Assembly (NCBI RefSeq): GCF_006345805.1 | Contig: NW_021833897.1 | Coordinates: forward strand, 1-53,359 | Reading direction: 5' to 3' | Origin: Octopus sinensis | Lineage: Eukaryota | Length of the DNA stretch: 53,359 nucleotides | Part shown: one piece after another, positions 1-53,359 of the stretch | How positions within the stretch are numbered: position 1 is the stretch's first letter | Layout of the letters: every line of letters starts with the position of its first letter | The notes under the pieces: generated by a model | Seen by the model: the letters and a program-made list of their open reading frames with translations, nothing else | Told to the model about the DNA's origin: nothing | The model's database searches: none | Program-made: the position numbers and the translations under genes

Positions 1-509
1 CTTCAGTTATCGGGCCATCGAAAAAAAAGGGAAATTACTGTGTGAATGACCGTTATGTGTGTATATTAGACGTGTGTGTGTGCGTGCGTACAAGTATGTG
101 CGTATAAAGACGTGTTTTACTCTTATTGCTTATTTTTTACACCTTTTTTGTGCATTTTGCTTCTAGCCCTGTTTTTTTCTTGTGCATGTGCCGATATAGA
201 CATGTGTATGAACTTTTATGTGCGCGCGCGCGTGTGCGAGCATGTATGCGGGTATGTATATATTTTTGGCGAATATGTGGGTGAGCATGCGTGTGTTTTA
301 AGTGACGGTGGATGAGTATATACATATAGGCGTATGTACGTGAGTGTGCAGGCGCGCATGTGTATGTATGGACATGCGCGCTTACGCGATTACTATGAAC
401 ATTTCTACTCCCTTACCTTTACTCCCTCCCCTTACTTAGCGGTCATTCTAATAGCTTTTTTGTCTTAATAACGGTCAATCACACAGTAATTTACCTTTAT
501 TTTTTTTGA

Positions 510-582
510 TGGCCCGATAACTGAAGAGATGCCGGCGTGGGTTCCGCCCCGACATCCGAAACTCGAAGTTTTATCATGGCTA
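510..582 (+). ncRNA. Type I hammerhead ribozyme
   Basis: Stem I GAUAA(516-520)/UUAUC(571-575), extended by UGGCC/GGCUA; core CUGAAGA 521-527; stem II GAUGCCGG/CCGACAUC (one mismatch, one extra C); GAAA 558-561; stem III ACU-cga-AGU; predicted cleavage after GUU (570). Confidence 0.75.
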
Positions 583-690
583 CCGAATAATTGTTACATA
601 TTATATTTACAGATATCAAAATGTGACCTCGTGTGTACCGTTGGCGATTTTTTTCCCTCTGTCTTCCCTTCTCTTGATCTTTCCTTCTAT

Positions 691-725
691 GTTTCCGATG
701 AAGAGCTCCGCTCGAAACGTTAAAC
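691..725 (+). ncRNA. Minimal PLE-type hammerhead motif (CCGAUGA core variant)
   Basis: GUUU-CCGAUGA-A-GAGC(ucc)GCUC-GAAA-CGUUA-AAC; vestigial palindromic stem III (AACGUU). Confidence 0.55.
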
Positions 726-820
726 CCTCCTTTTTTCCTTCTTTCCTGAGCGTCCAATAATACTTTATTTGTTCCACGTCCTCACGTTGTGTTTTTTTTG
801 TGCTTTCTTGTTTGGATTAA

Positions 821-828
821 CTATATAT

Positions 829-861
<33 letters not shown>

Positions 862-1067
862 CACACACACGCAAAAATACGCATTACGCGCGCGCACACA
901 CACACATATATACTTTATATGCGTATGTATCTAGGTCTAAGTACTCTACGCACGTTTCTTTGTGTTTGTGTGTATATGTGTGAGTGCGTGCATGTACGTA
1001 CGAGTCATTTCATTTGCATATTGTAGTTTCAGAAACGCGCGCGCACAAACACACACCACACACACAA

Positions 1068-1105
<38 letters not shown>
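821..1105. repeat. (TA)n/(CA)n microsatellite cluster
   Basis: Direct reading. Confidence 0.9.
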
Positions 1106-1106
<1 letters not shown>

Positions 1107-1183
1107 AAACCTCACAGAAATGTGAAAAAGAAAAACAAAGAGGGGAGCATAAAAAGAAAGGAATCAAAAATGAAACCCGTTGT

Positions 1184-1730
1184 AGTGATGGCGGCGACGG
1201 CGGCGGTGGTGGTGGTAGTGGTGATGGTCGTAGTGGCGGAGATGGCGGCAGCTGGGGCTAGTGGTGGTGGTGGTGATTGTGGTGGTGGTGGTGGTGGTGG
1301 TGGTGATTGTGGTGGTGGTGGTGATGGTAGTGGTGGTGGTGGTGATGGTGATGATGGTGGTGGGGATAGTGGTGGTGGTGGTGATGGTGGTGGTGGTGGT
1401 GATGGTGATGATGGTGGTGGGGATAGCGGTGGTGGTGGTGATGGTAGTGGTGGTGGTGGTGGTTGTAGCGGTGGTGGTGGTGGTGGTGGTGGTGGTGATG
1501 GTCGTAGTGGCGGAGATGGCGGCAGCTGGTCGTGGTGGTGGTGGTGATGGTGATGATGGTGGTGGGGATAGTGGTGGTGGTGGTGATGGTAGTGGTGGTG
1601 GTGGTGGTTGTAGCGGTGGTGGTGGTGGTGGTGGTAGTGGTGGTGGTAGTGGTGATGATCGTAGTGGCGGAGATGGCGGCAGCTGGAACTGGTGGTGGTG
1701 GTGGCGGTGGTGGTGGTGGTGTTGATGATT
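1184..1730. repeat. Degenerate (GGT)n tract with higher-order repeats
   Basis: Marker CGTAGTGGCGGAGATGGCGGCAGCTGG recurs at 1229, 1503 and 1660. Confidence 0.9.
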
Positions 1731-2225
1731 GTTATGTAAATAAATAATAAAAGTAAAACATTAAAAAAATAAGAATAAACCAACCCGAAAAATAAACAGA
1801 AATTACAAAAGGGAAATAAACAAAGAAATAAAGTTCTAAGAAAAAGAAAAAAAAAAAAAATTTTCAACAGAGTGTAAAATATCAAATTCTGATGGTATTT
1901 GATTTATTGTGCTGATTTAATAGTATTTTAATTACACTAATTTAAGATTTTAATTATATTTTAATTAGTAATCTGTTTATTTTGCTTTTTACTTATTTAT
2001 TTTATAATTTATTTATTTATTTAATGGTTTGTTTGTTTGTTTGTTATGGGGTGGGGAATGGTGGGGAAAAAAAGTGAGGGTGAGGTGGTGGGGGTGGGGT
2101 TTGGGGGGTGGGGGTTTGCGATATTTATTGCAAGAATCTTAATTTCGTTCTTTTGATATTTAAAAAGTCTTTTTTTTTTGTCCTTCGGTGAATTACTTTT
2201 GTATCTTACGCTGCAATCGTTACAG

Positions 2226-3362
2226 ACACCACCACCACCACCACCACCACCACCACCACCACCACCAACACCACCACCACCGTTACAACCACCATCACCA
2301 CCACTAATATCACCAACACCACTAACACCACCATCAATACCAACACCATCAAAACCACCATCACCACCGCTACAACCACTACCACCATCACCATCACCAC
2401 CACCACCACCACCACCACCACCACCGTCAACACCACCATCACCACCACCACCACCACCACCACCACCACTAATATCACCGACACCACTAACACCAACACC
2501 ATCAACACCGCCATCATCATCAAAACCACCATCACCAATAGCAACAAACACCAGTAGCATCGTCTCCGCCGTGCTACCATCATCATCATCATTGTCGATG
2601 TCGTCATCATTATTATCGTAAGAGCAAATCTGTTCACCAGCACCGCCATTTCCACCACCACAAACTCACTTCTACCACTGATACTTATTTCTTTATTACC
2701 CACAAGGGGCTAAACATAGAGGGGACAAATAAGGACAGACATAGGTATTAAGTCGATTACATCGACCCCAGTGCGTAACTGGTACTTAATTCATCGACCC
2801 CGAAAGGATGAAAGGCAAAGTCGACCTCGGCGGAATTTGAACTCAGAACATTTCGCCCGGCGTACTAACGATTCTGCCAGCTCGCCGCCTTATCTACCAC
2901 TGATACCCTAACCCTAACCCTAACCCACCAGCACCATCACCACCAGCACGAACAACAACAACAACAATAGCAACAAGCCCCCGTCGTTGCATCGCCTCTG
3001 CCATTAAACACCAAGATTCATCATCGTCATCGTCCTCGTTACAACGTATGTGCTCACCAACACTATCACCATTAGCCCGCCGCCGCCGCCACCAGCACCA
3101 GCACCACCACCACCACCACCAGCACATCACCACCACCACCACCACCACCACCACCACCACACCACCACCGTCACCATCGCCACCACCACCATTACATCAA
3201 CACCGTTACGCTCGCCGCCGTCGTCGCCGTCGATACCAGCACCACCGCTATTGCCGTTATCGCTACCGCTACAAGTTGTACGACTCACCCTCACCGTCAA
3301 CAAAACCACCACCACCACCACCTCCACCACCGCCGCCTCTACCGCCGCCGCTATCGCCATAC
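2226..3362. repeat. Degenerate (CCA)n/(CAT)n/(CCG)n tracts, interrupted by a SINE B copy
   Basis: Direct reading; short (CCCTAA)3 at ~2906-2925. Confidence 0.9.
2685..2892 (-). mobile_element. SINE family B (tRNA-like head plus Meta-domain-like core), internally deleted
   Basis: B box GAGTTCAAATTCC; core GTCGACTTTGCCTTTCATCCTTTCGGGGTCGAT; 14-bp TSD TCTACCACTGATAC at 2671-2684 and 2893-2906. Confidence 0.85.
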
Positions 3363-3483
3363 TCCACTTCTCTTTCACTGCTCGTCCTGTTTTCATGGTA
3401 TAAATTTCATAGTATATAGTTCCTTTTTTTTATATTATCGTATAAACTCGGTAAATTATTTTCGCTGTCGTCGTCGTCGTCGT

Positions 3484-3640
3484 ATGTGCGTTTGTATGTG
3501 TACAAGTGTTTGTGTGTGTATATGTATGTATGTGCGTGTATATCTGTGTATATGTGCGAATGTGTATACAGATATGTATGTATGTATGTATGTGTGTATG
3601 TGTGTATGTATGTATGTATGTGTGTATGTATGTATGTATG
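3484..3640. repeat. (TATG)n/(TG)n microsatellite
   Basis: Direct reading. Confidence 0.9.
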
Positions 3641-3835
3641 TTATCATTGTTGTTCTTTAGCCCCAGGTCAGCCTTGACGGTTGAAAAGCATTGCAGCCAG
3701 GATAATCCTGCCTTATACGTTGCATATCTGCGTCGCTTTGTCCTTTCAAGGACCCTATGGAGGATGTAATCTGTAGGTGGTATGGCTGCTTTTTCTAGCA
3801 GGTTGAGCAGTGACGTAAACGCCGCCCCTCACTGG

Positions 3836-3877
<42 letters not shown>

Positions 3878-4075
3878 TGCATGTTTTCGAAGCATATTGA
3901 GTGTATGTATGTTTAAAGTTACTAATTTAGAAGACAGCATTACCATTCATGCCAATAATGCAATCAACCAATAGAATCCTGTTGTGTGTGTGTGTTTGTG
4001 TGTTTAGCTGTCCGTATTCCTTTGTATGAATGTGTAACGCTTATTGTTATATAATCCCCGACTCAAACTTGATTA

Positions 4076-4477
4076 GGCGCAGGAGTGGCTGTGTGGTAAG
4101 TAGCTTGTTTACCAACCACATGGTTCTGGGTTCAGTCCCACTGCGTGGCACCTTGGGCAAGTGTCTTCTACTATAGCCTCGGGCCGACCAAAACCTTGTG
4201 AGTGGATTTCGTAGACGGAAACTGAAAGAAGCCCGTCGTATATGCGTGTGTGTGTTTGTGTGTCTGTGTTTGTTTGTACCCCTAGCATTGCTTGACAACC
4301 GATGCTGGTGTGTTTGTGTCCCCGTAACTTAGCGGTTCGGCAAAAGAGACCGATAGAATAAGTACTGGGCTTACAAAAGAATAAGTCCCGGGGTCGAGTT
4401 GTTCGATTAAAGGCGGTGCTCCAGCATGGCCGCAGTCAAATGACTGAAACAAGTAAAAGAATAAAAGAGTAAAAGAG
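4076..4477 (+). mobile_element. SINE family A (tRNA-derived head, CORE-like segment, internal microsatellite, TAAAAGAG tail)
   Basis: A box TGGCTGTGTGG, B box GGTTCAGTCC; CCTTGGGCAAGT resembles the CORE domain; more than 10 homologous copies in the window. Confidence 0.9.
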
Positions 4478-4617
4478 ACCAGTCAGTCCTATATAGTAAG
4501 TAGTTTTTGTCTGGCGAACGATTTGATGCGATTTAGTGATCTATCATCTCACTTTCCGCCATGTTAACGATTATACAACGCTAACATATGAAGTATAACA
4601 TGTCCCACCCAAGACGA

Positions 4618-4838
4618 ATTGGTTTCAACTTTTGGCACAAGGCCAGCAATTTTTGGGAGAGGGATAAATCGATTATATCGACCACAGTGCTCAACTATTA
4701 TTTATTTATTTTATCGATCCCCAAAGGAATGAAAGGTAAAGTCGACTTCGGCGAAATTTGTACTCAGAAAATAAAGACGGACGAAATGCCGCTATGAATT
4801 TTGCCCGGCGTGCTAAAGGTTTCGCCATCTCTCGCCTA
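4618..4838 (-). mobile_element. SINE family B, older subfamily with GGCCTTGTGCCAAAA tail (B2)
   Basis: Homology to family B core; diverged. Confidence 0.75.
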
Positions 4839-5062
4839 CTGTCCCTGGGCATATTGCACCCTCTCAGTTGTCCAGTTCCTGTATATTCAGTCGGTGACAG
4901 TTGCGGAGATGATGATGAGCAAAATGGAATCGGTCAACGCATGTCAGTCGTTATCTCTCTGGCTCTCTTGTTAGTTATACACGTCCTCCTAGCAACTCTG
5001 ATAATAGAGAGTGAAGATGTTGATGTTGCACTTAGTTATATGTCTTAAGTGTGATCCCCCTT

Positions 5063-5892
5063 GGATCTTTTCGGTTTGAACGGCAGTTTTTTCTAGTGGT
5101 GTCATATGAAATTGTCACCCATAATTATGACCCTAGAATCGATCTATTGCATTTCAATCTCTTTTAGGGTTAGGGTTAGGGGTGGGGGAAGGGTATCTTT
5201 TTTTCTTCACAAATATAAATAAACCCAATCTGTTTCTTAATCGAGGGACATATTCATACGGCACAGAATGATTTTTTTTTACCTCAATAGACGTAATTGA
5301 TTGGTTGAAATTGCAGAAATTGAAGAAAAAAGCAACAACAAATATCTTACAAACTATAGAATTTTCTCAATAAAGCCAAGAGAAAAAGATGCTTTACAAA
5401 TACATTCTACTAGTATACGAAGTTTAAAATTTTTTTAGTTACTCTTTTACTTGTTTCAGTCATTTGACTGCGGCCATGCTGGAGCACCGCCTTTAGTCGA
5501 GCAAATCGACCCCGGGACTTATTCTTTGTAAGCCCAGTACTTATTCTATCGGTCTCTTTTGCCGAACCGCTAAGTGACGGGGACGTAAACACACCAGCAT
5601 CGGTTGTCAAGCGATGTTGGGGGGGGGGACAAACACAGACACACAAACATATAAACACACATACACACATATATATATACATATACACGGCAGGCTTCTT
5701 TCAGTTTCCGTCAACTAAATCCACTCACAAGGCATTGGTTGGCCCGGGGCTATAGCAGAAGACACTTGCCCAAGATGCCACGCAGTGGGACTGAACCCGG
5801 AACCATGTGGCTGGTTAGCAAGCTACTTACCACACAGCCACTCCTGCGCCTAGAAATTATGTTAAAAACTGCCGTTCAAACCGAAAAGATCC
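5063..5892 (+). mobile_element. MITE with 28-bp TIR GGATCTTTTCGGTTTGAACGGCAGTTTT and internal (TTAGGG)n; carries a SINE A insertion
   Basis: TIRs at both ends; homologous to 6419-6865 and 10479-10884. Confidence 0.85.
5441..5850 (-). mobile_element. SINE family A, nested in MITE
   Basis: Full-length homology to 4076-4477. Confidence 0.9.
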
Positions 5893-6418
5893 GTGCCCTT
5901 TTATATTCATATACAGGCTGAGTGAAACAATGTTTTTAATATGTTATATATGTATCTGCGTGTTGAGTTAGTTTTAAAAAAAATACAACATTTTTTTCAT
6001 GCAGGAGCAGGGATAGTAAGAGTTGAAGCTGGCTGCAACAGTTATAGTGTACCCTTTGCTTATCCAGGTGATCTCGCAGTTTTAGTAATTTCTGTTTGTT
6101 GTATAGGTTGATCTCTCTGGGTGTGGTGTATCTACAACCTGTTACAAAAACGTACAGCGCCGTTTTGTGTACATTGTATTTTATTGTAGCTTGGTGCAGA
6201 GTAATTGCGGGCATAGGTGGGACTGACATAGCCTTTGGTGGATCTAATTTATTGTTTGTATACTATACCGTTATTGTTGTTACTTTCTGTTGGCCAAATA
6301 TGGTACATGTAATTGTTCTAAAGTATCTTTGTGCATCGTTTTGCTTTCTTTATTAAGTCTTCTATGTATTGCTGCCTATGTTGCAAGGAGGTTGAATGCA
6401 ACTTCTATAACATATGTC

Positions 6419-6865
6419 GGATCTTTTCGGTTTGACCGGCAGTTTTTTAAAATAATTTCCACGTAACTAAACACTTTTAAACTTCGTATACTGGTAGAAT
6501 GTGCTTATAAAACATCTTTTTCTCTTGGCTTTGTTGAGAAAATTCTATAGTTTGTAAGATATTTGCTGTTTTTTTTCTTCAATTTCAACCAATCAATGAC
6601 GTCTATTGAGGTGAAAACATTCTGTGCCATATGAATATGTCCCTCATTTAAGAAACAGATTGGGTTTATTTACATTTCTGAAGAAAAAAAGATACCCTTC
6701 CCCCACCCCTAACCCTAACCCTAACCCTAAACCTAACTAACCCTAACTCTAACCTTAACCCTAAAACAGATAAAAATGCAATAGATCGATACTAGTGTCA
6801 TAATTATGGGTGACAATTTCATATGACACCGCTAGAAAAAACTGCCGTTCAAACCGAAAAGATCC
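6419..6865 (-). mobile_element. GGATC-TIR MITE with (CCCTAA)n tract
   Basis: TIRs at both ends; telomeric-type repeats at ~6707-6764. Confidence 0.85.
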
Positions 6866-7075
6866 CTTAAGTCTTTTGTGTGTGAATGTGTTGTATATGT
6901 ATGTTGTTGAGTACGAAGATAGCCTGCATTTGAAATTCATTAGTGTTGCTGGAAAAAAATTAGGGTTTGAAGAGTTCTTCAGCGATTTCTGCAGAAAGGC
7001 AGGAGGATATGAGTAAGATGTCTTCTCCGTATGAGGTTCTCTGTATGCTTTGTGAGAGTGTGGGAAGGGTGTGTA

Positions 7076-7306
7076 GGCGAGCTGGCAGAAACGTTAGCAT
7101 GCCGGGCGAAATGCGTAGCCGTATTTCGTCTGCCGTTGCGTTCTGAGTTCAAATTCCGCCGAGGTCGACTTTGCCTTTCATCCTTTCGGGGTCGATAAAT
7201 TAAGTACCAATTACGCACTGGGGTCGATGTAATCGACTTAATCCGTTTGTCTGTCCTTGTTTGTCCCCTCTATGTTTAGCCCCTTGTGGGTAGTAAAGAA
7301 ATAGGT
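7076..7306 (+). mobile_element. SINE family B
   Basis: Near full length; flanked by TAGG; removing it restores the LINE RT frame (NLYLHTLP). Confidence 0.9.
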
Positions 7307-7974
7307 ATAGATTGTAAAAAGTCGATGAGAAGCTGGATCCTTGTGGTACACCACTGGGGAAATTGTAAGTTTTAGACGTGTTGTATTGGTATACTTGATA
7401 TACAAAGTTTACTTAAGCCAGAGTTTGTTTTATTGGTTCTTAAAGTGGTATTGAGTATTTTTAAATGAGAAAATAGCGATCAATGCAATAAAAGAGTTTG
7501 CTGATATTAATGGCAGTCATTGATATGGTATTTAGCTTTTACTTGTTTCAGTCATTAAAATGTGGCCAAGCAGGAGCATCGCCTTGAAAATTGTTTAGTC
7601 GTATGAATGGATTGGTACTTATTCAATCGGTCTCATTTGCTAAACTGGTGAGTTACGGGGACATAAACACACCAACACCGGTTGCCAAGCGGTAGTGGTG
7701 GGGACAAACACAGACACAAAGACACACAAACACACAAGCACACACACTCACACACACATACATATACTATATATATTATATATATCTACGTATGTACGTA
7801 TGTATATACGTATGTATGTATGTATGTATGTATGTATGTATGTATGTATGTATGTATGTATGTATATACGTATGTATGTATGTATGTATGTACGTATGTA
7901 TATACGTATGTATGTATGTATGTATATACGTATGTATGTATGTATGTATGTATGTATGTATGTATGTATGTATT

Positions 7975-8310
7975 ATATGTAGAAAAATACAAACTGGGAC
8001 AAGAACGTAAAACATTTAGAAGACGATACAAAAAACACGGACGGGACATTCGAAGCCTTCAATCTTCAGTCAAGAACCGGATCATCCTAGTAATTTCGGC
8101 TGATTAATCTTGAGATCGCTCCGATCCGGCCAGCCCCAAGGAAAAACTAAGCTACGAGCATTAGATTTCTTGGAAAAAGGATCGAATGTATACGAAACAG
8201 GGACAGAAAAACGGACGATGCCACACGAATATAAAATACAGAAAACAATAATGGTAAAAACAGGAGAAAAACAGCGTGTGTCTTACGACTAATAGACAGT
8301 ACTTGACAAC
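7975..8310 (-). mobile_element. PLE/retrozyme-like repeat, family E
   Basis: Homologous to 40395-40760; abuts microsatellite; carries permuted HHR motif. Confidence 0.6.
8054..8130 (-). ncRNA. Candidate non-circularly permuted hammerhead ribozyme (family E copy 1)
   Basis: Minus strand: GCCGGAUC-gg-AGCGAU-C-UCAAGA-uuaauc-AGCC-GAAA-UUACU-aggau-GAUCCGGU-UCUUGA-CUGAAGA-uugaa-GGCU. Confidence 0.55.
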
Positions 8311-9162
8311 ATAGCATTGCTTGACAACCGATGCTAGTGTGTTTACGTCCCCGTCACTTAGCGGTTCGGCAAAAGAGACCGATAGAATAAGTACTAGGCT
8401 TACAAAGAATAAGTCCCGGGGTCGATTTGCTCGACTAAAGGCGGTGCTCCAGCATGGCCGCAGTCAAAATGACTGAAACAAGTAATAGAGTAAAGAGAGT
8501 GTACAATTTAGGACCGGATTCTTTTAGTTTTCGTCTACTAGATTCACTCACAAGGCTCTGGTCAGCCCGAGGTTAGAGATGAAGTGGCTTGCCCCAATGT
8601 GCCATTCGAAGGGGCTGAACCGGAAACCATGTTGTTGGGAAGGAAACTGCTTACCACACAGCCACGCTTACTTTGTGGACGTTTCTTTTTTTTATATTAT
8701 TAAGACTTTCGCGTATTTTCTGTGATAGGTTTGTAGCAAGTAATGATAGAGAATAGTAGTCTTACATCCCGTGTTATGGTTGAAGGGAGGGATGTCTGGG
8801 TTAGTGATGTCAAGGATTATCCTTTTCTAGAACTTTTGAGGATGTGCTTAGGATGCTACCTCCTTCCTTTCTCAGCTTGCCACTTCCTGTTTCTATTCTA
8901 AGTGAAAAATCTTTCTTTTATCTTTCAGTTCGCCGAGCCAGCAGATGTATCCTTCTTCTATTCATCGTTATTTTTTTAAGAACATCGTCCGAGCATCTAA
9001 TCGTGCTTTTTTCTCTCTTCCGCATCGTACTTGTTACACTATTGTATTGTGATATTGTGTCTCGCTTATTTTCTTCGTAATTGACAAATGTTCTATTTTA
9101 TAGCCAAAAAAAAAAAGGAAAAGAAAAAAGGACGTAAACCTATGCAGAAGAAGGATGTGTAT

Positions 9163-9589
9163 TACTCTTTCTACTCTTTTACTTGTTTCAGTCATTTGAC
9201 TGCGGCCATGCTGGAGCACCGCCTTTAGTCGAGCAAATCGACCCCCGGGACTTATTCTTTGTAAGCCCAGTACTTATTCTATCAGTCTCTTTTGCCGAAC
9301 CGCTAAGTGACGGGGACGTAAACACACCAGCATCGGTTGTCAAGCAATGCTAGGGGGACAAACGCACACACACACAAACACACACACACATACACATATA
9401 TATATATACATATATATACATATATACGACAGGCTTCTTTCAGTTTCCGTCTACCAAATTTACTCACAAAGCATAGGTCGGCCCGGGGCTATAGCAGAAG
9501 ACACTTGCCCAAGGTGCCACGCAGTGGGACTGAACCCGGAACCATGTGGTTAGTTAGCAAGCTACTTACCACACAGCCACTCCTGCGCC
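9163..9589 (-). mobile_element. SINE family A
   Basis: Full-length homology. Confidence 0.9.
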
Positions 9590-9839
9590 TATTGTTCGTT
9601 TTATGTACATGACTTCTTTTTTGAGAAATATTTCAAGGAGCATTTTCATAGTACTACAGTACACGTGTTCTACACTACCTGGCGTTCTAGCGATGGCCAT
9701 CCCATCAGTTTGGAAGCATAATTTACATAATATTACATCATCTTATGTGCATTTCCCATTTCTTTTATAAAGTTGTTTCTAGGATTCGTGTAAACCTTCC
9801 TCCATTGGTCTGCGTGTGCACCTTTGTAGTGAGACAGAG

Positions 9840-10283
9840 TTAATTAGTTAGTTAATTTTTTGGCTCAAAAAGCAAAAAGCAAGGCCATGTAGGGGGACAT
9901 GGACTTATGTAAAGAGTTCAGGCCACTTGTGGTCAAGGGAGACTTTGAACAAAGCGGTCGTCGGCATCTTCACCATCTCGTCTGGCAGCTTATTCCACGG
10001 ATCCGCAACCCGGACGGAGAAAGCCCCTCTCCTTCGATTGAGATAAAATCGTCGCAGATAGAGCTTTCGGAGTGACCCCGCAGCCGACGCTCTGGAGCAG
10101 GAGTGAAGAACAGCTCTTTCGAAAGGTTACACTTTCCGCTTATGATGTTGTGAGCAAGAATGAGATCACCACGGCGTCGTCGTTTTTCTAGAGAATAAGG
10201 GTCGAGCGTCTTCAGCCTTTCTTCATAAGACAAATGCTTGAGACCAAGAACCATGCGGGTAGCCAGCTTCTGGACTCTTTCAC
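9840..10283 (-). mobile_element. CR1-clade LINE, 5'-truncated 3' end
   Basis: ORF 9970-10254 LSYEERLKTL..YSLEKRRRRGDLI...RLRGHS is the typical CR1 ORF2 C-terminus; short tandem (AACT)-type tail at ~9840-9856. Confidence 0.85.
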
Positions 10284-10478
10284 AACAGAGATGGTGAAGC
10301 TGTGAGTAGTTTTTTTTAAAACTCAGTTACTGCAAAGGTAGCAGTAAATGTTGTTGAATGAACATTTTTCTCCAAAGTATTCTTAATTGAAAGGTAACGA
10401 ATAAGAATGCTATGCTAATAGAAACCATCTTAGCAACGAACCATAAGGTCTGGTTGCTTCTTAACCCTCTCAGTTTGG

Positions 10479-10884
10479 GGATCTTTTCGGTTTGAACGGC
10501 AGTTTTTTTCTAGCGGTGTCATATGAAATTGTCACCCATAATTATGATCCTAGAATCGATCTATTGCATTTCAATCTGTTTTAGGGTAGGGGGAAGGGTA
10601 TCTTTTTTTTCTTCACAAATGTAAATAAACCCAATCTGTTTCTTAATCGAGGGACATATTTATACGGCACAGAATGCTTTTTAACTCAATAGACGTATTT
10701 GATTGGCTGAAATTGCAGAAATTGAAGGGAAAAAACAACAAATATCTTACAAACTATAGAATTTTCTCAAGAAAGCCAAGAGAAAAAGATGTTTTATAAA
10801 CACATTCTACCAGTATACGAAGTTTAAATTTTTTTAGTTACCTAGAAATTATGTTAAAAACTGCCGTTCAAACCGAAAAGATCC
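10479..10884 (+). mobile_element. GGATC-TIR MITE (uninterrupted copy)
   Basis: TIRs at both ends; homologous to 5063-5892. Confidence 0.85.
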
Positions 10885-11150
10885 CAGCTTTGTTCCTGTG
10901 TCTAACTTTACTTTCTACCAGGGCTCCTGAAAAAAAAAAGTTGTACACACAGCTCAAGTGTAAAAATTTCGGGGAAACTAATGGACAGAATTGGTTGCAT
11001 TTCCTTTTTCTACCTGTGCTGTTTATTATCGCTTTTCCAGGAATTCGGCAGAGATGAGGTTTAGCCTATTGCCGCTTTAGTGGGAATACTGTATGACAGG
11101 GTAAAGTGACGAAAAATTGCTGTCTTGTAGTAGTGAATGCGTTCCTTCAG

Positions 11151-11273
11151 CACTAGCGTAGCTAGAGTGTGCGGCCCTTTCGTTTGTCGACCCCCAGACC
11201 CCACAAAAAACACATTGCCTACAACAGTCCACCTGAGGCGCACCGCCCCTACTGCCCCCTAGCCACGCTAGTG
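11151..11273. mobile_element. 123-bp hAT-like MITE
   Basis: TIR CACTAGCGT(A/G)GCTAG; perfect 8-bp TSD TCCTTCAG at 11143-11150 and 11274-11281. Confidence 0.85.
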
Positions 11274-11668
11274 TCCTTCAGTTAGTGATAGTGAGCGACT
11301 TTCTTCAGATGTTGGAATTGGTATATTTCGTCAATGCCACTACAGCACAGCTGTTAGTGTACCACTAGTGTAGCGCTCAAGTTATTTCTGAACGGTCATA
11401 TATACAGTTAAATACGTTCCAACAGTGGCTATCGCACATTTTCCTTTATCAAGATCTGCATTGTCTAAAGTATATTTTCTGCTTTGAGACATTATATTGT
11501 TTTTCTTTAATCATTAGTTTTGTTCGACGGAAGGACTTGTGTCCATGGCATTCAAAAGACCAGTACATACATACATACATACATACATACATACATACAT
11601 ACATACATACATACATACATACATACATACGTATGTATGTATGTGTATATGCCGCCATGATAGATCAT

Positions 11669-11861
11669 TAGCTCCTACACGCATTTTTTTCTCTCCTTGT
11701 TTCTCTCCTTGTTTTTTTCTGTGTATCTTTCTGTCGAAGAGCGTATGCTCGAAACGTAAAAGACTTTTTCTATTTCTATTCCTGAGCGCTATACTAATAC
11801 ATTTGTTTGTTTGTACTCCACCTGCCTTCGTCTTTTGTTTATTTTCGTAAACCTTCCCGTT

Positions 11862-11862
<1 letters not shown>
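11669..11862 (+). mobile_element. PLE/retrozyme-like repeat, family D2, with minimal HHR motif at 11726-11763
   Basis: UCUUU-CUGUCGA-A-GAGC(guau)GCUC-GAAA-CGUA-AAAGA; ends in (TA)n; near-identical to 12732-12942 and 27495-28118. Confidence 0.7.
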
Positions 11863-11913
<51 letters not shown>

Positions 11914-11954
11914 TATATATATATATATATATAATATATATATATATATATGCA

Positions 11955-12732
11955 TATGTGGGTACATGACGTCACCAACTGTGTAAACAATATGAAATAC
12001 GAAAACAAACGAGTTAAATACGCAAACAACGAGAGAGAAAAATGGAAAACAGGACAAGTAAACAGAGAACGACCCTTCATCAGTTGTCGTCTGTCTATCG
12101 ACTCCTCGAACGCCACGCATCCATTTCCTAGTAACTTTATCTCAACCTTATTGATGCGACTCTACTCTATACTGTTTACTTCCCCTATCGCTCTCTAATT
12201 CTCTTTTTCTTTCCTTCACCGTTTTCTATCTGTCTGTCTGTCTCTCTCTCTATCCCCCTCTTTCTCTTTTTCTCTCTCTTGCTCACATGTGGCCATCGTC
12301 CATCTTTCTTTTCCTCACGTGACCATCTTTCTTTCCTGCACGACGTTCTAAGGACTGGAGGTTTTCTTTCTCTCTCTTCTATCTTTTCTCTTTTTAAAGA
12401 AAATATTTCTCCCAGCATTCACTATTTTCGTCTCGTTCTGGTCTAACGACCCTCCATGCTTGTTTTCATTCGGTTTCCTTGTATTTCTCCACTGTCCTGT
12501 TTTTGTTCCCAACACTGACCCTCCATAAATCCAAAATTTGTTTTTGGAATTTATGGGAGGAACTGTTTTTGAAGACTCATATTGTCGATGAATGCTCGAA
12601 ATGAGGAGTAGATAGACAGCCGACAACTGATGAAGGGTCGTTCCCCGTTTACGTGTCCTGTTTTCTATTTTCGTTTGCGTATTTAACTTGTTTGTTTTCG
12701 TACTTCAGTTTGTTTACACAGCCGGTGACGTC
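11955..12732 (+). mobile_element. PLE-like remnant, family G, with inverted terminal duplication
   Basis: 11968-12107 is the reverse complement of 12603-12732; the inverted arm ends in (TA)n. Confidence 0.65.
12563..12643 (+). ncRNA. Candidate non-circularly permuted hammerhead ribozyme (family G)
   Basis: CUCAU-A-UUGUCG (12576-12587), GAAUGCUC-GAAA-UGAG (12590-12605), CGACAA-CUGAUGA-A-GGGUcGUUC (12621-12643): stem III 5 bp, stem I 6 bp, stem II 8 bp with one bulge. Confidence 0.65.
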
Positions 12733-12942
12733 TAGCTCCTACACTCATTTTTTTCTCTCCTTTTTTTCCTTTCTTTTTTTTCTCTCCTTGTTTTTTTCTG
12801 TGTATCTTTCTGTCGAAGAGAGTAGGCTCGAAACGTAAAAGACTTTTTCTATTTCTATTCCTGAGTGCTATACTAATACATTTGTTTGTTTGTACTCCAC
12901 CTGCCTTCGTCTTTTGTTTATTTTCGTAAACTTTCCCGTTGT
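12732..12942 (+). mobile_element. Family D2 repeat with minimal HHR motif at 12805-12842
   Basis: Homology to 11669-11862; ends in (TA)n. Confidence 0.7.
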
Positions 12943-12951
12943 ATATATATA

Positions 12952-13364
12952 GGCGCAGGAGTGGCTGTGTGGTAAGTAGCTTGCTAACCGACCACATGGT
13001 TCCGGATTCAGTCCCACTGCGTGGCATCTTGGGCAAGTGTCTTCTACTATAGCCCCGGGCCGACCAAAGCCTTGTGAGTGAATTTGGTTGACGGAAACTG
13101 AAAGAAGCCCGTCGTATATATGTATATATATATATATATGCGTGTGTGTGTGTGTTTGTGTGTCTGTGTTTGTCCCCCTAGCATTGCTTGACAACCGATG
13201 CTGGTGTGTTTACGTCCCCGTCACTTAGCGGTTTGGCAAAAGAGACCGATAGAATAAGTACTGGGCTTACAAAGAATAAGTCCCGGGGTCGATTTGCTCG
13301 ACTAAAGGCGGTGCTCCAGCATGGCCGCAGTCAAATGACTGAAACAAGTAAAAGAGAGTAAAGA

Positions 13365-13365
<1 letters not shown>
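12952..13365 (+). mobile_element. SINE family A
   Basis: Full-length homology. Confidence 0.9.
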
Positions 13366-13379
<14 letters not shown>

Positions 13380-13400
<21 letters not shown>

Positions 13401-13560
13401 GACGGACTTCTTTCAGTTTCCGTCTACCAAGTCCACTCACAAGGCTTTGGTCGGTCCGAGGCTATAGAAGCAGACACTTGCCCAAGGTGCAACGCGGTTG
13501 GACTGAATCTGGAACCATGTGGTTGGTAAGCAAGCTACTTACCACACAGCCACTCCTGCG
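13380..13560 (-). mobile_element. SINE family A, 5' half
   Basis: Head and CORE-like part up to the central (TA)n. Confidence 0.85.
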
Positions 13561-14003
13561 GAGATAAATTTTAACAACAGAATCTTATATGCCTCCCCAC
13601 TACCACCACAAAGGGCCATATGGATCCCTGTTGAGAACCATTGAAGTAGAGCAATGTTTCTCCTGAAGCGGGGTGGAGGAGCGGGAAAGGAAGGCTCGTG
13701 ATGAGTGAAAAGGGAGCGGATAAACTGCCACCATTAAGATAGTGTTAATCTTTTACATTTGTCGAAAGAAAAATGATATGGATACAAACTGTGTTGTCTT
13801 ATCAATTTATGAAGAGGAAGATGGGCAAAAATCTAATATTTGATATGTGGTTGGGTGGGTGGGGGTGGGGTCAGATAATTTTCACTAATTTATTGTTATT
13901 TTCATGAAGGGGTGGTTTGGGAACGGTCTTCAGCTCAGGGCGGGCGATCTCGAGTCCTTCCTTATTTTAGTCTCTCTGGTTTGTGTATTGTTAGAAAAGC
14001 GGT

Positions 14004-14398
14004 GGAGGCGCAATGGCCCAGTGGTTAGGGCAGCGGACTCGCGGTCGTAGGATCGCGGTTTCGATTCCCAGACCGGGCGTTGTGAGTGTTTATTGAGCGA
14101 AATCACCTAAAAGCTCCACGAGGCTCCGGCAGGGGATGGTGGTGATCTCTGCTGTACTCTTTCACCACAACTTTCTCACACTCTTACTTCCTGTTTCTGT
14201 TGTACCTGTATTTCAAAGGGCCAGCCTTGTCACTCTCTGTGTCACGCTGAATATCCCCGAGAACTATGTTAAGGGTACACGTGTCTGTGGAGTGCTCAGC
14301 CACTTACACGTTAATTTCACGAGCAGGCTGTTCCGTTGATCGGATCAACCGGAACCCTCGTCGTCGTAACCGACGGAGTGCTTAAAAGAAAAAAAAAA
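14004..14398 (+). mobile_element. SINE family C (tRNA-derived head)
   Basis: A box TGGCCCAGTGG, B box GGTTTCGATTCC; TSD AGAAAAG(C/T)GGT; four near-identical copies in the window. Confidence 0.9.
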
Positions 14399-14595
14399 AG
14401 AAAAGTGGTAAGTTGTTGTCAAGGTCGGATGTCTAAGTAAAGGAAGAGCAATTGTTCAGCAATTGGCTCGTGATCGCTGTATTATTCTTCTACATTTGTC
14501 TTAATTTTAGAATAAGTATTTTGGAAAAACCAAAAGTTACAACTTTGGTTATTCATCATTACGTCCCAGAACTTTATTTCATATCGACTGGGAAA

Positions 14596-15001
14596 TCTAT
14601 ATCTTTATATATAAAAGTGAGGTTGTGTGTCTGTCTCCTACGATTTAGATTCCTAACTACTCCCACATTTTGCGGTGCAGTTTAACCAAAACCGGGTATC
14701 TTATAGTCATGATTCATATCGAGCCCTTCTGGGTATTAGCGCGCGTCTACGATGAGTCTACGATTTAAAAAAAAAATTACCATCATTTCTTCCCATTTTA
14801 ATGCATTTTTTCGCTATTATATAAGGGAAGTAACTCTCTAAAAATGTCTACGATGAGTTAACGATTTAAAAAAAAAAATTTACCATAATTTTTTTTCCAT
14901 TTTTAATGCATTTTTTTGCTATATTTTGGCTATAACTCTCTAAAAATGCTTATATAGTTATTTCCCTTACAAACCCGAGCAACGCCGGGCGATACTGCTA
15001 G
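14596..15001 (+). mobile_element. Non-autonomous Helitron
   Basis: A|TC start, CTAG|T end, subterminal hairpin CCCGAGCAACGCCGGG; second copy at 36805-37198. Confidence 0.85.
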
Positions 15002-15095
15002 TACTATCATGAAATATTAATCATTACACAACTATCAGCTGCTTTCTGTCTCGAGGAAATATGAGAAATTTTTTTGTCTTTGTCTCTTTATTTTA

Positions 15096-15178
15096 TACAC
15101 ACGCATACACACACACACACATATGCACAAATACACTATACAGAAAAACATACATACACACATACCTATCATTTATGC

Positions 15179-15254
<76 letters not shown>

Positions 15255-15489
15255 TGTGTGTGTGTGTATACGTGCGAAATAAGGGCATTCACTGATTTAA
15301 AAGTGATTTTTAATTCTACAGAAAAACCTCAATAGATTATCTTAAGATCTTCCTCTCTTGTCGGATAAATAATGCGGGAAGGGGAGTAACGAGTGTATAG
15401 TAAGGGAAGCATTGCAATGAAAGGGGTGTATATATATTATATATATATATATTATATATATATATATATATTAATATATATATATATTA

Positions 15490-15520
<31 letters not shown>

Positions 15521-15810
15521 ATATATATATATGCATACATACATATATATATACATATATATATATGTATATGTATTTATATATGTATATATTATACACA
15601 CACACACATACACACACACACAAACACACACATATATATATATATATACATACATACGTATATATATATGCATGTGTATATGTAATTATGCATGCATGTG
15701 TGTGTGCGTGCGCGTGTATTTATGTGTGTGTTTGTGTGTTTGTGTGTTCGTGTGTTTTGTGTGTGTGTGCGTGTGTTGTGTGTGCTGTGTGTGTGTGTGT
15801 GTGTGTGTAT
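15096..15810. repeat. (TG)n/(TA)n/(CA)n microsatellite cluster
   Basis: Direct reading. Confidence 0.9.
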
Positions 15811-16095
15811 CATATCTTTTTGATCTTCCCCAATACATAAACAAGGAAGCAGACTATCTGATCTGTCCAAAATACCTTAAAAACCTTAGTCTCTACTCAC
15901 GTGGTAACGATAACAACCAAATCCTCGCCTGAGCCAAATAATCTGTAATGTGAGTCGTTTAAAACGCACGTGGTGCATTTAGTCATGGCGTGGGATGACA
16001 AATAAATCTAATGTGAATGGCTGTATATTTTTAATTGAAAGAGAAAATGTATATGTCTAAATACTGTCAATCATTAATTAACACAAATGATTAGT

Positions 16096-16472
16096 TATTT
16101 CTTTACTGCCCAAAAGGGGCCAAACATACATAGAGGGGACAGACAAGAACAGACAAAGGGATTAAGTTGATTACATCGACCCCAGTGCGTAGCTGGTACT
16201 TAAGTTATCGACCCCGAAAGGATGAAATGCAAAGTCAACCTCGGTGGAATTTGAAATCAGAACGTAACGGCAGACGAAATACCTATTTCTTTATTACCCA
16301 CAAGGGGCTAAACACAGAGGGGACAAACAAGGACAGACATAGGTATTAAGTCGATTACATCGACCCCAGTGCGTAACTGGTACTTAATTTATCGACCCCG
16401 AAAGGATGAAAGGCAAAGTCGACCTCGGCGGAATTTGAACTCACAACGTAACGCAGACGAAATACCGCTAAG
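16096..16472 (-). mobile_element. SINE B head-to-tail dimer, 5'-truncated
   Basis: Two ~185-bp units inside a single 12-bp TSD CAAATGATTAGT (16084-16095 and 16473-16484). Confidence 0.85.
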
Positions 16473-17449
16473 CAAATGATTAGTAGCAATCAAATTGCAA
16501 TTTCTTAGATATGTACTGCCATGTCAGTACTCGGTGATGGCGGAGTAGTTCGGATGTTCGCTTTGCGATGAGATTCTGCGTTCGATCCCTCTGCAAGAGC
16601 ATCTTGGGGAAAATATCTTTACAAGAGCCGCAGGTCGACATAAGCTTTGTGAGTGAAACAATTGGATGAAAGCTGTAGGAAACTCTGTCTCGGACAGACT
16701 GTGTATGTAACTGAAAGGACTTGTTTGGTCATATATTTATATCATACTGATATCGGTTTGGGAATTGCGTTTAGGATACACATGAGCGCGGAATACTCAA
16801 CCATTTAAACGTTATTTTAATGAGTCCGACATTCAGCTGATCGAACGATTCAGCGTACTTGGTCGAAATCGAATGAGAATTCATCATAACACAACGTATT
16901 TAGTGAGCGGATTAAGTTAATTATAATAAACTCCAGTATTTGATCGACACTTTCTTTATGAATTCGAAACTATGAAACTTTAATCACCCTCGGTGTAATT
17001 CGAACTCAGACAACATTAAGAATTATGAATACAGTTTTTCCTTTTATTTACCTTTTTACTTCTATATTTCCTCTATTATTATACTATTTAACACGAGATG
17101 CATGTACAACTCAGTCAGCTTTGGTGCAACCCTCTGGCAAGTATGCTCATATGTAACAATTCATGTATTTACGTTAGTCCTTCTCGCCCCTCTGGTGGCG
17201 GTGAAAAGATCCAGTGGGTGCTGAAGAACAGTGGGGGCGGTAACAGGGTGGCCAAAGAGGGCAGGTGATGGATGTAAAAGCAACAAAATAATGAGGTTTT
17301 TAGGTTAAGTTTTATTTGTGAAAAAACAATTGTTTTGAATTTGATGCTGAAAGTGGTCTATGTTTGTGGTGGTGAATGAGGAGGGTGACGCTAGGAATGT
17401 GGTTTGGGTACCAAGTGGGTGGCCGCCCGAAAAGGTTTGGGAACCATTA

Positions 17450-17800
17450 CTATAGAACACAGATCACCCACGACTTTTCTCCAATGCTCTCTACTCAGGG
17501 CTGCCCTTCCAGCTTCTCTCCGGTTGGACCCGTGCTCTTTCAGTTCTGCTCCAGCATTCCGTCTCCACCTATTTTTATGCACCTCCTCTTCTGCCTCCCT
17601 TGACGGTTTATTTGTCTTCCTGAGGGCAAGGCTTTCTTCTCCCAGGTCTTGTTGGTTTTTGAATTGTCATCGAGCCTTCTGTAACTTTGCTTTTTACTAG
17701 GTAGATGACCCTACGCAAAACCATTTTTACCTGTAGACTTCACTGGCCTAGTTCTCGGGGTCTTTGAAGCACATGAGCCCCCCCCCATACCGCAGCAAGA
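17450..17800 (-). mobile_element. RTE-clade LINE remnant
   Basis: ORF 17391-17582 NRWRRNAGAELKEHG...AALSREHWRKVVGDLCS resembles the RTE ORF C-terminus. Confidence 0.6.
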
Positions 17801-17867
17801 ATTAGACTTTTGCTGGCTACAACAGCTACACAGGAATAATTAAATTAGTATTTTAAAATTTCATAAA

Positions 17868-18175
17868 AGCGTGTGGCTTGGTGGTTAGGGTAATCATCTC
17901 ATGAGCGCAAGAACGTGAGTTCAATTCCTGGTGATGCGTTGTGTCCTTGAGCAAGACACTTTATTTCACGTTGCTCCCGTCCACTCAGCTGAAAAATGAG
18001 TTGTACCCGTATTTCAAAAGGGCCAACCTTTCTGTATCATGCTGAATCCCCCTGAGAACTACGTTAAGGGTAAGCGTGTCTGTGGTGTGTTCAGCTATTT
18101 GCACGTTAATTTCACGAGCAGGCTGTTCTGTTGGTCGGATCAACTGAAACTCTCATCGTCGTAGCTGACGGAGAA
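17868..18175 (+). mobile_element. Older SINE with Deu/Nin-like body and family C 3' tail
   Basis: tRNA-like head; GTCCACTCAGCTGAAAAATGAGT core; 3' ~170 bp matches family C tail. Confidence 0.65.
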
Positions 18176-18366
18176 TCATTTTTAAAATTTCATTTTTGTT
18201 TACATCCTGATGTTTTTGGTTTTCTATATGTACAGACATACTGCATGGGTACAATGCATATTTTGTTGGCACACCTGTCGCATTGTGTACGTTTCTGTTA
18301 TCTAATCCCATGTTACCCTGATCAGTCAGATCTATGATAAAAGGGGTCTTAGCGATTGTCATCTGT

Positions 18367-18424
<58 letters not shown>

Positions 18425-18689
18425 ACCTCTGCTTAATGTGCGTGAGTAATGATTTGAGGAAGATTAACTGTTATCTTTCACAGACCGAGCGACTACGTAG
18501 AGGTTCCCTCGTTGACTTAGCATTATTTATATAAAAACAAACACGTCAAGAGAGCACTCTATCATACATTTATGTGTTTTAAATGGCATATACCAACTGT
18601 ATATTTCGACTGTGGAGCATAATAATTGAGGAGGTCTAAGCAGTGTACTAATCTGATGATACATACAGTAGAACGCAGTACCTAATATA

Positions 18690-19360
18690 TACTTTTCTAC
18701 TCTAGAGCACAAGGCCCGACATTTTGGGCGAGAGGGACTGTCGACTTGAACGACTCCAGTACGCAACTTGTACTTAATTTATCGACTCCGAAAAGATGAA
18801 AGACAAACTCGACCTCGGCGGAATTTGAACTCAGAACGTAAAGGGAGACGAAATAACACTAAGCATTTCGCCCGGCGTGCTAACGTTTCTGCCAGCTCGT
18901 CGCCTTACAGTACTTAATATATTGCAATATTTAACAAGGCGGCGAGCTGGCAAAAACGTTAGCACGCCGGGCGAAATGCTTAGCAGTATTTCGTCTGTCG
19001 CTACGTTCTGAGTTCAAATTCCGTCGAGGTTGACTTTGTCTTTCATCCTTTCGGGGTCGATAAATAAATTACCAGTTATGCACTGGGGTCGATCTAATTA
19101 ACTTTATCCCTTTGTCTGTCCTTGTTTGTCCCCTCTATGCTTAGCCCCTTGTGGGCAGTAAAGAAATAAGAATCGATAAGTACGTCGTGCAAAATGCTTA
19201 GCGGCGTTTAGTCCGTCTTTATGTTCTGAGCTCAGATTCGACTTTGCCTTGCGTCCTTTCGAGGTAGATAAAATATATACCAATTGATCCCTGGGGTCGA
19301 TGTAATCGACTTACCCCCCAACCGAAATTGAAGGCCTTGGACCAAAATTTGAAACCAATA
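18690..19360. mobile_element. SINE B cluster: 18690-18907 (-), 18936-19170 (+), 19170-19360 (+, B2)
   Basis: Homology to family B; first two are head to head. Confidence 0.85.
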
Positions 19361-19837
19361 TTTCAATGTGAGAGTAACTTTACATGACACGATCTCTCTT
19401 CTCGGAAGTCTGTAAATGAAGTACCAGCAAAATAAGTTTCCGAAACAGGTTACCGTATTCCATTGTCAAAATTATTCTAGTACCTAGTTCCAAGAAGTAG
19501 ATTTTATTAGAGATTTATAGAACAAAGATAAGAGGCAAAAAGCGGGCGAGTAGTATTTCATAAGGAGCCCAAACTACGGACCCGTTTTGATTCCCTGAAG
19601 GAGTCATTAAATAATTTATCTACATCACTTATGCAGTCAAGAAATTTATGATTCTGTGGTAAATTATTATTATTTTTTTGAATTTCTGTTTCTATTTCGT
19701 TTGTGTTTCTTCTTCCTCTTATCTCCTAAATTCAAAATGAAATTATTTCCCTGAATAACATGATTATTTAGCTTACTATCAACTGCTCTATTATTCCATG
19801 TTGGAGACATGCGACGTACAGAAATGGATGGCTCATG

Positions 19838-19932
19838 GAAATATTAAATATTTTAAGTATATTTTAAGCAGAAAATATTAAATATTTTAGATATATTTTA
19901 AGTAGGAAATGCTAAATATTTTAAATATTAAA
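19838..19932. repeat. AT-rich ~34-bp minisatellite, ~2.7 units
   Basis: AAATATTAAATATTTTA..TATATTTTAAG repeated. Confidence 0.7.
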
Positions 19933-20619
19933 TGAATGAAAACATGACATCTTCAGTCACCCTATGATAATACTTTTGAGATAAGGAAGAAAACAAATAA
20001 ACTATTATAAATAATTATAACATGCTTTCCTCCCTTATACGGGAAGTTTATGAAAATGGAGAGTAAAACAACGGATTGTAGTGTTTAGGCTTCTCTCGCT
20101 GCTCGGACGGCTTTATCAATAATTAAACTGCCCAAATAGGGAAATACAAATATGTCAATCACCACAGAGAGAAATTTTTATATGCACGACTTTGGTTATG
20201 GTGTAATGCTGTGAATTCACAGACACTGGTCTAGAAACTTCGCGAGAAGGTCACGTGCACGTAACTTGTGCGCCATTGTGGAACGTAGTACTCTGACACA
20301 CGCACAAGGTATAACAGTCACGAAAAAGACTGGACTAATCTTAGGAAATTTTTCCATAACACACTTTAATATTTACATAGCTGCATAGCTTTGTAATAAG
20401 ACACGCGCGGAGCGTCTTCTATCTACGACTAAATATATTTCCTAGTAGCAACACAGTTTTAATATTTTAAAACATCCATCAAGTATTCTACTTCGTTCAG
20501 CATACCTTCTTTTCTTTCTTCAAAGATCATTCTGGAAAGCAGCTGTGGGCGACGTTACAAATGCATATGCATTTTTGTCAGTTTCTATCATCCCGCAAGT
20601 ACTGCTTTTGCACCAAAGC

Positions 20620-20657
<38 letters not shown>

Positions 20658-20779
20658 AAATATAAATTTAATGCACTATATATGGATTTATTTAATCCGG
20701 TTGTGTGTGTATATATTTATATTATATTAACAATGAACTTCAATCTTGCTTGCTTGCAATGTTACACAACCAAACTGGC

Positions 20780-21223
20780 GCATAATGGGAAAATACTATG
20801 AATTAAGGTTCCCCTGAAATGTGAATACAAACGGAATAAAACAAGTTTCGTGTAAATCGGACTACTCGTTGTTGGGATATCGGAGGTTGGGGGTGGGGTA
20901 TAAATACCCCAAAATATTGAAAAAGTACTCCGAAAATAACTTAACCCTGAAAGACACATTATGATATTAAACACAATACTTTAATCATTTAGGAATATTT
21001 TTAAGTGAATGTGATTTCAAAAATGTAAGTTGTTGATACAGTATTTATATTTTAGCTTTCTTTAAACAGACAATATATTTTTTTCAAGTGAATACCTTTA
21101 GAAAAAATTTTCTGGCATATTTAAAAATATTTTAAAGTGAAAATGACTTTAAAAATATGGTAAATATTTCGTAAAAGACCCGTTCGTGACCTCGGTGTGA
21201 AATGTTTTTTTTTTCTATAAGAT
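20780..21223 (+). mobile_element. Possible Helentron/HINE-like non-autonomous remnant
   Basis: AAGTTTCGTGTAAATCGG motif and CTATAAGAT|TT end; its subterminal 43 bp recur inverted at 21624-21666. Confidence 0.35.
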
Positions 21224-21256
21224 TTTTTTCAAGTACATTCAACGTATCTCACTTCC

Positions 21257-21375
21257 AAAGATTTGGCAGCTACTTCTAGTACACTCTGCTACTACGTAAC
21301 AACTATTTGCGATAAAGGACCCGAAATAGCTGTTACGTGGTAGCAGGGTGTGCAAGAAATAGCAGCTCAATCTTT
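21257..21375 (+). other. Long imperfect hairpin (pre-miRNA-like geometry)
   Basis: ~52-nt arms; 21279-21301 pairs with 21331-21353 over 23 contiguous pairs including three G.U. Confidence 0.6.
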
Positions 21376-21889
21376 CCTTTATGCGGGAAAATCACCCTTT
21401 TATACGTGATTTCGATGTCACACACGTTGAAAGCATGCGAAATAACCTGGAAAAGAAAAAAAAACCCACATAATAAAAAACTCCATTGATGAGAAACTCA
21501 GTTTCCCGGGAAACTCCAAGGTCCCCATCATCCCTCCCCTTTATTTTCCGGAAGAAAGTGGCTTGTGGTTGGTTTGGAGGTGAGATACGTTGAATGCACT
21601 CGTCAAAAACCCATGGAAAAAATTATTTCACACCGAACTACGAACGGGTCCTTTACGAAATATTTATCCAAGATCGGGACAGGCATGCGAATAGAAGGAT
21701 CGATGAGACTGGGAAAGCAAGGGCTGTGCGTCTGATGGAAGAGAGGGAAAGAGACAGGAGCAGGAGAGATCAGGAATCAGATGCTCTGAGAAGTGAGCGC
21801 CTCGGGAAACAGAAGGAAAGAGACAAAAACAGGAGACGTTAATGAAGATGCGGGAAAGAAACAAAGGGAATGAGGAGAATATATATATA

Positions 21890-21928
<39 letters not shown>

Positions 21929-22114
21929 GCGTGTGTGTGTGTGTGTGTGAAAAGTAAAATACCAAAATAGTGGAAACGGTGAGCTTCTTACAACGTTTAA
22001 TAGCCTTTATATATTTCAGGCACAAAGACCCATCATTAGAAGTAAACAGTCAAGAAACATTAGTTTATAAAATAGTGACCACGCACACGCACACACACGC
22101 ACACACACGCACAT

Positions 22115-22176
<62 letters not shown>

Positions 22177-22452
22177 GTTAACTAAGCTTGTAGTGTATAA
22201 AAAAAAGTACGCGTGCAGTTGAATATATTTTGAGTGGACATAAATTACACAGAACGACCGTAGAAAATTTCATTGGTGTGACATATAGAATGACTGGATC
22301 AAGAACTTCCAGGTGTTCAGTCTTAAATTGCAGAGTTTACCGTCCCCTAGACTAGTTGTCTTAACCGAACTATAGAGTCCGTGCTTTGGAAAAAAGATTC
22401 TTAGCAGTCAGGGTCCTGATATATCAGTGTTATTTTTTATATTCGCGCGCGC

Positions 22453-22511
<59 letters not shown>

Positions 22512-22514
22512 CAC

Positions 22515-22700
22515 ACAGAGGGTGCGTCGGACTTTTGAGGATATCTCTTTCATGAACTCTAATTTTATGCTACCTTTTCATTTTTACCTGACTTTTCAGA
22601 TTGCCTTAAAAGTGCATCCCTAGTGATACAGAAATAGTTAACTTCCTGAAAGCTGCTCGATCTTTCGTTGTCAAAGTTCGAAAAGAGCTTAGCATCCTCC
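22515..22700 (+). mobile_element. Tc1/mariner-superfamily transposase N-terminal fossil
   Basis: 22619-22690 translates SDTEIVNFLKAARSFVVKVRKEL, a helix-turn-helix-like segment. Confidence 0.4.
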
Positions 22701-23104
22701 AAACGTGTCTTACATTTTTAGTTTAAAATGATTTGAAAAGAGTTTAGCTGATATTTCTAGAAGACCAACCGACCGCATGAGAGGTTACAGTAACGTTACT
22801 GTTGGCTTATGGTGACCGTACGGCTATTGCATAGCCATAAGGAAATCGCCTTAACTCAGTTGTTAGAGCGTAAAACGTTAGTTTTTGACACAAGCATTGT
22901 TTCTTCGTATCTCCACCTCTCACAGATCTTACGCTGACAGTTAAACAAATACGAAACCTGGACATCGATATACAGTGTCACTTGTGAGGATATGAACCCA
23001 CAACATTTGATCCAAGAACCGGAACTTTATCGTTTTATATACGTCGTCAAATATATATCGGACGCCATTATCTTTTTTTTTCCTTCCACTTCCGGTCACT
23101 TCAG

Positions 23105-23897
<793 letters not shown>

Positions 23898-23989
23898 ACA
23901 CACACTTTCCTGCCAGTTTCTCAAATAACGGCTTTAATCAGTTTCTTCATACTCCCACACAAGAATAACAGACCAGACGCCGCCATGAA

Positions 23990-24002
23990 CATCATCATCA
24001 TC

Positions 24003-24046
<44 letters not shown>

Positions 24047-24216
24047 TCATCATCATCATCATCGTCATCATCATCGTCGTCGTCATCATCATCATCATCT
24101 TCATCATCATCATCATCGTCATTGTCATCATCATCATCATCATCATCATCATCTCATCATCATCATCATCATCGTCGTCATCGTCATCATCATCATCATC
24201 ATCATCATCGTCATCG

Positions 24217-24249
<33 letters not shown>

Positions 24250-24392
24250 CCATCACGGCGATGACAAACATCATCATCACCAGCAACTGTGACAACCGTA
24301 ATACAGTCACGACTCGTATATCACTACCAAAAATAGCACTGACCACCACCACCAACAACAACAGCAAGATCAACAACAACAACAACAACAAT
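23990..24392. repeat. (CAT)n grading into (CAA)n
   Basis: Direct reading. Confidence 0.9.
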
Positions 24393-24729
24393 ACACCAAT
24401 ACCATTGTCTGAAGATTAAGAAAACCTTTGGCGATATCAAACAACGGATTGTTTCTCCTATCAGACAGTCTGCCATTATTTACCAAAGAGGAAACAATAC
24501 TTTATTCTACGACAAATCTGATATGCGATAAAAGGCAGTGCTGAGTGAAAGATAACTTCTTTGCCCGGTCCCGTACAGGGGTGAGATATCTTTGAAACTC
24601 TTAACAAAGCGAATGAATTGACTAAACCTCTACAGTAACAGGCATGATGCTTTGCAATATCTAGCTTGACCGACCCATTTCTGCCTTTAAATAGCCCTCA
24701 GTCACTTGCTGTTATTTTAAGTTCTAGGT

Positions 24730-25075
24730 CAAAGGTTTTCGACCATTTTAGAATCTGTGGTCACCTTTGATTACTATTTTATTCTGGTAGACTTCTATCG
24801 TCACTCGATGTTTAAAATTTTTATAGAAACTTCTTCCAAAATTCTTGTTTTGTCTTTCACACATTAACTTGTATAGGTTGAACTATGTAAAATGTTAGAG
24901 AAAGAAACTCAGCTGTTTCTTGAAATATATATGAATACATACATCTAAAGCAAAATATTTTCAGGAGCCTTTAAAATACTATTTTGAATCTCTGATTTAC
25001 TATTTTGTTGCGTGGACTCCCAAAAATCTTATATTGACCATGAAGGGCTAAATGGACCCCGGTTGAGAACCGTTG
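24730..25075. mobile_element. hAT (Charlie-like) MITE
   Basis: Ends CAAAGGTTTTCGACC / GGTTGAGAACCGTTG; perfect 8-bp TSD TTCTAGGT at 24722-24729 and 25076-25083. Confidence 0.8.
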
Positions 25076-25632
25076 TTCTAGGTCATCGCTGATCGAACCC
25101 CAAAGATGTCCCACCTAAGACCACCCCGTATATTTATATATCAGAGATTATCCAGTCAAATGTACTTTTCTAGTTTTAAGATGTTAGAGTGGGATTTGAA
25201 AGAGATATGGTTGCTATTTCTAGCAAAGTGAACGACATTATTGGCATGTCCTTTCGAAGTCGATAAACTTAGGGAATCGGCTTCAACTGTGAACTGAAAT
25301 CGTGATACTGTTATTGCAGTTGTTTAACTCGAAGCGAACCTTGGTCGAGCAGACATCCTAACCTTGAATATGCCATCGTTCTGCATAAAAGGACTACATT
25401 TTACAATGTGTTCTTCCTTTTTTAAGACACTAGACTGTAATTTCAAGGAGATTTGGTTGGGATCTGGCAAATCGTGAAGAGCAACTACGTAGACATTCCC
25501 ATGTTGGCTACCTCATGATTTCATGAGGTAGAGTTGAGAGGTTGGTAGTTTATATATGTTTCTTCAAATCCTACCCAACAATTACAATATTATTCTGCTT
25601 GTCACTTCATGTGTTCAAGTGTTTCACTTTAA

Positions 25633-25850
25633 CCCTTCAGCATTCAGATTACTTTGTCAAATGTAATGCTTATTTATTCACATTGTTTTGAATTAATCAT
25701 GCGTTATCTCGTAGTTTCGAGATTTCGATAACGTGATTGGTTATTTTTAGAATGGCATTGCTGGGTAGGTGTGAGAGGCCAGATCAGGTTGTTTGAATAT
25801 TTAACAGGTGGAATATTTGGATCGGATTTAGCCGGTTTAAATGTTATAAG
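25633..25850. mobile_element. Possible piggyBac-like MITE, right end decayed
   Basis: Starts TTAA|CCCTTCAGCATT; only partial matching right TIR. Confidence 0.35.
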
Positions 25851-26363
25851 TATGGAATGAAATCGAAAAACACGATATCTTAACAGAATCAAACAAATCT
25901 GAAGGTTACACTTTCAATAATTGAGCACGAAAAAAAAAAAAAACCCCACAGACATAATCGAAAACACTAACAATTGAAGATCTATAAATAAAGGATAAAT
26001 TTATACATCTTTATAATAATTGACCTCGTCGTGATTTGAATTCAGCGCCCAGAGAACCGGGACGAAAAGCACAAGACATTCTACTCGACGTTCTGACGAC
26101 TCTACTACTATTCTTGTTGGACGGCGGAATCGGTAGGGCATAAGTGAAGTATCTTGCAGTATCTTACTTAGATATTTCCCGTTCTGAGTTCAAATTATGC
26201 CGCGAACGAGTTTCATGAACTGAGATTTGCTGTCGAATGTTTCTCCCAGACCCAAACAGAAGCCAATAAAGCTGATCATTCGATTATGCATACATCTGAT
26301 CACAGAAAGGTAAAGCAACTGTTTCTATTAATGGTGTACAACTTGAAATTCAATAATTAGTGT

Positions 26364-26661
26364 TGTTGTTTGTTCCTTCTCGAGTCATGCCTGGCTCATA
26401 AGGGTCGGTTTCCCGGTTTCCTTGGCGTATAGGTTCCCCACCTGGACGGGACTCCGGTCCGTCACAGGTGAGCTGCAAGAGGAAAGAATGAGAGAAAGTT
26501 GTGGCGAAAGAGTCAGCAGAAGTTCGCTATTACTTTCTACCGGAGCCGCGCGGAGCTTAGGTGTTTCACTCATAAATACACACATCGCCCGGTCTGAGAT
26601 TCGAATCCGCGATCCCTCAACTACGTGTCCGCTGTTCTAACCACTAGGCCATGTACCTCCA
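26364..26661 (-). mobile_element. SINE with family C head and body but a different 3' tail
   Basis: 13-bp TSD CAATAATTAGTGT at 26351-26363 and 26662-26674; (AAC)n tail. Confidence 0.8.
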
Positions 26662-26734
26662 CAATAATTAGTGTACATAGCTATTTATCATATCCATTGT
26701 AAATATTTATTGTATATTTTTATTATTATGAGCA

Positions 26735-27235
26735 TTGAGCTGCTAGAAGCGTTAGCGAGTCGAACAAAAATATTTTGCGGCATTTCTTTACGTTCTGCGT
26801 TCAAATTTTGCCGAAATTCGACTTTGATTTTCATCTTTTCGATGTTGATAAAATAGGTATTTGTTGAGCACTGGGATCGATGTATTCGACTTACCCCAAT
26901 CCCTTAAACTTGTTAGCTTTGTGTCAAATTTTGAACTCATTATTAAGAACAACGAATGACGGTAAACGCTTGAAAACCACATAACATGGAATTTAAGGCA
27001 ACGAAGTGGCAGGGTCGCTAGAGTGTCAGATAAAGTGTTTGTAGTATCTGTTCAGGCTATTTGCGCTACGAGTTCAAATTCCGCCGAGGTTACCTTTCTC
27101 TTTCATCTTTTCGGGATCGATAAATCAAGTACCACTTCAAAGTGGTGGATTGGCGGAATTATTATAACGTCGGAATGATTATAAACTGCTTTGCAGTTTG
27201 TTTCAGCTCTTTGCGTTATGAGTTCAATTCCCGTT
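26735..27235 (+). mobile_element. Cluster of decayed SINE B2 copies
   Basis: Repeated GTTCAAATT and TTTCATCTTTTCG..GATAAA motifs. Confidence 0.6.
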
Positions 27236-27494
27236 TACAGATTCCAATCCCACCGATGGTTAGGGCTAGTCACCTTATCGCAAAGTCACAATTGATTATC
27301 AAAGGGTTGCAGACGTTCGTTATAGTAGCCGGACGATTGCGTTGATAACGATGACGTGGACGACGACAATAATTGAAAATTTCAGTTTGCCGTTGTGCAT
27401 TTCACGCTTAAACACTGCTCAAGTTGACATTGTCTTTCTTCCTACATGATCGATTAGAGCTATGACCAGAGACGTTCTAGCTATTACTATCTTA

Positions 27495-28118
27495 TTATTT
27501 ATTTTTTCTCTCCTTGCTTTTTTCCCCTCCTTTTTCTCTCTCCTCTTTTTTCTCTCCTTGTTTCTCTCCTTCTTTTTTTCTGTGTATCTTTCTGTCGAAG
27601 AGCGTAGGCTCGAAACGTAAAAGACTTTTTCTTTTTCTATTCCTGAGTGCTATACTAATACATTTGTGGAGGCGCAATGGCCCTGTGGTTAGGGTAGCGG
27701 ACTCGCGGTCATAGGATCGCGGTTTCGATTCCCAGACCGGGCGTTGTGAGTGCTTATTGAGCGAAAACACCTACAGCTCCACGAGGCTCCGGCAGGGGAT
27801 GGTGGTGATCCCTGCTGTACTCTTTCACCACAACTTTCTCTCACTCTTACTTCCTGTTTCTGTTGTACCTGTATTTCAAAGGGCCGGCCTTGTCACTCTC
27901 TGTGTCATGTTGAATATCCCCGAGAACTACGTTAAGGGTACACGTGTCTGTGGAGTGCTCAGCCACTTACACGTTAATTTCACGAGCAGGCTGTTCCGTT
28001 GATTCGGATCAACCGGAACCCTCGTCGTCGTAACCGACGGAGTGCTTCCACTAATACATTTGTTTGTTTGTACTCCACCTGCCTTCGTCTTTTGTTTATT
28101 TTCGTAAACTTTCCCGTT
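27495..28118 (+). mobile_element. Family D2 repeat (HHR motif 27587-27624) split by a SINE C
   Basis: The two halves match 12745-12940 once 27668-28063 is removed. Confidence 0.75.
27668..28049 (+). mobile_element. SINE family C
   Basis: 14-bp TSD ACTAATACATTTGT at 27654-27667 and 28050-28063. Confidence 0.9.
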
Positions 28119-28608
28119 ATTTATTTTAAGGCCGTTTATCTCAGACTGCATTATCCAATGCACCCCAACACTCCACTTTAAAAAAATTGCATGATGTGAT
28201 TTAAAGATAATTTGGCTGCTATTTTTAGTGGGTCAAATGACCGCATAGAGACTCAGTCATTCGCTCGAGTGGTATGGAATGTGGTTTGAAGACGACTCCG
28301 GGTAATGCAAGTGTTGGCGTATTGACTGGCTTACGCAAAAGTATTTTAATTGAAGCATTCTTGGTTGGAGAAAGAAAATAAGAACCAAGCAGCAATCGTT
28401 GCTCACAAAGGGAAGCGGAGATTAATTTCAAGAAATTAGAACTTAGTAAAATTCTTTGATTCTGATGTTTGTGAGTAAATCTCATCTTTGTTAGCGAGAA
28501 CGATTAAAACAATAGGCATATTTTGTGCTTACTGGGCAGTTAGCGCAGTAAAAGTCAGCCGTTTGATCTGTGGATAAGGGTTTACACACACACACACACA
28601 CACACAGA

Positions 28609-28733
28609 GGCGCAGGCGTGACTGTGTGGTAAGCTTGCTTCCCAACCACATGGTTCCGGGTTCAGTCCCACTGCGTGGCCCGACCAAAGCCTCGAGAGTG
28701 GATTAGGTAGACGGAAACTGAAAGAAGCCCGTC

Positions 28734-28818
<85 letters not shown>

Positions 28819-29029
28819 ATGTTTGTGTGTCTGTGTTTGTCATCCCACCGTCATTTGATAACCGATGTTGGTGTGTTTAGTTCCCATCATTTAGCGGTTC
28901 GGCAAAGGAGGCCGTTAGAATATGTACTAGGTTTACAAAGAATAAGTCCTGGAGCCGATTTCTTCGACTAAAGGCGGTGCTCCAGCATGACCTCAGTCAA
29001 ATGACTGAGACAGGTAAAAGAATAAAAGA
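28609..29029 (+). mobile_element. SINE family A (internal deletion)
   Basis: Homology; followed by (CATA)n to ~29430. Confidence 0.8.
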
Positions 29030-29094
29030 ACACACACATACATACATACATACATACATCTATCCATACATACATACAAACCTACATACATACA

Positions 29095-29128
<34 letters not shown>

Positions 29129-29463
29129 CATATATACGTACATACTACATACATAGATAGATAGATACATACATACATACATACATACATACATCCATAC
29201 ATACATCCATCCATACATACATACAAACCTACATACATACATACATCCATCCATACATACATACATACGTAGATACATACTTACATACATACATTCAAAC
29301 ATACATACATACATACATACATACATACATACATACATACATACATACATACATACTACATACATACATGCATACATACATACATACACACATACATCCA
29401 TACATCCATCCATACATACATACATACACGCGCGCGCGCACACACCTATATATATATGTGCGT

Positions 29464-29508
<45 letters not shown>

Positions 29509-29814
29509 TGTGTGTGTATGCATGTATGTATATATATATAAAGAGGTTACTAAGATTTTTGACCGGAAGCTATTTCCTTAATATTCGCCATAACTAAAAT
29601 CAGCCAATGGCATGGATTAAAATGAATCCAGTTAGCGTCGGTGTACTTAATGACGTCAGTGAAAAACTGTTAATGATCTGCACGGAAAACAACAGTCAAG
29701 TAAGTGCTATCATAATTAATATAGCGAAGGAAAAGGCAATTAATTAATTAGTAATAATTAGGCGGTGTGGATACTTTCAACATTTAATAGTGTAGATTAT
29801 TACATCTGACTGGA

Positions 29815-30700
29815 TGTGACGATCTGGCAGAGTCGGTAGCGCACCGGGCAAACTGTTCAGAGACATTTGCCGGGTTCTTTTTTTTATGCCTTCTGGGTTC
29901 AAATGCCGCTGAAGTCGACATTATCTTTCAGTGTCGATAAAATAAGTACCAGTTAAGTACTGGGGCCGATGAAATCGACTGATTCCTTCCCACATATTTT
30001 AGGCCTTGTGCCAATAATAAAACAGATTCTTATATATCAATGGAGTTATGGTAAAGTGCAAAAAGCTCTATTCGAGTTGTGAATTCGCAGAGTCGTTAGA
30101 GCATCGGAAAAATACCGTGGGGGTAATTGTTCTATATTTTCTGGTTTGAAATCCAATCCGGGTCAATCTTGCCTTTCATTCTTTTGGGGGTGGATAAAAT
30201 AAGATATTAGTCAGATATTAGAGTTGATGTTATCGACTAACCCTCTCGCTCGAAACTGCTGGCCTGGATAAAATGGTCGATGAGCTGGCAGATCGTTAAG
30301 GCATAGGACAAAGTGCTCCGAGGATTTTGTTTTGCTGACTCTGTGTTCTGAGATCAAATCCTGCCGAGGTCAGCTTCGACTTTTATCCCTTCGGGGTCGA
30401 CAAAATAAGTACCATTCAAGTAAACGGAGTCGATGCTATCAACTAACCCCTTCTCATCAAAATTACTGGTATTTTGTCCAGATTAGAAGCAATTATTATT
30501 ATTATTGTTACTAAGGCAGTTGCTAGAATCGTTAACCATCCGAATAAAAACTCTTAACAGCATTTCTTCTGAGTTCAGAATTCAAATTCTGCCTAGGTCG
30601 ACATTACTTTTCATCCTTTTGGACGCTGAGGTCGATCTAATCGACTAACCCCTCCACCGAAATTTCAGGCGTTGTGCCCATAGTAAAAAGGATTATTATT
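29815..30700 (+). mobile_element. About four co-oriented decayed SINE B2 copies
   Basis: Repeated head, B box, core and GGCCTTGTGCC tail motifs. Confidence 0.65.
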
Positions 30701-31572
30701 TATCGGGATTAAAAAAAGGTTAGAAAACTAATAGAAATTAGTTCATTACTTTCTAATGTGTAAGTTTGATAAAATATAATTTGAACAAATTTTAAAAGGT
30801 ACTTGTTAATTCTTAGGTTTTCTTGTGATTTCTTAAAGCACCCGGCCTCTTACCAACACCGTATATCAATACAGTAATACCTTTAATTTGATATTTGGCA
30901 AATACAGAGAAGGATAAGTATAGATGAGGAGATCTAATAAGAGCAAAACATGTCTGGTGTTGTCATTCATTCGTACTTGCCATGATCAGATGAAAACAAT
31001 ATCCTTAAGCTAATGTTTTTCGTCTTTACTATTGATATACTTAAATACTTTTTCTCGCACTGCATTCATTACAATAGCTCTAATTCAACTAGAATGAGAT
31101 TCAGTAACGCCAGACGATAAGAAATGGCACAGAGCCTGAAGTAAGAAGTGAAGTGAAACATCATTTTCTGAAGTGTTTAACTTACCTCTTGTTGAAGGAC
31201 GTTTCCCTCTGAATTTAAATAAAATATTTAACGTTTCCTTTTAACCATCTGGTTCTTATGTAATATTATACTATGATGTTAATTGCTAACAGTATCCTAT
31301 ACCATTAGTAACTACTACTTGTCAAGACAACGAGGGAGGTCTCGATTTGATTGCTCAATATGACCGAAATAGTTGCAAAATTTGTATCATGTCATCGTAG
31401 TCTCTTTAAAAAAATGTAGGATACATTAGATAATGTTGTCTTGAAAATATTATGTTTGAAAAAATAAAATAAAATAATAAAAAAAAAGAAGACGAGATGG
31501 TTATTGTTGGAACGTCTTCATTTGTAGTTCTGTTGGACCTGAGTCTAAAACAACAGCAGCAGCGAAGGCAGT

Positions 31573-31605
<33 letters not shown>

Positions 31606-31679
31606 GTTAATTTGCTCGAAAAAATATTTTGGTAGGGTTGCAAATTATATAGCAAACCTCATATAGTCGTTTAGGAAGA

Positions 31680-31742
31680 TATGTATGTATGTATGTATGT
31701 ATCTATCTATCTATCTATGTATGTAGTATGTACGTATATATG

Positions 31743-31776
<34 letters not shown>

Positions 31777-31817
31777 TGTATGTATGTATGTATGGATGTA
31801 TGTATGGATGTATGTAT

Positions 31818-31867
<50 letters not shown>

Positions 31868-31940
31868 ATGTATGTATGTATGTATGTATGTATGTGTGTA
31901 TGTATGTATGTGTGTATGTATGTATGTATGTATGTAGGTA

Positions 31941-31971
<31 letters not shown>

Positions 31972-32243
31972 GTGTGTGTGCGTATGTATGTATGTGTGTG
32001 TGTGTGCGTATGTATGTATGTGTGTGTGTGTGCGTATGTGTATGTATGTATGTATGTAAGTATGTATGTATGTATGTATGTATGTATGTATGTACGTACG
32101 TACGTACGTATGTATGTATGTATGTATGTATGTATGTACGTATGTATGTGTGTATGTATGTATGTATGTATGTATGTATGTATGTATGTATGTATGTATG
32201 TATGCGTATATGTATGTATGTATGTATGTGTGTGTGTGTATGT
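31680..32243. repeat. (TATG)n/(TG)n microsatellite
   Basis: Direct reading. Confidence 0.95.
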
Positions 32244-32711
32244 TTGATCTCTTTCTCTTTTTAATTTAGAATAAAGTTTGACTAACCACCTGCTTGGTAG
32301 CAAGACTGTGAAGGAAAGCATCTTGCTTTGTTTTTCATCCTTTAAATCTTAAGATCTTGCAGATTTTCATAGTCCTTGATATCGTGATCTTTGAAGTGTA
32401 TGAATTAAGGATTTGCATCATCTCTCCAAGAACCCAAGTTCAGCCATACTTGGCTCCAGAACGGGTTGGTATGTATCCTATTACCCCAATAATAATAGGT
32501 GTGAAGGTGAAAATGTATCTGGATTTGCAAACTCCTTATCAATGGTCCATATATGTCTTCTTTCTCTTGAATTTTTCTAACCATATTGGTGTCCAGAGGG
32601 CAACTGATTTCCACATGAGAACATATATTTTCCTTGTGGTCCCACACAACAATATCTGGCCAGTTGTGTTTTAACCTCGTGGCTGTTTAAATTTTTAAGT
32701 TCCACCAATAT

Positions 32712-33201
32712 GTAATGATATGCATAAGATCTGGTCATCAAATCTAAGTAGAGACTTCAAACTTGAAATCTTCAAAGCCACAGTCGAACCAATTCTACTA
32801 TATGGCTCAGAAACCTGGACGTTATCAAAGAAGCTTGAGAGGCGGTTGGATGGAACCTACACTCGCCTCCTTATGAGAGCTCAAAATCTCTCGTGGAAGC
32901 GCCATCCAACCAAAATGCAAATATATGGGAAACTACCACCTGTGTCATCTCTTGTGAAGGGTAGGAGAGTCCAGTTTGCTGGACATTGTTGTAGAGCTGA
33001 AAAAGAGGTAATTTCTCCACTTCTCCTCTGGAAGCCATCTACTCGCAATACCAGAGGGCGCACACTCTCCTACCCTGATGTAATCTCCAGGGATACAGGC
33101 ATCCAGCAACAGGACCTCCGTAATGTCATGATGGACCGTGAAGTCTGGGGTAGCATGGTAAATTCCATTGTCTCGACCACGGTCGAACAATGATGATGAT
33201 G
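32712..33201 (+). mobile_element. RTE-clade LINE, 5'-truncated, with open C-terminal ORF (32720-33193)
   Basis: IWSSNLS..FK..IFKATVEPILLYGSETWT..QFAGHC motifs; (TGA)n tail; 5-bp TSD AATAT. Confidence 0.9.
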
Positions 33202-33435
33202 AATATTCTTTTAACCAATCAGTCTCAATATAGTCAACTTCGTTTGTAGGTGCCTTCTTTTTTTTTTTATACTGATCCAGATTGTTCTGGCTTCTGCATC
33301 ATACATCATAGGAAGACAATATCTGGAAAACATTTCTCCGCAGTGTACAATAATGTGGTTGATGTCTTCAGTCTTAGTCTTGCATAGCCTACATTTGCTG
33401 TATGTCAATATTTTCTGTCTTTTATGCTGTAATGT

Positions 33436-33824
33436 GGAGGCGCAATGGCCCAGTGGTTAGGGCAGCGGACTCGCGGTCATAGGATCGCGGTTTCGATTCC
33501 CAGACCGGGCGTTGTGAGGGTTTATTGAGCGAAAACACCTAAAAAGCTCCACGAGGCTCCGGCAGGGGATGGTGGTGATCCCTGCTGCACTCTTTCACCA
33601 CAAAACTTCTCTCACTCTTACTTCCTGTTTCTGTTGTACCTGTATTTCAAAGGGCCGGCCTTGTCACTCTCTGTGTCACGCTGATATCCCCGAGAACTAC
33701 GTTAAGGGTGCACGTGTCTGTGGAGTGCTCAGCCACTTACACGTTAATTTCACGAGCAGGCTGTTCCGTTGATTCGGATCAACCGGAACCCTCATCGTCG
33801 TAACCGATGGAGTGCTTCCATCCA
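33436..33824 (+). mobile_element. SINE family C
   Basis: TSD TTATGCTGTAA at 33422-33432 and 33825-33835; (TCCA)n tail. Confidence 0.9.
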
Positions 33825-34169
33825 TTATGCTGTAAGTATTTGGTGGGGATCTCTTATTCTTGAATAAGGTAACCTTCGAAGTGGGATGTCATAAACTTGT
33901 CGGTCCTCCATGCCAAGTATTTTGACATGATCAGTCCCTTCTATGGATTGTGTTTTTCGTGTCAAGCACCTATGTACTATCTTCTTAGTGACTCGGTCCA
34001 TTCTTAATTTTACTCTGGTAAGTAGATTTTACTGATGCTCCTTGGGGAGAAATCTGTATCATCTTTTATTTTATACGTCTCTTCTTTCGTTAGATGTTCA
34101 TTAGATGTCTCAATTATGTTGTTGATTTTATGGTCACAGAATAGGGCAAGATAGTAACTGGCCTCTTTT

Positions 34170-34330
34170 CTCTGTTGCAGCCAATTTGGGGGAAGAGATG
34201 TGTCGATAGATACATCGACCCCCCACCACCACTGTTCAACTGGTACTTAATTTTTTGATCCTGAAAGGATGAAAGGCAAAGTCGACCTCGGCGGAATTTG
34301 AATTCAGAACGTAGGGGCAGACGAAATACG
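34170..34330 (-). mobile_element. SINE B2 fragment
   Basis: Homology. Confidence 0.75.
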
Positions 34331-34729
34331 TGTTTCATATGACATCAGTACAGATTTGAGACCACAACCACCGTCGTTGTGTAGAAAGTACAGCCTGTCT
34401 ACATCCCTCTCATTGAGTTCTTGTAGTGACAAGTTCAGAAGGCCAAACGTAGGCGTTAGGACAGACACTGCAAATGTGTTGTGGTCAATATGTACATTGT
34501 AATCTGTAATCTGAGAGTTCTGATGACCTTACTCTCTTTACTCTTCTGAGGTATTCATTCCTTGCCCTCTCCATATCTGACATTTTTAATTCTATAATTG
34601 TCATCTGACTATAGATGTTGTATCGTTAAGCGTTCATTTTTGGTCTTTCAGAGGAGGGCACAACTTTTTCTACCTTCATGTGTGTATGTATGTATACATA
34701 TACATAGACATACATACATAATATAATAT

Positions 34730-34807
<78 letters not shown>

Positions 34808-34904
34808 GACCAACGAGACCATTGTTCACAAAATGATGCTATAATTTGATAAGTATCCCTTGCTGACACAAATAATAATAATACACATATGTATGTGTGT
34901 GACG

Positions 34905-34936
<32 letters not shown>

Positions 34937-35572
34937 ACTTCCGTGATGTTTTTATCCACCAATTTAATTTGACTCATAAAGTCGACATTGTTCACCCAAG
35001 ACTATGATATATAAAATACGTGCCTAAGCGCCGCGCTGTAGAATCGAACTTGGAACCAGGAGGTTGCAAAGTGAACTATTTAATCGCATAACCATATCAA
35101 AAAAGTCATTGTTCGAAATTCAATCTTAAGAAATAATTACTAACAAAAAATTTAACATAAAAATCTGTTATTATTTTTGAATTAAGCGCAAGACAACAAA
35201 ATTAGGCGAAGGCAGAAGAGCAGTTTAGAGTCAGAACAGAAATGAGCGTAACAAGTCGATGTAGTACACGTTCGGCATTGTACCACTAATTTCTGCTATC
35301 CATTGCGATTTCAGAAATATGTAATACATGTGCACTGAAAACAACAAAAAGCAAAAAACACTGTAAACTTCTTTAGCGTTTAATACTTTGAAGAGAAAAT
35401 ACAGTTGGCTTTCAAAGAACACATGTGACCTGTTTCATTCTGGGTGTTCACGAGACGATTTGAAAGCATCTTAAATATTTCTAACAGTTTTAAAATGAAA
35501 CCCTTCTATGTATGGTGCATAACATTGTTTTTAAAATATGTATCTTCGCTGTAACTATAAATACATACATAC

Positions 35573-35617
<45 letters not shown>

Positions 35618-35997
35618 TAAAATTAAAAGTTTCAATCAACACTAGTTACCAACCTTCACTTAAACATTCTACGCTAGCTTTTAACTCCCCAGTTATGAAA
35701 GGGGGAAAAAAAATCAACTATCAGGCCCCCAATTTTTAACCTACTTCCACTGTGATAGACAGAAGGGCAAAGTGTCGACATCTGTTGTCTAGTCGAAAAC
35801 AATGACAAGTCTTAGTGATATTTTATTCAGTGACATTTTTCAGAACACTCGTCCTTCTGCTACCCTATAAATCAAAGATTTTGTGTCAGACATAAGAACT
35901 TATTAGTGAGTGATATTATGGGAGCTGACACCTCTCACCCGCAAAGTCTGTCTGTCTGTCTATGTCGGTCTTATTTGTTTTCTAGCGCTGAAACTAT

Positions 35998-36407
35998 TAC
36001 TCTTTTACTCTTTTACTTGTTTCAGTCATTTGACTGCGGCCATGCTGGAACACCGTCTTTAATCGAGCAACTCGACCCTGGGACTTATTCTTTTGTAAGC
36101 CCAGTACTTATGCTATCGGTCGCTTTTGCCGAACCGCTAAGTAACGGCGACATAAACACACCAGCATCGGTTGTCAAGCAATGCTAGGGGGACAAACACA
36201 GACACACAAACACACACGCATATAATATATATATACATATATACGACAGGCTTCTTTCAGTTTCCGTCTACCAAATCCACTCACAAGGCTTTGGTCGGCC
36301 CGAGGCCATAGTAGAAGACAGTTGCCCAAGGTGCCACGCAGTGGGACTGAATCCGGAACCATGTGATTGGTAAACAAGCTACTTACCACACAGCCACTCC
36401 TGCGCCT
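35998..36407 (-). mobile_element. SINE family A
   Basis: Full-length homology. Confidence 0.9.
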
Positions 36408-36559
36408 ATACTTGTTGTTTTTAATTATTCTTCCCATATGAAGATCAACGGCAGTTTAGAAATTCTGAAGAGGGGGGAAAAATAAACAGACGTTGTTGTC
36501 AAGAATAGCAGTTCCAAAAACCATACATTCGGTGATACAACAGTGAGAACACGTGTAAA

Positions 36560-36697
36560 ATATTGCTTCAAATTTTGGCACAAAGCCAGCAATTTCAGGG
36601 GAGGGGTAAGTCGATTACATCGACCTCCCAACCGAGCTCAACTGGTACTTATTTTATCAACCCCGAAAGGATGAAAGGCAAAGTTGACCTTGGCGAC
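36560..36697 (-). mobile_element. SINE B2 3' fragment
   Basis: Homology. Confidence 0.75.
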
Positions 36698-36804
36698 AGT
36701 AGTAAAATATTGGGGGTCTCTTTTTATGAGATATAAGTTATTGGCTGATCGAATCTGTTTTGAGCTCAGTTTCAAACATTTGTGATAGCAATTTACTGGT
36801 GTAA

Positions 36805-37198
36805 TCTTTATATATAAAAGTGAGGTTGTGTGCTGTCTGTCTCCTACGATTTAGATTCCTAACTACTCCCACATTTTGTGGTGCAGTTTAACCAAAACCG
36901 GGTATCTTATAGTCGTGATTCATATCGAGCCCTTCTGGGTATTAGCGCGCGTCTACGATGAGTGTACGATTTAAAAAAAATTACCATTAATTTTCCCCAT
37001 TTTTAATGCATTTTTGGTATATATAAGGGAAGTAACTCTCTAAAAATTTATTGTTAAATCTCAGAACATAAAAAGCTACAGTAACCCCCCCCCTTTGTGG
37101 TTAGCCATATTGAGATGGCTATTATACTTTACATCTCTAAAAATGCTTATATAGTTATTTCCCTTACAAACCCGAGCAACGCCGAGTGATACTGCTAG
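36805..37198 (+). mobile_element. Non-autonomous Helitron
   Basis: A|TC...CTAG|T; subterminal hairpin; homologous to 14596-15001. Confidence 0.85.
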
Positions 37199-37702
37199 TA
37201 TCACATAATTCGCTTATCTGGATCAGTTCTTCAAAGTTGATAACGGAGATCATCGTCTAGCCAGCCAGCCAGCTGGCGTTCGAAAATGAGTAGAGTATAA
37301 CTTAATAACACCGTACCATGCATTTGCTAATTGCTTTAGCTACCTATGTAAACGCGAGCAGACATGGACACGCTCGTAGCCTCCTCTGTCTTCTTCGTTC
37401 GATATTTCACAGCCGGTGAGTTTGCTGCACCAACATCCAATTTGCACGCATTGCAACTGAATAGATTGCAGTAATGTGACATAAAGTGCCATGCTCAAGG
37501 CTGCAACCCGCTGCCCGGCCCAGGAATCCTACCTGCGACCTTATAATCTTAAGCTGAACGCCCTAATCAGTAAGCCCCGTGCCGTCCAGAGAACGACTTA
37601 ACATTTTCATTTAAGTTATTAATTCTCCTTTTCATTTACTATTGTCCTCTTCCAGCCTCACTCTCTCTCTCTCTCATACATACATACGTACATACACGCA
37701 TA

Positions 37703-37738
<36 letters not shown>

Positions 37739-38019
37739 ACATTCATTAGATCCAGCAGGGCACAAAGCAAGACCTCTCAAAAGGACTGTTGAAACCAAAT
37801 AGGCCAACAGGTACCTATGCCCTTTAGCCATGGTGAGGGACCCTCCTGATTAAAACCTGGCAGGTCAAGCCAATAAAATACCTGAGCTTCAACTATTTGT
37901 AAACCCCAATTACCAACTCATTCAACTTTTTAGTATTCAAGCAATGAAAGGTGTAGAAACGATGAATCTCATTGTAATCTGTGTTCAAAGCCGGCTATGG
38001 TCCACGTACATATATATGG

Positions 38020-38220
38020 TCCACGTGTGAATCGCTGGCGATTTTTTTCCTCCGTCTTCCTTTTCTATTGGACTTCCCTCTGTTCCTGAAGAAGAGCTTT
38101 GCTCGAAACGTAAAACCACCTTTCTTTCCTTCCCTGGGCGTCTGCTAATACTTTACATGTACCACGCCCTCGCGTTGTTTTTTGTTTGTTTGTTCTTCGT
38201 TTTTGTTTTGGATTTACTAC
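38020..38220 (+). mobile_element. Family D1 repeat with minimal HHR motif at 38082-38116 (canonical CUGAAGA core)
   Basis: CUGAAGA-A-GAGC(uuu)GCUC-GAAA-CGUA; ends in (TA)n. Confidence 0.7.
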
Positions 38221-39399
38221 ATATATATATATATATAAAATTTTGAGCCTAAAAAAACAAAAAACAAAACAGTACAAGACTTCTGATAAAGGTACAAGAC
38301 TTCAAGGCTCAAAACGTTTCATACATTCCTCGTATATATATATATATATAAACACTGGATAATGTAGACAGAAATTGTACTATCGTAGTTTTACAATTTT
38401 AGAGCAAAGGTCTGTCTACTCGATCAGAACTGACTTAGAGACTAAAAAAATATTAAAAAATGAACCACAGCATCACAGACATGGACCAAGTAATTGATTT
38501 GGTACATTGAATTCTATGATATATTGACTCTTTAACTATCTAACAGCAGCCATAAGCATGAAATTAAAATAAAATAGAATGAATATAATAAAAAAATGAC
38601 GAAAAATAATAACACAGTAGCTTCAAGTTCTTCATTTTGCCGAAATTCTCTATCTTATCTTTGTAACGTTTGTCAGTCGAGACGCTTGACACCTGTCTTC
38701 TTCTTCATGCGTTGGCATTAAAGGAAAATACAGATAATTTTTTTCTTCTTCTGGTGGCCTAACTATAGATAAAGAGAAACTTGGAGGAGAATTATCAGAT
38801 TAGCAGATATCACTGCCAAGAATGTGTCACAAAAGAATAATTTAAAATTACCCCTGTACTGAACTATGCTAATAATGATTTTTAACTTAGGCATAAGGCC
38901 AAAGATTTGGGTGGGCGGGTGGGTCAATGGTATAAAAGATGTTCTTACAACTCGGGGGGTAGGGTACGGCAAAGACACTTCCTGTGCGTCCAACTTAACT
39001 ACCAAGCAGGGTAGGTCTGAGGAAATTTTGCGTCTCTTTACCAGTGCACCCGGAGGCATCTACCCCCTCGCTTCCCCGTCCGTTCTTGCTATGCCTTTAA
39101 GTGGAGAGGCAGCCGTTTAAATCGAATCCCATTACTTGGCTGGCATCTATTTTATCGACCACAGTGTAATAAAAAGGCTAAGTCCACCACGGCATCACGT
39201 CTAAAATCATTTTGCTAATAGTTCGAAGGATCAGGTACAGAGTTCTTCGCTTGCTTCAGCAACCCCGTAGGGGCCCGCCTCGTCAGGTCATATGTATGTA
39301 TGAAGATATATATATATATATATACATATATAAACAAAACAAAAAATGGAAGAAACGAAAGAGGCGACAAAACATCCGGACACTTATAACACACACAAC

Positions 39400-39520
39400 A
39401 CACATATATATTATATACATACATAATATATATCATACATATATATATATATGTATATATGTATGTATATTATATATATAATATATATATTATTATATAT
39501 ATTACATATATATATATATC

Positions 39521-39552
<32 letters not shown>

Positions 39553-39712
39553 GTATATACATAATATATATATATGGTATATACATTATATGTATATACA
39601 TATATATATATATATGTATATACATTATATATATATATATATATATAGTCTATATTATTATATATATATATATATATGATGATTTTGATTTTGATTTTGA
39701 TTTTGATTTTTC
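39400..39712. repeat. (TA)n-rich tract followed by (GATTTT)5
   Basis: Direct reading. Confidence 0.9.
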
Positions 39713-40268
39713 TAGTTTCAGCTAATGAGCTGTGGCCATGCTGGGGCAATGCATATATATATATATATAAGTAGTGCAGTCGATACATTCGACTAAAAAT
39801 TGAAGCCGGTGCCCCAACATGGCCGCAGACTGATGATTGAAGTAAAAGATAAATGATATATTGGTGCCCTTTTGCCATATGAATTCAACGTTACAACTTT
39901 GTGTGTGTGTGTGTGGGGGGGGGGTTTGGTGGGTAGGGAGTGAGTGGGGGAATAGAAGTTACGCGGTTCATACTTTTCTCAAGAATAATAATAACAGAAA
40001 TGTTTACAAACGTACGTTGAATCGGTGTATCAGATTCAGAGCGTCAGAATCTTATGATTAATGCTATACACCCCCGCTCCACCCACAGAAAACGCACGGC
40101 ATGCTCTTAACACACATACATACATATAAATATAAATATATAAATATATATATATATTATATATATATATAATTATATACATACATACATACATATACAT
40201 AACTACACACATACATACATGCATACATACATACATACATATATATATAATATTTATATATAATACAC

Positions 40269-40328
<60 letters not shown>

Positions 40329-40394
40329 GTATGTATGCATGTATGTATGTGTGTATGTATGTATAGTATGTATGTATGTTGTATGTTATAATAT

Positions 40395-40760
40395 AATATA
40401 TAAGAATGAATGTTTTTATATATAATGAACGTGAATACACGGAAGGGACGAACACGGAACACAGACAAATCATTCGAAGCCTTCAATCTTCAGTCAGACA
40501 CCGAATCATCATAGCAAATTTCGGCTGTTCAATTCTGATATTGCTCCAACTCGGCCAGCCCCAAGAAAAAAACTAAGCTGTAAGCATTAGATTTCTTGGT
40601 AGAAGACAGGAATGTGAACGACAAGACGGGATGTGAATACAAGAGACGAAAACGAAATTGAAAACAGTAATGAAAAAACAAAATATATATAACGGTGGTT
40701 GTCATACGACTTTAGACCAAATGAGACAAAACAACAACAACATAGCAGCTGGCGTAGAAA
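40395..40760 (-). mobile_element. PLE/retrozyme-like repeat, family E copy 2
   Basis: Homologous to 7975-8310; abuts TA-rich microsatellite. Confidence 0.6.
40478..40555 (-). ncRNA. Candidate non-circularly permuted hammerhead ribozyme (family E copy 2)
   Basis: Minus strand: GCCGAGUU-gg-AGCAAU-A-UCAGA-auugaac-AGCC-GAAA-UUuGCU-augau-GAUUCGGU-g-UCUGA-CUGAAGA-uugaa-GGCU. Confidence 0.55.
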
Positions 40761-40886
40761 TAATTACCGTTTCGGTAAATATATATGTATACATATATAT
40801 ACTCTCAGAGGGCCTGCAATGCCTATAGACCTTGTTCCCTCCTCATGACGATTCTAGAAAAAGGTCCAGAAAACACACACACACCC

Positions 40887-40993
<107 letters not shown>

Positions 40994-41022
40994 CGTGTGC
41001 ACGTGCGCATATATATTCATTT

Positions 41023-42163
41023 ATTCTTTTACTTGTTTCAGTCATTTGACCTCGGCCATGCTGGAGCCCCGCCTTAAAGGGTTTTAGTCGAAGAAATCGA
41101 CCCCAGGACTTATTCTTGGTAAGTCCTGTACCCATCCTATCGGTCTCTTTTGCCGAACCGCTATTTACGGGGACGTAAACACATCAACATCGGTTGTCAA
41201 GTGATGGGGGGTGGGGACAAACACAGACACAATGATACACTCACACATAAATACACACACACACACACACACACACCACACACACTATATATATATATAT
41301 ATATACACGACGGGCTAAATTCAGTTTCCATCTACCAAATCCACTTACGAGGCTTTGATCAGCCCGAGGCTATACTTATTTCTTATTTCTTTACTACCCA
41401 TGGATGAAAGGCAAAGTCGACCTCGGCGGAATTTGAACTCGAACGTAGCGGCAGACGAAATACCTATCTTACTACCCACAAGGGGCTAAACACAGAGGGG
41501 ACAAACAAGGACAGACAAAAACGGATTAAGTCGATTATATCGACCCCAGTGCGTAACTGGTACTTATTAATCGACCCCGAAAGGATGAAAGGCAAAGTCG
41601 ACCTCGGCGGATTTGAACTCAGAAAGTAGCGGCAGATGAAATACCTATTTCTTTACTACCCACAAGGGGCTAAACACAGAGGGGACAAACAAGGAACAGA
41701 CAAACGGATTAAGTCGATTATATCGAACCCCAGTGCGTAACTGGACTTATTTAATCGACCCCGAAAGGAGAAAGGCAAAGTCGACCTCGGCGGAATTTGA
41801 ACTCACGAACGTAGCGGCAGACGAAATACCTATTTCTTTACTACCCACAAGGGACTAAACACAGAGGGGACAAAACAGGACAGACAAACGGATTAAGTCG
41901 ATTATATCGACCCCAGTGCATAACTGGTACTTATTTAATCGACCCCGAAAGGATGAAAGGCAAAGTCGACCTCGGCGGAATTTGAACTCAGAACGTAGCG
42001 GCAGACGAAATACCGCTGAGCATTTCGCCCGGCGTGCTGACGATTCTGCCAGCTCGCTGCCCTCAGCCCGAGGCTATACTAGAAGACACTTGCCCAAGGT
42101 GTCACACAGTGGATCTGAACCCGGAACCATGTGGTTGGGAAGCAAGCTACTTACCACACAGCC
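41023..42163 (-). mobile_element. SINE family A interrupted by a SINE B multimer
   Basis: Both halves match family A. Confidence 0.85.
41377..42062 (-). mobile_element. SINE B tandem tetramer (one head, four body units, last unit partly deleted)
   Basis: 18-bp TSD TCAGCCCGAGGCTATACT at 41359-41376 and 42063-42080. Confidence 0.9.
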
Positions 42164-42199
42164 TCGACATAAGTCCTTTTTGTTTCTACCCTTTATCTT

Positions 42200-42505
42200 T
42201 TACTAGTTTTAGTACATTTTATACAGGCATTTTTTAGAAGGTTGGTACTTGTCCTCTTGGTCTCTTCTTACCGAAACGCTTAGTAACGGAAGTAAATAAA
42301 CCAACACCTGTTGCCAAGCAGTGGTGCGGGACAAATGCAGGCAAAAGGACACGCGCACGCGCACTATTATACGACGGGCTTCTTTCAGTTTCCGTCTACC
42401 AAATTCAGTGTGGTCGGCTCGGAGCTATAGTAGAGGGCACTTGCTCAAGGTGTCACGTAGTGGGTCTGAACCCGGAACCGTGTGGTAGGAAAGCAAACCC
42501 CTTGA
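42200..42505 (-). mobile_element. SINE family A (diverged)
   Basis: Homology. Confidence 0.7.
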
Positions 42506-42565
42506 CATAGAGCTATATACATACATATATACAAATATATATACATATATATGTATATGAATATG

Positions 42566-42685
42566 CACTAGCGTGCCTGGGGAGGGGAGGGCGTAGGGGC
42601 GGTCCGTCTGGGGGGCACTTTTAAAGGGGCACCACTTTTGGGTCTGCTGTTGGCAATATGTGTCTCTTGTGGGGTCCGGGGGCGG
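42566..42685. mobile_element. Truncated relative of the 11151-11273 MITE, opposite orientation
   Basis: Starts CACTAGCGTG; shares GTAGGGGCGGT and GGCAAT..TTGTGGGGTC segments. Confidence 0.6.
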
Positions 42686-42814
42686 TATATATATATATAT
42701 ATATACACCCCACATTACTGTATTGTTAAAACAGTATAGTTTTTTTTGGTGCATCTAAGTTAGGTACCATATTCAAGTAAATTCATTTAAATTAACTTGA
42801 ATCTTTATTGCTTT

Positions 42815-42817
42815 GTG

Positions 42818-42869
<52 letters not shown>

Positions 42870-43093
42870 CGCGTGTGTGTATCTATATACATGTACATAT
42901 GTGACATATGTTTGCATTTGTTTATATATATGTGCATGTATAAATACGTATACGTTCATACGCATATATATATATATATATATATATATACGCACAAACA
43001 CTCACACATATATATATGTATGTATGTCTGCCTCTTTGTCTACTTGTCTGTCTGTCTGTATGTATGTATGTATGTGTGATATATTATATATAT

Positions 43094-43142
<49 letters not shown>

Positions 43143-43361
43143 GCAACGGTTAATATGTTATATTATATACATACATACATACATAATACATATGATTGTG
43201 TATGAATAGACATGTATATATATGTAACATATATGTGTGTACGTGTTTATATATATATATATGTGCATGTATAAATACGTATATGTTTATATACATATCG
43301 TATATACCTGTATATATATATATATTATTATATATAATATATCTGTATGTGTGTATGTATG

Positions 43362-43403
<42 letters not shown>

Positions 43404-43503
43404 CATACATACACACATACAGATATATGTGTGTGTGTGTGTGTGTATGCGAAGATAAACATACATTATATATTACACACACACACACACGTATATATAT
43501 ATC
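42815..43503. repeat. (TA)n/(TG)n low-complexity tract
   Basis: Direct reading. Confidence 0.9.
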
Positions 43504-44422
43504 ATAAACATTGCCTCTGTCATAGAGTAAATAAAATTTCAGGTCTGTTGCTGTATATGCGAGGTCAGTGCATGTCAAGGTCATTTTTCTCTAAATCAAT
43601 TGGGAGTTAAAGCTAACCCCTACTTACCCCTCTTACAACGCACGGATATTTCTCTGCTGAACCTGTTCACCTTCTGGCTTCTTTTCAAGGCTTCATATCT
43701 TTAAATATTTTTCTTTTTTATAACAGCCCCTTGATTGACTCTATATAGAAAACAGGATCGTCTGCATAAAAGAATCCCATCGCCACCCAGTTTTAAGGTC
43801 GAAATATTTTCGAAAGGGTTTCAAAGACAAATATGGAAAGGAACAAAAAAAAAAAAAGAATGCATAAAGGGAAATAAAATGGGAATAAGAGACTGGTAGG
43901 GTACTAAGCAAATCCACTCTCTGCACTCCAACCAAACTGAACCTTAAATACCGCCTCGCCGAGTGTACCGCAAAATCCAGGACCTACATTTCAACCCCTT
44001 CCCCTAAGTTATATTCATATGATCTGAACAACTTTCATCCGCACCTAGTTTTTGAATGCCTCATGTGAGCACTTCTATAAATACTTATTTTGTAAATATT
44101 TCAGAAGTGAAACAATTCCCCGTTCGCAAGGTATTCTCGGTACTTTTGCATTCATATTTTGCGAGCGTAACAGAGCAAAGAGGTTAAACCAGCAACAACT
44201 GGTACGCTTTGTATTTTCGATTCATTTACGTTGAAATGTATTTTAGGAGAGGAATCAATGTTACAACATCCCATTCCAACGTTCTATGAGTACTTATTTG
44301 GTATTTATTAATACTGTCGTCCCTTCGGAGTTAACTTTCTTTTCATCACTCTCGTGACGATAAAATAAATATCAGTTACTGCGTTTCTTACTCGTCCCAG
44401 TACAATTATGGCCTTGTTCCGT

Positions 44423-44805
44423 GGAGGAGCAATGGCCCAGTGGTTAGGGCAGCGGACTCGCGGTCGTAGGATCGCGGTTTCGATTCCCAGACCGGACGTT
44501 GTGAGTGTTTATTGAGCGAAAACACCTAAAGCTCCACGAGGCTCCGACAGGGGATGGTGGTGATCCCTGCTGTACTTTCACCACAACTTTCTCTCACTCT
44601 TACTTCCTGTTTCTGTTGTACCTGTATTTCAAAGGGCCGGCCTTGTCACTCTCTGTGTCACGCTGAATATCCCCGAGAACTACGTTAAGGGTACACGTGT
44701 CTGTGGAGTGCTCAGCTACTTACACGTTAATTTCACGAGCAGGCTGTTCCGTTGATCGGATCAACCGGAACCCTCGTCGTCGTAACCGACGGAGTGCTTC
44801 CATCC
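44423..44805 (+). mobile_element. SINE family C, inserted in a decayed SINE B2 tail
   Basis: 13-bp TSD ATGGCCTTGTTCC at 44408-44420 and 44806-44818. Confidence 0.9.
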
Positions 44806-45232
44806 ATGGCCTTGTTCCAACGCAAGGAATCAATATTTAGTTCTTAGTACATTCTGGGCTCAAATCCCATCAGAGTCTACTTTTGTTTTCATCTCGAGTC
44901 GATATAACTCGAACTAATAATTCATTGGTATCCATGCAATCAACTATGCTGTCTCCCGTTCGAAGTATAATCCAAATAATTTGAACCAAAATTATTATGA
45001 GTCAATAAAGGTCTGCTCGAAATAGCTGTTAAATCTCCCTCATATCGTCTTACCGATGCATATATATAAAAGAAAGAACTTAGTAGTGTTGGCCAAGATA
45101 GAGAATCAGGGCCATCGTAGCAACATGATAGGCCGCTGGGCAATTCATTACGCCGGGCCTTAAAGTATTCATTTATTGACATTAATCCACAGCATACATA
45201 AATCAGAATTGGGCCTCTAGATCCGTGTAGAC

Positions 45233-45430
45233 CAGTGCTTTTCAAACATTTTTGAGTGGGACCCCAAGGAAACATTCCACTGGCTCGAGGAACCCCTGTG
45301 CAATAATTTAATAGTCTTATGCACACATATCTGCACAGGAGACTTAAAAATTACTGCCGATTTTAGCAGTTTTGTAACTTCTTGCGGAACCCCTGGACTG
45401 GACTGGCGGAACCCTGGTTGAAAACCACTG
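45233..45430. mobile_element. hAT (Charlie-like) MITE
   Basis: TIR CAGTG(C/G)TTTTCAA; perfect 8-bp TSD GTGTAGAC at 45225-45232 and 45431-45438. Confidence 0.85.
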
Positions 45431-46851
45431 GTGTAGACCGTAACATTCATTGAAAGCAAATACCGAAAAATTCTCTCCCATGAAAAATATAAAATGTTAA
45501 GAGTATCGTGTAGTTTACTTTTTATTTAAATGTTTTTTTAAATAAAGGGGTGGGTGGGTTACGGAAGGTTACTGATTTTCCTAAATGGATCACAATTGTT
45601 AAAAGCTGGTAATTGATGTTTTATATGATCGCTCGGTCTGTTAGCAACTGCAGCTAAAATTCTCTCAAATCCCACCTGCCGGTTGCTTTCGTAAATCTCG
45701 CGAGACCATCGACCAGCACCTGGTAAATTCTCTCCACTTCACAAACAATATTTTTTTATGGATAACTAGCAATTACCTTTCTGTGCAGATCTCCCTTCTC
45801 TAACGCAACCGATGTTGCGCACGACAAATCAATCTTATTGCAGGCGTTGTCCTCAGATCACATAAGTTAGATAATATACCGCAAAGCATCTTATACGATG
45901 CTCTAACAGTTCTATCAATCTAATCGTTCTGTGCCGATACTTTATTTATCGATCCCAAAAGTTGACTTAAGCAGTATTTGGATTTAAAGAGCGGAAAACT
46001 GGAACAAATACCATAAGATATTTTAGTCGATGCTTTGGCGACTTCAACAATTCACCGTCTTAATCACATCCTGCTATCTTAACGAAAAGAGTGAGCAGGC
46101 ATAATTGTTTAGAAAGTCGGAGAAAATGCCTTGTGCCATTTGTTTCGGCTTTTTACGTTCCGATTCCAAATCCAGCCGAGGTTAATCTTTAATTTTGCCT
46201 TTCATTCTTTCAAGCTCGATAAAATAAGAACCAACAAGCACTGGGATCAATGGTTTCGATTAATCCCCTCTCTCAAATTTTCTGGCCCATTATTTAAATC
46301 TGAAACCGTTATCTAAGCAAAAAGAAGATCATATCGAACAGTCACTGATGCACAAAAACAAACAAAGTTGGGATGGTCACAGGTGGAAAGCCTTTGTTTA
46401 TAGGTTTGATCCAGGGTTAAACCATAAGATTTTTGTCATTTCATTGCTCGAATTAGTTCTAGAACAAATAATGGCATTTTCTTTTTTCCCCAAATCCCCT
46501 TTATTTAGCCAATGGGAACTTTTCGAATCAAATCTGTTGGCACTATTAATTCCTTTTGTTTAGATTTACCTTTCCTTCATCATTTTCATTAACTTGATAC
46601 TAGTGAAAAATAAGTTGTCAAAGCAGAAATTATATGATTTGTGGGTGGTGCTTTAAAAGGATTTCAGCAATTTTGGCAACAAGATCTCACCCCTAATCCG
46701 AGGCTAATCCTCTTTCAAATATGAGGGTCTCTCAACGATATACTTACATTTAACTATGTACGTACGCTGCATATATGAACGCAGGGAAGTATACGCTTGA
46801 AATTTCTTTGTCATCTAATGATTGTTCACTCAAATGACTAGCGACCTAAAT

Positions 46852-47050
46852 ATTGGTTTCAAATTTTGGCAGAATGCTAGCAACTTCAAGGGAGGGGTTA
46901 AGTCGATTACAACGATCCCAGTGCTCAACTGGTACTTATTTTATCAAACCCGAAAGGATGAAAGGCAAAGTCGACCTCGGTGGAACTTGGGTTCAAAATG
47001 TAAAGACGGACGAAATGCAGCTAAGCATTTTGTCCGGCGCAGTAACATTA
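46852..47050 (-). mobile_element. SINE B2
   Basis: Homology. Confidence 0.8.
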
Positions 47051-47146
47051 CTCCTAAGCTTACAAAGGAACCTCTACTCAGTCACCTAGCTTTTTAGAAA
47101 TACCAGCTAAATCTCCCTCAAATAACATTGTACCGGCTTTAAAATC

Positions 47147-48647
47147 TGTAGCGTACACTCGAGTGAAATTCCTCTCTCCCCTTTATTATATATACGTGCA
47201 TTCGAACGTAGCAGGTAACAGCTAGCCTTTGGCCGCTATTTGAACCCCGTTGTGTCCACTACTCTGATTGGCTGGTATTGGCGCTATATGTCTCTTACTC
47301 TGTCGCGTCATTCTTCAGCGTATAACAAATCGGAACTTCTAAATAGAATCGTGAGACAACCTGTTCTCAATCCAGTTTTGAGCCTACAGCTCCTTATAAA
47401 AAGCCAGCTTCTCGTTTCGACGTCTTTGGTTCCAGACCTTTAAAAGCCTAGCCACTGACCACACAAGACACAGCCAGTTCCAACGATGACACTACAGCAG
47501 CCACGTTGAGACTTACCAACTCCGTCCAACAGCATTACGGCAATCTCTTTCTTCGTCACCACCATCATCTTCTTAACATCGTCAATATCATCGCTCTACG
47601 TACACAGCTCAATAAGCAACTCGCCTAGGTTTCACTTCCACTGTTCGTGAATTACTTCACCATGGATCAACAGCAAATATACAACCAGCGAGAACTCCTG
47701 CACCAAGTGACCCAGGCAGCAGCATTACAGCCACAACTTCACGTACGACATGTACGGCAACCGGCTCAGCATCATGGCTGCAACTTCTTGATAAAGTATT
47801 TCAAAAACTACCGAGTACGATTGACTACGAATTGGTGTTCTCATTTCTTATGTCTCTCTTTTACTCTTTACTCTTTTACTTGTTTCAGGCATTTGACTGC
47901 GACCATGCTGGAGCACCACCTTTAGTCAAGTAAATCGACCCCGGGACTTATTCTTTGTAAGCCCAGTACTTATTCTATCGGTCGCTTTTGCCGAACCGCT
48001 AAGTGACGTAAACAGACCAGCATCGGTTGTCAAGCAATGCTAGGGGGACAAACACAGACACACAAACACACACACACACACACATATATATACATATATA
48101 CGACAGGCTTCTTTCAGTTTCCGCCTACCAAATCCACTCACAAGGCTTTGGTCGGCCCGGGGCTATAGCAGAAGACACTTGCCCAAGATGCCACGCAGTG
48201 GGACTGAATCCACAACCATGTGGTTGGTTAGCAAGCTACTTACCACACAGCCATTCCTGCGCCTGTCTATGAACATTCTTCTAACTTCTCATTATAGACT
48301 CCTTCTCTGTTGTCTGCATTGCTATTCTTATATGTACTTAATACACATGCATACATCCATGCATATACACACATACATTTTGTTCTCATGACGGCCTGTC
48401 TAATATTCTGTGTACATGACGCACACACAGACACACGCTAACATATCAATAAATCTTCTCTTAAACATTCTACTCAGTTGTGTCTCTCTCTCTCTTTCCC
48501 TCTGGCCCATATATGCATTATTCCTATTATATTTATTTATCGACTGTGTGATGTACTAAAGAGCCATTCTCGTTATCTCGCGTCGCCCGGTCGTTACGAG
48601 CCTAAAGAAAACGAGTTGAGATTGGAAATATCTTTGTAATTTCCACA
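47147..48647 (+). mobile_element. Possible solo LTR (~1.1 kb after removing the SINE A)
   Basis: TGTAGCG...TTCCACA termini, ATTGG box, TATAAAA at ~47395, AATAAA at ~48448; no clean TSD. Confidence 0.3.
47855..48263 (-). mobile_element. SINE family A
   Basis: Full-length homology. Confidence 0.9.
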
Positions 48648-48944
48648 ACTTCGTGAAGGTGCTGAGAGATTTGACTTAATCATCGCCACCACAGTTTTGG
48701 AATGGCAACTACGAATGTCCACTCGATCAGTGGTTCTCAGACTGACGAATACCAGCCACTACCTCGCCTCTAAATATTAGAGGATATAATTTACCACTCC
48801 TCTTTATCATTTATTAGAAGTCAAAATAGAGTTTACATCCGTATTCTTCTTTCTTTTGGACCAGTTTAAAAAATTCTAAGCTGCCATGTTCTTAAGCAAT
48901 CTCAAGTTGTCTCTCCATTTTTCAATAATCACAGCTTTCTCCAC

Positions 48945-49160
48945 CCATGTGTGTGTGTGTGCACCCCACCACCACTTGACAACCAGTGTTGGTGCGTTTA
49001 CATCCCTGAAACTTAGCGGTTCGGCAAAACAGACCGATAGTATAAGTACCAGGCTCAAAAAATAAGTGCTGGGTTCGATTCATTTAACTAAAAATTCTTC
49101 AAGTCCGTGCCCCAGCGTGGCCACAATCTAATGACTGAAACAAGTAAAAGATAAAAAATA
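48945..49160 (+). mobile_element. SINE family A, 3' half
   Basis: Homology. Confidence 0.75.
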
Positions 49161-49261
49161 GAGATAAAATATATTTCGTCATTTATTTATGGCAAAAGAC
49201 GATTCGAGGTTTCGATTCCAGATTAGAATCATTTCACTTCACATCATTTCACTTATTTCTT

Positions 49262-49499
49262 TTATTTCTTTTACTTATTTCAGTCATTTGACTGCGGCCA
49301 TGCTAGAGCACCGCCTTTAGTCGAACAAATCGACCCCAGGACTTATTCTTTGTAAGCCTAGTACTTATTCTGTCCGTCTCTTTTGCCGAGTCGCTAAGTA
49401 ACGGGGGACGTAAAAATTGCATGCATTTGTGTGTCTGTCTTTGCCAACACTCTACCCCACCATCGATTGGCAACTGATGTTAGTGTGTTTACGTCCCCG

Positions 49500-49537
<38 letters not shown>

Positions 49538-49729
49538 AGAGCGGAGGCTCGAAACGTAAAAGACTTTCTCATTTCCCGAGCGTTAAACTAATACATCTAT
49601 TTGTTGTTTACACACCCGTCTTCGCCTTTTGTTTTTTTTTTCTGAATTCTCTCTCTCTCTCTCGTCTCTCTCTCTCTCTCTCACACACACACCCACACCC
49701 TATATATTATATTGATAAAGTATATATTA

Positions 49730-49768
<39 letters not shown>

Positions 49769-49965
49769 ATATATTATATATATATATAATATATTATATA
49801 TACGACGGCTTCTTTCAGTTTCCGTCTACCAGATCCACTCACAAGGCTTTGGCCGGCCTGAAAGTTATAGTAGAAGACTCTTGCTCAAGGTGTCATGCAG
49901 TGGGACTGAACCTGGAACCATGTGGTTGGGAAGCAAGCTTCTTACCACACAGCCACTCCTGCGCC
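49262..49965 (-). mobile_element. SINE family A, rearranged, containing a family D fragment (49537-49650, +)
   Basis: Tail at 49262-49415, head at 49800-49965; AAGAGCGGAGGCTCGAAACGTAAAAGAC in between. Confidence 0.7.
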
Positions 49966-50137
49966 CATAGTTAACTTATAGTCAGATTTCAAATGTTAAG
50001 AATTTATCTAGTTAGACTTTCTTTGATATTTCTAAGGGCATTTGCACCGAAGTAAGAGAAACCCAGCTGATTAATTATTACAAAGTTGTCATGGTTACTG
50101 AAGTGGGGGAGGAGGAGGAAACCGATGATGATGATGG

Positions 50138-50182
<45 letters not shown>

Positions 50183-50394
50183 CGATGATGATGATGATGA
50201 TGAAAACCAAATACGGTGAAAATTAGGAGGGGAATTAGGATGAAACGGAGGGGGAAGAAGGGATGGTAAAGAAGAAGAAAAGGGAAGTTAAGACTGAAGA
50301 AAAAGAAGAAGAAGAAGGAGGAGGAGGAGGAAAGGAGGAGCAGGGGACAACAACAAGAGCAACAGCAACAACAACAATAACAATAACAATGGTA

Positions 50395-50580
50395 AGCGTT
50401 TCAAATTTTTTGGGAGGGGGTTTAGTTGATTACTTCGACTCAGTACTCGACTGGTACTTTATTTTGTCAACCTCGAAAGGATGAAAGGCGTACTCGACTT
50501 CGGTGGAATTTGAACTCAGGACGTAGAAGAGACCCGGAAGATTTGCCGTGAAGCATTTTGTCCGACGCGCCAGCGATTCG
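50395..50580 (-). mobile_element. SINE B2
   Basis: Homology. Confidence 0.7.
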
Positions 50581-50685
50581 AAGATGAAGATGAAAGTGAA
50601 GGTGAAGATGAAGATGATGACAGTGGTGAGATAAAAATGGGTGAAAAAAGAAAATAAGACGCAAAAGTTAAAGAATATGAATAAG

Positions 50686-51122
50686 ATAGTGGTGGTGATG
50701 GTGGTGGTGGTGGTGATGGCGGTGGTGGTGATAGTGGTGATGGTGGTGATGGTGGTGATGGTGGTGATAGTGGTGGTGATGGTGGTGGTGATAGTGGTGG
50801 TGGTGGTGGTGATGGTGGTGGTGGTAGTGGTGGTGGTGATGGTGGTGGTGATGGTGGTGATGGTGGTGATGGTGGTGATGGTGGTGATAGTGGTGGTGAT
50901 GGTGGTGGTGATAGTGGTGGTGGTGGTGGTGATGGTGGTGGTGGTAGTGGTGGTGGTGATGGTGGTGGTGATGGTGATGGTGGTGGTGATGGTGGTAGTG
51001 ATAGTGGTGGTGGTGGTGATGGCGGTGGTGGTGATGGTGGTAGTGGTAGTGATGGTGGTGGTGGTAGTGGTGGTGGTGATTGTGGTGGTGGTGGTGGTGG
51101 TGGTGATGATGATGATGATGAT
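50686..51122. repeat. (GGT)n/(GAT)n tract with ~120-bp internal duplication
   Basis: 50761-50860 is almost identical to 50881-50980. Confidence 0.9.
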
Positions 51123-51624
51123 CAAGCGAAGTGAGACGGAGACTGTAGAAAAAGGGCGAAGAATAAAGAAGAACAAAATTAGGGAAGAATGAAGCAAAGA
51201 AAACAACCAAAGAAGAACCATCGCCACTGCCGCCGCCGCCGCCGCCACCCTCTTCGATGTTTTATGCAAAACAAAACAAAACAAAGAAAAACCCAAAACC
51301 CCCAAAACAAATAAAAACATCTGTGCTTAACTGAAATGTCACCTCTAGTGAGGCTGTACTTATATGAAATATGTTTGTAGCTAACATATATCATGTTTTT
51401 TTCACCAGGGGTGCTACGGTATCCAGGCGAGCTACTTGACTCGATGCCTAGTGATGCTGCAAAATTGTGTCAGATTTATAACATAAAAACAAATAAACGA
51501 TGGTTTAACATAGGCATAAAAGCCACATGCGTTAGGGGACGGCTAGGGCCGAGGAAATCGACCCCAGTTCTTTACTGACACTTAGGCGCAGGCATGGCTG
51601 TATGGTAAAAGAGTAAAAGAGAGA

Positions 51625-52045
51625 ATACGTCACTTTGTCGACGGTCGCTCGCCTGAACATATCTCTTGAGCTTTCTTGAATCTCCACGTCAGTGGTGGAG
51701 GATGATGAGTATCCTGCTCCCCCTTCGTGCTTCACGCTTGTCCGGTCATTTTAAAATTCATCGATCCAATCATACGCATTTCTACGCAGTAGAGCGCTGT
51801 CCCCATCTTGTACTGAAAGCCTGGCACACCTTCAGACAAGAGAAATCAGATCACTAATCTCTGTTCTTCCTTGGTGCACACAACTAGCGGAGCAGTCATA
51901 TTTTACTCTGTGGCACAAGAAAGAAAACCAGAGTGATCAAGGTCAAACCTCGGTTACGCAACCGCAAGAGAACCACCTTTTAGCACGCGAGCGTTGAAGG
52001 TAGTGTGGCCAACCTAAAGTAAGTTTTGGTGAAAGTTCTTTGACA
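51625..52045 (-). mobile_element. Mariner transposon fossil (5' region and transposase N-terminus, ATG at 51899)
   Basis: MTAPLVVCTKEEQRLVI*FLLSEGV...YDWIDEF*NDRTSVKHEGGAG.SSSSTT..RRATVDKV matches the mariner N-terminal pattern EQR.VI.FL...YEW..FK.GRTSV...GRP; stops and frameshifts present. Confidence 0.8.
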
Positions 52046-52054
52046 ACTCCATAT

Positions 52055-52455
52055 ATTTCTTTATTGCCCACAGGGGGCTAAACATATAGGAGACAAAGAC
52101 AGACAAAGTGATTAAGTTGATTACATCGACCCCGGTGTAACTGGTACTTATTTATTCGACCCTGAAAAGATGAAAGGCAAAGTCGACCACGGCGGAATTT
52201 GAACTCAGAACGTAACGACAGACGAAATACGGCTACGCATTTCGCCCGGCGTGCTAACATTTCTGCCAGCTCGCCGCCATATCTAGGACTACCATATCTT
52301 TTCTACTCTAGGCACAAGGTGTTTAATTTATCGACTCCGAAAGGTTAAAAGGCAAAGTCGACCTCGGCGGAATTTGAACTCAGAACGTAGGAGCAGACGA
52401 AATACGGCTACGCATTTCGCCCAGTGTGCTAACGATTCTGTCATCTCGCTGCCCT
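52055..52455 (-). mobile_element. Two adjacent SINE B copies (52055-52278, 52290-52455)
   Basis: Homology. Confidence 0.85.
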
Positions 52456-52560
52456 TTGACTTCCCCATGTAGCAGCATATTCATGAACACTACGTCCACA
52501 GACTCACACACGCACGTGCGCTCACACAGATGCATGCACGGACACGCGACACGCGACACG

Positions 52561-52628
<68 letters not shown>

Positions 52629-53049
52629 AGAACATACGCTCGCACTCATACATACGCACACACATATTACGTATACAAACACAGGAAGAATGAAAAAAAA
52701 AACGCAAACACCTCACATTCATTTCCCCATCTTCCTCAACCACATGTACAGAAAATGATGGATGGCTTCATATAAATTCGTATGCCGTAATAAATTCATT
52801 AAATGGACTTATTAATTATATCAGCAGAATTGTTTGAATAATTAAAACAAAGAGAGAAACTTTTTATGTTCACTAATAATTTATGATTGCACGCATATCT
52901 GTATCATATACATAGGTTTCAACCAGAATAGTTCAGCTAATCCAAAATGGGGCATTTTTGATTGAATGTATTCAATAAAGTCAAATCTAATGAAATTTTT
53001 AAGTTATGCGAATAATGTCAATGGAAATAAGATACAACGCAACTAAGAA

Positions 53050-53359
53050 TCTCTAATCTCTCTATATATAAAGCTGAAGTTGTCTGTGTGTGGCAGGTTT
53101 TGTAGCCTTCAACTAACACTACCTCCCCCGAGACCCTGCGGCGCAAGTTGACCAAAATTAAAGTATGATAGAAGAAGGCTTGCTCTTCCTTCCGTAGAAG
53201 AAAATATTCAAATCGGACCATGTTAACACCAAAAATTATTTACATAAAAAAAATGCTTTTTTTTTCTGTGAAAATCCCTATATTTTACGATTTTTTGACT
53301 GCTACGTCGCCATTTTTCGGTGTATTTCAACCAGAAAAATGTTCACTTAAAGAGAATAA
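53050..53359 (+). mobile_element. Helitron-like element 5' end (second family), runs off window
   Basis: A|TC start with TCTATATATAAAGCTGAAGTTGTCTGTGTG, similar to the start of the 14596 Helitron. Confidence 0.55.

Follow-up and report, generated by a model that had tools for sequence, protein, structure and literature searches.

The conserved outer helix, P0, of permuted hammerhead-type motifs in an animal genome is likely a brace of the ribozyme fold and not a lock on it. At a probability of about 0.6, P0 belongs to the conserved parts of a hammerhead-type RNA whose core is rearranged and split, and serves as the brace that keeps stems I and II together within a single folded-back molecule. 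Sequence comparison shows a long arm composed of stem III, an internal loop and P0, the tip loop of which holds the cut site, one strand of stem I, one strand of stem II and GAAA. Their pairing partners, the second strands of the two stems, leave the far end of P0 through links of 0 to 1 nt, and CUGANGA is anchored by a closing helix, Pz, which adjoins a hairpin, Ph. A sharp bend at the internal loop would dock the tip of the arm onto its base in cis. This bend would be a kink-turn in family E and in a Naiad-type family; the bulged-G-type loops of families G, K and J and the weakly paired loops of families H and L would have to open into induced hinges, comparable to the pk-turn of RNase P. 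Part of the retrotransposition templates would be cleaved in vivo, judging from the ends of insertions. The fold-back monomer is the best single account and is strongest for family E and the Naiad-type motifs.

The brace reading draws on the connectivity of P0, which equals that of the I-II helix, a helix required by type-SGC hammerheads to cleave. It proposes a role for the extra helix in a hammerhead wiring present in thousands of copies. Type SGC, which has this block order, is known from metatranscriptomes (PMC10085705). Disruption of its I-II helix abolished cleavage, and repair restored it (Eckert et al. 2023, PMC10085705). Those authors remark that in some cases the I-II helix connects straight to stem III, though the ends lie far apart in the known structure (PMC10085705). 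Their remark describes the same geometric problem that the initial annotation of the present DNA had raised.

Permuted motifs and their outer helix

The window, that is, the whole stretch of 53,359 nucleotides analyzed, is an entire contig of a repeat-rich animal genome of 2.7 Gb. It contains one strict descriptor match with the order cut site, GAAA and CUGANGA (12576-12633, plus strand, family G) and two more motifs on the minus strand, with CUGA at 8069 (E1) and 40493 (E2). The features of all three motifs are collected in Table 1. The family G copy of the window is somewhat decayed, with a G.G in stem II' and a G.U in P0.

Table 1. Positions of the permuted hammerhead-type motifs and their parts in the window
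Feature	Position	Strand	Remarks
Closing helix Pz, 5' strand	12517-12522	+	Pairs with 12634-12639 (6/6); present in the MFE fold
Hairpin Ph, flanked by Pz and the stem II strand	12523-12556	+	First 8 pairs Watson-Crick; in MFE and centroid folds; conserved in the family
Stem II' (upstream strand)	12557-12561	+	G replaces the family C at 12560, breaking one pair
P0 5' strand	12563-12570	+	Initially annotated as 12563-12568; extendable to 12570
5x5 loop, 5' side	12571-12575	+	GAA of the bulged-G-type motif and two nucleotides
S block, stem III 5' strand	12576-12580	+	Descriptor match; covariation
S block, predicted cut, then stem I strand	12581/12582; 12582-12587	+	5' ends of copies accumulate here
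G block, stem II 3' strand; GAAA; stem III 3' strand	12593-12597; 12598-12601; 12602-12605	+	
5x5 loop, 3' side	12606-12610	+	G plus AGUA
P0 3' strand and link	12611-12620	+	12611-12612, bulged U12613, 12614-12619; link C12620 (1 nt)
Stem I' strand; CUGAUGA	12621-12626; 12627-12633	+	
Pz 3' strand	12634-12639	+	Occupies the place of the stem II strand after A9, giving the split core
E1 motif	8056-8180	-	II' 8135-8131; P0 8130-8123 with 8083-8076; predicted cut after 8114
E1 kink-turn	8122-8120; 8089-8087; 8086-8084	-	GGA; loop; GAU
E2 motif	40479-40607	-	II' 40560-40556; P0 40555-40548 with 40507-40500; predicted cut after 40539; one stem III A missing in the window copy
E2 kink-turn	40547-40545; 40513-40511; 40510-40508	-	GGA; loop; GAU
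Inverted partial G element	11968-12107	-	Begins ~22 nt 3' of the predicted cut; holds P0 3' strand, stem I', CUGAUGA and Pz 3' strand; S block absent

Behind each motif of the window stands a large repeat family, with 2885, 2357 and 1594 first-look candidates in the host genome. Genome pattern searches returned 13,989, 3,969, 3,857 and 1,051 matches, compared to 22, 284, 262 and 26 with the reversed patterns. The sampled loci yielded 116 distinct motifs, 114 of which were placed in 16 families set by hand. From the 30 loci of one pattern search, 17 were left out: 16 belonging to an ordinary minimal type-I hammerhead family and 1 unrelated. This ordinary family is very abundant, lies after (AAT)n or (AAC)n runs and coexists with the permuted families (L185, L186, L190 and 13 further loci). 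A random sample of 600 kb gave one strict match compared to none in shuffles, a result usable only as a lead to family H.

The motifs of the window show the permuted block order S, G, C of type SGC. They combine CUGANGA, GAAA and UH with all three stems (I, II and III); the stems covary and the core is constant, the constancy of CUGANGA and GAAA being partly built in by searches that demanded both. The nucleotides constant in both alignments are C3, U4, G5, A6, G8, A9, G12, A13, A14, A15.1 and U16.1, most of which were required by the search patterns. A scan with Rfam gave no hammerhead model among the 150 matches listed of 165 at E<=1, as expected because the block order is permuted, and a phage BLAST search gave five weak matches of 54 to 63 nt.

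The extra helix that the initial annotation had described in all three motifs of the window, abutting stem I' at 0 to 1 nt, is present in each of them. In the family G motif, CUGUUU (12563-12568) and AGACAG (12614-12619) form five Watson-Crick pairs and one G.U pair, with the single nucleotide C12620 between the helix and the stem I' strand; most family G copies have a C at 12567, which gives P0 six Watson-Crick pairs. The helix can be extended by two pairs beyond a 1-nt bulge (12569-12570 with 12611-12612) at nearly equal energy (-7.8 versus -7.6 kcal/mol). Because of this extension the loop is counted as 5x5 and not as 7x8. The helices of E1 and E2 comprise 8 bp each, and the distance to stem I' is 0 nt in the former and 1 nt in the latter. 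Links from P0 to the partner strands of both stem I and stem II measure 0 to 1 nt in the motifs of the window and 0 to 3 nt in the other families.

P0 is conserved as a pairing beyond the window. The mean stability of the cognate P0 duplex exceeds that with a shuffled 3' strand in all 16 families sampled from the genome, and 66 of the 114 single copies reach p<=0.05. The alignment of families E and F (12 sequences) shows changes on both sides at five of the eight P0 pairs, with 90.5% of the cells paired. In the alignment of families G, K, J, H and L (19 sequences), 115 of the 133 P0 cells are paired, and positions 3 to 5 show the exchanges G-C/A-U, U-A/G-C and U-A/C-G. The latter group averages 6.05 of 7 P0 pairs, compared to 4.46 for swaps between groups and 5.40 for swaps within groups; the register was picked row by row, with equal freedom given to the swaps. 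Kinship among the sequences inflates all of these pairing and covariation counts. A weaker test with single medoid copies places the cognate partner at the top of its row in only 5 of 12 families, partly because the strand is common to related families.

The stem II strand that precedes GAAA finds its partner upstream of the cut site. A stretch of five nucleotides immediately 5' of P0 complements this strand and covaries with it (GAGCA/UGCUC, GAAGG/CCUUC, GGCUG/CAGCC), giving five Watson-Crick pairs in 9 of 12 medoids. With the upstream strand, 92.3% of the cells are paired and three of the five pairs have changed on both sides, compared to 76.8% and one of five with the strand that follows CUGANGA. 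With the stem II 3' strand, the downstream strand retains about four possible pairs, G.U for the most part, but it pairs instead with the sequence preceding the upstream hairpin, which forms Pz (6/6 in the window). Since the downstream strand forms Pz and the upstream strand forms stem II, the core has a break between A9 and G10.1, and CUGANGA does not lead directly into a stem II strand as the intact C block of type SGC does. The stem II strand lies just 5' of P0, and P0 therefore ties together the far ends of stems I and II, like the helix that joins these ends in type SGC. The extra helix had been seen correctly in the initial annotation, which had missed the upstream stem II strand, the kink-turn of family E and the pair of helices splitting the core. 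For the core of family E, an insertion of 4 nt at position 7 was considered; it is needless once Pz is recognized.

The internal loop and modeled closure of the arm in cis

The loop between stem III and P0 differs among the families. In family E, 46 of 51 copies contain a standard kink-turn in which the 3-nt loop varies and the G.A/A.G pairs are fixed; both E motifs of the window contain it, whereas the G motif does not. The 3b.3n pair is U.G in 43 of these 46 copies. A G at position 3n is the rule for kink-turn folding in Mg2+, and a duplex bent by a kink-turn has an included angle of 50 degrees (PMC5061560). The published 3' ends of Naiad_Obim and Naiad_Ovul show, by eye, the matching wiring and a box C/D-like kink-turn (PMC8557442 supplement). 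A family of the host genome that matches these ends has a kink-turn at the matching place and dominates the listing of one pattern search. In three other Naiad 3' ends, the wiring is equal by eye, with an 8-bp stem III that can be extended by 5 bp, and a bulge of 6 to 8 nt, slidable along a short direct repeat, replaces the kink-turn as a third kind of hinge (PMC8557442 supplement).

The remaining families lack the kink-turn. The loops of family H are weakly paired and asymmetric (5x6 or 4x6), with 2 to 3 possible pairs kept across subfamilies (by eye), and the loop of family L, also weakly paired, consists of a small bulge and a 2x1 loop. The loop of families G, K and J is 5x5, and 25 of 37 copies (13 of 17 in G) show an AGUA/GAA signature resembling that of the bulged-G motif, also called sarcin-ricin or loop E. 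This motif, marked by a sheared G.A pair, a U.A trans pair with a bulged G and an A.A trans pair, is not known as a U-turn. The base pairs of the bulged-G motif have been described, and its stacking is extensive (PMC6633198).

A kink-turn in family G formed through a slipped P0 register was rejected: it is available to 11 of 17 G copies and to 0 of 20 copies of K and J, costs 2 to 4 kcal/mol and gives 0/12 closures in the model described below. Its 3b.3n pair would be C.G, which does not fold in ions (PMC5061560). A hinge does not have to be a kink-turn, however. In RNase P, a pk-turn without the kink-turn structure takes the place of the kink-turn, and its bend is driven by tertiary contacts (PMC3672288). 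The alternative of pk-turn and kink-turn hinges in RNase P parallels the two loop types found here in one architectural place.

Closure of the arm in cis was assessed with a rigid-helix bead model in which tethers span 6.5 to 7 A per step, helices have A-form values and stems II and III are set coaxial, following PMC10085705. The positive control is imperfect. The linkers are given no volume, so closure in this model means only that a fold is not excluded. With P0 intact and the loop open, the family G arm closes in 3/16, 7/12 (5x5 loop) and 8/12 starts, the last with a 9-layer P0 at 41 to 76 degrees. An open loop likewise allows closure in H (3/16 and 4/12) and L (6/12). The 7x8 loop of the initial annotation, opened with P0 intact, gives 9/16 closures. 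The claim made there, that the CUGANGA strand cannot reach the loop of its own hairpin while the helix is formed, is not supported in view of these open-loop closures and the kink-turn present in family E. The balance of arm lengths fails as a proof of the monomer, as P0 lengths from 5 to 25 all close with an open loop.

The helix nevertheless poses a real geometric problem, as had been recognized, in that stem III, the loop and P0 stacked as one rod fail to close in cis (0/24). A stacked loop with one small hinge never closes (0/16, 0/12, 0/24). The arm of family E, used as the positive control, closes only with a frayed end G.U pair (2/24, 1/24) or with the G.A pairs opened (11/24), and the frayed arm does so at 14 to 20 degrees, tighter than the 50 degrees of the kink-turn; six other E runs with a 3-nt bulge gave zero closures, and an 8-layer arm closes in 2/14 at 47 to 49 degrees. 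According to the model, closure in cis requires a sharp bend, which is compatible with it though not proven by it.

Ends of the copies and readings of P0

Indirect evidence on cleavage comes from the ends of the inserted copies. Copies were chosen by an anchor near the 3' end, and their 5' ends were mapped; the exact anchor could be placed usably in 84 of 90 family H loci, with 6 dropped, and in 46 of 46 family G loci. In H, 25 of the 60 copies at risk begin 0 to +20 nt from the predicted cut, which corresponds to a start rate of 0.024 per nt compared to 0.0027 downstream and 0.0010 upstream, and no copy begins between -27 and -1. In G, 11 of the 40 copies at risk begin at -2 to +13 (0.013 compared to 0.0012 and 0.0019). 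The pile-up of both families in the interval from -2 to +20 amounts to 7 to 24 times the flanking rates; the piled-up ends include some inversion junctions, one internal deletion and some that share a dinucleotide with the TA target. This pattern fits templates that would end at the predicted cut, and the monomer and the dimer are equally compatible with it. Because their 5' ends pile up at the predicted cut, the two families without a kink-turn, H and G, probably cleave in vivo. The contigs of four sequencing runs, an uninformative source, contain no joint and no 5'-end pile-up at the predicted cut.

For the families without a kink-turn (G, K, J, H and L), a head-to-tail dimer is a less likely but realistic alternative. 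The arm would remain a straight rod whose tip docks on a second molecule or on the next tandem copy, and P0 would stay formed and brace stems I and II across the molecules. Conservation at the hinge of a bulged-G-type motif, described as extensively stacked (PMC6633198), suits such a rod and argues against the monomer in G, K and J, where the stacked signature occurs in 25/37 copies and stacked arms with one hinge fail to close in cis; two small hinges, however, suffice for closure in cis (8/24), and the matching architecture carries a fold-back motif in the E and Naiad-type families. The pairs retained in the H loops would likewise favor the rod, and a two-fold symmetric form would, on geometric grounds, be self-consistent at any arm length. 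Also in favor of the dimer, cleavage seems to affect only a fraction of the templates (25/60 in H, 11/40 in G), and minimal hammerheads of Penelope-like elements also need a second copy (PMC4209133). Tandem copies, on the other hand, are not in excess in the families concerned: a neighbor on the same strand within 1.5 kb is present at 3/23 and 1/13 loci, compared to 5/26 loci of family E. A 12-nt palindrome of family G, considered as a dimer signal and rejected, is absent from the sister families.

A tentative extension of the dimer, itself rather unlikely, is that one swappable loop sets the state of the ribozyme: families with a kink-turn would be monomers, whereas those with a bulged-G or paired loop would act only as head-to-tail dimers, cut when copies meet. 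If true, this would be a second, independently evolved dependence of cleavage on a partner copy in Penelope-type elements, and RNA engineering would gain a useful part in a ribozyme that a single loop makes a monomer or a dimer. The families with and without the kink-turn represent a natural experiment on how the I-II helix and stem III are joined in non-circularly permuted hammerheads.

That the motif serves another purpose, such as protein binding at the loop or a block of reverse transcriptase, with little or no cleavage and with the pile-up as a product of stalling, is very unlikely. Kink-turn and bulged-G are both known recognition motifs (PMC5061560, PMC6633198), and the break between A9 and G10.1 departs from a rule assumed for all known hammerheads (PMC10085705), but the core nucleotides are constant in both alignments, most of them having been demanded by the searches. 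In favor of stalling are the inversion junctions and the dinucleotides shared with the TA target that, as mentioned above, mark several of the piled-up ends; the pile-up nevertheless stops sharply at the predicted cut, with no H start from -27 to -1, and misses the 3' edges of Pz, stem I' and P0, at which stalls would be expected.

A melting switch, in which an inhibitory P0 must melt before the C block docks, is the weakest of the readings and highly improbable: P0 and stem III do cross both stem I and stem II', with nested folds choosing between them and favoring stem I or II' in most sequences folded, the P0 of the window copy is weak as a duplex (-4.2 kcal/mol) and the downstream strand could yield a stem II of the ordinary SGC kind with about four pairs, but compensatory change keeps P0 in every family tested, and partner strands at 0 to 1 nt suit a brace better. 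By nearest-neighbor energies, P0 contributes 5 to 9 kcal/mol, which is the cost of melting, the internal loop being already counted as unpaired. The linker that melting would free has no conserved alternative partner: its pairing with the 3' flank as a I-II helix, considered and rejected, gives -6.0 versus -6.0 for shuffles in G and is clearly better in 1 of 16 families. With the equivalent helix required in SGC ribozymes as well (PMC10085705), the melting proposed in the initial annotation is disfavored.

Related ribozymes and neighboring elements

The motif is a new version of the non-circularly permuted hammerhead. It resembles type SGC (HRIMA-1 and its variants) in the order of cut site, GAAA and CUGANGA, in the short link between stems I and II and in the helix connecting the far ends of these stems, including the puzzle of the linkage of this helix to stem III (PMC10085705). 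Unlike in type SGC, the 5' strand of stem II lies upstream of the cut site, the break between A9 and G10.1 is closed by Pz and Ph, both strands of P0 enter stem III through a kink-turn or a loop, and the host is an animal genome. In PMC10085705, none of these ribozymes was found in the genome of a known organism, with the exception of one GCS candidate. The words "kink" and "k-turn" do not occur in the text of the supplement to that paper, figures aside. A description of the present wiring was not found in the literature searched, the coverage of which extends to few subscription journals.

Minimal type-I hammerheads of Penelope-like elements and retrozymes are likewise found at the 3' end of Penelope-type repeats, copies of which occur in tandem and as inverted partial units (Cervera and de la Pena 2014, PMC4209133), and a possible requirement for a second copy is common to them and the present family. 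The minimal hammerheads dimerize through a short palindromic stem III (PMC4209133), whereas a dimer of the present motif would arise through the exchange of stems I and II between tip and base. In place of the 1- to 2-bp stem III with a palindromic loop that marks minimal dimers, stem III here comprises 5 to 6 covarying base pairs.

Naiad elements share with the present families the (TA)n targets, 5' truncation and inverted partial copies (Craig et al. 2021, PMC8557442), in addition to the wiring and kink-turn of the two published 3' ends described above, whose matching family is abundant in the host genome. The description of Naiad in PMC8557442 reports no canonical hammerhead, with only "core" or "half-core" notes. 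The present motifs bear on whether Naiad-type retroelements, reported in this way, regulate cleavage by dimerization. No frame with N-terminal GIY-YIG and reverse transcriptase domains that would tie G, H or E to Naiad was found within 0.6 to 5 kb of flank of the sampled copies; one GIY-YIG match, weak and short of the curated cut-off (E = 0.001), was rejected as a linked frame because it belongs to a neighboring element. At one E2 locus, a 372-aa open frame (L075:101-1216, plus strand) with no Pfam match ends 382 nt upstream of the E2 motif on the same strand. E2 also occurs in tandem arrays of the host genome with a period of ~700 bp and 99% identity (C14:21283663-21286698 and C6:77465878-77471373, among others), which resemble non-LTR retrozymes.

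The surroundings of the family G motif in the window are nested. A direct repeat of an element end (11669-11872 and 12733-12951) flanks the G element and its inverted partial copy, and this nesting, at 11669-12951, is the typical arrangement of Penelope-like elements inserted into TA repeats. A minimal type-I hammerhead-like motif of a separate repeat family occurs on the plus strand of the window at 12805-12842 and at ~11716-11755, as well as on the minus strand of the locus L123 (~6290-6320); all three copies carry U instead of A at core position 6, and a decayed frame that weakly matches GIY-YIG lies upstream of the motif of L123. A SINE-like repeat family of ~420 bp, present at 12950-13367 and in at least 10 other places, makes up much of the window.

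What the first reader, a model, noticed from the sequence alone, without database searches (positions are those of the whole stretch)
40478..40555. Compensatory base changes between the two family E copies preserve the scrambled hammerhead
Seen: stem I UCAAG/CUUGA (copy 1) becomes UCAGA/UCUGA (two double-sided changes, A-U to G-C and G-C to A-U). The outer helix GCCGGAUC/GAUCCGGU becomes GCCGAGUU/GAUUCGGU (one compensatory change, two G.U-compatible). The triplet changes AUC to AUA, still NUH. CUGAAGA, GAAA and stem II are unchanged. Inference: selection on RNA structure in the active source elements.
Basis: seen in the sequence. Interest (0 to 1): 0.85.

Follow-up and report, generated by a model that had tools for sequence, protein, structure and literature searches.

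The report
Seventh hammerhead ribozyme arrangement in retroelements
A repeat with over ten thousand copies in this genome carries the parts of a hammerhead ribozyme in an order outside the six described ones, with four helices kept by compensating changes; it likely cuts its own RNA, and the same layout, read by eye, sits at the ends of Naiad retrotransposons that were reported to lack standard hammerheads.

Summary
The two copies belong to two subfamilies of a tandem, (TA)n-targeted, non-coding repeat of 700-850 nt, whose pattern matches 12,394 times in G000 (control 336). Across divergent families four helices covary. The correction: stem II is not the strand after CUGANGA. Its 5' strand lies upstream of the whole motif (40556-40560): 84% of cells paired and 0/500 shuffles, against 46% and 252/500 for the downstream strand. 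So the A9-G10.1 link is open, which the six-permutation scheme of Eckert 2023 assumed cannot happen. By eye, published Naiad consensus 3' ends from coral and octopus show the same order, and nematode Naiads show its circular permutation (type CSG). Naiads were reported to lack canonical hammerheads. 5'-truncated copies start at the predicted cut site 81 times, against 15 and 23 at flanking control sites; an AT-rich linker nearby collects more junctions still. Cleavage is untested, no run on record as RNA was available, and in two related families a weaker downstream strand can also pair. Verdict: a likely new hammerhead variant, not found in nine literature searches.

The parts
40398..40777 (-). 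5'-truncated copy of the subfamily-2 element (monomer about 708 nt), between (TA)n runs
   Evidence: 96% to monomer L013 positions 323-703; tandem arrays in L009-L013
40556..40560 (-). P2 (stem II) 5' strand GGCUG, begins with G10.1; upstream of the whole motif
   Evidence: covariation; coordinates
40548..40554 (-). P4 (outer helix, joins the distal ends of stems I and II) 5' strand
   Evidence: 6 of 7 pairs with double changes
40539..40545 (-). P3 (stem III) 3' strand and AUA triplet; predicted cut between 40539 and 40538
   Evidence: sequence; U16.1-A15.1 in 31 of 31 rows; junction excess in the sister subfamily
40534..40538 (-). P1 (stem I) 5' strand UCAGA
40523..40527 (-). P2 3' strand CAGCC, ends in C11.1
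40513..40522 (-). GAAA core and P3 5' strand
40501..40507 (-). P4 3' strand
40487..40498 (-). P1 3' strand UCUGA and CUGAAGA core; A9 at 40487 is the last core base
40478..40481 (-). downstream GGCU, the rival stem II strand; not supported across families
7963..8302 (-). 5'-truncated copy of the subfamily-1 element (monomer about 840 nt)
   Evidence: 95% to monomer L044 positions 496-836
8063..8135 (-). same motif in copy 1; predicted cut between 8114 and 8113; stem III has a private mismatch at 8091
12557..12633 (+). same layout in a different repeat family with other letters (P3 5 pairs, P1 6 pairs; one mismatch in P2); predicted cut after 12581
   Evidence: (only core in the window passing stems I and III at 4 or more pairs; 0 in 60 shuffles)

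Best explanation
This is likely a self-cleaving hammerhead ribozyme whose strands run P2(5')-P4(5')-P3(3')-NUH-P1(5')-linker-P2(3')-GAAA-P3(5')-P4(3')-P1(3')-CUGANGA, so that CUGANGA ends the motif and is not joined to stem II. Shown: the strand order, the covariation of four helices, the high copy number, tandem arrays and (TA)n flanks. Inferred: the fold rebuilds the usual hammerhead core with a nick between A9 and G10.1; the short linker and P4 tie stems I and II together in place of the loop-loop contact; the host repeat is a non-autonomous Penelope-like element (non-LTR retrozyme type) moved by a Penelope-like RT/endonuclease in trans. Likely use: tandem transcripts are cut to monomers, the new 5' end is where reverse transcription often stops, and about 18 pairs (P2, P4, P3) hold the monomer's 3' end to its 5' end, which would favour re-ligation to a circle and give the head-to-tail arrays.
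For: Upstream P2 is family-specific: own mean 4.44 pairs vs 3.30 permuted, 0/5000, over 32 clusters chosen on stems I and III only; 83.6% paired, 42 double-change cells, 0/500 on a MAFFT alignment. Four-helix model: 84.3% paired, 16 of 23 pairs with double changes, slid controls 17-48%; second family group 77.2%, 0/500 for cells paired, slid controls 35-48%. U16.1 was not in the search patterns yet pairs with A15.1 in 31 of 31 and 34 of 35 rows. N7 is free (A13, U13, G3, C3) and triplets are GUC, AUC, AUA, GUA, GUU, AUU (U and non-G were required by the filter). Chance cores from other sources pass all three helices in 1 of 155, against 14 of 30 in G000. The two subfamily monomers align well only over about 150 nt around the motif. 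(TA)n-to-element junctions on the reverse strand: 81 at the predicted cut, 15 at a site 8-10 nt upstream, 23 at a site 20 nt downstream; of the first 80 loci listed, 67 start at U1.1 and 6 keep C17 (counted by hand). By eye, Naiad consensus 3' ends with unrelated letters show the same order, and nematode ones its circular permutation.
Against: No cleavage assay. The nested fold is not more stable than shuffles (z -0.3 to 1.0), though that tool cannot form the two pseudoknot helices. In the B/C family group a downstream strand one base after A9 also pairs in 88.5% of cells (0/500, mostly G.U, one covarying column). In group A the downstream strand pairs in 65% with covariation score 10/500. The shuffle controls ignore relatedness, so clades count many times. 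CUGANGA and GAAA were forced by my patterns. The largest junction pile-up is at the AT-rich linker (14 of 22 loci), so microhomology shapes junctions, and the three junction patterns cover somewhat different subfamily sets. No autonomous partner carrying this family's motif was found. A Poseidon element did not need its hammerhead cut for insertion in vitro (PMC11167929).
Confidence: 0.78

Rival explanations
1. It is a type-SGC hammerhead as in Eckert 2023: stem II uses the strand after CUGANGA (after 5 extra bases here, 1 in the B/C families), and the upstream strand is an accessory pairing.
For: GGCU/AGCC is intact in both window copies; downstream pairing 88.5% in group B/C; one extra base at 9/10.1 is common in Penelope hammerheads (PMC4209133).
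Against: Downstream pairing is no better than permuted over 32 clusters (2284/5000 and 1008/5000; 252/500). Families L091, L102, L144, L153 have 5-6 upstream pairs and at most 2 downstream. P4 follows the upstream strand, as the interaction helix follows stem II in type SGC. Inserts above 1-2 nt are unknown in hammerhead alignments.
Confidence: 0.07
2. It is a two-state RNA: upstream P2 gives the active fold, and the downstream strand takes over the P2 3' strand before folding or after cutting, to control cleavage or block re-ligation.
For: Both strands can pair with the same 5 bases in the window family and in group B/C. A local hairpin did not explain the downstream G-run (259/500).
Against: Several G000 families and, by eye, the coral and octopus Naiad ends lack a downstream partner.
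Confidence: 0.08
3. The fold is kept as a binding site for the Penelope-like protein and no longer cuts.
For: A Poseidon hammerhead needed protein to cut and was dispensable for insertion in vitro; only 1 of 9 Xenopus retrozyme dimers cut in vitro; transcriptome-like contigs run through the site (not informative on ends).
Against: Cleavable triplets, free N7 and constant U16.1 across families; junction excess at the predicted cut.
Confidence: 0.06
4. The pairings are shared ancestry and chance in a decaying repeat.
For: Rows are related, and I chose rows with intact upstream sequence.
Against: Four helices with double changes in two family groups, low slid controls, 1 of 155 chance cores passing, and the same order in curated Naiad ends from several phyla.
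Confidence: 0.01

Closest known systems
Type-SGC hammerhead (HRIMA-1), Eckert et al. 2023, PMC10085705
   Same: Cyclic order S-G-C; short linker from stem I to stem II; a helix joining the other sides of stems I and II; core CUGANGA, GAAA, NUH.
   Different: Block C is split: the stem II 5' strand and the interaction strand lie 5' of block S and CUGANGA ends the motif. Found in animal retroelements, not in metatranscriptome RNAs. Not assayed.
Type-CSG hammerhead, same paper (two sequences known)
   Same: Nematode Naiad ends read as type CSG by eye (Naiad-1/2/3_Nbra and others); the G000 form is the same circle of strands opened at another place.
   Different: CSG is opened after the stem III 5' strand and keeps A9 joined to G10.1.
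Naiad Penelope-like elements, Craig et al. 2021, PMC8557442
   Same: (TA)n targets, tandem and inverted 5'-truncated copies, 'HHR_half_core' with the second half 35-50 nt away; G000 holds decayed relatives of the Naiad_Obim/Ovul 3' end with this layout.
   Different: The window's family is non-coding; no Naiad reading frame was linked to it. The paper concluded that Naiads lack canonical hammerheads.
Non-LTR retrozymes (Cervera and de la Pena 2020, abstract start only; Li et al. 2026 preprint)
   Same: Non-coding tandem repeats with one hammerhead per monomer, derived from Penelope-like terminal repeats.
   Different: Those carry type I hammerheads; this one has two pseudoknots and a split core.

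Membership tests
Hammerhead ribozyme | Core CUGANGA and GAAA with free N7 | tested here: met
   present in both copies; N7 varies; the two boxes were forced by the patterns, enrichment 12,394 vs 336
Hammerhead ribozyme | NUH site between stems III and I, A15.1-U16.1 pair | tested here: met
   31 of 31 and 34 of 35 rows
Hammerhead ribozyme | Stems I, II, III with covariation; G10.1-C11.1 | tested here: met
   G-C in 22 of 28, 21 of 31, 30 of 35 rows
Hammerhead ribozyme | Site-specific self-cleavage | not testable with these tools
   indirect only: junction excess
Types I, II, III (Rfam hammerhead models) | Three-way junction in order C-G-S | tested here: not met
   order is S-G-C; no hammerhead family among the 150 of 165 Rfam matches listed for the window or the 5 for the monomer
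Type SGC / CSG / GCS | CUGANGA followed within 0-2 nt by the stem II 5' strand | tested here: not met
   1 pair at most within 2 nt in the window family; partly met in group B/C
Type SGC / CSG / GCS | Helix joining the distal sides of stems I and II | tested here: met
   P4, 6 of 7 pairs with double changes
Non-LTR retrozyme | Non-coding tandem monomers with one ribozyme each | tested here: met
   arrays of 708, about 776 and about 835 nt; no tRNA part
Non-LTR retrozyme | Type I hammerhead | tested here: not met
   see order above
Non-LTR retrozyme | Circular monomer RNA | tested here: inconclusive
   closed contigs of 748 and 763 nt fit tandem DNA equally; runs not on record as RNA
Naiad Penelope-like element | N-terminal GIY-YIG and C-terminal RT | tested here: not met
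   no coding frame in the monomer or upstream of the motif; a non-autonomous derivative is not excluded
Naiad Penelope-like element | (TA)n insertion, 5' truncation, tandem and inverted copies | tested here: met

The most novel reading that the evidence does not exclude
Naiad retrotransposons and tens of thousands of their non-coding parasites across invertebrates carry an overlooked family of active pseudoknotted hammerheads, most in a seventh arrangement with the backbone open between A9 and G10.1; in the circular monomer the whole element body is the insert at that joint. Nematode Naiads keep the joint closed (type CSG).
Probability: 0.7. Interest if true: 0.92.

Novelty: new variant of a known kind. 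Interest (0 to 1): 0.86.

Why it matters
It would overturn the stated assumption that the CUGANGA block cannot be interrupted, and so the count of six possible hammerhead permutations. It would move non-circularly permuted ribozymes from rare metatranscriptome RNAs into animal genomes at tens of thousands of copies. It would explain the reported lack of hammerheads in Naiads and restore ribozymes as a near-general feature of Penelope-like elements. A 75-nt RNA and a one-day transcription assay test it, and a descriptor with the split block can be run on any genome.

Tried and rejected
Rfam scans gave only microsatellite-driven miRNA and snoRNA matches below their cut-offs. Single-strand folding was uninformative for a double pseudoknot. 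A type I reading with the hairpin after CUGAAGA as stem II fails: GAAU follows and no stem I partner lies downstream (sequence). A hairpin just after A9 in group B/C showed no covariation. tRNA-derived SINE: no tRNA part in L013, L044, L057. Autonomous partner: the GIY-YIG search found a young Neptune-type element with 781-residue frames, but 0 of 9 long loci carry the permuted motif; in L248 and L258 a family-B motif sits at its tail as a likely separate insertion. RNA evidence: no RNA holder listed; contigs of four coded runs cannot show ends or strand. Metagenome and viral scans gave chance matches only and served as the negative control. Earlier findings of the scan: none returned. A last script for column counts and helix energies did not run because the machine was lost, so no helix energies are given.

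Full report
Observation. The finding lies on the minus strand. The only other copy in the window is at 8034-8195, 79% alike. Each copy has at least 40 near-identical relatives among the candidates scored in G000, so the comparison is between two subfamilies. Both window copies are slightly damaged in stem III, and the subfamily form is cleaner than either. A simulation puts the chance of so few broken pairs with three double changes at about 0.001.

Host element. The motif sits about 95 nt before the 3' end of a non-coding unit of about 708 nt (subfamily 2) or about 840 nt (subfamily 1). The unit occurs as head-to-tail arrays, 5'-truncated and inverted copies, between (TA)n runs. The two monomers align well only over about 150 nt around the motif. 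No tRNA part and no recognisable coding frame was found. Pattern counts in G000: 12,394 vs 336 control, 545 vs 20, 19,002 vs 3,130; the excess is roughly 28,000, with slight overlap between patterns. These features match Penelope-like elements and non-LTR retrozymes. That filing is inferred.

Where stem II is. I scanned the fetched loci and the window for cores with stems I and III of four or more pairs, without using stem II: 141 cores, 32 clusters. The five bases before GAAA pair with an upstream strand of their own family (4.44 pairs vs 3.30 permuted, 0/5000; 25 of 32 reach four pairs). Downstream strands do no better than permuted (12 of 32 within 2 nt, 2284/5000; 17 of 32 within 7 nt, 1008/5000). 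Examples of upstream pairs: GGCUG/CAGCC, GCACU/GGUGC, GAAGG/CCUUC, GAGCA/UGCUC, GGGUA/UACCC.

Four-helix test. Group A: 31 rows, taken from 38 that I listed from 35 loci picked by eye for intact upstream sequence among 201 core-bearing stretches (dropped two duplicates, one row of another family and four length variants), not filtered on pairing. Result: 84.3% paired, 16 of 23 pairs with double changes, slid controls 17-48%. Group B/C: 35 rows picked the same way: 77.2% paired, upstream P2 91.4%. Against this reading: in group B/C the G-run one base after A9 also pairs in 88.5% of cells, and in group A the downstream strand has a weak signal (65%, covariation 10/500). These shuffles ignore relatedness. 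As a negative control, 2 of 155 chance cores from metagenome and viral contigs passed stems I and III and 1 of 155 all three, against 15 and 14 of 30 in G000, truncated copies and chance matches included.

Comparison with Eckert 2023 (read: introduction, sections 7, 13-16, first part of 18, word passages; figures and supplements not seen). They define blocks C, G and S, assume none can be interrupted, and derive six orders. Type SGC has a short linker from stem I to stem II and a helix joining their other sides. The present RNA has both. It equals type SGC with the stem II 5' strand and the interaction strand moved to the 5' end, that is, the same circle of strands opened between A9 and G10.1. 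One extra base at this joint is known in viroid and Penelope hammerheads (passages of PMC3705267 and PMC4209133), so the joint tolerates change; a full break is my inference.

Naiads. Craig 2021 (passages, metadata sheet and search excerpts of the supplement; whole consensus sequences not read) report no canonical hammerheads in Naiads, but note eight 'half cores' with the second half 35-50 nt away. Reading the excerpts by eye, the 3' ends that precede the headers of Naiad_Aacu, Naiad_Anas, Naiad-1_Movir, Naiad_Ovul and Naiad_Omin (by file order Amil, Aacu, Anas, Obim, Ovul), and six more excerpts in parts 8, 9, 12 (two), 19 and 25, show the split order with unrelated letters; the one in part 8 has only two stem I pairs and the one in part 25 a mismatch in stem II. 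The ends of Naiad-1, -2 and -3_Nbra and excerpts in parts 13, 15 and 16 read as type CSG. Several arthropod excerpts with a core in parts 16-19 I could not fit, and none was seen for most bivalves; line breaks and the listing limit hide some. This was not run through a script. G000 holds old relatives of the Obim/Ovul end (40 matches, 70-82% apart from the query itself), which suggests an octopus.

Hint of cleavage. If transcripts are cut, 5'-truncated insertions should begin at the cut. Reverse-strand counts of (TA)n joined to the element: 81 at the predicted site, 15 at 8-10 nt upstream, 23 at 20 nt downstream. Of the first 80 loci, 67 begin at U1.1 (43 share the T with the repeat, 20 abut it, 4 have one added base), 6 keep C17 although that junction has two bases of microhomology, 6 begin one base later, 1 is unclear. 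Caveats: the AT-rich linker takes more junctions (14 of 22 loci); an AUA variant could feed the 43; patterns differ in subfamily reach.

Mechanism. Likely: a tandem transcript is cut once per unit; the monomer's 3' end stays paired to its 5' part by P2, P4 and P3, which would favour ligation; a Penelope-like RT starts about 150 nt inside the monomer and copies through, giving more-than-unit arrays, as proposed for Penelope hammerheads. The RT source is unknown. A young Neptune-type element with the same (TA)n target is a candidate, but it has a different, canonical-order motif. A Poseidon hammerhead was protein-assisted and not needed for insertion in vitro (passages), so the role in transposition stays open.

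Novelty. Nine literature searches returned no paper describing permuted hammerheads in Penelope-like elements or a split block C. I read parts 1-3 of 5 of the 2026 retrozyme preprint and passages of PMC13725137; other hits were seen as listings only. The library lacks most subscription papers, and preprint supplements are closed. Hammerhead numbering and the names Neptune and GIY-YIG linker motif rest partly on my own knowledge.

Noticed in passing
L275:4663-4720; also L244, L256, L258, L263: A young Neptune-type Penelope-like element (C-terminal GIY-YIG, many 781-residue open frames) has a canonical-order type I hammerhead-like motif near its 3' end whose core reads UUGAUAA, that is U3 and A8 in place of the C3-G8 pair.
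   Followed up: partly
window 11960-12880: A third repeat family with the same ribozyme layout lies as a forward copy (core at 12627) with an inverted, truncated partner on its 5' side (core at 12083, minus strand), the typical Penelope-like arrangement.
   Followed up: partly
L002:378-1067; L057:300-878; L054 minus 2-592: Short frames encoding a low-complexity stretch and a Penelope-like GIY-YIG region without a visible RT lie next to the repeat; possibly endonuclease-only elements.
   Followed up: no
L258 minus 2700-2870: A family-B copy begins directly inside the last bases of a Neptune tail with no (TA)n between them, which may record a template switch or an insertion at that site.
   Followed up: no
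supplement of PMC8557442, parts 13-16: Nematode Naiad ends read by eye as type-CSG hammerheads with long perfect stems; only two CSG sequences were known.
   Followed up: partly
L085, L083, L103, L049: Inversion junctions fall within or right beside the ribozyme in several copies.
   Followed up: no
L013:1300-1990: Contigs of 748 and 763 nt from two coded runs close on themselves around the monomer; tandem DNA or circular RNA would both give this.
   Followed up: partly
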